From Candidatus Heimdallarchaeota archaeon B3_Heim (lineage in GTDB: Archaea > Asgardarchaeota > Heimdallarchaeia > Hodarchaeales > Hodarchaeaceae): a stretch of DNA of 32,000 nt. Shown here piece after piece: positions 1 to 32,000 of the stretch (position 1 is the stretch's first letter; each line of letters starts with the position of its first letter). The stretch spans positions 30,001-62,000 of the forward strand of contig NJBF01000010.1 of the NCBI GenBank assembly GCA_003144275.1. Reading direction: 5' to 3'. The translations under genes and the position numbers were made by a program. Under the pieces are notes generated by a model, which did no database searches, was not told the DNA's origin, and saw only the letters and a list, made by a program, of their open reading frames with translations.

Positions 1-4
1 GTCC

Positions 5-220
5 ATGATGAGCTCCGAGGAGTCATCAAAGACTCTGAGAATGAAAGTTACCGATCAACAAGTGCTAGAATCTGAACGAATTGCCATTTCTGATCTCCTA
101 TCATCATTAGAAGATCGATATACTGCTGGTGAGATCTCAATCTTTGAATATTCACGTTTATACAAGAAATATACCAAAGAGCTTTATTTACTCCGGAAAC
201 AGTTAGAATACTTGAGCTAG
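5..220 (+). CDS. Steadiness-box (Vps23/Vps37-like) helical hairpin protein, ESCRT-I; may extend upstream of the window
   Basis: LLSSLEDRYTAGEISIFEYSRLYKKYTKELYLLR fits the steadiness-box hairpin pattern; lies directly upstream of vps28. No in-frame stop is visible before position 5. Confidence 0.7.
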   Translation: MMSSEESSKTLRMKVTDQQVLESERIAISDLLSSLEDRYTAGEISIFEYSRLYKKYTKELYLLRKQLEYLS

Positions 221-229
221 GTAAAAACA

Positions 230-850
230 ATGTCATTTCCTCAAAACTTATCACACAGATGGGATCTAGAAGCCCGATTATTTGCGAATATTGGGACTCT
301 CGATTTAATTTCACGTACTTATGATCGTGGAGAGATCGATTCGAGTACATATCATAAACAGCATAGAACCCTTCTAACTAGTATTATAGAAACACGTGCA
401 GAGTTAGAACAGTATAATTTTGATGTTGATAGATTTATTGAAGAAGAAGGAATTAGCCAACTTTTCCCTTCGGGTCTTTCAAAACTCAAAATGACTGAAG
501 GAGCCGGTGATAATGCCTATAGTCGAATTGATTATTCAAGCATAAAGAAACTTCCAACAATTGCTGCGGAGTTTGTAGCAAATGCGATTGAATTACTAGA
601 TCTTCTACATTTAGAATCAATCGCAACTGTTGATCGAGTGTTACCCTATCTTGATGAAATTCACGATATCTTAGTTAGAGTACCAATGTATGGAAATGAT
701 CATTGGGTAACACAGGACATAAATCAGTGGATTAACTGGATGGATAAACAAAAACCAGGACAATTATTGAAAAACAAGGAGATTAAGAAATTAGAATTAC
801 AAGGTTCTCGCTGGCTTTCTGACTTCAGAAGGGAACTAAAAAATCTATAA
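230..850 (+). CDS. vps28: ESCRT-I subunit Vps28 homologue
   Basis: N-terminal hairpin (LDLISRTYDRGEIDSSTY) and C-terminal four-helix bundle (IAAEFVANAIELLDLLHL...VDRVLPYLDEI...INQWINWM) align by eye to eukaryotic Vps28; ESCRT context. Confidence 0.85.
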   Translation: MSFPQNLSHRWDLEARLFANIGTLDLISRTYDRGEIDSSTYHKQHRTLLTSIIETRAELEQYNFDVDRFIEEEGISQLFPSGLSKLKMTEGAGDNAYSRIDYSSIKKLPTIAAEFVANAIELLDLLHLESIATVDRVLPYLDEIHDILVRVPMYGNDHWVTQDINQWINWMDKQKPGQLLKNKEIKKLELQGSRWLSDFRRELKNL

Positions 851-859
851 GAATCGTTC

Positions 860-2206
860 TTATAAAAGATTAGTTTTACCAGTTCTTATAAGCAGCTCTG
901 TCCTTTCTTCAGCAATTTTCGCTAATTCAAATTCAAATTGTTTCAAGAGTTCGAAATATTCACGACCCGCTACTTTTTTACGGCCTTCTTTTAGTTCCTG
1001 TAAGGCTCGTTTTGATGCAAGTTCATGAATGCGCAAGTCTCGTAGTCTTTCCTCTAAAAAACCATTAACAAAATCTGGGATATTCTCTGGACTCTTACTT
1101 GGAGGCTTATTGGAGGAAGATGGGGTACTTTTATGGTTCTGAAAATTTAATGCTGCAAGGATTTTTTCCTGATAAATTTCCGAAGACCAATCACGGAATG
1201 GTTCATTGATATACAAGTCACTTGGACGACCTAGATAACTCAACTTCAGTGAATTGAATATCCGAATAAGATTTTGAGCATCAGACTGTATGACAAAATC
1301 TCGTTTAATAGCAGTTATTAAAAGCTTATCCCGCTTTAAAAATCCAGAGTTCTTTTTTTGTACATCCATTAGCGCTTTGGGAGAGAATTCATCACAAATG
1401 ATAGTTTTATGGCTTAAAACATTAGTCCTCTTTTTCTGAAGTAATACAATCCTATCCGTTGTAATAATTAAATCAATAGTAGTCTTCCTAAAGCTATCAT
1501 TATTGAGATCTAAATTTGAAAAATAGCCAATACCCAATTCACCTGGGATTAAGACGAAAATATCGAGACATCGGGCTAGGTGTTTTCGCGTTTCATCAAA
1601 TAAATCACATTTTTTCTCTACTTGTTCTATAAGGGCGGAGATAGTTTCAAGTTTCGATACAACCGTCTGATCAAAGCTCGCTATATGTTTTTGAAATAGA
1701 GAGATTTGCAAAGATGAGTTACGAAAAGAATTCTCCGATATTGGGTGACGTACTACATTATGGTAGATTCTTTGGAGCTTTGAAGCATATTCCTGAAATT
1801 CATTCAAAGTAAAATTTTCAATTTTCTTTGTCTCTAGAAAGATTTTATCAATCAGATTGCCAGGAATGAGAAATTGTTTGCGAAAGGAACGTAATCTTGA
1901 CTCCAATTGGCCAGTTCGTTTTAAGAGGATAACAGGACGATATCCTACGTGCTTGAGAGATCGTTTAAGGACAAAAATTTCTTCTAATAAGTCCGCTTTT
2001 CCATTTTTAATGTGGTCAAATGCTTCAATATTTGGTGATCCACAGGAACACTTGAGTTGGGAACCAGTCATAAGAGATCGTGTTGCGCATTGTTGACAAA
2101 AAGTAGCACCGCAATCTAAACACTTGTGTACCTCCGAAGAAACGAGTGCTGAACCACAAAAGGAACAGTAACCCGTCGACTCAGAAGAAGACGAACTAAG
2201 ACCCAA
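860..2206 (-). CDS. Uncharacterised multidomain protein: FYVE-like Zn finger, coiled coil, PH-like domain, C-terminal steadiness-box-like hairpin
   Basis: 448 aa, TTG start. CSFC-x11-CLDC-x4-CQQC-x12-CSC; helical heptad-rich middle; LIPGE...DLIITTDRIVLLQKK...KKNSGFLKRDKLLIT (PH-like); REYFELLKQFEFELAKI at the C-terminus. Confidence 0.65.
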   Translation of the reverse strand: MGLSSSSSESTGYCSFCGSALVSSEVHKCLDCGATFCQQCATRSLMTGSQLKCSCGSPNIEAFDHIKNGKADLLEEIFVLKRSLKHVGYRPVILLKRTGQLESRLRSFRKQFLIPGNLIDKIFLETKKIENFTLNEFQEYASKLQRIYHNVVRHPISENSFRNSSLQISLFQKHIASFDQTVVSKLETISALIEQVEKKCDLFDETRKHLARCLDIFVLIPGELGIGYFSNLDLNNDSFRKTTIDLIITTDRIVLLQKKRTNVLSHKTIICDEFSPKALMDVQKKNSGFLKRDKLLITAIKRDFVIQSDAQNLIRIFNSLKLSYLGRPSDLYINEPFRDWSSEIYQEKILAALNFQNHKSTPSSSNKPPSKSPENIPDFVNGFLEERLRDLRIHELASKRALQELKEGRKKVAGREYFELLKQFEFELAKIAEERTELLIRTGKTNLL

Positions 2207-2483
2207 AGACGTTCCCTATCTATCATAGAATGAATGTAGATTTTTAAGTAAATATAACATTACAGAAAGATGACAAGAAAGGAACAAGTAGAGGAGGAAA
2301 AGTTCTAGCGCTATTTTGAATTTATCATTTACTAAGAACCTGAAATTCCAATTCTTCCAGAAAAAGCAATATCCTCCTCATAAATCCCATTTTTCATCTT
2401 CCTACTCTCCATAGAGAACTGTTTCTTGACGAAAAGAATAAACAAATTCTCTACTCTGATTTCTAGTATCGTATTGTAAAAAA

Positions 2484-2492
2484 TTATAAATA
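2484..2492 (+). promoter_or_regulatory. Putative TATA box for the vps22/ESCRT-III/vps4 genes
   Basis: TTATAAATA preceded by an A-rich BRE-like tract, about 57 nt before the vps22 ATG, in a divergent intergenic region. Confidence 0.35.
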
Positions 2493-2547
2493 AAGAACTT
2501 TGAAGTCTAATTGAACTTAACATAATTAAATCTCGAGGAACAATAAG

Positions 2548-3267
2548 ATGGGCCTTAGACGTATAGAAGAGAAAATAACTCAGGAAGCGGCAATGAAGGT
2601 AAAGGGTAGTCAATTGGCCCTCTTGTCTCTCAATGAGATGAGTAAAAAGATAAGAAATTTACACAAAGAACTTCAGAAGCTAGAATCTCAATATAAATCT
2701 GACATTAAGAAGAATCCCGACCTAGCCCAGAAGGTTATGAAACTAAGGGAGGAGCTAGGACTTCCTCTTGCAATTGGAATATATGATGTAGGTAAAAAAC
2801 CTTCATTCAAATCACGACTGCAGGGAAATGATGAATATATTAACTATTTAGGACTAAGAATTATAGAGATTGGTAAACAGATACGGAATCATACAGGGGG
2901 TATCTTAAGCGTATCAGAATTAATCTTGAAACTTAATGATGAAAGTAAAGGAATTGTGGTTTCTATTTCAGACGTCAATAACGCTTTGGAACTTTTAACT
3001 TCGAATGGATTAATTCATCAGATACGAACACTCGTAGGAATGAAAATTATCGAGTTTATTGACCCAGAACTGACACAAGATCATCAACGTATACTTGAGT
3101 TGGCAGCACAGGCTAATGGCCAGCTTTCAATGACTGAATTAGTTCAAAAATCAACTTGGACAATAGAACGAGTAGAACGATCTATAGAAGTTTTGATCAA
3201 TAAAAAAGTAGCAATCAAATCTAATACCTTAGATGGCATATTAATATCATTTCCAGGTGTAGGATAG
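2548..3267 (+). CDS. vps22: ESCRT-II subunit Vps22/Vps36-like (EAP30 family) winged-helix protein
   Basis: YKSDIKKNPDLAQKVMKLREELGL and YINYLGLRIIEIGKQIRNHTGGILSVSEL match Vps22/Snf8 motifs; C-terminal winged-helix domain. Confidence 0.9.
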   Translation: MGLRRIEEKITQEAAMKVKGSQLALLSLNEMSKKIRNLHKELQKLESQYKSDIKKNPDLAQKVMKLREELGLPLAIGIYDVGKKPSFKSRLQGNDEYINYLGLRIIEIGKQIRNHTGGILSVSELILKLNDESKGIVVSISDVNNALELLTSNGLIHQIRTLVGMKIIEFIDPELTQDHQRILELAAQANGQLSMTELVQKSTWTIERVERSIEVLINKKVAIKSNTLDGILISFPGVG

Positions 3268-3466
3268 TTCTCTTACATTACAATACAGTCATTTAGAAAT
3301 AATTTTATGCTTAAAAAGGTGTAAAACATTCTCCTATTCTCTCTGAATACTCTTCTGGTAACATTTAGAGGAGCACTATAGTAAGTCTTAAGAAGAACTC
3401 CTTGTTTACCTAGCTTAAGATATTTAACTGAAAGAAGATACTCATTTCAGATAAGCTAGATGAGAG

Positions 3467-4147
3467 TTGAAAATACAAGTGAAACGACTTAAAGGGTTTT
3501 TAACGGGATCGAAACCATCTTCATCAACTGAAACAAAAGCGAAGTTAAAAAGAACCATAAATCAAATGGAAATAAAGGTAAAAAACTATTCAAGGCAATC
3601 TGATGAGCAATATGAGTTAGCACGTCGACTGTTAAAATCTGGGAACAAACCTGGAGCTCAACAAGCTCTGAAGCGACGTGAGCTATATTTGACCCAGACA
3701 ACGAACACTCATAGCAAGATAGCAAACTTACAACGTATCATTGAAACGCTTGATATTTCTGCAGATAACGTTACTTTAACAGAGACACTAGCGCAGGCAC
3801 AAATTGCAATTGATAGCAATGTTGAAGCAGCTTCGCCTGAAAGGACAGAAGAAGTAATGATGTCCTTAGAGGATTCCATAGAAATGGTTTCAGATATGGA
3901 GGACTCTCTTACAGATACCTCGATAACTGAAATCGGAATGGATGTTGAAGCAGATGATCGAATATCTATGCAAATGGCGGAATTAGAAGCGGAATTATCA
4001 TCGGGTTCTCTTCCAGCAAGTGAAACAAGTGTTTCTGCAACACCTAGTTCCCCAATATCAGAAAACACCGCTGGAAAAAAACGTGAAGCAGACAAAAAGA
4101 AATTAGATGAGATGCGGAAACAGATTGAAGAAGGTTTGAGGTCATAA
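3467..4147 (+). CDS. ESCRT-III protein, Vps20/32/60 (Snf7) type
   Basis: LLKSGNKPGAQQALKRRELYLTQ...NLQRIIETLD is the Snf7-type core; basic N-half, acidic C-half. Start is TTG 3467 or GTG 3479. Confidence 0.9.
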   Translation: MKIQVKRLKGFLTGSKPSSSTETKAKLKRTINQMEIKVKNYSRQSDEQYELARRLLKSGNKPGAQQALKRRELYLTQTTNTHSKIANLQRIIETLDISADNVTLTETLAQAQIAIDSNVEAASPERTEEVMMSLEDSIEMVSDMEDSLTDTSITEIGMDVEADDRISMQMAELEAELSSGSLPASETSVSATPSSPISENTAGKKREADKKKLDEMRKQIEEGLRS

Positions 4148-4149
4148 AC

Positions 4150-4764
4150 ATGGTTTTTGATAAATTTGGTCAATGGCTTAAAGGTGGAGGAAGTGGAGCC
4201 AGTTCTACACGGAAGTGGATCGTTCGACTTCGAATGGTTGAAAAACGAATGTTACGTCAACGGAAAAAATTGCTAAAAGAAGAAAAAAATATGTTAAAAG
4301 AAGTTGAGAAATCCATAGAAGATGGTGATATGTCAACTGCTAGACTATTAGCAAAGGATGTAGCCAAAAACCGTAATATGGCCCGCGCATGCCAACAAAT
4401 GGCTAGCAGGGTAAAAGGGATCAAGTTTAAGTTAGAACAAGCAGCTGCTACACAAGCAATTGGAAAGGATTTGAAAGGACTCGTACGCACACTTCATACA
4501 ATGAATGCCGAATTAAAAATTCCACAGCTTGAAGGTGTTCTTCAACAAATGGAAATCGAAACAGAGCGAGTTGATATTGCAACAGAAGCAATGGATGAAG
4601 GATTTGAGATGATGACAACCGATGGAGAAGAAGATGAAGTGGTTGAAAAAATCCTTGGAGAGATAAGCGCGTCTAAAGCAGCTACAGCTGATTTTGGTCT
4701 TCCTTCTCCCGATATACGGTCCCAAGAATTACAAAAAGAACTAGAAAAAATAAAGAAAAGCTGA
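4150..4764 (+). CDS. ESCRT-III protein, Vps2/24/46 type
   Basis: GDMSTARLLAKDVAKNRN...LHTMNAELKIPQLEGVLQQMEIE is typical of Vps2/24/46; MIM1-like C-terminal helix ELQKELEKIKKS. Confidence 0.9.
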   Translation: MVFDKFGQWLKGGGSGASSTRKWIVRLRMVEKRMLRQRKKLLKEEKNMLKEVEKSIEDGDMSTARLLAKDVAKNRNMARACQQMASRVKGIKFKLEQAAATQAIGKDLKGLVRTLHTMNAELKIPQLEGVLQQMEIETERVDIATEAMDEGFEMMTTDGEEDEVVEKILGEISASKAATADFGLPSPDIRSQELQKELEKIKKS

Positions 4765-4816
4765 CTACAAATCACTTTTCTTCTTAAGTAGGTAAGTATG
4801 TTTACGTGGTGATACC

Positions 4817-5959
4817 ATGGGTTCTCCTTTATTTGAAGCAGCTAAAAAGAATGCTAGCTTGGCTTATAAGCTGGATCAAAGTGGACAGACTCAGCAAGCA
4901 GTCAAATATTATGTATCTGCAGCTGAACAGTTACAAAAACTCATTAATTTTACTGACGATTCAAATATGAAAAATCTCTATTATCACAAAGCAATGGAAT
5001 ATATTTTGCGTGTGAAGGAAATTCGAGGAATAATCGAACCATCTGAAACCCCGACCCCTTCTTCCGCTCCATCCCCAAAAAGTGACGAAATTTCCGATGC
5101 TATTTCAAGTGTTATCGTTCGAGAGAAACCAAACGTGAAGTGGGAAGACGTTGCAGGAATGGAGGAGGCTAAACGTGCATTAAGAGAAGCCGTCATCTTA
5201 CCTATGTCTCGACCTGATTTATTCAAAGGTGCACGTAAACCATGGAAAGGAATTTTGATGTATGGTCCCCCTGGTTGTGGGAAAACTTATCTATGTAAGG
5301 CGGTAGCTTCTGAAGTGGAATCAACCTTTTTTTCAGTAAGTGCAGCGAATTTAATAAGTAAATGGTTGGGGGAGTCAGAAAAGCTCGTAAATGAACTCTA
5401 TGAAAGAGCAGTAGAAGAAGCCCCGTCCATAATTTTCTTTGACGAAATCGATGCTTTGGCAGGAACACGAGGCGGGAGTTCTGAAGGAGAGGCAATGCGA
5501 AGAGTGAAAACACAACTATTACAAGCAGTAGAAGGTTTTGCTACTGGTGATGAACTACTGGTCACTATAGGAGCAACGAATACGCCTTGGGATATCGATG
5601 CTGCAATGCGTAGACGTTTTGAACGTCGTGTTTATGTAACACTCCCAGCAAGGGAAGCAAGGGAGGTAATGTTTTCAATTCATACAAAAGGGATTCCCAT
5701 GGGTGCAGATGTTGATTTTAAAGCATTAGCTGAAATTACAGGCGGATATACGGCTGCAGATATTGCTTTAGTGTGTCGTGAATCCTTGATGCAACCGATT
5801 CGTGAACTGGATGCAGAAGGGGCCCTAACCGATATGACTGTACAAGTACGAGCTCCGAAAGCAGTTGATTTTCATAATGCCATGATGCATATTCGTCCCT
5901 CAGTCGCTCCAGATGAGCTTGCGCGATATGATAAATGGCGCGATAAATTTGGAGGGTAG
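4817..5959 (+). CDS. vps4: Vps4 AAA+ ATPase with N-terminal MIT domain
   Basis: MIT helices (AYKLDQSGQTQQAVKYY), Walker A GPPGCGKT, pore loop SKWLGESEK, Walker B IIFFDEID, SRH ATNTPWDIDAAMRRRFERR, C-terminal KFGG. Confidence 0.95.
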   Translation: MGSPLFEAAKKNASLAYKLDQSGQTQQAVKYYVSAAEQLQKLINFTDDSNMKNLYYHKAMEYILRVKEIRGIIEPSETPTPSSAPSPKSDEISDAISSVIVREKPNVKWEDVAGMEEAKRALREAVILPMSRPDLFKGARKPWKGILMYGPPGCGKTYLCKAVASEVESTFFSVSAANLISKWLGESEKLVNELYERAVEEAPSIIFFDEIDALAGTRGGSSEGEAMRRVKTQLLQAVEGFATGDELLVTIGATNTPWDIDAAMRRRFERRVYVTLPAREAREVMFSIHTKGIPMGADVDFKALAEITGGYTAADIALVCRESLMQPIRELDAEGALTDMTVQVRAPKAVDFHNAMMHIRPSVAPDELARYDKWRDKFGG

Positions 5960-6001
5960 AGAAACCTCATCCATCTTTACCAATTCATGAGCTGTTAATG
6001 G

Positions 6002-6775
6002 ATGGCCGAATTACAACGAAAAAAGGAAAAGGTTGACAAGAAAAAAACTTCAGTTGATGTACTTGAAGATGTACTTCAGCAAGTAACAGCAGACAAACCG
6101 AAATCAACTAAGATAGAAGCTCCAAAAATCAAACAAAAACCTTTAACGAATACTTTACCTTATTCCCAGTTTCATAAATCGCAATCAAAGGTCGAACAAA
6201 CGATAACTGTGAAGTCCGAACGAATTTCATTAGCTGAGCTAAAACCTGGTACCGTTCATCCTAATGTAAAACCGATTTTACCTGGTTGGGTTACAAAGCC
6301 ATGGCGATGGATGATTCCAGAGGATCCTGAATTAAAACAGCAGTGGTTGCTTACCTGGGGGGATTTCTTACTTGCATTTGCACGTGTGTTAAACCAACAT
6401 ATACTCGATCTCCAGGAAGTTAGCCTAGTCTACCCATTTCAAAATGGGGTACTTCATAAAAAGCTGTCAATTCCACAGTTAAAAGCTATTTCTGAGTATT
6501 TAATTGAGCAAGAAAATGCCTCATGGTGGGATACAGACGAAACACAACTTAGGGTATACTGGAAGACCCTCAATTCTTTTGCCGAGGAAATTTTCAATTA
6601 TTCCTTCCAAAACGGATTTGAAATGATCACACTTTATGATATGGTCAAAATGAATCAGTCTTGGTCATCCCTTCCACCTAAGGATCTTGCTATTATTATG
6701 AAACTCATGGTAAAGTCAAAGAAAGCTACATGGGCGGACTCAGAACAGAAAACAATAGAATTTGTTTTTTTTTAA
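6002..6775 (+). CDS. vps25: ESCRT-II subunit Vps25 homologue with N-terminal extension
   Basis: LKQQWLLTWGDFLLAFAR...YPFQNGVLHKKLS...ASWWDTDETQLRVYWKT...IFNYS...ITLYDM aligns to eukaryotic Vps25. Confidence 0.85.
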   Translation: MAELQRKKEKVDKKKTSVDVLEDVLQQVTADKPKSTKIEAPKIKQKPLTNTLPYSQFHKSQSKVEQTITVKSERISLAELKPGTVHPNVKPILPGWVTKPWRWMIPEDPELKQQWLLTWGDFLLAFARVLNQHILDLQEVSLVYPFQNGVLHKKLSIPQLKAISEYLIEQENASWWDTDETQLRVYWKTLNSFAEEIFNYSFQNGFEMITLYDMVKMNQSWSSLPPKDLAIIMKLMVKSKKATWADSEQKTIEFVFF

Positions 6776-6886
6776 TGTATCATTTCAGGTGTAAAAGACA
6801 TCTACAAAACTTCTTAACATCGTTTTTTAATGGATTAACTGTCACTTAAATGCAGAAAGGATTGATATTATAAGGAGTTTCTTCAA

Positions 6887-7540
6887 ATGACAACCCCTAT
6901 ACAAGAAGAAGAATTGCTCACGCCTCTAGAAGATTATTTAAAAGCAGGTGTCCACATTGGAACATCTAGCGGAATGAAAAGCATGGATTGGGCGATCTAT
7001 CGTACTCGAAACGATGGGCTTTACGTTTTAGATGTCCATAAAACTGATGATCGTATACGTACTGCAGCAAAATTCCTTGCACGTCAAGATACGTCACGAG
7101 TGGCTGCATGTAGTGTCAGGGCATACGGAATTTATCCTGTAGAAATGTTCTGCAAAGTGACAGGAGCAGAGCCTATTACTGGAAGATTTATTCCGGGAAT
7201 TTTCACGAATCCAAGCATCAAAGGAAGATATAATTTTATCGAACCCACTAGCATATTAATTACTGATCCTCACTTCGATCATCAAGCTCTGAAAGAAGCT
7301 TATCGAATGGGAATCCCTGTTATTTCTCTTGTTGACACTGATAACACAATAAGTAATATTGATCTTGCTATTCCTTGTAACAACAAAGGGCGTAATTCCT
7401 TAGCCATGATATTCTGGTTATTAACAAAGGAAATTCTTAGAGAACGTGGTGAATTAACACCAGAAAAAGATGCTCAATTAAGGGTAGAATTATTTAGAGC
7501 CCCACGAGGTCGACGACCCCTGAGCGATGATGGATTTTAA
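6887..7540 (+). CDS. rps2: 30S ribosomal protein uS2
   Basis: YLKAGVHIGT, GRFIPGIFTNP, TDPHFDHQALKEA, IPCNNKG motifs. Confidence 0.97.
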   Translation: MTTPIQEEELLTPLEDYLKAGVHIGTSSGMKSMDWAIYRTRNDGLYVLDVHKTDDRIRTAAKFLARQDTSRVAACSVRAYGIYPVEMFCKVTGAEPITGRFIPGIFTNPSIKGRYNFIEPTSILITDPHFDHQALKEAYRMGIPVISLVDTDNTISNIDLAIPCNNKGRNSLAMIFWLLTKEILRERGELTPEKDAQLRVELFRAPRGRRPLSDDGF

Positions 7541-7556
7541 CAGGTGAATTAGCACT

Positions 7557-7760
7557 ATGATGATCCCTATACGGTGTTATACTTGCGGAAAAGTTATTGC
7601 CCACTATTATGATGATTTTTTAGACGGCATGAAAGCTGGTAAGGAAGCATCAGAACTACTAGATTCATTTGATCTAAAGCGATACTGCTGCAGAAGAATG
7701 TTAATTACACACGTAGAGCTTATTGATGATATTCTTACTTTTTCAAGCCCAGTTCGTTAA
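7557..7760 (+). CDS. rpoN: RNA polymerase subunit Rpo10 (N)
   Basis: MMIPIRCYTCGK...RYCCRRML signature. Confidence 0.97.
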   Translation: MMIPIRCYTCGKVIAHYYDDFLDGMKAGKEASELLDSFDLKRYCCRRMLITHVELIDDILTFSSPVR

Positions 7761-7764
7761 TTTC

Positions 7765-7873
7765 AGCCCCGTAGTGTAGTGGTCCATCACAGAGAGTTCT
7801 ATAGTACGAGTTCACAAAGCGTAGAACCATGGAGAAATACTCTCTAACCTCAGTTCGAATCTGAGCGGGGCTA
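7765..7873 (+). tRNA. Intron-containing tRNA with archaeal tRNA-Gln body; anticodon unresolved (CTG if two introns, CTA if one)
   Basis: Acceptor AGCCCCG/CGGGGCT+A73 (A1-U72), D arm GTGTAGTGGTCCATCAC, anticodon stem GAGAG/CTCTC, T arm CTCAG-TTCGAAT-CTGAG; 36 extra nt in the anticodon loop; CCA not encoded. Confidence 0.9.
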
Positions 7874-7889
7874 TCTTAGGAGGAATTAC

Positions 7890-8801
7890 GTGGTCAAACA
7901 AATAGGTATCCTAAGTAGAAATAAAGACTATTTCCCAACAACACGATTACTTAAGGATATCAACCAAAGAAATGATATCTCTGGTGTTTTTCTATCAACA
8001 CAATATGTTTTTCCATTAATTAGTTCTTCAGGTGCTGATGCTCGATTTGCGAACCAATCCTTACTCCCACTCTTGGGGATTGTTCCACGTATTGGAAGAT
8101 CTCAAACAGATTTGGGTATATTATGTTTGAAGCATTTTGAATTAATGAATATTCCAAGTACTCTTTCAGCAGAGGCTCTTTTTCTTTCACGAGATAAGTT
8201 TCGCTGCTATCAGGCGTTATCAAAGATAAAAGGTGTACAATTACCTAGAACTATATTAATTAATAACTCATTTCAGGCCGACCAGTTGTTAAAAGCTTTT
8301 AAATTTCCAGTGGTCATAAAACTACCTGACGCGACCCGAGGAAGTGGAAGTATGTTAGCGCCTAATCCAAAAACAGCAGAAGAGATCATTGAATCACTAT
8401 TTATGCGATCTTCTGAACCAATTATGATCCAAGAATATCTTCGATCTGGGCCTCTACATACATCTCCTCCGTCTGCGGATATCCGAGTAATCTACATAGG
8501 AAAGGAGATCATTGGCAGCATGAAACGAATAGCCCCAACTGGAGAATGGCGAACAAATTTTGCCCTTGGAGCTAATTGTGAAGCATATCAGTTGTTGGCT
8601 GAAGACGAAGAGCTAGTACATCAAATAGCAGAAAGAATTGGAATTGAAGTAGCTGGAATAGATCTTTTTCCTACCCAAAATGGGTTTTACATCCTTGAGG
8701 TAAACGCCTGTCCAGGATGGAAAGCATTTGAAATGGCCAATCCCAAGATAAACGTTGCTCAAAAAATAATTGATTATCTACTGAGAAAAATACGTCGGTA
8801 G
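7890..8801 (+). CDS. RimK-family ATP-grasp ligase
   Basis: RDKFRCYQAL, FPVVIKLPDATRGSG, IQEY, DIRVIY, WRTNFALG, AGIDL, LEVNACPGW; GTG start. Confidence 0.88.
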   Translation: MVKQIGILSRNKDYFPTTRLLKDINQRNDISGVFLSTQYVFPLISSSGADARFANQSLLPLLGIVPRIGRSQTDLGILCLKHFELMNIPSTLSAEALFLSRDKFRCYQALSKIKGVQLPRTILINNSFQADQLLKAFKFPVVIKLPDATRGSGSMLAPNPKTAEEIIESLFMRSSEPIMIQEYLRSGPLHTSPPSADIRVIYIGKEIIGSMKRIAPTGEWRTNFALGANCEAYQLLAEDEELVHQIAERIGIEVAGIDLFPTQNGFYILEVNACPGWKAFEMANPKINVAQKIIDYLLRKIRR

Positions 8802-8899
8802 AGAGAAAACCTAATATATCCCACGGAGAAATTTTCTCAATCTTAGGAGTCATAATACTCAAATTTTGAAAATAATAACTGATTCCACTGAAAGGATTA

Positions 8900-9865
8900 A
8901 TGGTGAGCAGTACTAACGATTTTACCAAGCTAACAATAGCAAAAGAGGTACGAGGTCGACTTCAAGAAGAATTTCCCAGTTTAATGGCACTAGCTGCGAC
9001 TCCTCCTGCGGAAGTAATGAAACGCTGTGAAGTAAGTAAGTCTTCCGCGGAACGGGCTGTCAATCAAGCTCGAAAAATCATCGGGATGAATCAACCGACT
9101 ACCGCAGCATCATTATTAAAGAAAGAGTTAGATAGACCAAGAATTACGACCTCTTCACAGTCTCTAGATGATATATTGGGAGGAGGTATAACAGTAGGAT
9201 CCATAACGGAGTTTAGTGGGGCATTTGCGACAGGAAAAACTCAGATATCATTCCAGTTATGTTTAAACGTTCAAAGATCAGTGGAGGATGGCGGGTTAGC
9301 AGGAAAAGCATTATTTTTAGATACTGAAAACACTTTTGCACCAGCTCGAGTAGCAGAGATGGCATATTCCTACACAGATGATCCAAGTGAATATTTACAG
9401 AATATCTTAGTGAGTCGAGCCTATAATACAGATCATCAGATACAGCTCATAGATAAGGCAGACAAAATACTTGAGAAGAATAATATACGACTAATAATAA
9501 TTGATTCTATGGCCTCACATTTTCGTGCTGAATTTCCCGGTAAAGAGAATCTTCCACGGCGTCAACAGACACTAATGGCCCATGCAGAAACCCTCCAAAG
9601 ATTAGCTGAATCATACAATTTGGCTATAATCACAACTAATCAAATCCTCAGTAATCCTGATAATTTATTTTCGGGGGCGAATAATTTAGAACCTGCATTG
9701 GGATTCGCTTGGGGTCATAGACCAACTCATAGAATTTTGTTACGAAAATCACGAGGGACGGCACGTATTGCACGAATATTTGATTCTCCCGAACTGGCAG
9801 AACGAGAAGCAGTATACCATATTACACCTCAAGGTATACGTGATGGCCCTCCTCTTGATTACTAA
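8900..9865 (+). CDS. radA: RadA/Rad51-family recombinase, probably a divergent paralogue
   Basis: N-terminal HhH-like domain, LDDILGGG, Walker A GAFATGKT, DTENTF, Walker B LIIIDS, RQQ, TNQ, RIARIFDSPELAEREA. Confidence 0.85.
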   Translation: MVSSTNDFTKLTIAKEVRGRLQEEFPSLMALAATPPAEVMKRCEVSKSSAERAVNQARKIIGMNQPTTAASLLKKELDRPRITTSSQSLDDILGGGITVGSITEFSGAFATGKTQISFQLCLNVQRSVEDGGLAGKALFLDTENTFAPARVAEMAYSYTDDPSEYLQNILVSRAYNTDHQIQLIDKADKILEKNNIRLIIIDSMASHFRAEFPGKENLPRRQQTLMAHAETLQRLAESYNLAIITTNQILSNPDNLFSGANNLEPALGFAWGHRPTHRILLRKSRGTARIARIFDSPELAEREAVYHITPQGIRDGPPLDY

Positions 9866-9998
9866 CATCGGTATATTCTTATTTCATAAAAAGAGAAAGC
9901 CGTAACTGTCTCGAATACTCATTTGAGAAAATTAAGACGGTTTTTCCGTAACCTAGTCAATAAAATAAAAATGACAAACAGATAACTGAGGCACAAGA

Positions 9999-10769
9999 TT
10001 GAACAAATCAAATGGAAATTCTTTCAGCTACTTTCATAAGGTAGCAGAAGTAAAAATAAAGTCCCCTACTGTCGTTATCCAAGGGTTACCTGGCATGGGG
10101 CTAATTGGGAAGATTGCCGCTAATTTCTTAATCGATCAGTATGATGGTGTTGAAATAGCCCGAATATACAGTTCATTTTTCCCCCCCGTTGTCCAAATTG
10201 ACAATGAACAGGGGATTGGTCAATTAGCTCGTATGGAAATTTATGCCATAACCAAATCGACTCCGAACTTATTAATTTTGACAGGAGATGCACAACCTCA
10301 CGATATAGGTATTATTCAAGTACTAAACGAAGTACTTGATTTCGTCATTGAACTGAAAGCTGAAACGGTTGTGTGTTTAGGTGGATTAAGGGCATTGGAA
10401 GAAGGACCAGAAGTTGCTGCATTCGGATATAATGAAGAAACTATGAAATGGTTAGAGGAGTATGATATCACTCCATTAAAGGGAGGAGAAATAACAGGAG
10501 CGGTTGGTGTATTCTCGGCCTTAGCAGCTGAAAAAGGGTTACGAAGTTTCGGATTACTTGGAAAATTAACGCTTGTCGGTACTGACCCGTTAGCCAGCAA
10601 AAATCTGTTGAAACACTTAGCAAAACTCTTCTCACTGGATTATAAGTATGAAGATTTGGATGGAATCATAGAGGAAGCCGTTCAGAAAAATGACTTACTT
10701 CACAAAGCTGAGGAAGCAGAAAGCTCATCAGAGGATGAAAGCTCCCGAGGACCAAGTTATTACATTTAA
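9999..10769 (+). CDS. PAC2-family proteasome assembly chaperone/activator
   Basis: QGLPGMGLIGKIAANFLI, LILTGDAQP, VVCLGG, GEITGAVG, DPLASKNLL; C-terminus YYI. Confidence 0.85.
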   Translation: MNKSNGNSFSYFHKVAEVKIKSPTVVIQGLPGMGLIGKIAANFLIDQYDGVEIARIYSSFFPPVVQIDNEQGIGQLARMEIYAITKSTPNLLILTGDAQPHDIGIIQVLNEVLDFVIELKAETVVCLGGLRALEEGPEVAAFGYNEETMKWLEEYDITPLKGGEITGAVGVFSALAAEKGLRSFGLLGKLTLVGTDPLASKNLLKHLAKLFSLDYKYEDLDGIIEEAVQKNDLLHKAEEAESSSEDESSRGPSYYI

Positions 10770-10770
10770 T

Positions 10771-12069
10771 TCAATGAGAGAATAAATTATTCCTTTCAGC
10801 GAATTGTAACCGTCGTCGAAATAGCGCGGTAATAAAAAAAGATGCAATCATCAGTGATAGCATAAATAGTAATCCACCAACTGGGGACTGGAACATATCA
10901 AGTAATGCACCAAAGACTGTGGGAGAAATAGAGCTAATAACAAGCCCTAGGGAAAAAACAATTGAATAAAAAAAGGTTCTATCTTTCGCAGGAACTAAAT
11001 CAGCCTGTAATGCTTGTAAAGTGCCTCCAGCCAAATAAAAACCAACAGCAAAGGTAGAAAATCCGAAAATAATAACCAAAATCTCCGAAAAACCTAGAGT
11101 AATTATAATTAGTCCCATGATCGCAATACTAGAGATTAGTGCGGAAATAAGTATTATCCGCGTTCTTCCACGCGGACCCAATCGATCTGACTTGACAGCA
11201 CCATAGATATCAGAGATAGATCCAAATAAAAGGATCAAGCTTGTTAAGACTCCTGCAAAGAAAGCATCCACAGAATAGAAATTTTTCAGTAGGGTCGTTG
11301 TAAAATAGCTAATTGATCGGTAAACTCCTCCTCGTAAAGCGCTAATTAAAATAATGAGTGCTAAACTAGTTAAAATCCAGTTTCGATGGGGAGAAGATCG
11401 AATTGAAAGGTTGTTTGATACATTAGTTACCAGTTTCTTCTCTTCCTTCGCTATTACTAAAGATTCAAAACGAGAAACCAGATTTTGAAGAAAAAGCCAT
11501 AACATAAGGAATATTACAAGAAGTATACAAAATACTCCAAGGAAGAAAAAGGTTAAACGCCATGTGAACACAAAAATGGCTAGGGTTAGGGTACTGAAAG
11601 GACTCACAGCAGTTCCAATGACACCTGCTGCATGGTTGATAGCCATAGCTTTTCCACGATTGTGTTCTGAGAAAGAATTCGCACAAACGCCTAATCCTAC
11701 AGGATGATAAGTTGTACAACCAAGACCAAGAATAATATTTCCAATAAATAATCCAAAAAAGTCATTGGCTGTCGTGATACTAAAACAGGAAACAGCAAAA
11801 AGAAGGACTCCCATAAGGACAATGAAAAATCCTGTGACTGGTTTTTTACCTAAATAACCAATTAATGGGGAGGTAAAGGCCATGATTAAAGAAGGAAGAG
11901 AACCTAAGATACCCATTTCAAGATAATTGAGAGGAATGTCATCAATAATGAGAATAAGTAAAGCTGGAAAGGCATACAATAGCACATGATGAATAAAATG
12001 AGAGATTGACATAAATCCTAGCAATTGGTGCCGAATATTCAAAGCCAAAACAGATACCTCTGGTATCAC
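10771..12069 (-). CDS. MFS transporter
   Basis: About 12 hydrophobic segments; GCTTYHPVG, RGKAMAINHAAGVIG, SDRLGPRG motifs. Confidence 0.85.
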   Translation of the reverse strand: MIPEVSVLALNIRHQLLGFMSISHFIHHVLLYAFPALLILIIDDIPLNYLEMGILGSLPSLIMAFTSPLIGYLGKKPVTGFFIVLMGVLLFAVSCFSITTANDFFGLFIGNIILGLGCTTYHPVGLGVCANSFSEHNRGKAMAINHAAGVIGTAVSPFSTLTLAIFVFTWRLTFFFLGVFCILLVIFLMLWLFLQNLVSRFESLVIAKEEKKLVTNVSNNLSIRSSPHRNWILTSLALIILISALRGGVYRSISYFTTTLLKNFYSVDAFFAGVLTSLILLFGSISDIYGAVKSDRLGPRGRTRIILISALISSIAIMGLIIITLGFSEILVIIFGFSTFAVGFYLAGGTLQALQADLVPAKDRTFFYSIVFSLGLVISSISPTVFGALLDMFQSPVGGLLFMLSLMIASFFITALFRRRLQFAERNNLFSH

Positions 12070-12085
12070 AAGGAAAAAAGGATTC

Positions 12086-12688
12086 TTAATTTTTCTTTCG
12101 GATTTTTACTAGTTTGATCCCCACACCAAGAAGAACACCACACAAAAGGACAATAGACAGAAGAATTAAAGTCCATGAAAATGCATGTTCAAATGCAAAC
12201 CGAAGAATAGCCCAAGGTAGACAAATAAAAGCGGCAAATAATTCAATTATTAGAATACGTAAGCCCCATTTCTGCCAAAACCAGACACGGTCTAGTGTGC
12301 CGCTTTTTCCTTCAAGAACTTTCATGTGGGATAATCCTGCTTGGATATAGCATGCATAGGAAAACATAGCAAGAAGAAACAAGAGAATAAAAATTATGAT
12401 CATATAAGAATAATGACTTGGCCAGTAATCTGTAATAATTGAATCGGGTAACCATTGACGAATCGTATCAACGAAACCAAACTGATCTCCAATTGGTTCA
12501 TCTAAAAAATTATACTGATTGGAACCAATTCTTTCAGCATTTACTGAAACCAGAAAAATTGAAGCTGTTAAGAAAAATCCTGCTAAAATAGCAGCTGCGG
12601 TAGAGAAATGGCCGAGTAAATCCAAAGCGGATTCTTTAACTATCAATCCTTCATCATAGGCTTTCTTGCGGTCATCATCAGACATCAA
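12086..12688 (-). CDS. Hypothetical membrane protein (about 4 TM)
   Basis: 200 aa ORF with four hydrophobic stretches and upstream GGTGA RBS; no family recognised. Confidence 0.65.
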   Translation of the reverse strand: MMSDDDRKKAYDEGLIVKESALDLLGHFSTAAAILAGFFLTASIFLVSVNAERIGSNQYNFLDEPIGDQFGFVDTIRQWLPDSIITDYWPSHYSYMIIIFILLFLLAMFSYACYIQAGLSHMKVLEGKSGTLDRVWFWQKWGLRILIIELFAAFICLPWAILRFAFEHAFSWTLILLSIVLLCGVLLGVGIKLVKIRKKN

Positions 12689-12772
12689 AATTAATCACCC
12701 AGAAATGAAATGAACTTACGAGTCATTAGACGATTATATTTTTTAACTCTTTGGCCACTAAATAGAGGGAAT

Positions 12773-14140
12773 TTAACTTATCTTGGATTCAAGATTTGGT
12801 TTAACAGGTTCATCAACAAAATAAAAGGCTAATCCACCAAGGATCCGTAACAACATCACTACAAGGACAAGAGTATAAATTGCTGGCCATTTACCAAGAA
12901 TAGGAATGAGAAATTCAGCGAGGACACCCATAGACAAAGATCCAAGGAACGTAGCAAGGCCCATAATGAGTTGATATGCACCCACATACTTACCTTTTGA
13001 GTCTTCAGGAGCAGAGTCAATGATATAAGCGGTTGTGGTGATGAAATACAACCCGTAACCAATTCCACCAATAAGGTTACCGATGGCCAATTCTACCCAA
13101 TTTCTCGCAAAGAACAGAACTAATGGTATTAAGAACATTATTTTACGTCCATTAAATCCAATTTTCTTGCCGTATTTGTCAATCAACTTTCCTCCAATAG
13201 ACAGGGAAAAGATTTGGAACGCCATATGCGTTGCCCAAAGAAAACTATATTGACTTGGAGTGGTATATCGCTCACGAATAAACCCAAAAATAGGCCAACC
13301 AGTCGACATACTGAAGTCCATGAAGGCACTAATTAATACAAAACGAGTAAAGGTGGGATTTTCTCGAAACGGAGCCAGAATGTTTTGAAAAGAAAATCTA
13401 GCCGCCATTCGATCCGAGATACCATTAGGTGGATTGTGAGAATGCAATTTGAGTTCAGAATTTCCATTGGGGTTTGTTTCTTGTAACCAGAAGAGAGAAA
13501 TTAGGCCAGCGGTAAGAAATCCAATGCCTCCAATGCGATAAATTATCTGATACTGAGACGCATAGTCTGTTGAAAGAAATGGAATAAGCCACCCTGAAAT
13601 AAGAAAGACTATCATGGTAAAAATAACGGTTATCGTTGTAATACGACCAATATAAGAACCTCTTGTTTCCTCATGAGATGAATCACCCAAGAATGCGATC
13701 CAAGAAGGGGTAAAGATACTGAAAGCCAACGAATAAATGATCATGGCAATCAGTAAGAAAATAGGATCAGTGATCATAGGAAAAAGAAAGCTCATGACGG
13801 CAGAAATTAAGAGACCTGTCACTAAAAATGGTTTTCTGCCATATTTATCACTTAAGTGACCAAAAGGTAATTGAACTGCTAACTGAATTAAATTTCTCAT
13901 ACTAGTGATGATTGAAAGAAGAATCGGGGAGGCCTGAATAAAAACCGCATAAATTTGGGAATAAGTAGACACGATAAAATGGCCAGTGTCTTTTCCAATG
14001 GCTATTCCATAGATAGCTCCCTTCTTATTCTTGATTGTCAATGGTTCATCAGAAATAACCTCTAAGGGAGGATTAATCGCAATATCTGTCACGGTCTTCT
14101 CGAAAAAACGAATTCTCAGTGAAAGGAAATAGATTGTCAC
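12773..14140 (-). CDS. MFS transporter
   Basis: GHLSDKYGRKPFL and GKLIDKYGKK motif-A-like loops, about 12 TM; true start probably slightly downstream of the GTG at 14140. Confidence 0.88.
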   Translation of the reverse strand: MTIYFLSLRIRFFEKTVTDIAINPPLEVISDEPLTIKNKKGAIYGIAIGKDTGHFIVSTYSQIYAVFIQASPILLSIITSMRNLIQLAVQLPFGHLSDKYGRKPFLVTGLLISAVMSFLFPMITDPIFLLIAMIIYSLAFSIFTPSWIAFLGDSSHEETRGSYIGRITTITVIFTMIVFLISGWLIPFLSTDYASQYQIIYRIGGIGFLTAGLISLFWLQETNPNGNSELKLHSHNPPNGISDRMAARFSFQNILAPFRENPTFTRFVLISAFMDFSMSTGWPIFGFIRERYTTPSQYSFLWATHMAFQIFSLSIGGKLIDKYGKKIGFNGRKIMFLIPLVLFFARNWVELAIGNLIGGIGYGLYFITTTAYIIDSAPEDSKGKYVGAYQLIMGLATFLGSLSMGVLAEFLIPILGKWPAIYTLVLVVMLLRILGGLAFYFVDEPVKPNLESKIS

Positions 14141-14162
14141 TAAGGAAGGAGAAGGAGAAGAA

Positions 14163-14180
14163 AGAGTCGAGATCGACTCT
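14163..14180. repeat. Perfect 8-bp inverted repeat AGAGTCGA-GA-TCGACTCT
   Basis: Read directly; lies just upstream of the minus-strand MFS gene and is followed by a T tract. Confidence 0.6.
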
Positions 14181-14397
14181 GTTTCTTACTTTTTTTTGTT
14201 CAAGCTCTCTGATAGAGAACTGAGAACTCGATGAAATTCAGAAGACTTTCTCTAGTAAAAAAAGAAATAAATTACAAAAATCACAATAAACTATACTGAA
14301 AAACGATTTACTTAATAAAGTCAGATGCAAAGTTTCAAACAAGGTGGGAAAGGGAAAATAGGGCACCCGGCACAGAAGAAATCGTATATAAGTCTTG

Positions 14398-14413
14398 CGA
14401 AAAGGTTTATAAA
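14398..14413 (+). promoter_or_regulatory. BRE/TATA promoter upstream of tfb
   Basis: CGAAAA-GG-TTTATAAA matches the archaeal BRE+TATA consensus. Confidence 0.65.
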
Positions 14414-14578
14414 GAAGGAAAAAGGCATTGTGTACAGTGGTGATTGAGGTCAGGCGCTCACCCTAGGTGGCAATTTATTTTCCCCGTGGTTTTAGCAAGA
14501 AAGAGAATATTCTCGCATTTATTTATTGCATTAAAGTGAGAGAGCCCTAACGTATAGAGCAGAGAATCCCAATACGGA

Positions 14579-15598
14579 ATGCTAACGCCTCGACCAGAAA
14601 ATCACAAGTTAGAGAAGGAACGTTCAGGAATGGCACTTATGAAAGAGGCAAAAGCAAAACCACAGAAAAAAGGCCAAGTAGAAGACGAGGAAGAAATCCT
14701 CGAATGTAAAAACTGTGGATCAACAGATATCGTAGCAGATGAAAATAGAGGCGAATTGATCTGTGAAAAATGCGGGTACGTACTGGAAACACGACTAATA
14801 GATGAAGGACCCGAATGGCGAGCATTTAATAGCGAAGAACGAGATAAACGAAGTCGAGTAGGATCGCCAAGCACATTTTCAGTACATGATAAAGGATTAT
14901 CAACCATTATAGGATATGAAAACCGAGATACATTCGGAAATAAACTAACCGCATCACGACGAGCACAAATCTACCGATTACGAAAATGGCAGATACGGAC
15001 AAGAGTCCATAGCTCCATGGATCGAAATCTGGCATTCGCAATGTCAGAAATGGATCGGCTAGCATCACAACTAGGCATCCCACGAAATGTGAAAGAAACA
15101 TCCGCGATCATCTATCGAAAAGCCATAGAGAAACGGTTGGTGCGCGGACGCTCCATAGAAGCTATGGTGGCAGCAACGATCTACGCATCCGCACGGGTAC
15201 GACGAGTCCCCAGAACACTCGATGAAATCGCAAAAGAATCACGGATCACGAAAAAAGAACTGGGACGCTGTTATCGACTCTTATTACGCGAACTATACTT
15301 AAATATCCCGTTAGCCAGCCCAATAGACTATTTGGTGCGCTTTGGAACAGAACTAAGACTCTCAGGAGTATGTCAACGAAAAGCCGCAGAAATCCTAAAA
15401 CGCGCGAAAGCCGGGGGATTGACAGCAGGGAAAGACCCAACCGGCCTAGCCGCCGCCGCAATCTATATCAGCGGAATAATCAACGGAGAACGACGGACAC
15501 AACGGGAAATAAGTGAAGTTGCGCACGTTACCGAAGTTACAGTGAGAAATCGCTACAAAGAGCTTGTGCGTAAGCTTAGTATTGAGATTACCGTCTAG
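14579..15598 (+). CDS. tfb: Transcription initiation factor IIB (TFB)
   Basis: Zn ribbon CKNC...CEKC, B-reader GPEWRAF, HDKGLST, two cyclin folds, GKDPTGLAAAAIY, VTEVTVRNRYKEL; true start may be ATG 14630 or 14639. Confidence 0.97.
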   Translation: MLTPRPENHKLEKERSGMALMKEAKAKPQKKGQVEDEEEILECKNCGSTDIVADENRGELICEKCGYVLETRLIDEGPEWRAFNSEERDKRSRVGSPSTFSVHDKGLSTIIGYENRDTFGNKLTASRRAQIYRLRKWQIRTRVHSSMDRNLAFAMSEMDRLASQLGIPRNVKETSAIIYRKAIEKRLVRGRSIEAMVAATIYASARVRRVPRTLDEIAKESRITKKELGRCYRLLLRELYLNIPLASPIDYLVRFGTELRLSGVCQRKAAEILKRAKAGGLTAGKDPTGLAAAAIYISGIINGERRTQREISEVAHVTEVTVRNRYKELVRKLSIEITV

Positions 15599-15610
15599 AC
15601 GGTATCTCCA

Positions 15611-15627
15611 TTCTTTTTTATCTTTTT
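15611..15627 (+). terminator. Oligo-T terminator after tfb
   Basis: TTCTTTTTTATCTTTTT 13 nt after the stop codon. Confidence 0.5.
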
Positions 15628-15811
15628 CGGGGAGTTCGAACTACTTACGGATGATTTAATAGTAGTCCATTTTTTTTTGTCATTAGTAATTCTAAATATC
15701 AAGGGTTTCTAACACCCTCCGTATCGAGTCTTCTTGACTGGAGACAATGAAAACGCAAAAACGTTATAATCTAGAGGAATTTCATAAAATGAGCTATGGA
15801 GGATTTCAAAT

Positions 15812-16696
15812 ATGACTGCAATTAGAGAGCCAGGCAAAATAAATCCAGACACTACGTTAATCGATTTTGGCTTTTCAGATGTTCTTGGGGTTGGAGGAGT
15901 TTATCTGATTGAATCAGGAAAATCATGTTTAATTGATAGTGGGACTACAACTGGAGCTCCACGTATCATTAAGAAGTTAAAAGAACTAAATGCCTTTCCG
16001 CCTGATTACATCCTATTAACTCACTCTCATTGGGATCATTGTCAAGGTGTTCCTTTATTAAGGGAAAAAGCTATGAAAGAGCAAAAATCCGTACAGGTGC
16101 TAGCCTCTGAGGTAGCTATTCCTTTACTAGCTGATCAATCCTTTAATGAAGTATTTCATGCAAAAGAGAGGTTTCAGAATATTCAAGATGTAGGTTCCTT
16201 AAAAGAAGGGGATACAGTAGATCTCGACGGAATTTTACTGAAGATATACAGCACACCTGGGCATTCAAAAGATCAAATTTCTATCCTTGACGAGAAAAAT
16301 AAAAATCTCTTTGTCGGTGATACCTTTGGTATGAAAGTAGCTAATAATGCTTTTCTGTCCTCAATTATGCCTCCTTTTTGTAATAAAGATGATTTCACTT
16401 CTACCATTCAAAAACTAAAACAAATTGATTATGACAGCATTAGTTTAGCCCACTTTGGTTTAATTTATGATAATGAAGCTAGGAGTATATTAGATGAGGC
16501 ACAGACGATTTTTAACCAGACTTGGCAAATTTTCGAAACAGCGGAACAAAATAACCAACTAGATGATATGAAATATGTTTATCAGTTAATTATGCAAGAG
16601 ATAAAACCCACCATACCTGAATTTGAGTTACAGAAAACCTCTATGCGAATAATACTAAAGGGAATTAATGGTTTTAGGCGAATTGTCAGGAAATAA
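15812..16696 (+). CDS. MBL-fold metallo-hydrolase (frame continues past TAA to 16780)
   Basis: LIDSG, THSHWDH, TPGHS, FVGD, LAHFG metal-binding motifs. Confidence 0.88.
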   Translation: MTAIREPGKINPDTTLIDFGFSDVLGVGGVYLIESGKSCLIDSGTTTGAPRIIKKLKELNAFPPDYILLTHSHWDHCQGVPLLREKAMKEQKSVQVLASEVAIPLLADQSFNEVFHAKERFQNIQDVGSLKEGDTVDLDGILLKIYSTPGHSKDQISILDEKNKNLFVGDTFGMKVANNAFLSSIMPPFCNKDDFTSTIQKLKQIDYDSISLAHFGLIYDNEARSILDEAQTIFNQTWQIFETAEQNNQLDDMKYVYQLIMQEIKPTIPEFELQKTSMRIILKGINGFRRIVRK

Positions 16697-16891
16697 CCGA
16701 TTTCCACCGCGACTATAATGATGAAAGAGGTTCTGGGATGGCAGGTGGACGGATATAAAATTGCTAATGGTATTATTTGAGCCTTTCATTCCATCGTCTT
16801 TTCTACAGAAGACCAGGTAATATTACGTGCAGGAATCATTTCTTTTTTGAACTCATTAGGAATCTTCATATCATCGTCAGGTGATTTATGA

Positions 16892-17500
16892 ATGTATTTT
16901 TCTAATAAACTCGGAAATCGGGAGGTTCTTGGATTTTTACTCTTTTTTGGTCCACTCCAGTTTATCATAACAGTGTTAATTGCAGAAGGAATTGCAGATT
17001 CTTATAATTCTAGTCTTTATTATGTTAGTTCATTAGGTGTGGGTACAACAGCATTCCTTTTCAATACTACTGTGCTTATCCTCGGATTATGTGTCCTTTT
17101 AGGCACATATTTTTTCTACAAAGAATATGCAGTACGAGTACCCACCCTTTTCCTTTTACTCACCGCCATTTGTGCCATCGGAGTTGGTATCTTTCCTGAA
17201 GACAGTCCTCCTTTTCACGGAATTTTCACAGGCTTTGTATTTTTATTTGCTGCGATTTTTCTAATTTCTTCAATTAAGATAGACCAATCGTTCACTCTTG
17301 TTTCCATGACAATTTTAGGAGGAGTTATTCTCAGCGCAAGTATACTCTTTCTTCCCTATCTTGGTTTGGAGGTGGAAGATCCTCAAACATTTTTAGGTTT
17401 TATGAAGGGTACACTGGAACGCTTTATTATATATCCCACCTTATCAGGCTTTCTTGTCCTCAGTGGGTATCTAAGTAGAAAGACAGAAGCTAATGGATAA
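16892..17500 (+). CDS. DUF998-like membrane protein
   Basis: YYVSSLGV, VGIFPED, HGIF, GTLERFIIYP; five hydrophobic segments; AGGTGA RBS. Confidence 0.75.
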   Translation: MYFSNKLGNREVLGFLLFFGPLQFIITVLIAEGIADSYNSSLYYVSSLGVGTTAFLFNTTVLILGLCVLLGTYFFYKEYAVRVPTLFLLLTAICAIGVGIFPEDSPPFHGIFTGFVFLFAAIFLISSIKIDQSFTLVSMTILGGVILSASILFLPYLGLEVEDPQTFLGFMKGTLERFIIYPTLSGFLVLSGYLSRKTEANG

Positions 17501-17593
17501 TCAAATGGAATGAATTTTCCATCATCTGATCATTCCAAATGATTTTTGGCTTCTTGAATTTCCACATGTACAAATATTTTTAAAGAATTCTCG

Positions 17594-18094
17594 TTGTCCC
17601 TTGAAAAGAATGATGGGATACTCTTGGCTGTCCGTATACGAGAAATAACAGAAAACGATTTCACCGCGGTTCGAAAGATTTTTGTTGAATCCAGTAGCTT
17701 TCATGAACAGGTTGACTCAATATTTGCTTCTATTAAAGAGGCGGATCAAATATGGCTAAATTATATTACTACTATTTTACAGCAGGATGATTTCAAAATC
17801 TACGTTGCGCTACACGGCGAACAGATTGTCGGTTTCTGTGTTGGTCAGATAATTGAAAAACCGCCTATATATCAAGTGAAAAAAATTGGCCAGGTCAATA
17901 ATATTGCCGTGAAAGAAGGCCATAAACGACAAGGGGTTGGTAAGGCATTATTAGAGACAATAAAAGCTTGGTTCATGACTCAGCAGGTGAATCACATCGA
18001 ACTATTAGTCGCTACAAATAATCCCCAATCTCTAGGGTTTTGGAAAAAAATGGGAGGGAGAGAGTTCATGAAAAAGATGGTTATTCGATTCTAA
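17594..18094 (+). CDS. GNAT-family N-acetyltransferase
   Basis: IVGFCVG, IAVKEGHKRQGVGKALL, NNPQSLGFWKKMG; start uncertain. Confidence 0.85.
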   Translation: MSLEKNDGILLAVRIREITENDFTAVRKIFVESSSFHEQVDSIFASIKEADQIWLNYITTILQQDDFKIYVALHGEQIVGFCVGQIIEKPPIYQVKKIGQVNNIAVKEGHKRQGVGKALLETIKAWFMTQQVNHIELLVATNNPQSLGFWKKMGGREFMKKMVIRF

Positions 18095-18162
18095 GTCTTT
18101 ACATGCAATAAATGTGAAAAAATTAAAAAAAAATAGGTGAAAAGAGGATTTCTATTCACTGA

Positions 18163-18738
18163 TTAAGACAAGATCTGGTCAACTTCAGGACGAGTGAGAA
18201 CATACAAACTAAATATACCAAATATTGTCCCCATTGGCATTGCTAATAGACTGAGGACGCTGATGAGGATAGAACCAGAATGGCCATTTTTCTGATAATT
18301 CATTAAGCGACGGCCGTTGATGATTGCTAGAACGCCATAAATTAGGATAAATATGGCTACAAACCCGAGAACAAGCATGATAAACAGGAAAATTCCATAA
18401 GAGTTTTCTAACGAGCCTGCAGGTACAGAAGACATTCCCTTAAATAGATCAGGCATTGAAACCATAGTTTGGTCAGAGAAAAACATGGACATCAAGGCCG
18501 CAATGAGTCCAAGTATACCAGCAATTAACAAAGCGAAAACTCCGAAGATTACTTCTACTATTCCAACCACTTGAATATATCCTCGGTATTCACTTGCATG
18601 AGATTTCGGGTCATTATAGGTTGAATATTTATGTGATGAATACTTTGATCCACATTCTTGGCAAAATAGATCCTCACTGCCTCCGGTAGATCCACAATTA
18701 GAGCAAATATATTTTGACATGATAGGTTCATCCTCCAA
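18163..18738 (-). CDS. Zinc-ribbon membrane protein
   Basis: N-terminal CSNC-x9-CQEC followed by 3-4 hydrophobic segments (PMGTIFGIFSLYVL). Confidence 0.7.
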   Translation of the reverse strand: MEDEPIMSKYICSNCGSTGGSEDLFCQECGSKYSSHKYSTYNDPKSHASEYRGYIQVVGIVEVIFGVFALLIAGILGLIAALMSMFFSDQTMVSMPDLFKGMSSVPAGSLENSYGIFLFIMLVLGFVAIFILIYGVLAIINGRRLMNYQKNGHSGSILISVLSLLAMPMGTIFGIFSLYVLTRPEVDQILS

Positions 18739-18973
18739 TTTCTTTTTAGTTAAGGATGGTTGTGTATAAACACATGATTGAGACTTATTTAAGAATTAAG
18801 ATAGGGGCGAAAATGCTCTCGTGAATATTAGCTTCAAGCGTTCAGAATATTTTTTCTAATTCCGATCATGATTACCAGTTCAGTCATCAGTCTAATACAT
18901 GAAAAAGACTTATTGAGTTATTGTAACTATTGTTCTTAGCTTTTCTGATTAGTAAACTTATTTACATTTTTAC

Positions 18974-20518
18974 TTATATCTCAATTTCAACGGTAGGCTT
19001 TTTTTTCTGTTCTGTTTTTGATGCCAGTCGCGCTCGTGCCTGAACCCAGGTACGTAATGCCGTAATATCTTCCTTCATCAATCGGGATAGTGGAACCATA
19101 TTTTCCAAGGCATTCATGATATCTGTGGTTTCGACTTCACGATCCTCAGAAAAAGCATCGAACATAGCTGTGATGAGGGTTTGTTCTATTTCTGCTCCGG
19201 AATAGCCTTTACTTAACCCAACCAGTGTTCTCATATCAAATTTTTCTGTTTCACGCCCTCTTTTCTTAATATGGATAGAGAAGATATCTTCACGTTCCTT
19301 TGGGGAAGGTAAGTCTAAAAAGAAGATTTCATCAAATCTACCTTTTCTCATGAGTTCAGGAGGCAATCGCTGGACATTATTGGCGGTTGCGATTACAAAT
19401 ACTGGTTTTTTCTTCTCTTGAAGCCAAGTAATAAAAGTCCCAAACACTCTGCTTGTTGTTCCTGCATCCGTAAGATTACTGGACTGTACTCCCGCAAATC
19501 CTTTCTCTATTTCATCAATCCATAGAATAGAAGGAGAAACAGATTCAGCTGTTTTTATAGCGTTCCGAATATTCTGTTCACTCTCACCAACAACTCCTCC
19601 AAACACCTTTCCTACATCAAATCGTAGTAAGGGTAATTTCCATAATGAAGCTACTGCTTGGGCAGTAAGCGATTTTCCTGTTCCAGGAATGCCAATCAAC
19701 ATCAGACCTGAGGGAAAGGGTAATCCATACTCTCTTGCTTTTTCAGTAAAGCCTCGATTACGGATGGTTAACCATTCTTTTAAGTGTTCTAATCCTCCAA
19801 TATTATCAAAGTGTTCGCTAGAATGATAATATTCCAGTATTCCTGATTTACGAATAATTTGTTCTTTTTCTTGGATTATAATTGCAGGGTCAAACCGTTT
19901 TACTTCGACAAGTGATTTGGCAAAGACATTTTCTGCCTCATCCACAGTAAGTCCAAGAGCTGATTTTAGGACAGCTTCCCTTTCTTCCTCGGTTAAACTG
20001 ATATCAACTCTAGGATTCATTTTTAATGGTTCAATAATTCCTTCTAGAACAGTATCCAATAGCTCTAAGGTTGGAAAATCAAAGTCGACAACATTAATCA
20101 TTTTTTCTAATTCAATTGGTACTTCCAAAACTGGAGAAACAAGAATACATGTTTTTTTCAAATTATTAAGGTGAATTTTGAGGTCACGAAGTTTTCGAAT
20201 AACCACTGGATCTTTCATAAAAGGATGAAAGTCTTTTAACATGAAGATCGCGGGCCTCGGGTAATCGGTAATGAATGTTAACGCAGCAAAAGGATCCACT
20301 GCTTCCCCATCCAATTTTTTACCTAGAAAATCCGAAAACCCTTCTGTCGTACTCCAAATGATCAATTGTTTCTCTGATTTTACAGCAAGAGTATTCAACA
20401 TAACAGCCACCCTTTCCTCTTCCCAAGTGGTGATATAGATGAGAGAGTAACGAGCACGAATTAAAATATCAACCTTTTTTTGTTGATCCTCACTAACCTT
20501 TTTCATAGAGGTCACCAA
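18974..20518 (-). CDS. Ycf46-like AAA+ ATPase
   Basis: Inactive N-terminal AAA-like domain (LKDFHPF), IGGLEHLKEWL, Walker A GIPGTGKS, Walker B LWIDEIEK, ATAN, LPPELMRKGRFDEIFF. Confidence 0.9.
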   Translation of the reverse strand: MVTSMKKVSEDQQKKVDILIRARYSLIYITTWEEERVAVMLNTLAVKSEKQLIIWSTTEGFSDFLGKKLDGEAVDPFAALTFITDYPRPAIFMLKDFHPFMKDPVVIRKLRDLKIHLNNLKKTCILVSPVLEVPIELEKMINVVDFDFPTLELLDTVLEGIIEPLKMNPRVDISLTEEEREAVLKSALGLTVDEAENVFAKSLVEVKRFDPAIIIQEKEQIIRKSGILEYYHSSEHFDNIGGLEHLKEWLTIRNRGFTEKAREYGLPFPSGLMLIGIPGTGKSLTAQAVASLWKLPLLRFDVGKVFGGVVGESEQNIRNAIKTAESVSPSILWIDEIEKGFAGVQSSNLTDAGTTSRVFGTFITWLQEKKKPVFVIATANNVQRLPPELMRKGRFDEIFFLDLPSPKEREDIFSIHIKKRGRETEKFDMRTLVGLSKGYSGAEIEQTLITAMFDAFSEDREVETTDIMNALENMVPLSRLMKEDITALRTWVQARARLASKTEQKKKPTVEIEI

Positions 20519-20531
20519 TGTTCAGTATATG

Positions 20532-20738
20532 TTATCGTCTAGCTGTAACCCGAGTGGTGGCCTCTACTGGACGTTGATAGTAATCTCTCTTGAAGTCTCT
20601 ATTTGTAACCTCGCCGAGGGCCTCATCAAGAAATCTGGTTGTTTCTGTACAGGATTTTCCTTTTACCCCATTCACTGTATATGAAATATCCCCTTTTTCA
20701 TCAATAGTGATTTCTAATTCTATATTGTCAGCACTCAT
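20532..20738 (-). CDS. DUF2997-family protein
   Basis: ITIDEKGDISYTVNGVKGKSCTETTRFLDEALG...DYY; ATG 20738 overlaps the upstream TGA (ATGA coupling). Confidence 0.8.
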   Translation of the reverse strand: MSADNIELEITIDEKGDISYTVNGVKGKSCTETTRFLDEALGEVTNRDFKRDYYQRPVEATTRVTARR

Positions 20739-21145
20739 TGACCTACCCACCCTCGTTTAACAACTAGTAATTTAATTTCCCCAATTTCATTGATATACCT
20801 TGATTTAATGCGATATCCCTTTTTCCTAAGTTCACCCAAAACTTTGGTGACTGCGTATTCCTTCTGGATTTCATTTGCAAATTGCCGTCGGTTTTTTCCA
20901 ATCGCTGCTGCTGCGCCATACCAATCTGCTAAAATTTGATATGACGAATCTTTCGCTTTAATGAAACCTACATCAAATTCTCCAGTTGTTTTGATAACAA
21001 TATCCCCTTTTCGGGTTCTTCGATTATAACCTCTTATCGTCGAGTTCTCTTCTACTTCATATTGTAGATTTTCAAGGGTTTTCAATAGACAGTTTCTGTC
21101 TGTGATCTTTGTTTTAAGTTTTGTAAAATGTGACATGATTTTCAT
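20735..21145 (-). CDS. DUF1257 (Ycf35-like) protein
   Basis: MSHFTKLKTKITD...LENL...VGF...YQILADW...QKEYA; start at 21145 or 21136. Confidence 0.85.
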   Translation of the reverse strand: MKIMSHFTKLKTKITDRNCLLKTLENLQYEVEENSTIRGYNRRTRKGDIVIKTTGEFDVGFIKAKDSSYQILADWYGAAAAIGKNRRQFANEIQKEYAVTKVLGELRKKGYRIKSRYINEIGEIKLLVVKRGWVGQ

Positions 21146-21323
21146 ACTCCTCTAATTGTTACATTCATTGAGAGACACAGGTGTATTGATAAATTCAGAG
21201 ACGGACTGAGTTAGGATGATGAATGCAAACTCTACGAAAAATTCGTTCGCATATCAGAGGAGCAATTTCATTGAGATTCGTATACGGATGACATGAAAGG
21301 TAGAATTTTTTACACTTTTTCAA

Positions 21324-21338
21324 CCCGTGTAACACGGG
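21324..21338. promoter_or_regulatory. Perfect palindrome CCCGTGT-A-ACACGGG, putative operator
   Basis: Read directly; lies between the divergent DUF1257 operon and the small ORF at 21559. Confidence 0.6.
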
Positions 21339-21522
21339 ATACTACTCTCTTAGAAGTATGATTTACTCTTTCCAAATGTTTTTCGTCATTTTCACTGACC
21401 TCTCCCATTTATGGCACACATGGGCTCACCAATCCCCCCCCATAACCACCACTCCAGCACTAATCTTGGAAGTATTTAAATAAAAGAGAAAAAGTACCTG
21501 TTGACACGTCATTACCAGAAAT

Positions 21523-21533
21523 ACCCGTGTAAC
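21523..21533 (+). repeat. Direct-repeat copy of ACCCGTGTAAC (first copy 21323-21333)
   Basis: Identical 11-mer exactly 200 bp downstream, about 25 nt before the ATG at 21559. Confidence 0.6.
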
Positions 21534-21558
21534 CTGGATTTGATGGGGATATTAAGAT

Positions 21559-21759
21559 ATGAGTACTCAGAAACGAGATCAACAGGGAAAATTTACGTCT
21601 GAAAATCCTAGAAGATTCATTATGAGAGTAACAGCCCAAGAAAAAAAATTAGTTGAAAAATTCCGTCAAATAAAACCTTCTAAAAGTACTAATAATAATC
21701 ACTCTTTAGAGGAACTTCAAGCCTTAATTCGTAAACGGGTCGACAATATAGAATTGTAA
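21559..21759 (+). CDS. Small putative DNA-binding protein (ribbon-helix-helix-like)
   Basis: GGGGA RBS; RRFIMRVTAQEKKLVEKFR resembles an RHH strand plus helix A; basic composition. Confidence 0.5.
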   Translation: MSTQKRDQQGKFTSENPRRFIMRVTAQEKKLVEKFRQIKPSKSTNNNHSLEELQALIRKRVDNIEL

Positions 21760-22139
21760 TATTCAAGTATAAAATCAGTCTGAAACGTGAAATAACGGTG
21801 AATTTAAGAAGATAAGCGGGTATTATTGCTCCTCCTCAACAAGTGCTCCTAGATAGGTCATGAATGGGAGGAACCAGCCTAGAAATCAAGCTACCGATGG
21901 GCAATATTTTGATTTCTGGGTCTTTATATGTATTGAATAGACTTCGCCGAATTTGAGTTTTTCATTTTCGGAAAAAATCACATTTTTTCGTCATTCTATA
22001 ATGATTTTTGGGAGTGTATTAATGATTTAATATCAAGATGACCGAATATCAGAAAAAATCCTTTGTACCCCATTTTATTTCATAATGGGGATCTCTTATG
22101 GGGTAACAAACTTTTTCACACTCGTTATAAACCCCAATT

Positions 22140-24368
22140 TCAAGGGTTTCGCCGTTTTCTGATTACAGGAAAAACTGCTAGGACTAGTAACAAATATGTA
22201 AAGCCTGGAGAGATGGTAGGAGTTGTTGGTTCTGTTGTGGTGGTAACTGTGGATTTTTCCGTGGTTGATATAATTTCAGAAGTTGTTGTATTTGTTGTAG
22301 TGGTGGTCGTTGATGTTGTGGTGTTCGTCGTGGATACATGTTCAGAAGCATCATATACAATACTTAGCAGTTCTACTTGAAAATAGAGATCTCCATCACC
22401 ATATGCCTCTTCTGAGAGTATAGTGAAATTCTTTACCTGATTGATTGCCATGCCAATTAACGCTTCTTCAAATTTTAGGAGGAAAGCAGAGCGGGCTTCT
22501 GGATAAAAAGCTAGTATATCAGGGGGGACAGTTTGTTCTATGGAGAGATAGATATTGTTTAGTTCGACATTTGTATATCCAGGAACTTCAACACTATAAT
22601 TGTTATCTTCATATAATGTATGACGGACATTGACAATATCTCCCCAATCGGCAGTATTTTCTTGGGGTTGATCAGACCAAGCAATGGCTGTATAAGTTGG
22701 ATCATGATAGATTTCTCCACCGTACCATTCTGGAAATTCTGTAAACGTCAAATAAAGGAATTGGTTTACCACTTCAGTGTGTTGGCCTGCTCCTGGAAGT
22801 ACGATATTTGGTGCTATTTTAGATGCCACAAACACGGTAGATGACCAAGCAAGCGAAAGTTCTACCGTAAAATATGCTTTTGCTACATTGGTGAATGTCC
22901 AACCACTTGGATCAAACAAAGTAACGTATACATCACGATTTACGTCAGGATCAATGTTGAAGGGGGCGAAATCTAACTCTCTAAGTTTGTAGGTCATCTT
23001 ATCCTTAAAACTAGTCCAAAAGAATACATTACCATTGTTTTCAACGTCAATTGTTGGATTTTCTGGATCATCTAAGTGAGTAGCATATTGAGGATTGCTA
23101 ACTGTCTCTACATCAAACCAGTTTGTGGCAGTGATAACAGTCAAACCAAAGGCATCAGCCCTGCTCATTCTTAGTTTGGCATCATTCTCAATATAGAACG
23201 CCATTTCTGGTAGAGTAATGCTTACACTGTCCGGAAATATCCCTGAACTTCCATATGTACTCATATCAATACCTTGTAAAGCAGCAGGAACATCTAGAGT
23301 ATAGCTGGGGGATTCTATAAAAGGAGAGCCTTCCCAAATCCCTGCGTTGGCAGCAATAAAGGCAGCATCATCACCTATCGTCGCAAAGAAACTTGATTCA
23401 CCGATGTGATACTTTGTCTCAACTGTTCCTAGATTGATTGTAATTGCAGGAGTGGTTGGTAATTCAATCTCTTCTACCTCAAATGAGTATTCAAATGCAA
23501 GATGATCAAGAACTGAAACAGCCACAATATCTTGCCCATATATATTACCTTTAGTATCTGGAAGCTGCAAACCAGCTGCACTGAGGATATCTGGCCCTCT
23601 CAGTTCCACATCAACATCTTGCCATAAAACTAACATATTAGTATAATTGATTCCAAAGTTATACCCTGTTACAGTTTGTTCAAAGCTAGCTTCATAATCA
23701 AAGTGAGGAATTCGATAGGAAGTATGAGGAGCTAAGTTAGCGTTTAACGCATCAGCCAATTCTTGAACTGCAAACGTATATCCCATATAGAGATTATTGC
23801 CACTATCCATTCGTAAGGAATCTGCACCAGTACTTTTGGAATAAGCAATTAATCCCATAAAATTGTTTGTTACGAAAGCCTCAGTCCCCCAAGGAGTATT
23901 GTAGTGTTGAACTAATTGCTGGAAGGGGGCTGTTGCATTGACATGGAATATATTTGACTCAAGAGCTGCAGATGAACCTGGTAAGAGAGAATCCCCAAGA
24001 GCCTCGAGAATGGTAACTACATCAAGAGGCAATTAATCTCGAAAAGTTATCCATTGTTCCAATTTTTCTAAGGCTGAATAAGACAATTCAATCCCAGATC
24101 TATTCACATAATTCATATAGAATTGGAGATCAGTTTCAGGGACTGAATCTGTTCCTTCCACTCCAGATCCAAGATCGTAAATTACATCAGGGTTAGCCGC
24201 ATTTGGGTAAAGATCAATTTCAACAGCAAAGTGATCTTCACTGAAATTATGACCAGCATAATCGGTTGCTTCACTAATAGTGAAATACGGACTAATTAAC
24301 GCTAGAATACAGAAAATAACTAAGAAGAAAGACTTAGGGTTTCTCATATTTTTTTCTCTCAACCACAT
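22140..24368 (-). pseudogene. Large secreted/surface protein with Thr-rich linker and PGF-CTERM-like anchor, split by one in-frame TAA at 24033-24035
   Basis: ORFs 24033-24368 (signal peptide) and 22140-24032 are contiguous in the same frame (...TFRD*LPLDVV...); C-terminus TTT...ISPGFTYLLLVLAVFPVIRKRRNP. Confidence 0.75.
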
Positions 24369-24641
24369 TCTATCTAGAAAATTTGCTCAAAATAATTTGT
24401 TCAAAACAATATTTGATCTCTATTAAAAGGTTTTTTTCTATTACGTGAATCCCTATTAACAAAATCTTACGGTGGGTATATCAATCTCTCTTCTCTACGA
24501 AGTATCCTTATTCTATTATCCAATGTGATGTTTTTTTAACGGATTTCACAGTTTAGCATTTATTATAAGCTCGAGGGAAACCCTCTCCTTATGCAAGGAC
24601 TTAGCCCCAAAGTGGCAATCAATGGGAGAGAATATTAATTT

Positions 24642-25733
24642 ATGGCACCTTCCTTTATCCCTGGATTGGAATTATCTCGTATTTTTTTTGAAGAAGCAGT
24701 TAAACCAATTTTAACTCAAAATTATCCTTTATTGAGGTATGATGCGGCATTGATCGGTCCTGGATCCGAGGTGTTGGAGTTCGATGATCCTGTATCCTCA
24801 GATCATCACTGGGGGCCCCGTCTGCAGTTATTCTTAGAAGAAACAGACTACTCAAAGAATAGAAATGAGATAAGTTTACTGCTACGGCAAAAATTACCTT
24901 ATAGTATCCGAGGTTATTCGACACATTGGAGCGAACCTGACCCATCAGACGCCATGAATCAGTTCTTAGAACCAAGATCTTCAGGCCTAGTAAACCATCG
25001 TGTGGAAATCTACAGCATAAGCGCTTATTTAATGAAGGTTTTAAACATTGAAACCACTGAGTTAACGAATATTGATTGGCTCATTTTACCTGAGCAAAGA
25101 CTATTAGAATTAACATCTGGTAAAGTGTACCATCATGGCCACGGGGAAATACTAAAGGTACGAAAATTCTTCAATTATTATCCTGACAATGTCTGGCACT
25201 ATAAACTAGTGTCCGAATGGGATCACATTGCGGAAGAAATCGCTTTCGTTGGTCGATCTGTTACAAGAGGAGATGATTTAGGATCTAGACTAGAAGCAGC
25301 TCGACTTGTGAGAAGTATTATTAGACTAGCATTTATCTTAAGCAAGAAATACATTCCTTATCCTAAATGGTTTGCCTACTCGTTTTCTTTCATTCCTATT
25401 GCCATTCATCTACAACCTGCATTACTTGCTATTTTGAAACAAAATAGTTGGCAAAAACGGGAGGAACTTCTTTGCAACGCCTATCTTCTTCTACTTGATT
25501 ATCAAAATTCACTACAAATTACTCCTGAAATTGTTTTGAAACCTGCACAATTTCACTCTCGTGATCAAACTGTTATTGATGTTCAGAAGATAATCGTAGA
25601 GTTAAAAAAGCTACTAAACTCCCCCCTGGATAAAGTAAAATACTCTATAGGTTCTGTAGATCAATTCATTGATGATACTCATATACTCACTGATGCTAGT
25701 TTTGCAGAAAAAGCAAGGGTTTTTTACTACTAA
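24642..25733 (+). CDS. DUF4037-domain protein (nucleotidyltransferase-like N-terminus)
   Basis: LIGPGSEVLEFDDPVSSDHHWGPRL, WLILPEQRLLELTSGKVY, VGRSVTRGDDLGS, YIPYPKWF. Confidence 0.8.
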   Translation: MAPSFIPGLELSRIFFEEAVKPILTQNYPLLRYDAALIGPGSEVLEFDDPVSSDHHWGPRLQLFLEETDYSKNRNEISLLLRQKLPYSIRGYSTHWSEPDPSDAMNQFLEPRSSGLVNHRVEIYSISAYLMKVLNIETTELTNIDWLILPEQRLLELTSGKVYHHGHGEILKVRKFFNYYPDNVWHYKLVSEWDHIAEEIAFVGRSVTRGDDLGSRLEAARLVRSIIRLAFILSKKYIPYPKWFAYSFSFIPIAIHLQPALLAILKQNSWQKREELLCNAYLLLLDYQNSLQITPEIVLKPAQFHSRDQTVIDVQKIIVELKKLLNSPLDKVKYSIGSVDQFIDDTHILTDASFAEKARVFYY

Positions 25734-25777
25734 TTTCATTACTAAACGATAATAAGCGTTGAAATTTTATTTTCTTT

Positions 25778-26746
25778 ATGCGAAAACTGAGCCCTAAAGT
25801 CGCAATCATTGGGGGGGGAAATGTTGGGATCCGTTATGCTTATGCCTTAATGATTAAAGGGCTTGCACGTCATATTATTGTTGTAGATATCGATATACAA
25901 AAAGTACAGGGAGAAATCATGGATTTATCCCATGGTATTCCATATACTTCACCTGTTAAATTAGAAGTAGGAGCTTACGAGGATATCCAAGGTTCTGATC
26001 TCGTGGTGATTACTGCAGGAAAAAATCGTAAACCTGGAGAATCACGCTTAGAATTAACTAAAGCTAATGTCGCCCTTTACAAAGAAATTATACCTCAAAT
26101 CATGAAATATGCTCCTTCAGCTCTTTTTCTGGTAGTGACAAATCCTGTTGATATTTTATCTTATACCGCATATAAAATCTCAAATAAACCTGAATCAGAG
26201 GTAATCGGTGCGGGTACAGTTTTAGATACTGCTCGTTTTCGCAATCTCATCGCTGCTCATTGCAAAGTTGATCCTCGGAATGTTCATGGCTATATCTTAG
26301 GTGAGCATGGTGAAACAGAATTTCCTGTCTGGAGTAGAGTTCTAGTTGGAGGTAACTTGATTAAAGACTATTGTCCTATCTGTGAGAACTGTGATATCTG
26401 TAATCATGAAGAGGAACTTGATAAAATCTTTATTGAGGTACGTGATTCTGGTGCAAAGATAATCAAGAAGAAAAGAGAGACCTCATATGGTATCGGTTTA
26501 GCACTTGTAAGGATCACCGAGGCTATCTTTAATGATGAAAATGCAATTTTACCTGTTTCCTGCTTAGTGAATGGCTTTCTTGACATTCATGATGTGTATC
26601 TGAGTTTACCCGCAATAATTACTAAAAATGGTGTTAAGAAAGTTCTGGAAATCAAGCTAAATGAACAAGAACAACTACTATTAATAAAATCTGCCAATAA
26701 ATTAAAGGAAAAGATAAAAGAAATTATGGCCCTTCTGGAAAAATGA
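25778..26746 (+). CDS. ldh: L-lactate/malate dehydrogenase superfamily enzyme, LDH-like with Arg at the specificity position
   Basis: IIGGGNVG, DLSHG, VITAG, VTNPVD, GTVLDTARFR, GEHGE, TSYGIG. Confidence 0.88.
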   Translation: MRKLSPKVAIIGGGNVGIRYAYALMIKGLARHIIVVDIDIQKVQGEIMDLSHGIPYTSPVKLEVGAYEDIQGSDLVVITAGKNRKPGESRLELTKANVALYKEIIPQIMKYAPSALFLVVTNPVDILSYTAYKISNKPESEVIGAGTVLDTARFRNLIAAHCKVDPRNVHGYILGEHGETEFPVWSRVLVGGNLIKDYCPICENCDICNHEEELDKIFIEVRDSGAKIIKKKRETSYGIGLALVRITEAIFNDENAILPVSCLVNGFLDIHDVYLSLPAIITKNGVKKVLEIKLNEQEQLLLIKSANKLKEKIKEIMALLEK

Positions 26747-27025
26747 ATATCTGAGAAAAAATCCCTCTGTTTATTTTCTGGAGAAAGAATCACATACCAA
26801 ATCTTACTTATCTCTTTCTCAAATTATCTTACCATTTTCCTGATCTTTTGACATAAAAATTGTCTAAATTAATAAATATTTAGTTAAACTCAATTGTTTA
26901 TAATTTGTGATAATATTTGTCTTTTAAATATTATAGGGAAATAATTTCTATCTCCAAATGTCTGTTACTTTTATAGGGTTAGATTTTTAAGGAAAATTTA
27001 CCTAAATCTACAAAGTGATTAAAAT

Positions 27026-28321
27026 ATGGCAGCTGGCAAAACTGATTTATTATATATTTTTTTAGGATTGGTTCTTACTATATCTGTTTTTGCGTCTGGA
27101 ACAGGAAAAATTACCCAGATTACAACAAATGTGCAGATTCCATCAGTAGGGTTGGTTGGGACATGGATGGATGACACAGGATATAATGAAACATTTGAAA
27201 TTGTCAATGAAAATGCTACCCATTTCATATTAGATATTTATGGAAATGATACAATTCCCATTACCTCTTATGTTAGTAAAGCTGTATGGATTGATTATTC
27301 GTATCTATGGGAAGGAATTATGGGGTGGCCAGGCTGGATTAGTGTTAATGGGTTAACCATAGGAGAAAAAGTAACAGTAGGTGATTCATCCTTTGAAGTT
27401 GTTAGCGTAGATTACCTCACCACCCCGTTAGGCACATATTCAGTTTATATAGTTAATGCAACGGACGGTCGTTCTTATAATTATGGCGTGAACACTGGAT
27501 TTCTGCTTGGATACCGTTCTGGTTCTAGTTTCCACTTTCTTACCGCAACCAACGGAGATTTGAGTAAGGATTCTTACCAAGGCGGTGTCCACGTTCCTTT
27601 TGTGGGTTTTCGTGCTGTTTATCTACTGGATGGAGGTGTCAATGAAACTGTCGTGATTACAGGGGAGAATTCTTCCCATTATTTCGTAGATCTGTTTACT
27701 GATGGGATTCTCATTGATCAGTCCTTTATTTCTAAATTCATTTGGATGGATCGAGTGTATCTATGGAATGGAATTATGGGGTGGCCTATTTGGATCAATG
27801 TCACGGATTTAACTCTCGGTCAAAATGTAACACTCGGTATAGAAAGCTATGAGGTTATCGATAAGACTAGCCTTACGGTACCGGTTGGTGATTTTGTAGT
27901 GTGGAATATATCAAGAACACTAGAAAATAGGACGTATTGGTATGAAGTTAGCTCCGGCCTTCTTATTGCCTATGCCTTCCCTAATGAATATCACTACCTT
28001 GCTGCTACTAATGCAGTTAATGAAACAGAATCTACAACCACTGAACCGCTAACTACTACATCTCCTCCTACAACTACTACACCGGGAACAGAAACTACAA
28101 CCACTGAACCTGAAACGACAGAACCACTAATCAGTTCTACTACGACTGCCTCCTCGGAAGATTCTACGAGTGATGAATCTGAAACTACCACTTCAGAAAG
28201 TGATTCATCCATAACAAACGATTCCACTGTTCCTTCACTCTCACCAGGCTTTTCTCTTCCTGTAGGACTAATAACTATCGGGATAATATTTCGGATAATT
28301 AGGAATCGTAAAAAGAAATAA
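27026..28321 (+). CDS. Surface glycoprotein with two tandem homologous domains, Thr/Ser/Glu-rich stalk and PGF-CTERM-like anchor
   Basis: Signal peptide; duplicated domain of about 150 aa (LWEGIMGWP/LWNGIMGWP); many N-x-S/T sequons; LSPGFSLPVGLITIGIIFRIIRNRKKK. Confidence 0.8.
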   Translation: MAAGKTDLLYIFLGLVLTISVFASGTGKITQITTNVQIPSVGLVGTWMDDTGYNETFEIVNENATHFILDIYGNDTIPITSYVSKAVWIDYSYLWEGIMGWPGWISVNGLTIGEKVTVGDSSFEVVSVDYLTTPLGTYSVYIVNATDGRSYNYGVNTGFLLGYRSGSSFHFLTATNGDLSKDSYQGGVHVPFVGFRAVYLLDGGVNETVVITGENSSHYFVDLFTDGILIDQSFISKFIWMDRVYLWNGIMGWPIWINVTDLTLGQNVTLGIESYEVIDKTSLTVPVGDFVVWNISRTLENRTYWYEVSSGLLIAYAFPNEYHYLAATNAVNETESTTTEPLTTTSPPTTTTPGTETTTTEPETTEPLISSTTTASSEDSTSDESETTTSESDSSITNDSTVPSLSPGFSLPVGLITIGIIFRIIRNRKKK

Positions 28322-28322
28322 A

Positions 28323-28348
28323 TTTCTTTCTCTTCTTTTTTTTTGTTT
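28323..28348 (+). terminator. Oligo-T terminator
   Basis: TTTCTTTCTCTTCTTTTTTTTTGTTT immediately after the stop, between convergent genes. Confidence 0.5.
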
Positions 28349-28368
28349 CCCCAAGTAAATAGAGGGAA

Positions 28369-28950
28369 TTAATTAATAGCTTGAAAATCTACATCAATCT
28401 TCGAGTTTAATATACTGATTTGTAATTGTGAGTTCTTTGTTTGCTGCACACGCCAAATAGGGTGCTGAGAAAGCAAGCTTCTTTCTACAAATGTTTGATT
28501 CATTCTATTTAACGTGACTCCAATTAGCTTCACATTCGTTGAATCCGAAAATGCTTTAGTTTTTAATTTTCTCTTTATATAGTGATTTAGATGAAACCAA
28601 TAAATTTTAGTTGAGGGTAAAGATCGTGCAAGTTTCATTAATTTTGATAATTTTACTTTCTTACATTCTATCCAAATGTCAATCTCAGGTTTCATTTCGT
28701 GGGGAATTTCTGGATTTCTGAAAGCCACCAAATCAGGTTTAAATCTTCGATATCGAAACTTAGGCTCTATAATGAGTTTTCTATTCATCTTGTAGAAATA
28801 GAGATAGGCGAGGAGTTTAAGGGTAATGTGTAAGGTTGATTCAGTTTTTTTCTTTATTAAAATCACAGTTTGTCGATTAACACATCCATTATCTAGAGAA
28901 TACTCAATCTTCAAGTTGATTTTTAAGGGAATGGGCACTACATTTTCCAC
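28369..28950 (-). CDS. YaeQ-like PD-(D/E)xK-fold protein
   Basis: KKKTESTLHITLKLLAY...FKPDLVAF...IWIECKKV resembles YaeQ (ET.ER...RLLA...PDL...WIE). Confidence 0.6.
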   Translation of the reverse strand: MENVVPIPLKINLKIEYSLDNGCVNRQTVILIKKKTESTLHITLKLLAYLYFYKMNRKLIIEPKFRYRRFKPDLVAFRNPEIPHEMKPEIDIWIECKKVKLSKLMKLARSLPSTKIYWFHLNHYIKRKLKTKAFSDSTNVKLIGVTLNRMNQTFVERSLLSQHPIWRVQQTKNSQLQISILNSKIDVDFQAIN

Positions 28951-28985
28951 GCAATCAGTCTTATTTGGTTGATAAACTTAGGTTG

Positions 28986-29855
28986 TCAAGAAACTATTCC
29001 AAATATTTCCTTGATAATCTTAGCTGCAGCATATCCAGTAATACCAGATTTATCATGTTTAGGGTTAATTTCGACTATATCAAAGAATTTAATTGGTAAT
29101 CCTGCTAATTCATGTATTAAGTCTACAACATTGGAAGTTGATAGTCCCGCTGGTTCAGGATTTCCTACACCGGGAGCATATGCAGGATCAAGAACATCTA
29201 AATCGATGGAAAGGTAAATTTGATCTAAATGGCCCGTTCTTTCCTTAATTTTTTTCTCCAAATTCTCTATTCCAAGGCGAAGGACTTCCTTTCTTGTGAC
29301 AATTAAAATTCCTTTTTCGTTTGCAAAATCAATTTGTTCTTTTGTTGCAGCTCTAATGCCAACTTGAACAATATTTTGAGATTTAATCTCCGTATACTCT
29401 AAAACTCTTCGTAATACACATGCATGGGAATATTTGCTACCTTCATAGGTATCATAAAGATCAGGATGAGCATCAAAGTAAATTATACCCGTATTTTTTG
29501 GGTTTATTGCATGTAAGCAAAGATAAGTGATTAAGTGGTCACCCCCTAAGAACATTATTGGTTCTTCGGTCCTATGTTTTTCTATCTGGTCACTAATACT
29601 GCTGATGATCTCGCTAAAATTCTTATCTTTTGTGTCTATGTTTCCAAGATCATTAATTTTCCATCGTTGGGATAATTCAATTCCTGTCTCTGTAAAAGTG
29701 TTGTAAATCTTTGATGATGTAGCGTTTCTAATATAATTCGGACCTTGTATAGCACCAAATCTGTAAGAGGATGACTTATCCCATGAAATTCCAAGAACAA
29801 GAAGATCTCGCGCTTCTTTGTTAATATTTGTAGTTAAACTGAAAAAATCACTCAT
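28986..29855 (-). CDS. speB: Agmatinase (ureohydrolase family)
   Basis: GAIQGPNYIR, LGGDHLIT, FDAHPDL, QVGIRA, SIDLDVLDPAYAPGVGNPEPAGL, DIVEINP. Confidence 0.9.
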   Translation of the reverse strand: MSDFFSLTTNINKEARDLLVLGISWDKSSSYRFGAIQGPNYIRNATSSKIYNTFTETGIELSQRWKINDLGNIDTKDKNFSEIISSISDQIEKHRTEEPIMFLGGDHLITYLCLHAINPKNTGIIYFDAHPDLYDTYEGSKYSHACVLRRVLEYTEIKSQNIVQVGIRAATKEQIDFANEKGILIVTRKEVLRLGIENLEKKIKERTGHLDQIYLSIDLDVLDPAYAPGVGNPEPAGLSTSNVVDLIHELAGLPIKFFDIVEINPKHDKSGITGYAAAKIIKEIFGIVS

Positions 29856-30065
29856 AGGTTCACCTACTTGTGCTTAAACAAATTCTGACTTCACTATAGA
29901 TGTCATTAAGAAGATTATCTAGATTCTATTTATTTACCTCTAATGAGTAATAATCCACTATACTGGTGTAGGTAGAATTAGTGGTTGAGGGATAATGGCA
30001 ACCGTGGGAGACTAATATTATGAAGAAACCTATACTGAATTCTCTGTATTAACAGGTGCAACAGG

Positions 30066-30647
30066 TTGAGTAAGAAGAAACAACGATGTGAATGGGCGGG
30101 TGAGGAACCACAAATGCGAAATTATCATGATGAGGAGTGGGGAGTACCAGTTCATGATGATCGAGAGCTATTTGAATTGTTAATTTTAGAAGGAGCACAG
30201 GCTGGTTTGAGCTGGGCTACTATCTTAAAACGACGAGAAGGTTATCGTAAAGCTTTCGTGAATTTTGACATTAATAAAGTAGCTCAATTTTCAGACAAAG
30301 ATTTCGATCATTTAATTGTGAATGAAGCTATTATACGTAATAAATTGAAGGTCAAGAGCGCAATAAATAATGCACAGAGATTCATTGAAGTACAAAACGA
30401 ATTTGGTTCATTTAACAAATATATCTGGTCGTTTATTGATCATAAACCCATCCATAACCAATTTGTTTCGCTTTCCGAAATCCCAGCATCAACACCTCTT
30501 TCAGTAAGAATAAGCAAGGATCTGAAAAAACGTGGTTTTAATTTTATTGGTCCGACGATCTGTTATGCGTATATGCAATCCATAGGTATGGTTAATGACC
30601 ACGTAGTAAATTGTTTTCGATATAACACCATTAAGAATATGGAATGA
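30066..30647 (+). CDS. tag: DNA-3-methyladenine glycosylase I
   Basis: RCEWAG...YHDEEWG, LILEGAQAGLSWATIL, IIRNKLK, YAYMQSIGMVNDHVVNC; TTG start. Confidence 0.93.
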   Translation: MSKKKQRCEWAGEEPQMRNYHDEEWGVPVHDDRELFELLILEGAQAGLSWATILKRREGYRKAFVNFDINKVAQFSDKDFDHLIVNEAIIRNKLKVKSAINNAQRFIEVQNEFGSFNKYIWSFIDHKPIHNQFVSLSEIPASTPLSVRISKDLKKRGFNFIGPTICYAYMQSIGMVNDHVVNCFRYNTIKNME

Positions 30648-30759
30648 AGTTTTTGGCGATTGTTATGTTGCTTGATTAGATTTCTTATATATTTCCACTA
30701 ATTAATCAGACTGACGAACAATTTTAAAACCTAACAAGTTTTTCAAGAATTGTTTCATT

Positions 30760-32000
30760 ATGTCTTTAGTTTACATGAAAGTATTGGAGAAAGATCCAAA
30801 GACATACGATTGGGAGTTTAAAAAGAGATTCCCTGAAGTTGAACATATTTATGAGTTGATAAAGACCAGAATTGGGGAACAGGGACGTGTTCTTGAAATT
30901 GGGAGTGGAACAGGACGATTAGCGATTGATATAGCTAAACAGGGGTTAGAAGTAACTGCAATTGATGTTTCTGAAGAGATGATCAACCATGCAAGAATAA
31001 CTGCGGGAAAAGAGAATATAGACTTGGAGTTCATCATTGGTAACTTCCTTGCTCTTCCTATATTCGAACAACTTCAAGAATCTGGATCATTTGATTTCAT
31101 TATCTCCACATTTGCTTTATCTGAAATGTCTCCTCTTCAACAAACATTATTCCTGAAACAAATATCCCTTTTACTAAAACAGGAAGGAATTTGCTTTCTG
31201 GTTACCGATACCGCCCCTAGTTCAGGAATATCCAAGATAGGTTTTTCGATTAGAAATTTTATTCGTGCGCAAGTTTCGATTTTTAAGGACATCCCCTCCA
31301 CAAACCCTGTAAAGAAAGTAGAGACTAAAATCGATCCCTTTTTTGAAAGTACACTTCAATTTCAAAAGAAAACAATCAAGTTATTCGAAATCACTAAGAA
31401 AGTTGAAGACTCAGCCATATCTGAAGAGCTTCCATCCGTTAAAGCTATTTTAGGATCATATTCACAATTAAAAACTGCTTATTGTATCGTCAATGGAATA
31501 TTGACAAGAAAGAGCGTACCTCCTGGCTTATATCGGATTGGGAATCCACGAAGAAATTCACCAGTTCTGGTAACTGCAAATTACTATTGGACGGTAGATT
31601 CTGTATTTAAACTTCTTCACAAGGAGACTATTGATTGCTTTCTATTAATAGTAGATTCAAATGGAATAAATGTGTGGTGTGCTGCAGGGGGAGGCCATTT
31701 TACACATACACAAATATTAGACGCAATTAGGTTATTTGATGTCAAAGAAATGATTGATCATTCTACCATAATATTACCTCAATTATCAGCAACAGGAGTA
31801 GATCGAAAGGAATTGTCTAAAGCAGGTTGGAAACCAGTTTTTGGCCCCGTAGATATCAAAAATGTTAATACATTTCTAGAATCATTCACAAAAAAATCTA
31901 AAACAGCGATGGTTGAGTTTAACTTAGCATTTAGAACTCTAATGGGAATACAACATGCGTTCTTTATTAGTTGTGTTCTTTTCCTCCCTTTGTTACTGAT
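30760..32000 (+). CDS. Class I SAM methyltransferase fused to an HgcA-like (CdhD-family) corrinoid-binding domain; runs off the window end
   Basis: Translated by hand with no stop from ATG 30760: MSLVYMKVLE..., VLEIGSGTG, FDFIISTFALSEM, then PGLYRIGNP...SPVLVTANYYWT...GINVWCAAGGG...LPQLSATGV...FGPVD, then a hydrophobic segment. Absent from the supplied ORF track. Confidence 0.88.
   Translation, partial: MSLVYMKVLEKDPKTYDWEFKKRFPEVEHIYELIKTRIGEQGRVLEIGSGTGRLAIDIAKQGLEVTAIDVSEEMINHARITAGKENIDLEFIIGNFLALPIFEQLQESGSFDFIISTFALSEMSPLQQTLFLKQISLLLKQEGICFLVTDTAPSSGISKIGFSIRNFIRAQVSIFKDIPSTNPVKKVETKIDPFFESTLQFQKKTIKLFEITKKVEDSAISEELPSVKAILGSYSQLKTAYCIVNGILTRKSVPPGLYRIGNPRRNSPVLVTANYYWTVDSVFKLLHKETIDCFLLIVDSNGINVWCAAGGGHFTHTQILDAIRLFDVKEMIDHSTIILPQLSATGVDRKELSKAGWKPVFGPVDIKNVNTFLESFTKKSKTAMVEFNLAFRTLMGIQHAFFISCVLFLPLLL

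Follow-up and report, generated by a model that had tools for sequence, protein, structure and literature searches.

A compact Hodarchaeales protein, probably of the Znr_CC_PH_SB family and encoded inside an ESCRT gene cluster, is a candidate ESCRT-I subunit with putative membrane modules

In eukaryotes, Vps37 (Mod_r) supplies the third hairpin of the ESCRT-I headpiece, yeast Vps36 combines a GLUE (PH-like) domain with one or more zinc fingers, and the FYVE domains of Vps27/Hrs and EEA1 are PI3P readers of the ESCRT-0 type. Asgard archaea have Vps23, Vps28, Vps22, and Vps25 with no recognisable Vps37, Vps36, or ESCRT-0, and a factor that bridges ESCRT-I and ESCRT-II is missing (Hatano 2022, PMC9192718). 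Odinarchaeal ESCRT-I has been reconstituted from Vps23 and Vps28 alone, as Vps23(2):Vps28(1) (PMC9192718). Makarova et al. (mBio, 2024, PMC10936438) defined an Asgard family, Znr_CC_PH_SB or Znr_PH_CC_SB (asCOG cog.011556), with an architecture of three zinc ribbons, a coiled coil, a PH domain, and a steadiness box, and proposed that it is likely a component of ESCRT-I, with a PH domain expected to associate with the membrane. Its type member is a 650-aa protein of Lokiarchaeum GC14_75, encoded between L35Ae and MetE. Here, we analyzed a protein encoded in a 32,000-nucleotide stretch of DNA (the window) that shares this family’s domain order, ESCRT neighborhood, and proposed role. A first-pass annotation of the window had considered the architecture undescribed, but it had already been published as that of cog.011556.

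The gene, read from the window as an open reading frame on the minus strand (Table 1), is real and under constraint, because it has 52 homologues (48–91% identity), occurs in 20 of the 21 other genomes of its genus, holds a fixed place in the gene order, and is conserved part by part. Orthologue starts, with ATG, GTG, or TTG as the codon, align with its own. It lies on the strand opposite to both flanking genes, converging with vps28 (the two ends are separated by 9 bases) and diverging from vps22 across an intergenic region of 341 bases. Its placement between these two genes, as first proposed, was borne out by the Pfam matches of the neighbors. Throughout the genus, the order is invariably Vps23-Vps28-target (opposite strand)-Vps22-Snf7-Snf7-Vps4-Vps25, and the synteny check suggested earlier came out positive, ESCRT linkage extending to 21/21 genomes of the genus and to several Asgard lineages outside it. 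Within the downstream operon, the two Snf7 genes match Pfam Snf7 at 1.2e-10 and 1.4e-16, Vps4 carries AAA, MIT, and Vps4_C matches, and Vps25 matches ESCRT-II at 3.1e-16; ubiquitin, E1, and E2-like genes lie directly upstream of the locus. The reading frame at the window’s left edge had been taken for a free hairpin protein (5..220). It is instead the window-cut C terminus of UEV-Vps23, whose full ORF (L052:11478-12221) starts 523 bases upstream of the window. The whole protein matches Pfam UQ_con (7.8e-14) and UEV (7.8e-5), and the in-window fragment matches Vps23_core (E 0.05).

Table 1. Features of the locus and parts of the encoded protein, in window coordinates
Feature	Position	Strand	Remarks
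UEV-Vps23, C-terminal 72 aa (steadiness box)	2..220	+	whole protein 247 aa
Vps28, 206 aa	230..850	+	Pfam VPS28 E 8.7e-12
Target gene, most likely Znr_CC_PH_SB family, Hodarchaeales member	860..2206	-	448-aa intact ORF, TTG start
C-terminal tail TGKTN(L/I)L, residues 443-448 + stop	860..880	-	order-specific
Steadiness-box-type hairpin, residues 378-442	881..1075	-	AF2 helices 378-406 and 414-442
Ser/Pro/Lys-rich disordered linker, residues 358-377	1076..1135	-	pLDDT <50, variable
Post-PH segment FRDWSSEIYQEKIL, residues 331-357	1136..1216	-	short helix 343-352, highly conserved
PH-like domain, GRAM/GLUE/bacterial-PH branch, residues 214-330	1217..1567	-	VIA, Pfam, alignment A6
Three-helix bundle, residues 66-212	1571..2011	-	AF2 helices 66-106, 116-153, 158-212
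8-Cys two-zinc finger, residues 11-62	2021..2176	-	cross-brace-like, RING/ZZ/FYVE/B-box spacing
Vps22 (EAP30)	2548..3267	+	Pfam EAP30 E 9.2e-20
Remaining ESCRT operon: two Snf7/ESCRT-III genes, Vps4, Vps25	3467..6775	+	Pfam

By architecture and profile, the protein is most likely the Hodarchaeales orthologue of Znr_CC_PH_SB. It has the published features of the family: a zinc module, a helical region, a PH domain, a steadiness box, and an ESCRT neighborhood. Relatives of ∼500 aa combine 12 Cys (three zinc sites) with the coiled coil, PH domain, and steadiness box, which is the published architecture, and their first two zinc sites correspond to the 8-Cys module of the target. A profile built without Hermod sequences (A2) matches Hermod-type ORFs at E values of 1e-24 to 1e-27, and a wider profile (A8) finds ORFs of 660–750 aa in 127 of the 135 genomes of the largest Asgard family. 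These ORFs match the Lokiarchaeum type member in size; the target is linked to that protein indirectly, through profiles. The type has three zinc sites, whereas the target is shorter and has two; moreover, the Hodarchaeales form is fixed in its place between vps28 and vps22.

Divergent lineages, at about 20% identity to the target, are also ESCRT-linked. The homologue directly follows UQ_con-VPS28 in one case (P0061), converges with VPS28 in another (P0057), lies directly upstream of EAP30 in a third (P0060), and, in 12 genomes of family f4, lies about 6 kb from a gene in which UEV-Vps23 and Vps28 are fused. A homologue of ∼500 aa adjoins the Snf7 pair in five neighborhoods from three other Asgard families (L039, L042, L044, L046, and L051), and in Hermodarchaeia-like genomes, the gene is found by ESCRT-III, with Vps28 usually on a separate contig. 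What first looked like a lack of the family in the lineage that has this fusion (0/31) was a sensitivity artifact: with the wider profile, 22/31 genomes gave matches at E≤0.001, and in 17 these were strong (E≤1e-15). A 670-aa ORF (G173, L049) considered as a Loki family member was rejected as a different protein with only a steadiness box-like C terminus. Screening of a word index with the wide alignment yielded close relatives only.

The AF2 model of the target (pLDDT 80.4) has five parts, in order an 8-Cys zinc finger, a three-helix bundle, a PH domain, a disordered linker, and a C-terminal helical hairpin. In terms of mean majority-residue frequency, the hairpin and the post-PH segment are best conserved (0.85 each), and the linker is lowest (0.38).

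The zinc-finger domain (pLDDT 83) contains the Cys pairs C14,C17/C29,C32/C37,C40/C53,C55, and these eight residues show little or no variation in the wide family alignment (A7). The segment first quoted from it, HKCLDCGATFCQQC (residues 27–40), had been called FYVE-like with the basic R(R/K)HHCR pocket missing. The Cys spacing, C-x2-C ... C-x2-C-G-x2-F-C-x2-C, is indeed shared with the FYVE domains of Vps27/Hrs and EEA1, and the pocket is indeed missing, but identity as a FYVE domain was not supported. In the target sequence and alignment, the PI3P motifs WxxD, R(R/K)HHCR, and RVC are absent (the finger reads ...SSEVHKCLDCG... and ...QLKCSCGS..., with no Trp ahead of the first Cys pair). The match to Pfam FYVE (PF01363) stays below the cut-off (E 8e-4, 19.9 bits vs. 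27.8), as does that to RING_2 (3e-3), and the structural neighbors listed for the model are led by RING and ZZ domains (Foldseek top matches, RING, TM 0.5–0.63, E 0.03–0.2; VIA, ZZ/RING best, Z 5–6.7). The U-box is also among these neighbors, at weak scores (Foldseek E at least 0.03, VIA Z at most 6.7). Across the family, only the double zinc ribbon is a commoner weak Pfam match than FYVE, which occurs in 15/19 members (best 8.4e-5), and the FYVE, RING, B-box, and double zinc ribbon models are not told apart by score.

The region after the finger had been described as a long helical stalk. AF2 and VIA model it instead as one intramolecular bundle of three helices (pLDDT about 90–96), of which residues 69–203 align with a designed helical bundle (VIA Z 11.2). 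The bundle is basic (pI 9.8) and carries the most conserved motif of the family, Y89-R-P91-V; neither P91 nor F178 varies in the wide alignment. The PH-like domain proposed from the sequence was confirmed by its predicted fold of seven strands and a C-terminal helix (AF2) and by VIA matches with Z 10.5–12.9 and rmsd 2.2–3.0 Å over about 100–110 residues, including the MTMR2 PH-GRAM domain (Z 12.9, rmsd 2.9, 110 aa), TAPP1 PH (Z 11.7), and EAP45 GLUE (Z 10.5). Among the PH domains of 23 family members, 10 match Pfam bPH_3 (best 4.2e-7), 4 match Vps36_ESCRT-II (best 0.0063), and 4 match GRAM (0.01); with the family PH profile, the yeast Vps36 GLUE domain (2cay) ranks second in the PDB (E 0.13). 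The domain is basic (pI 9.4), with a conserved TTxR(I/L) strand motif and an invariant R252. The canonical phosphoinositide motif of the β1–β2 loop is not conserved family-wide, and the PH net charge is −1 to +1 in 5/23 members (four Hermodarchaeia-like and one of another lineage). A two-domain match to DH-PH (RhoGEF) proteins in Foldseek (E 1e-6) was set aside because the TM score was about 0.2 (0.19–0.25) and the rmsd was about 19 Å; two-domain VIA alignments were no better than those of the PH domain alone (best 1kz7, Z 11.8, rmsd 5.4, 171 aa).

Beyond the PH domain, 9 of the 27 positions of the post-PH segment are invariant within the order, and W340 is near-invariant family-wide (at least 90% in the wide alignment). 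The linker that follows differs strongly in length among family members. The C-terminal steadiness-box hairpin anticipated by the first-pass annotation was predicted by AF2, and the alignment of its segment ALQELKEGRKKVAGREYFELLKQFEFELAKI (residues 401–431) with the neighboring hairpin was recovered in the proposed register. Judged by profile comparison, the hairpin is homologous to the Vps23 steadiness box: the family hairpin profile (A5) aligns with that of the neighboring Vps23 in hhalign at Prob 95.3% (P 2.4e-8, 54 columns spanning the whole hairpin), with helical controls at no more than 2.4% and Snf7 N-terminal hairpins at no more than 1.4%. This signal appears with the wide family profile only, the close-relative profile (A1) giving 2%. 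Against the Vps28 N-terminal hairpin, profile A5 reaches 42.9%, and the Vps23 steadiness box itself reaches 43%. In Pfam, the hairpins of 4/20 members match Vps23_core (best E 2.5e-7), and that of one member matches CdvA (E 6e-4); precomputed annotation places PF09454 on Hermodarchaeia homologues. Searched against PDB sequences, the hairpin profile found generic coiled coils and no eukaryotic ESCRT-I chain, and Mod_r (PF07200) was absent among the best 25 of 66 Pfam families for the hairpins of 20 members. In the tail, T442, G443, K444, and N446 are invariant (alignment A1; conservation 0.91).

Because the PH and steadiness-box calls hold and the ESCRT linkage is conserved, the most reasonable reading of these sequences and models is that the protein may be an extra ESCRT-I-type subunit that carries membrane or cargo modules. 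The first-pass annotation had likewise suggested a third hairpin subunit, with a conceivable ESCRT-0-like function. In the form that we find probable, the hairpin of this Znr_CC_PH_SB orthologue, on its flexible 20-residue linker, would dock onto the ESCRT-I headpiece next to those of UEV-Vps23 and Vps28 and take the place of eukaryotic Vps37. The basic GRAM/GLUE-like PH domain and the basic three-helix bundle would anchor the complex to the membrane or to a ligand bound there, and the two-zinc cross-brace finger would bind not PI3P but a protein, for example ubiquitin, an E2, or the Vps28 C-domain. Like Vps37, the protein ends in a helical hairpin that is homologous with the steadiness box of Vps23, and its gene sits with those for Vps23 and Vps28 in an organism that lacks Vps37. 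Vps37, however, lacks the zinc-finger and PH modules, and its hairpin continues the stalk, whereas that of the target is not continuous with the stalk helix and is set off by the disordered linker, which counts against docking. A complex prediction with Vps23(178–247), Vps28(1–95), and target(372–448) scored 0.00, was run without controls, and speaks neither for nor against binding.

Other observations also bear on this reading. The Odinarchaeal Vps23(2):Vps28(1) complex counts against docking, since it shows that a second Vps23 can fill the third headpiece position, and so does the Hermodarchaeia-like gene beside ESCRT-III with its usually distant Vps28. The absence of eukaryotic ESCRT-I chains from the PDB matches of the hairpin profile counts against it too, and the unconserved β1–β2 motif and the near-neutral PH domains of some members count against the membrane step.

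Alternatively, the protein could stand in functionally for Vps36 and bridge ESCRT-I to ESCRT-II and the membrane, with a GLUE-like PH domain and zinc finger(s) employed as in yeast Vps36 and a hairpin that contacts Vps22 or Vps28 without completing the headpiece. Asgard archaea have no Vps36, another factor has been supposed to bridge the two complexes, and a free Lokiarchaeal steadiness-box protein interacted with Vps22 in a yeast two-hybrid assay (PMC9192718); Makarova et al. (PMC10936438) also drew the analogy. Consistent with it are the Vps36-type Pfam and PDB matches of the PH domain, its alignment with EAP45 GLUE, the divergent pairing with vps22 over a shared upstream region, and the P0060 homologue preceding EAP30. 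The target thus shares with Vps36/EAP45 a GRAM/GLUE-branch PH domain and a zinc finger in an ESCRT protein. Yet the winged-helix (EAP30) domains of the ESCRT-II core are absent from it in Pfam and the AF2 model, its GLUE matches are subthreshold and no higher than those to GRAM or bacterial PH, and its hairpin is nearest to the Vps23 steadiness box, an ESCRT-I module. The fingers also differ: that of Vps36/EAP45 is an NZF inserted in the PH domain, and that of the target is N-terminal and not an NZF. On balance, we consider a Vps36 role unlikely.

It is very unlikely, in our estimate, that the protein acts independently of ESCRT-I as a membrane adaptor close to ESCRT-III and Vps4, with a hairpin that self-associates or, like CdvA, engages factors on the ESCRT-III side. 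The homologues beside Snf7 pairs, with Vps28 usually on another contig, would suit such a role, as would the single CdvA match and the similarity between steadiness box and CdvA remarked on by Makarova et al. (PMC10936438), but the gene is tightly linked to ESCRT-I genes in Hodarchaeales, f4, and the P0057 and P0061 lineages, and the hairpin gave next to no hhalign signal with Snf7. The zinc module raises the further thought of a working RING-type E3 that ubiquitylates cargo at the membrane for transfer to the Vps23 UEV domain. With the zinc-domain profile, RING E3s score best in the PDB (RNF4 3e-7, RING2 3e-5, BRE1 1.7e-4), RING domains make up nearly all of the 25 best Foldseek matches, and ubiquitin-system genes lie just upstream. 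These matches are nevertheless below family or significance cut-offs, driven by Cys spacing, and equaled by FYVE, B-box, and zinc ribbon models; VIA Z scores remain low and favor ZZ domains; and the module varies from one to three zinc sites in the family, which is not the norm among catalytic RINGs. A catalytic function thus seems to us highly improbable.

The family was proposed from sequence in 2024, and the target adds a probable further member to it and is not a new discovery. With a hairpin, a PH domain, and a zinc finger in one conserved protein, it would nonetheless be an obvious candidate, as far as its sequence indicates, for bringing ESCRT-I to the membrane and linking it to ESCRT-II. 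Hodarchaeales are regarded as close to eukaryotes, and their version of the protein is a compact one of 448 aa whose gene is squeezed between vps28 and vps22, so it offers a convenient construct for reconstitution. More speculatively, and in our view rather unlikely, the family may be an archaeal precursor, or the equivalent in function within a single chain, of two eukaryotic innovations: the Vps37 hairpin of ESCRT-I and the GLUE/zinc-finger membrane and ubiquitin reader of Vps36. Were this so, ESCRT-I in Asgard archaea would have a membrane anchor of its own, and a single protein would connect it to ESCRT-II.

The target gene lies between vps28 and vps22, as the first-pass annotation had it. 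It is on the minus strand, opposite to its neighbors, a point on which that annotation needs correction, and it is convergent with vps28 (9 bases between) and divergent from vps22 (341 bases between). The presumed separate protein at 5..220 is really the C terminus of a 247-aa UEV-Vps23 split by the window edge; extending the reading 640 bases past that edge revealed the full gene, with a UEV domain, a short coiled coil, and a steadiness box (SB). On its 5′ side lie a longin-Rab GTPase, a Yip1-like membrane protein, an E1-like ThiF protein, and an 80-aa ubiquitin-like protein. The source assembly is a 3.9-Mb Hodarchaeales genome (Heimdallarchaeia, Asgard), in which the window spans G000:C10:30001-62000. 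The 341-base divergent intergenic region (window 2207-2547) is common to the target and vps22, an arrangement that suggests co-regulation of the two by putative back-to-back promoters.

Features of the locus and of the target protein (window positions unless marked as residues)
Feature	Position	Strand	Evidence or remark
Target ORF	860-2206	minus	intact, 448 aa, TTG start
Vps23 C-terminal end	2-220	plus	ORF runs off window edge
Full UEV-Vps23, 247 aa	L052:11478-12221 (region reaching past window edge) = G000:C10:29477-30220 (contig)	plus	Pfam UQ_con 7.8e-14, UEV 7.8e-5
Vps28	230-850	plus	Pfam VPS28 E 8.7e-12
Vps22	2548-3267	plus	EAP30 9e-20
Two Snf7/ESCRT-III genes, Vps4, Vps25	around target	plus	
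Small zinc-finger region	residues 11-62		AlphaFold2
Three long helices	residues 66-106, 116-153, 158-212		AlphaFold2 pLDDT about 90-96
Seven-stranded sandwich, helix-capped	residues 225-325		AlphaFold2
Short helix	residues 343-352		AlphaFold2
Disordered stretch (linker)	residues 358-377		AlphaFold2
Helical hairpin	residues 378-406 + 414-442		AlphaFold2

The target is a real gene. Fifty-two database proteins match it at 48-91% identity, the named entries all labeled Hodarchaeales or a similar taxon, and within the genus 20 of the 21 other genomes encode it. The order Vps23-Vps28-target, with the target on the other strand, held in all 21 loci examined and went on as Vps22-Snf7-Snf7-Vps4-Vps25 in all five 20-kb regions analyzed. 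Orthologues have ATG, GTG, or TTG as the start codon at the matching position; database entries of 398-405 aa are internal-Met starts that lose the first Cys pair. True starts across the family are often TTG or GTG, and many deposited calls (among them entries P0004, P0015-P0020, and P0060, versus P0081) begin at an internal Met, cutting off either the entire zinc finger or its first Cys pair, so surveys of architecture that rely on annotation would count too few zinc modules.

An AlphaFold2 model of the target, built on 29 sequences (mean pLDDT 80.4), packs what had been described as a long helical stalk into a three-helix bundle. Conservation within the order, measured as majority-residue frequency, is highest (0.84-0.91) in the hairpin, the last six residues, and the post-PH segment (331-357), and lowest in the linker (0.38). 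Two very strongly conserved motifs are candidate partner-binding sites: the order-specific C-terminal tail TGKTN(L/I)L (residues 443-448, window 860-880) and Y-R-P-V in the first long helix (residues 89-92, window 1931-1942), whose Pro is invariant family-wide, at about 20% identity.

The C terminus had been aligned with the neighboring Vps23 hairpin, and that register was right. A profile of the hairpins of 20 divergent family members matched the genus Vps23 hairpin at 95.3% in hhalign (P 2.4e-8) over 54 columns covering the entire hairpin, and the Vps28 N-terminal hairpin at 42.9% (P 2.5e-4), level with the match of the Vps23 SB to Vps28 (43%). A profile of close relatives only found nothing (2%), and eight helical controls, comprising the target's own helices, Snf7 hairpins, the Vps22 and Vps25 N termini, the Vps4 MIT domain, and the Vps28 C-domain, reached at most 2.4%. 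Pfam Vps23_core independently matched 4 of the 20 members (best E 2.5e-7) and is also on record for several Hermodarchaeia homologues. Together, these comparisons identify the predicted hairpin as a bona fide SB, closest to that of Vps23.

The proposed PH-like β-domain was borne out by exhaustive structural comparison, in which residues about 208-330 matched PH-type domains with Z 10.5-12.9 and rmsd 2.2-3.0 Å over about 100-110 residues (MTMR2 PH-GRAM, 12.9; LARG PH, 12.6; Exo84, 12.3; TAPP1, 11.7; EAP45 GLUE, 10.5). Among the PH segments of 23 members, Pfam bPH_3 matched 10 (best E 4.2e-7), Vps36_ESCRT-II 4 (best 0.0063), and GRAM 4 (best 0.01). The domain thus belongs to the GRAM/GLUE/bacterial-PH branch, in agreement with a conserved TTxR(I/L) strand motif whose R252 is invariant family-wide. 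Both the PH domain (pI 9.4) and the helical bundle (pI 9.8) are basic. However, the β1-β2 loop is not conserved in the family, and PH net charge falls between −1 and +1 in 5 of 23 members (four Hermodarchaeia-like, one of another lineage), so a specific phosphoinositide pocket is not supported. RhoGEF DH-PH tandems topped the Foldseek PDB ranking for residues 66-330 (E 1e-6) because a long helix leads straight into the PH domain; TM was about 0.2 and rmsd about 19 Å, and two-domain structural alignments scored no higher than PH alone. We treated this resemblance as topological likeness only and did not read the modeled helices as a DH domain.

The zinc finger has four conserved Cys pairs (C14/C17, C29/C32, C37/C40, and C53/C55) and a C-x2-C-G-x2-F-C-x2-C core that mirrors FYVE. 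The Cys-spacing part of the earlier FYVE-like assignment therefore stands, but the label is over-specific: FYVE was the best single-sequence Pfam match to residues 1-70 (E 8e-4) at 19.9 bits, short of the 27.8-bit cut-off, with RING_2 (3e-3) and zinc-ribbon models close behind. Among 19 members, Pfam returned DZR in 16, FYVE in 15, B-box in 15, and ANCHR-like B-box in 14, none of these zinc-finger matches stronger than E 6.5e-6. Against the PDB, the family profile found RING E3s first (RNF4, 3e-7) and then FYVE domains (WDFY3, 1.5e-4; EEA1, 4.5e-4; Hrs, 0.009; Vps27, 0.012). A separate domain model (pLDDT 83) had weak neighbors: RING domains in Foldseek (TM 0.5-0.63, E 0.03-0.2) and ZZ/RING in structural comparison (Z 5-6.7). 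The finger has two zinc sites and is probably cross-braced, of the RING/ZZ/FYVE/B-box kind. The WxxD, R(R/K)HHCR, and RVC motifs are absent from the target, as the first-pass annotation had recognized for the basic pocket, and on its sequence the finger is predicted not to read PI3P.

By architecture and profile, we assign the target to Znr_PH_CC_SB/Znr_CC_PH_SB (asCOG cog.011556). The architecture, thought to be undescribed, is thus in print: Makarova et al. 2024 (PMC10936438) name the family, call it "a likely ESCRT-I component" whose PH domain "is expected to be membrane associated," and give as an example a Lokiarchaeum GC14_75 protein of 650 aa, encoded two genes away from Vps20. Our literature search found no experiment on it. 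Searching 1.8 billion representatives by profile returned only 23 proteins, 16 at E below 1e-8; distant members (about 20% identity) retain the architecture. Six-frame searches of 400 Asgard genomes placed the family in many lineages. In the largest Asgard family, 127 of 135 genomes have ORFs of 660-750 aa that a wide profile including the target matched (E down to 2e-51). Homologues of about 500 aa, with source names such as "PH domain-containing protein [Hermodarchaeota]" and "B-box zinc finger protein," have six Cys pairs (three Zn sites) before the helices, PH, and SB; the Heimdallarchaeota LC_3 member is HeimC3_02860. The target adds a two-zinc member, from Hodarchaeales, to this computationally defined, experimentally untouched family. 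A 670-aa ORF of the largest Asgard family (L049:7903-9915; G173:C25), unrelated over most of its length and carrying Lys-rich and helical repeats, weakly matches the SB part of the profile at its C terminus (E 9e-4) and may be another SB-carrying protein.

Linkage in several lineages makes the ESCRT association recurrent. At database entry P0061, UQ_con, VPS28, and the homologue follow one another in one direction; at P0057, the homologue is convergent with VPS28 and UQ_con, near Vps4, Vps25, ubiquitin, ThiF, and a RING protein; at P0060, it lies immediately 5′ of EAP30. In Hermodarchaeia-like genomes and three further families, it adjoins a Snf7 pair. Family f4 (Heimdallarchaeia; genomes G011-G041) has Vps28 fused to UEV-Vps23 in ORFs of 465-490 aa, a fusion previously reported for AB_125, with the Znr_CC_PH_SB homologue about 6 kb away in at least 12 genomes (e.g., G023:C21:32580-40271). 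That distance is constant; by analogy with the P0063/P0068 contigs, the intervening genes would be PGM, HSP20, CDC48, a β-CASP nuclease, and EAP30. In LC_3, no ESCRT gene lies within 8 kb of the family member. The family's immediate partner varies among ESCRT-I, ESCRT-II, and ESCRT-III.

Given these folds, homologies, and linkages, the best-supported reading is that the hairpin would plug into the ESCRT-I headpiece beside those of UEV-Vps23 and Vps28, a docking that we infer. That slot belongs to Vps37, which is missing from Asgard archaea (PMC9192718). The flexibly linked, basic PH-bundle unit would give membrane or ligand contact and the zinc finger a further protein contact. Against headpiece docking, odinarchaeal Vps23 and Vps28 alone form a 2:1 trimer (PMC9192718), and the target hairpin is not continuous with a stalk; compared with Vps37, it would hold the equivalent position but without stalk continuity. 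Three rival readings are not mutually exclusive. We consider it unlikely that the target is a Vps36-like ESCRT-I/II bridge, a role on which the GLUE likeness would bear; an ESCRT-III-side adaptor, as proximity to Snf7 might imply, is more doubtful still, and a RING E3, despite the RING neighbors of the finger, is the least probable. The initial interpretation as a third ESCRT-I hairpin was reasonable, yet already in print. The target is a good reconstitution subject for the question of what completes and anchors ESCRT-I in Asgard archaea.

Follow-up and report, generated by a model that had tools for sequence, protein, structure and literature searches.

A glutamine-type tRNA with a predicted CUA anticodon encoded beside rpoN in a genus of Asgard archaea

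Bacteria, phages and eukaryotes all provide known cases of nonsense-suppressor tRNAs. Those closest to the gene described here are E. coli supE and the suppressor tRNA-Gln(CUA) of crAss-like phages, where a change of G to A at position 36 of a glutamine tRNA gives an anticodon that would read UAG. Within the archaea the comparison lies with tRNA-Pyl, the only amber-anticodon tRNA that a literature search found described in archaea or in Asgard genomes; no non-Pyl example was encountered in that search. Pyl-using archaea retain TAG at 1-27% of their stops and read it ambiguously, such that an archaeal CUA tRNA is found beside many TAG stops (PMC12626013). Class B tRNA-Pyl carries a pyrimidine, C37, next to its CUA, and mutation of C37 to A raises suppression (PMC9499178).

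A further point of reference is the archaeal transamidation route to glutamine, mediated by a non-discriminating GluRS (ND-GluRS) together with GatDE, whose tRNA-Gln combines A1-U72, A73, a 7/4/5/5 cloverleaf and a 37/38 intron with a YUG anticodon and a purine at position 37. The A1-U72 pair is regarded as an identity element for GatDE. The discriminator base distinguishes the archaeal tRNA-Gln, with A73, from the bacterial form, with G73 (PMC9499178). Finally, the introns of tRNAs in Thermoproteales and Thaumarchaeota and of the multi-intron tRNAs of Asgard archaea can follow a relaxed form of the bulge-helix-bulge (BHB), with a 4-bp central helix, a 3-nt 3' bulge and a looser 5' site. What, then, is to be made of a glutamine tRNA that belongs to the archaeal transamidation route but appears to have acquired CUA, and that seems to be kept by selection in six species where TAG is still a common stop?

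The gene, its intron and the predicted anticodon

The gene lies on the forward strand at 7765-7873 of the window, the 32,000-nt stretch of DNA that was analysed, which corresponds to C10:30001-62000 of G000, the metagenome-assembled genome of a member of the Hodarchaeales, an Asgard group, of 3.95 Mb with 36% G+C. Direct reading of the sequence gives an A1-U72 acceptor stem of AGCCCCG (7765-7771) with CGGGGCT (7866-7872), a D stem of GTGT/TCAC, an anticodon stem of GAGAG (7792-7796) with CTCTC (7840-7844), a T arm of CTCAG-TTCGAAT-CTGAG and A7873 as the discriminator. With A1-U72, A73 and the standard 7/4/5/5 cloverleaf, the body is of the archaeal tRNA-Gln type; the YUG anticodon of that family is not found, since the sole supported splice yields CUA. 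The two strands of the anticodon stem are separated by exactly 43 nt (7797-7839), from which it follows that 36 nt must be removed. Both the acceptor and the 43-nt gap had been pointed out in the original prediction and are confirmed, as is its remark that neither CTG nor TTG occurs in the unspliced loop segment.

The 5' exon (7765-7802), delimited from the sequence, the ARAGORN -i call and the alignment of orthologues, holds the 5' strand of the acceptor, the D arm, the 5' strand of the anticodon stem and loop positions 32-37, TTCTAT. Splicing in silico at 37/38 places the anticodon CTA (C34 U35 A36) at 7799-7801, with U37 at 7802. Comparison of orthologues assigns 7803-7838 to a 36-nt intron at the canonical 37/38 position, leaving a 3' exon (7839-7873) with position 38, the 3' strand of the anticodon stem, the variable loop, the T arm, the 3' strand of the acceptor and A73, and no encoded CCA. 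At these coordinates ARAGORN -i reports a 73-nt tRNA with the anticodon cta and a 36-nt intron. ARAGORN in its default mode, which has no intron option, makes no call at 7765-7873, and Rfam, in gathering and E-value modes, has no match to the tRNA locus; both are blind to the gene because of the intron. Without its intron option ARAGORN finds only 16 tRNAs in G000.

The tRNA is placed in what reads as an operon-like arrangement, wedged between two genes of the same strand. Upstream, rpoN, for RNA polymerase subunit N/Rpo10 (7557-7760, from the ORF list), ends in a TAA stop 4 nt before the tRNA. Downstream, a GGAGG ribosome-binding site (7879-7883) stands between the tRNA and the GTG start at 7890, 16 nt beyond it, of the next gene, a unit that extends to 8801 in the sequence and ORF list and that encodes what looks like a RimK-type ATP-grasp ligase; a homologue of this ORF is present at 13 of 16 orthologous loci examined. 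As the GGAGG comes within 6 nt of the 3' end of the tRNA and the GTG start follows it (7874-7892), the tRNA is probably excised from a polycistronic transcript.

The original prediction had proposed that read-level variants at 7801-7802 would signal an assembly error. Independent contigs from two public DNA runs cover 7797-7803 and show no difference there, and with six assemblies and both run contigs in agreement an assembly error at 7801-7802 is rejected. An apparent spliced joint in the contigs of the four runs examined belongs to an intronless Gln(CUG) gene of another organism or of a paralogue.

Where the intron is cut was judged from the rpoN-linked tRNAs of related species, of which 16 full-length copies occur among the 21 further species that GTDB places in this genus, making 17 with the window copy. 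All 17 begin 3-4 nt after the rpoN stop, and all contain a single intron at 37/38, of 27-36 nt. The 3' splice site at 7838/7839 follows a central helix in which TTCT (7797-7800) pairs perfectly with AGAA (7833-7836), the latter followed by a 3-nt 3' bulge, ATA (7837-7839). The good helix originally proposed at this site is borne out by the alignment, where pairing reaches 89.7% over the 17 sequences in its columns (33-36 with 69-72) and the pair 33-72 covaries, being CG in eight and UA in eight. Taken together, cloverleaf and central-helix cells are 93.9% paired, compared with 37-53% in a control with slid partners, and both the pairing and the synteny of these orthologues are far beyond chance.

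Orthologue-arm folds and the alignment also place a hairpin within the intron (7806-7830), formed by ACG (7806-7808) with CAT (7828-7830) and GTTC (7810-7813) with GAAC (7824-7827). The first of these helices has one C/A mismatch in the window copy; its 3' strand is CGT in G013 and in one run contig, and run X1 has the variant 7829 A>G in this strand. At the junction of hairpin and central helix five unpaired bases (7801-7805) lie opposite two (7831-7832), a 5-by-2 internal loop, and thus the 5' splice site sits in a relaxed loop and not in a strict 3-nt bulge. The outer helix, the 3-nt 3' bulge and the 4-bp central helix of the canonical BHB are present in the 37/38 register, whereas a strict 3-nt 5' bulge with an inner helix is absent from the window's clade and present in the outgroups G009, G014 and G012. 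The looser 5' site is shared with the relaxed-BHB introns mentioned above; unlike in the Asgard multi-intron tRNAs, the intron here is single, in the canonical position and in no way unusual.

When the 17 loci are spliced in silico at 37/38, ARAGORN returns tRNA-Gln(ctg) for 11 and tRNA(cta) for six. The 11 have the loop YUCUGG, intron, N, which gives a normal Gln(CUG) with G37 (YU-CUG-GA loops), and the six, including that of the window, have UUCUAU, intron, N, which gives CUA with U37. The mature loop of the window's tRNA is accordingly predicted to be UU-CUA-UA, generated by removal of one intron at 37/38. Of the two outcomes originally put forward, it is the single 36-nt intron (7803-7838) with CUA and U37 that the orthologues downstream of rpoN decide for, the same register producing an ordinary glutamine anticodon in the 11 relatives.

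The other outcome was the removal of two stacked introns (7801-7823 and 7826-7838) to restore a normal CUG. Two-intron tRNA-Gln(UUG) genes do occur in G001 and G016, which lends the idea some plausibility, but the shared single intron of all 17 orthologues contradicts it. No BHB can be drawn for the first of the two introns, as had been conceded at the outset, and the tidy BHB claimed for the second, of 13 nt, cannot form since its CC/GG would have to close a loop of 2 nt. The exon GA (7824-7825) that the model requires is AA in G018, is also found in orthologues whose CUG is intact, and belongs to the covarying GTTC/GAAC hairpin of the intron. Furthermore, a search of the genome for another Gln(CUG) gene, as had been suggested, identified a separate, intronless one. 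Two-intron splicing to CUG is hence refuted by the comparison, and the single-intron CUA form is the one considered from here on.

Descent and conservation of the rpoN-linked tRNA

The 11 orthologous CUG genes of sister species show that the CUA tRNA descends from a tRNA-Gln(CUG, G37) gene that was redundant, since the GlnRS of the genus is served by G73-type tRNA-Gln(UUG) and (CUG) of its own. A pattern scan of genome contigs for more genes of the CUA type returned only the same five sister genomes, and a scan of metagenomes added one contig almost identical to G004. Five of the CUA species, among them G000, G020, G003 and G018, form a group with 51-61% identity at four-fold sites, and the sixth, G004, has about 28% identity to them.

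Across this divergence, the six CUA genomes agree at 65 of 73 exon columns, in comparison with 8 of 36 intron columns and 16.6% of the four-fold sites of flanking genes. G003 has a compensatory change from G-C to A-U in the anticodon stem. None of the six genomes departs from A36 and U37, and the three intron bases that follow them vary; the chance that two such sites would stay fixed at the neutral rate is about 0.03. Position 38, on the far side of the intron, may be A, T or G. The gene is therefore not decaying; the comparison shows that selection keeps it and points to the anticodon as one of the targets of this selection.

The history of the anticodon is not a simple one. In three trees the CUA-bearing G004 is the sister of the CUG-bearing G019, apart from the five-species CUA group, with support of 99/95 in the three-gene tree of the locus, 96/96 in the GatD tree and 99/99 in the GatE tree. 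The change from GG to AU at positions 36 and 37 must consequently have occurred twice, or once with a reversal, and with CUA-U37 present in two lineages the anticodon state itself looks selected. As a separate observation, position 72 of the acceptor is C, producing an A1-C72 mismatch, in the CUA-type G004 (L006) and in the CUG-type G012 (L084, L016).

Might the gene be an inert relic, a redundant tRNA-Gln(CUG) that was knocked out by mutation of its anticodon and whose decay is yet to come? It is redundant with the GlnRS-linked tRNAs, its position 38 varies among the CUA genomes, and it has been lost or has decayed in three relatives: the rpoN-linked tRNA is cleanly deleted in G005 (L175) and G010 (L173) and is reduced in G017 (L174) to a remnant in which T arm and acceptor are both broken. 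True decay, as in G017, nonetheless looks different from what is seen in the CUA genomes, where 65 of 73 exon positions remain invariant despite four-fold identities of 28-61%, the central helix of the intron is kept and the G003 stem change is compensated. On this evidence an inert relic is improbable, and a tRNA maintained by selection is preferred.

Two glutamine routes in one genus

A 2022 review states that archaea lack GlnRS, and GlnRS near the cox genes of Hodarchaeales receives a passing mention in one preprint. In G000 a genuine GlnRS gene is found at C76:3210-4994, matching TIGR00440 with 687 bits against a cut-off of 426. Within C76:3210-5723 (loci L119 and L085), this glnS adjoins tandem, intronless genes for tRNA-Gln(UUG) and tRNA-Gln(CUG), both of the bacterial G73 type and one with an encoded CCA, and the arrangement of glnS with its pair of G73 tRNAs is conserved across the genus. 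The second route consists of the archaeal GluRS (on C19 in G000) and GatDE with tRNAs of the A73 type, these being the rpoN-linked gene and, in outgroups, also a second gene with UUG and G37. The rpoN-linked tRNA thus differs from the transamidation tRNA-Gln of other archaea not only in having CUA and U37 instead of YUG and a purine, but also in its setting, where GlnRS and the G73 tRNAs already cover both glutamine codons. The number of GluRS and GlnRS copies is identical in the CUA and CUG groups.

G000 has only three tRNA genes of Gln type, the other two being the G73-type genes beside glnS, and in the CUA genomes no A73-type tRNA-Gln other than the CUA tRNA, the UUG gene included, was found. 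The CUA tRNA is therefore the sole A73-type candidate substrate for GatDE found in them. The genes for GatDE are nevertheless kept: gatD and gatE are intact wherever the full ORFs are assembled, which is in five of the six CUA genomes, and in G003 gatE runs off the end of a contig. As a side observation, the second A73-type tRNA-Gln(UUG) looks damaged in the lineages nearest to the CUA genomes, the G005 copy (L099, on C150) having an anticodon loop of 6 nt together with an A1-G72 mismatch and the G019 copy (L024, on C153) mismatched acceptor strands.

The GatDE of the genus falls in trees into two deeply split types (the G000 copy being C61:23274-26457, L155, with relatives L156-L172). Type 1, with the usual GatB_Yqey tail, is present in G019 and in those CUG-type genomes that were searched. 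The GatE of type 2 has 39% identity to that of type 1 over the first ~475 residues, after which the tail is without detectable similarity, and Pfam no longer recognises this C-terminal tRNA-binding tail as GatB_Yqey. An AlphaFold model of the type 2 tail gives a confident helical domain (pLDDT 89), for which Foldseek returns weak matches only, the matched proteins being GatB and human GlnRS. In all six CUA genomes, as in G005, no GatDE other than type 2 was found, and G019 carries both types. The co-distribution of type 2 GatDE with the CUA tRNA is phylogenetically confounded and may be taken as a lead, not as proof.

What is it about the archaeal route that would allow its tRNA, and not the one of GlnRS, to become an amber reader? 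Archaeal ND-GluRS is without the loop by which GlnRS recognises G36 (PMC2978374), and a G36-to-A change should for that reason be tolerated by the archaeal route and not by GlnRS. This fits with the A73-type copy, and not a G73-type one, having become CUA.

TAG as a stop codon and the possible role of the CUA tRNA

If TAG had been reassigned to glutamine, the genome would be expected to carry the marks of it. TAG ends 21.3% of ORFs of at least 200 aa in G000, alongside 15.6% and 25.4% in samples from two CUG-type relatives. When ORF coverage is calculated under alternative codes, TAG as sense adds the least, below TGA or TAA; the next in-frame stop comes at like distances after TAG, TAA and TGA; and a hexamer coding-potential screen has no TAG-specific signal. 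Pairs of ORFs joined by one stop show no enrichment of TAG (41, as against 93 for TAA and 57 for TGA), and of the ten best TAG-joined candidates examined with Pfam only a DDE transposase spans its TAG. A tblastn search of the genome with 516 outgroup ORFs met in-frame TAG 12 times, TAA 27 times and TGA 26 times, mostly in shadow frames, and the in-frame TAGs of these alignments were not matched to Gln. Cases in which a homologue extends across an in-frame stop are rare, and no commoner for one of the three codons than for another (15/610, 30/1216 and 40/1366). On the side of termination, aRF1 is unchanged, being single-copy and of the same score in the CUA and CUG groups. TAG is thus taken, from these comparisons, to be an ordinary stop in G000 under the standard genetic code, and TAG-to-Gln reassignment is rejected. 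Nor does a Pyl system account for the tRNA, given that the best match in a search for PylS reached 28 bits against a cut-off of 178 and that the body is not of the tRNA-Pyl type.

Individual genes with an in-frame TAG were then compared with their orthologues, in a screen that sampled an estimated fifth or so of the proteome. An otherwise intact ABC ATPase (C72:9676-10494, L181) has TAG where orthologues have Gln, and in an MBL-fold hydrolase (C48:53362-54243, L179) TAG takes the place of the Gln of a conserved FGNQ motif, the orthologue codons at both sites being CAG/CAA. In an LVIVD-repeat gene (C50:8120-9313) the TAG corresponds to Glu in orthologues, an ArsC-like gene matched only paralogues in the orthologue search, and a four-helix-bundle gene had no match in it. 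The intact TAG genes compared with orthologues amount to four (two Gln, one Glu, one with paralogues only), which are too few to decide, and the in-frame TAGs are read as recent nonsense changes or as C-to-T/G-to-A errors, not as proof of decoding. The lack of a TAG footprint is itself weaker than it appears, because the Pyl-using archaea likewise keep TAG among their stops and read it ambiguously.

The CUA tRNA is probably a weak natural amber suppressor. The proposed series of events begins with its transcription together with the rpoN operon and its release by end processing, after which, to judge from the comparison of orthologues, the tRNA endonuclease would splice it at 37/38 through the relaxed bulge-helix-bulge. 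Position 36 would not be read strictly by the archaeal non-discriminating GluRS, and the anticodon would not be read by GatDE, so that the CUA tRNA most likely continues to receive Glu, which is then amidated to Gln. It would then compete with aRF1 at UAG with low efficiency. U37 is very unusual for a decoding tRNA, and a pyrimidine at this position would weaken decoding, with UAG made ambiguous and not reassigned. The full proposal, that of a selectively kept, Gln-charged, low-efficiency amber reader that renders UAG ambiguous, is one to which we give about an even chance.

In this mode of action the CUA tRNA would work like a supE-type suppressor and like the ambiguous decoding of Pyl, and is a member of neither family. 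It shares the change at position 36 with supE and the phage suppressors but belongs to archaeal chromosomes, is passed on vertically in six species, contains an intron and U37, and would be charged by GluRS and GatDE in place of GlnRS; in contrast to the suppressor tRNAs of TAG-recoded phages, it is accompanied by no recoded set of genes with TAG as sense. With class B tRNA-Pyl it has in common a pyrimidine at 37, U37 in this case, but it comes without PylS or known TAG-containing targets and with a normal tRNA-Gln body in place of the compact Pyl shape.

Could the molecule instead be kept outside decoding? Here the RNA would be retained for its tRNA shape, with CUA holding it off sense codons such that the ribosome is rarely or never entered, for instance as a processing signal in the message of rpoN and the downstream gene or in a dedicated association with the tail-diverged GatDE or with GluRS, as their partner or substrate. 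Such a role would be in keeping with its tight fit between rpoN, whose stop lies 4 nt upstream, and the next gene, whose start follows after 16 nt that include the ribosome-binding site, with the missing genomic footprint of amber read-through, with U37 as a base that is poor for decoding, and with the retention of GatDE where GlnRS already serves CAA and CAG. Nevertheless, the tRNA has been deleted (G005, G010) or has decayed (G017) with rpoN still at the locus, and a processing role is thus not essential; a mere processing signal would, moreover, need none of the splice motif, A36 and U37, all of which are conserved, and CUA-U37 in two lineages points to selection on the anticodon. We regard a non-decoding role as possible, although unlikely. 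Should it be correct, the gene would plainly illustrate how a tRNA can be conserved for a function other than decoding.

Strong conservation and the missing amber footprint would also be reconciled if the mature tRNA were edited or modified back to a sense reader, as by conversion of A36 to an inosine that pairs with C and restores the reading of CAG. At other tRNA positions A-to-I editing is well established, but we know of no case at position 36 in any domain. Editing would in addition leave the accompanying G37-to-U change unexplained and would yield merely another redundant tRNA, and is on balance highly improbable. Weak amber decoding by a Gln-charged tRNA remains the preferred reading.

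A more specific form of this reading brings in the two glutamine routes. Capture of GlnRS with its own tRNAs may have freed the ancestral route of GluRS, GatDE and tRNA-Gln(A73), which would then have been re-aimed at UAG twice or reversibly, such that the tail-diverged GatDE and the CUA-U37 tRNA would constitute a dedicated and deliberately weak amber pair, a natural 'orthogonal pair' that leaves UAG ambiguous (Gln/stop) or that gives rise to regulated C-terminal extensions. This is put forward tentatively, as a conjecture with a good deal less than an even chance of being right. If decoding is true, the tRNA would add to Pyl a second, independent instance of stable codon ambiguity among the archaea, and would be an example of a redundant tRNA/enzyme route freed for a new codon after the gain of GlnRS; a re-aimed amber pair would, if real, have its setting in the closest archaeal relatives of eukaryotes.

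For annotation, intron-aware callers will label Asgard genes of this kind 'Pyl' or 'Sup', and comparison of orthologues resolves the splice. Other stop-anticodon calls of ARAGORN -i have different origins. A 'tRNA-Stop(tta)' at G000:C80:40049-40151 is, on inspection by eye, really a tRNA-Lys(UUU) with a 37/38 intron that the program misplaced, and calls of the same name at L100 (G001) and L103 (G016) are two-intron tRNA-Gln(UUG) genes, with one of the introns in the D arm.

Follow-up and report, generated by a model that had tools for sequence, protein, structure and literature searches.

A CpaM-type methyltransferase fused to an HgcA-like corrinoid protein in Asgard archaea: a probable methyl-relay enzyme from a sister lineage of HgcAB

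The window, i.e., the whole stretch of 32,000 nucleotides that was analysed (positions 30001 to 62000 of contig C10), ends within a gene that joins a CpaM-type class I SAM methyltransferase and an HgcA-like corrinoid and membrane protein in one frame. The encoded protein, a member of the CpaM/HgcAB-like system, is probably a cobamide-dependent enzyme anchored in the membrane, in which a methyl group would pass from SAM to the corrinoid and then to an acceptor. Judging by sequence, this system and the mercury methylase HgcAB are sister lineages. The members of the CpaM/HgcAB-like lineage almost always come with a dedicated class I SAM methyltransferase, be it as a separate gene, as a directly adjoining one or as part of one of several kinds of fusion.

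The fusion gene, its domains and its ferredoxin partner

The original prediction of an uninterrupted frame of at least 413 codons was confirmed, as the plus-strand frame in the ORF listing is open from an ATG at 30760 to the window end over 413 codons; the contig runs on past the window, and the complete ORF of 554 amino acids ends at a stop at window coordinate 32424 (contig position 62424, C10:62424; L002:761-2425). The gene had indeed been missed by the ORF track, since its frame was listed only as '3open', while the further description of the fusion as unannotated did not hold, as many public homologues exist which are labelled only 'methyltransferase domain-containing protein'. The features are collected in Table 1. 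The other motifs of the corrinoid domain are PGLYRIGNP (aa 255-263), SPVLVTANY (aa 267-275), LPQLSATGV (aa 339-347) and FGPV (aa 361-364), and all motifs that had been quoted for this gene were found in the places originally reported.

Table 1. Features of the fusion gene within the window
Feature	Position in window	Strand	Details and basis
CpaM::HgcA-like fusion gene, 5' part	30760..32000	+	1241 nt, 413/554 codons; NCBIfam/Pfam domain matches, AF2 model
CpaM-type class I SAM methyltransferase domain	30760..31404	+	aa 1 to about 215; NF043040, Methyltransf_25, Foldseek
SAM-binding motif I VLEIGSGTG	30889..30915	+	aa 44-52
Post-I acidic residue D69	30964-30966	+	invariant in alignment
Linker and N-terminal HgcA segment, methyltransferase to corrinoid domain	31405..31512	+	aa 216-251; AF2 secondary structure
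Corrinoid domain	31513..31899	+	Pfam CdhD, PDB sequence matches, Foldseek
Cap-helix motif NVWCAAGG	31669..31692	+	aa 304-311
Predicted cobalt-ligating Cys307, codon TGT	31678-31680	+	within NVWCAAGG
Transmembrane domain start (TM1 from aa 389)	31924..32000	+	hydropathy, AF2; five helices mostly beyond window end

For the N-terminal domain, NCBIfam CpaM (NF043040) was by far the best-matching methyltransferase family, with an E-value of 3.3e-35 and a score of 121.5 bits over aa 2-191 (121.5 to 124 bits across searches), which falls below the curated cut-off of 180 bits; profile positions 1-191 align from residue 2, and the next-best methyltransferase in the genome reached 66 bits on the same profile. 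The Pfam families Methyltransf_25 (1.9e-17), Methyltransf_31 and Methyltransf_11 also matched, and the model of the domain was matched by Foldseek to class I SAM methyltransferases. The N-terminal CpaM signature MKxLExxPxxY is present, with M6, L9, E10 and P13 invariant in the alignment of fused homologues, and G48, G50 and G52 of SAM motif I, D69 and Cys307 were invariant in 54 fused homologues. A class I SAM methyltransferase had been proposed for this domain, alongside the remark that stand-alone methyltransferases starting MSxVYMKVLE are annotated as corrinoid-protein-associated, and CpaM as the best family together with the intact SAM motifs bears this out.

For aa 252-517, the best-scoring family was NCBIfam HgcAB_like (NF043039) with 3.5e-63 and 214.3 bits, below its curated cut-off of 285 bits, and the score for NCBIfam HgcA (NF040863) was 171 bits (3.5e-50), also below the cut-off of 275 bits. 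Since all three scores lie under the NCBIfam cut-offs (121.5/180, 214/285 and 171/275), the Asgard clade is, by these profiles, divergent from the catalogued families. Pfam CdhD (PF03599) matched aa 252-372 (3.3e-16) with profile positions 267-386, i.e., only with the C-terminal 120 positions of the profile. The Pfam and NCBIfam matches of both domains are far stronger than chance would give. In the PDB sequence search, the corrinoid domain matched the CFeSP structures 2h9a, 4c1n and 4djd, and the top Foldseek match of the fusion model was the HgcAB model 9a0b_A. The AF2 model has a confident fold throughout (pLDDT 88.9, pTM 0.84), and this pTM hints at a defined inter-domain arrangement; the complex prediction for the methyltransferase domain (aa 1-225) and the corrinoid and transmembrane part (aa 246-554) gave a score of 0.25 (mark 0.32). 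The start of a membrane region had been proposed at the window end, and a hydrophobic stretch does begin at about aa 389, with five transmembrane helices predicted by AF2 and hydropathy once the downstream sequence is included (aa 389-420, 426-454, 460-482, 488-512 and 518-545). In the cap helix, Gly311 takes the place of the Lys of canonical HgcA, and N304, W306, C307 and A309 are invariant in the 54 fused homologues. The motif NVWCAAGG is outside the six accepted HgcA cap-helix motifs (PMC10087281), and it does not match the Hg-MATE high-stringency hgcA pattern N(V/I)WC(A/S)(A/G/S)GK, though the Cys is present.

An HgcB with two [4Fe-4S] clusters, fused or adjacent, had been suggested as something to look for downstream, and such a partner was found as a separate gene, which starts 3 nt after the fusion stop and encodes an HgcB-like 2x[4Fe-4S] ferredoxin of 91 amino acids, with two CX2CX2CX3CP motifs and the ending KQCC. 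Its best family was HgcB (NF040864) at 66 bits, where the cut-off of 99 is not reached, and Pfam identified no Fer4 domain in the fusion protein itself. In all 20 related loci inspected, a 2x[4Fe-4S] ferredoxin gene lies directly 3' of the fusion gene on the same strand, and the encoded ferredoxin has a Cys residue at its C-terminus or close to it; in 17 of the 20, the final 25 residues contain a CC pair. Across all 19 related Asgard loci compared, the fusion and the ferredoxin were the only genes kept. Within one genus of marine-sediment Asgard archaea, as many as three paralogous cassettes were observed.

An artefact was considered, as the assembly of this genome is of the metagenome type (103 contigs): a frameshift or a chimera might have fused two genes, or the locus might be a pseudogene. 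The proposed survey of Asgard genomes, however, showed that the single-frame architecture recurs, since at least 70 of the 301 genomes surveyed have one stop-free frame that covers both the methyltransferase and the HgcA-like part, and the same fusion was found in dozens of independent metagenomic clusters. A stop or frameshift between the domains was looked for and none was found, as a contig from an independent public DNA run bridges the inter-domain linker (L002 1329-1598) without indels. An assembly artefact or pseudogene is effectively refuted by this recurrence of the frame and by the independent bridging contig, and the confident fold of the whole model also speaks against it.

Position relative to HgcA and linkage to CpaM

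In the tree rooted on CdhE (support values are given as pairs), the fusion protein falls inside the HgcA superfamily and outside the canonical HgcA clade. The canonical clade, with support of 100/99, has no methyltransferase-linked member, and all methyltransferase-linked forms fall in its sister group (93/93, and 92 in another tree), which also contains the 'fused HgcAB-like' proteins. The fusion protein (P0002) lies within an Asgard clade of its own with support of 100/98, and the CdhE outgroup is separated from it by a branch of 100/100. Grouping with CdhD/AcsD rather than with HgcA-like proteins had been named as an outcome that would speak against the original prediction; in the tree the protein does not group with CdhD/CdhE. 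The caution that mercury methylation cannot be assumed for this protein is well founded, given its position outside the canonical HgcA clade.

The census of loci showed that a CpaM-type methyltransferase is fused to or abuts the HgcA-like gene in 57 of 62 and 75 of 78 loci with a non-K cap helix (two counts), in comparison to none of 16 canonical NVWCAAGK loci. The three modules were seen as three separate genes, as MT beside A-B, as MT-A beside B, and as MT-A-B, and the tree places the origin of the MT-A fusion at two events at least. Stand-alone methyltransferases abutting HgcAB-like genes scored 258-270 bits on CpaM (cut-off 180), and the triple fusion P0049 exceeds both family cut-offs. 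The rule that a non-K motif goes with CpaM has exceptions in P0110 and P0120, which have a G-type motif and no methyltransferase neighbour, and P0045 is methyltransferase-fused yet has NVWCAAGK. The Lys-to-Gly change had been presented as a variant cap helix; the change itself is real, but it is not peculiar to this gene, since the CpaM-linked sister group is generally non-K and the change is thus the norm of the clade.

The CpaM and HgcAB-like families are already catalogued as a pair in NCBIfam. In a search of openly accessible papers, no published link between the methyltransferase and HgcAB-like proteins was found: the word 'methyltransferase' is absent from Podar 2015 (PMC4646819), and Lin 2023 and Zheng 2024 use it of HgcA or of other cobalamin enzymes, not of a partner enzyme.

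Proposed methyl relay and alternative explanations

In the mechanism that we propose, the corrinoid, with Cys307 as its ligand, would first be brought to Co(I) by electrons from the HgcB-like ferredoxin; the fused class I methyltransferase domain would bind SAM and methylate Co(I) to CH3-Co(III), and the methyl group would then be handed over to an acceptor at the membrane face. Our leading guess for this acceptor would be a thiophilic metal or metalloid held by the C-terminal Cys pair of the ferredoxin. In purified HgcAB, the reported intermediate of cobalamin methylation by SAM is a methylcob(III)alamin in which Co has a thiolate ligand (PMC11588087). The genome encodes seven other proteins with a B12-binding domain above the Pfam cut-off, and CobS and CbiB were not found in it (94% complete), so that the cofactor would have to be imported. 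To our knowledge, no class I SAM methyltransferase acting on a protein-bound corrinoid is known. Moreover, canonical HgcAB uses SAM without a separate methyltransferase domain (PMC11588087), and for this reason the domain may not be required for corrinoid loading.

Mercury would be a possible substrate, although not the favoured one. The protein could be a bona fide HgcAB with built-in SAM loading, with which Asgard archaea would make methylmercury in marine sediments, and it does share the HgcA hallmarks except the terminal Lys, namely the corrinoid domain, the cap-helix Cys, five predicted transmembrane helices and an adjacent HgcB with C-terminal CC, as well as a likely use of SAM, the methyl donor of HgcAB (PMC11588087). 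We consider a working mercury methylase unlikely, as the protein lies outside the 100/99 clade and scores 171 bits in comparison to the HgcA cut-off of 275, and two cultured organisms with fused HgcAB-like genes gave no MeHg (PMC5893877; PMC4646819), even though Podar et al. pointed out that P. furiosus cultures free of MeHg are no proof against catalysis by the fused protein (PMC4646819). CpaM-linked, non-K forms are present in two MAGs, one of Thermococcaceae and one of Methanococcoides sp., and the latter also argues against a mercury methylase.

Cobalamin methyltransferases generally require reductive activation, and the methyltransferase domain could accordingly be a repair module, which, like the SAM-dependent reactivation domain of MetH, uses an electron supplied by HgcB to re-methylate Co(II) formed by accidental oxidation, the methyl group for turnover coming from another donor such as a methylated pterin or a methylated substrate. 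Reductive activation of these enzymes is also discussed in PMC11588087, and the strict co-occurrence of the ferredoxin would suit a reductive-methylation couple. This role is nonetheless distinctly unlikely, because no gene for a TIM-barrel-type second methyl donor is conserved beside the cassette, the profile search of the genome gave no other PF03599 protein, and a one-to-one fusion with at least two origins that is kept across phyla exceeds what is usual for an occasional repair factor.

Gene context offered no hint of the acceptor, as no conserved neighbour beyond the cassette was found in the related Asgard loci or in 80 named loci, where nothing recurred beyond the three modules except a minority of ArsR or TetR regulators. 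Some bacterial cassettes are adjoined by ArsR/SmtB-type regulators; of the 80 named loci, 11 gave ArsR matches (9 of them from the 63 non-K loci), and one bacterial cassette has MerC downstream, all of which would fit an acceptor that is arsenic or another metalloid, the cassette being a cobamide-dependent alternative to ArsM. Such a role appears improbable for the present locus, given that its flanks are free of ars genes over about 9 kb on the upstream side and 6 kb on the downstream side, that a conventional ArsM-like::ArsR gene is encoded elsewhere in the same genome, on a different contig and next to two ArsA genes, and that ArsR neighbours are only a minority. The corrinoid might instead serve Co(I) chemistry without methyl transfer, such as reductive dehalogenation of halomethanes, with the methyltransferase domain there for another purpose, and a 2026 preprint describes CCl4 dechlorination by heterologously expressed HgcAB (10.64898/2026.04.26.720869). 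That work concerns canonical HgcAB, however, and the idea leaves unexplained both the invariant SAM motifs and the methyltransferase fused or abutting in nearly every clade member, which makes it very improbable here.

Returning to the methyl relay, a wider reading which we put forward tentatively, and which may well not hold, is that the trio of CpaM, HgcA-like and HgcB-like proteins is a widespread and ancient SAM-driven cobamide methylation machine with a non-Hg substrate, and that the mercury methylase is a derived offshoot, which would have shed the dedicated methyltransferase and then acquired the cap-helix Lys. The two exceptions P0110 and P0120 are basal canonical members, without a methyltransferase neighbour and still with Gly in the cap helix.

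Significance and comparison with known systems

The locus bears on the native function and the evolutionary origin of HgcAB. The source of the methyl group on the HgcA corrinoid was settled only in 2024, as SAM (PMC11588087), and the linkage of CpaM across the sister lineage supports, independently and from genome data, the loading of methyl groups from SAM onto cobalt in the HgcA-type family. CpaM linkage combined with a non-K cap helix could serve as a simple genomic marker with which metagenome surveys tell true hgcA from the genes of probable non-methylators. The two-gene Asgard cassette is a compact system for biochemical study, and if the reading of an ancestral trio is true, the Asgard fusion would be its natural single-chain version, suited to questions of HgcA-type corrinoid loading and of the ancestral substrate. 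Because the cassette is common in Asgard archaea of marine sediments, its substrate may matter for metal or metalloid cycling in sediments.

Among known systems, the pair of CpaM and the HgcAB-like fusion (NF043040/NF043039; called 'fused HgcAB' in Podar 2015, Gilmour 2018, Capo 2022 and Lin 2023) is built from the three modules that also make up the Asgard protein and its ferredoxin, and shares with the Asgard protein the sister-clade position (93/93) and the non-K cap helix. It differs in that the HgcA-like part and the ferredoxin form one chain, whereas in the Asgard system the methyltransferase and the HgcA-like part form one chain and the ferredoxin with CC is separate; the Asgard protein is also under both family cut-offs and in its own 100/98 clade. 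Canonical HgcA/HgcB (NF040863/NF040864) has in common with the Asgard system the corrinoid domain with a cap-helix Cys, the five transmembrane helices, the neighbouring HgcB-like ferredoxin that ends in a pair of Cys, and a methyl group that probably comes from SAM, but in canonical HgcA a methyltransferase is neither fused nor found next door (0/16 loci), the cap helix ends in Lys, and the Asgard protein lies outside the canonical clade.

The large subunit of the CFeSP of the Wood-Ljungdahl pathway, AcsC/CdhE, has a homologous Rossmann-like corrinoid-binding domain (2h9a, 4c1n, 4djd), whereas the Asgard protein lacks the N-terminal [4Fe-4S] or TIM-barrel part and the acs/cdh operon context, does not have a Cys-less cap helix, and is predicted to be membrane-anchored. 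The likeness to the cobalamin-dependent methionine synthase MetH is functional only, in that SAM-binding and cobalamin modules are joined in one polypeptide which receives electrons from an external low-potential donor; the fold of the SAM domain and the B12 domain are unrelated (His-on Rossmann in comparison to the Cys-on CFeSP type). MetH is moreover soluble, and its SAM is used only for reactivation.

The fusion gene and its genomic setting

According to the original prediction, one uninterrupted frame joins a SAM methyltransferase to an HgcA-like corrinoid domain. This frame was recovered on the plus strand, staying open for 413 codons from the ATG at 30760 until the window ends, with all of the quoted motifs in place, including the NVWCAAGG cap helix; it had been missed by the ORF track because it was listed only as 3'-open. 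The contig extends past the window end (G000:C10:30001-62000), and the downstream DNA completed the gene for the fusion protein, P0002, and bore out the anticipated membrane region, with five long TM helices (residues 389-545) in the AlphaFold2 model. The suggested look for a fused or adjacent HgcB found an HgcB-like 91-aa ORF, 3 nt past the P0002 stop codon; it has the CX2CX2CX3CP motif twice, contains GCGC and ends in KQCC. Overall, the observation was confirmed and its reading supported.

Coordinates of the features discussed (window positions unless a locus is named; L002, stretch of contig C10 including DNA past the window end; C84, another contig of the same genome; L024, a bacterial locus)
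Feature	Position	Strand	Remark
Cap helix NVWCAAGG	31669-31692		
Cys307 codon of P0002	31678-31680	+	
Complete P0002 ORF	L002:761-2425		554 aa; downstream DNA retrieved
178-aa ORF	L002:2780-3316 = C10:62779-63315		Next ORF 3' of the HgcB-like gene, shortly after the window ends
1865-aa ORF	L002:11476-17073		About 9 kb downstream of the cassette
ArsM-like::ArsR module	G000:C84, about 30150-35870 (L063:1324-2478; L237, L238)		
ArsR/SmtB regulator	L024:2092-2472		Further upstream of the 212-aa gene
212-aa CpaM gene	L024:3366-4004		Overlaps the HgcAB-like start at 4001
MerC-family mercury transporter gene	L024:5208-5639		Overlaps the 3' end of the fused HgcAB-like gene

No PF03599 domain besides that of P0002 was found in the 94%-complete genome, and therefore no Wood-Ljungdahl CFeSP was detected. 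P0002 also has the genome's only CpaM-type domain, the next-best methyltransferase scoring 66 bits, while seven other proteins with B12-binding domains exceed the Pfam cut-off. Neither CobS nor CbiB turned up in this assembly; cobamide may therefore be imported, and the organism may be dependent on such import. The genes flanking the cassette (DUF4037, malate/lactate dehydrogenase, an arginase-family enzyme and Tag glycosylase; the 178-aa ORF, a VOC-family protein, a DNA methylase and an MFS transporter) gave no functional hint. The 178-aa ORF, which had no Pfam or NCBIfam match, is conserved in the three closest relatives only. Elsewhere in the genome, a conventional arsenic module with no link to the P0002 cassette consists of two tandem ArsA ATPase genes and, about 3 kb upstream of them, the gene for a 384-aa ArsM-like methyltransferase (226 bits, cut-off 263) with a C-terminal ArsR/SmtB HTH domain.

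Domain identity, recurrence and phylogeny

Pfam assigned aa 23-154 of P0002 to class I SAM methyltransferase families and aa 252-372 to the C-terminal third of the CdhD family. The NCBIfam scores were 121.5 bits for CpaM, "corrinoid protein-associated methyltransferase" (NF043040; aa 2-191, cut-off 180), 214 bits for "HgcAB-like fusion protein" (NF043039; aa 252-517, cut-off 285) and 171 bits for "mercury methylation corrinoid protein HgcA" (NF040863; aa 252-546, cut-off 275). For the 91-aa ORF, HgcB ranked first (NF040864; 66 bits against a cut-off of 99). No family of the same kind scored higher than these four, but none reaches its curated cut-off, and the system is therefore a divergent relative. 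The AlphaFold2 model, built on 54 fused homologues, was confident, with a pLDDT of 88.9 and a pTM of 0.84; its N-terminal third matched class I SAM methyltransferases in the PDB, and the top match of its C-terminal two-thirds was the integrative HgcAB model 9a0b. A PDB sequence search returned no experimentally solved HgcA, the nearest solved chains being CFeSP large subunits. Invariant over the 54 fused proteins were the cap-helix Cys with its adjoining N, W and A residues, SAM motif I (G48, G50, G52) with D69, and the CpaM N-terminal signature (M6, L9, E10, P13).

The methyltransferase/HgcA-like fusion is real and recurrent. The inter-domain linker was bridged without indels by a contig of an independent public run, and a word-index search retrieved dozens of full-length homologues with both Pfam signatures from Promethearchaeota, Hodarchaeales, Heimdall-, Odin-, Hermod- and Thorarchaeota and also Anaerolineae, labelled by NCBI just "methyltransferase domain-containing protein". 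An exhaustive representative search gave 62 clusters at E <= 1e-30, about 25 of them full-length fusions, and the proposed Asgard survey found both parts in one stop-free frame in at least 70 of 301 sampled genomes of the window's phylum. A two-cluster ferredoxin lay directly 3' of the fusion gene on the same strand in 20/20 related loci inspected, always with a Cys at or near its C-terminus and, in 17/20, with a CC pair within the last 25 residues. The fusion and ferredoxin genes were the only ones kept in all 19 related loci, the remaining neighbours of the P0002 cassette being common to the three closest relatives only.

Trees of the corrinoid and TM region, with 156 rows (quick method) or 73 rows (careful method), had five C-terminal domains of Asgard CdhE as outgroup. 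The Asgard CdhE-type CFeSP large subunits at L029 (G006) and L028 (G038), of 589-592 aa, carry a tandem pair of C-terminal corrinoid-binding domains (about aa 340-472 and 465-586). The results showed that the HgcA-like proteins all fall in one clade (100/100), and P0002 did not group with CdhD/CdhE, the placement that would have refuted the prediction. Canonical stand-alone HgcA formed a sub-clade (100/99) with no methyltransferase-linked member, and all methyltransferase-linked forms were in its sister group (support 92 with 156 rows and 93/93 with 73 rows), P0002 lying within an Asgard clade of methyltransferase-HgcA fusions (100/98). By this placement, P0002 is not a canonical HgcA. This fusion label needs at least two origins on the starred branches, and the fusion therefore arose more than once.

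Methyltransferase linkage and cap-helix type

In the homologues retrieved, methyltransferase-fused and ferredoxin-fused proteins typically have NVWCAAGG and stand-alone HgcA has NVWCAAGK, and NVWCAARG marks a second Asgard methyltransferase-fused clade; the cap-helix type is a clade character. Exceptions are P0110 and P0120, which lie at the base of the canonical clade and have a G-type motif, a separate HgcB and no methyltransferase neighbour, and P0045 (529 aa; a 2.2-kb JGI metagenome contig), the sole methyltransferase-fused protein seen with canonical NVWCAAGK. P0045 forms a long lone branch, near-basal in the methyltransferase-linked group, and might represent an intermediate.

Linkage was counted in two samples of 80 named genome loci each, from many bacterial and archaeal phyla; as relatives are not independent, the counts are descriptions of clades and not statistics. 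In sample 1, 62 loci combined a non-K cap helix with enough upstream sequence, and 57 of them had a CpaM-type methyltransferase, fused in 5 and abutting upstream in 52; such a methyltransferase adjoined 0 of the 16 NVWCAAGK loci, all 16 of which had a separate downstream HgcB. In the archaeal-biased sample 2, a methyltransferase abutted 75 of 78 ferredoxin-fused loci, including those of a Methanococcoides sp. MAG and a Thermococcaceae MAG.

Several permutations of the parts were observed. At two bacterial loci, the gene for a ferredoxin-fused HgcAB-like protein (379 bits on NF043039) is immediately preceded by a 212-aa gene scoring 258-270 bits on CpaM, with a common boundary coordinate of 4001; an ArsR/SmtB regulator is further upstream at both loci and MerC downstream at one, MerC occurring in only 1/80 named loci. 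A 634-aa protein exceeds the cut-offs of both CpaM and HgcAB-like and is therefore a triple fusion. Asgard genomes have a three-gene form, made up of a methyltransferase (about 220 aa), an HgcA-like protein (about 322 aa; NVWCSAAG or NVWCGSRG) and a ferredoxin (about 72 aa), a separate methyltransferase beside a fused HgcAB-like protein, and triple fusions of 601-655 aa. In genomes of the window's genus, up to three paralogous cassettes occur (L038-L044, L013, L014, L017; L006, L009, L011), namely fusions with a separate ferredoxin carrying NVWCAAGG, those of the NVWCAARG clade, and the three-gene form with NVWCSAAG and a 72-aa ferredoxin; two occur in, e.g., G181, G136, G256, G250 and G102, and one only in the window's genome. 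Several paralogues per genome suggest different substrates.

Possible mechanism and relation to known systems

The architecture, the two-gene cassette, the conserved catalytic residues, the clade-wide linkage in several permutations and the SAM chemistry of HgcAB point to a methyl relay, in which Co(I) would be generated in the Cys-ligated corrinoid by the HgcB-like ferredoxin and methylated to CH3-Co(III) by the tethered CpaM domain with SAM, and the methyl group would pass to an acceptor at the membrane face. In the main rival readings, the cassette might be a true Hg methylase, the methyltransferase domain might serve a MetH-like repair role, or the cassette might perform metalloid methylation or non-methyl Co(I) chemistry. 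The Cys tail of the ferredoxin would point to a thiophilic substrate. Mercury is a possible but disfavoured acceptor, because of the clade placement and because culture tests of relatives were negative: P. furiosus and Methanococcoides methylutens, cultured carriers of fused hgcAB-like genes, gave no MeHg above controls (PMC4646819; PMC5893877).

The community protocol accepts only K-ending cap helices as high-stringency hgcA and advises caution for fused forms (PMC10087281). In the work of Lin et al., who excluded the poorly aligned opening 327 positions of their alignment, sequences from Thor- and Lokiarchaeota fell in the fused-hgcAB subtree (PMC10083202). The partner methyltransferase is mentioned neither in these papers nor in any paper from targeted full-text searching, and its link to HgcAB-like proteins is visible only in NCBIfam family names. 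The value of the P0002 locus is that it exposes a general rule and offers a compact system for experiments; what is new in P0002 is how its domains are arranged, not the kind of system, which is catalogued though unstudied.
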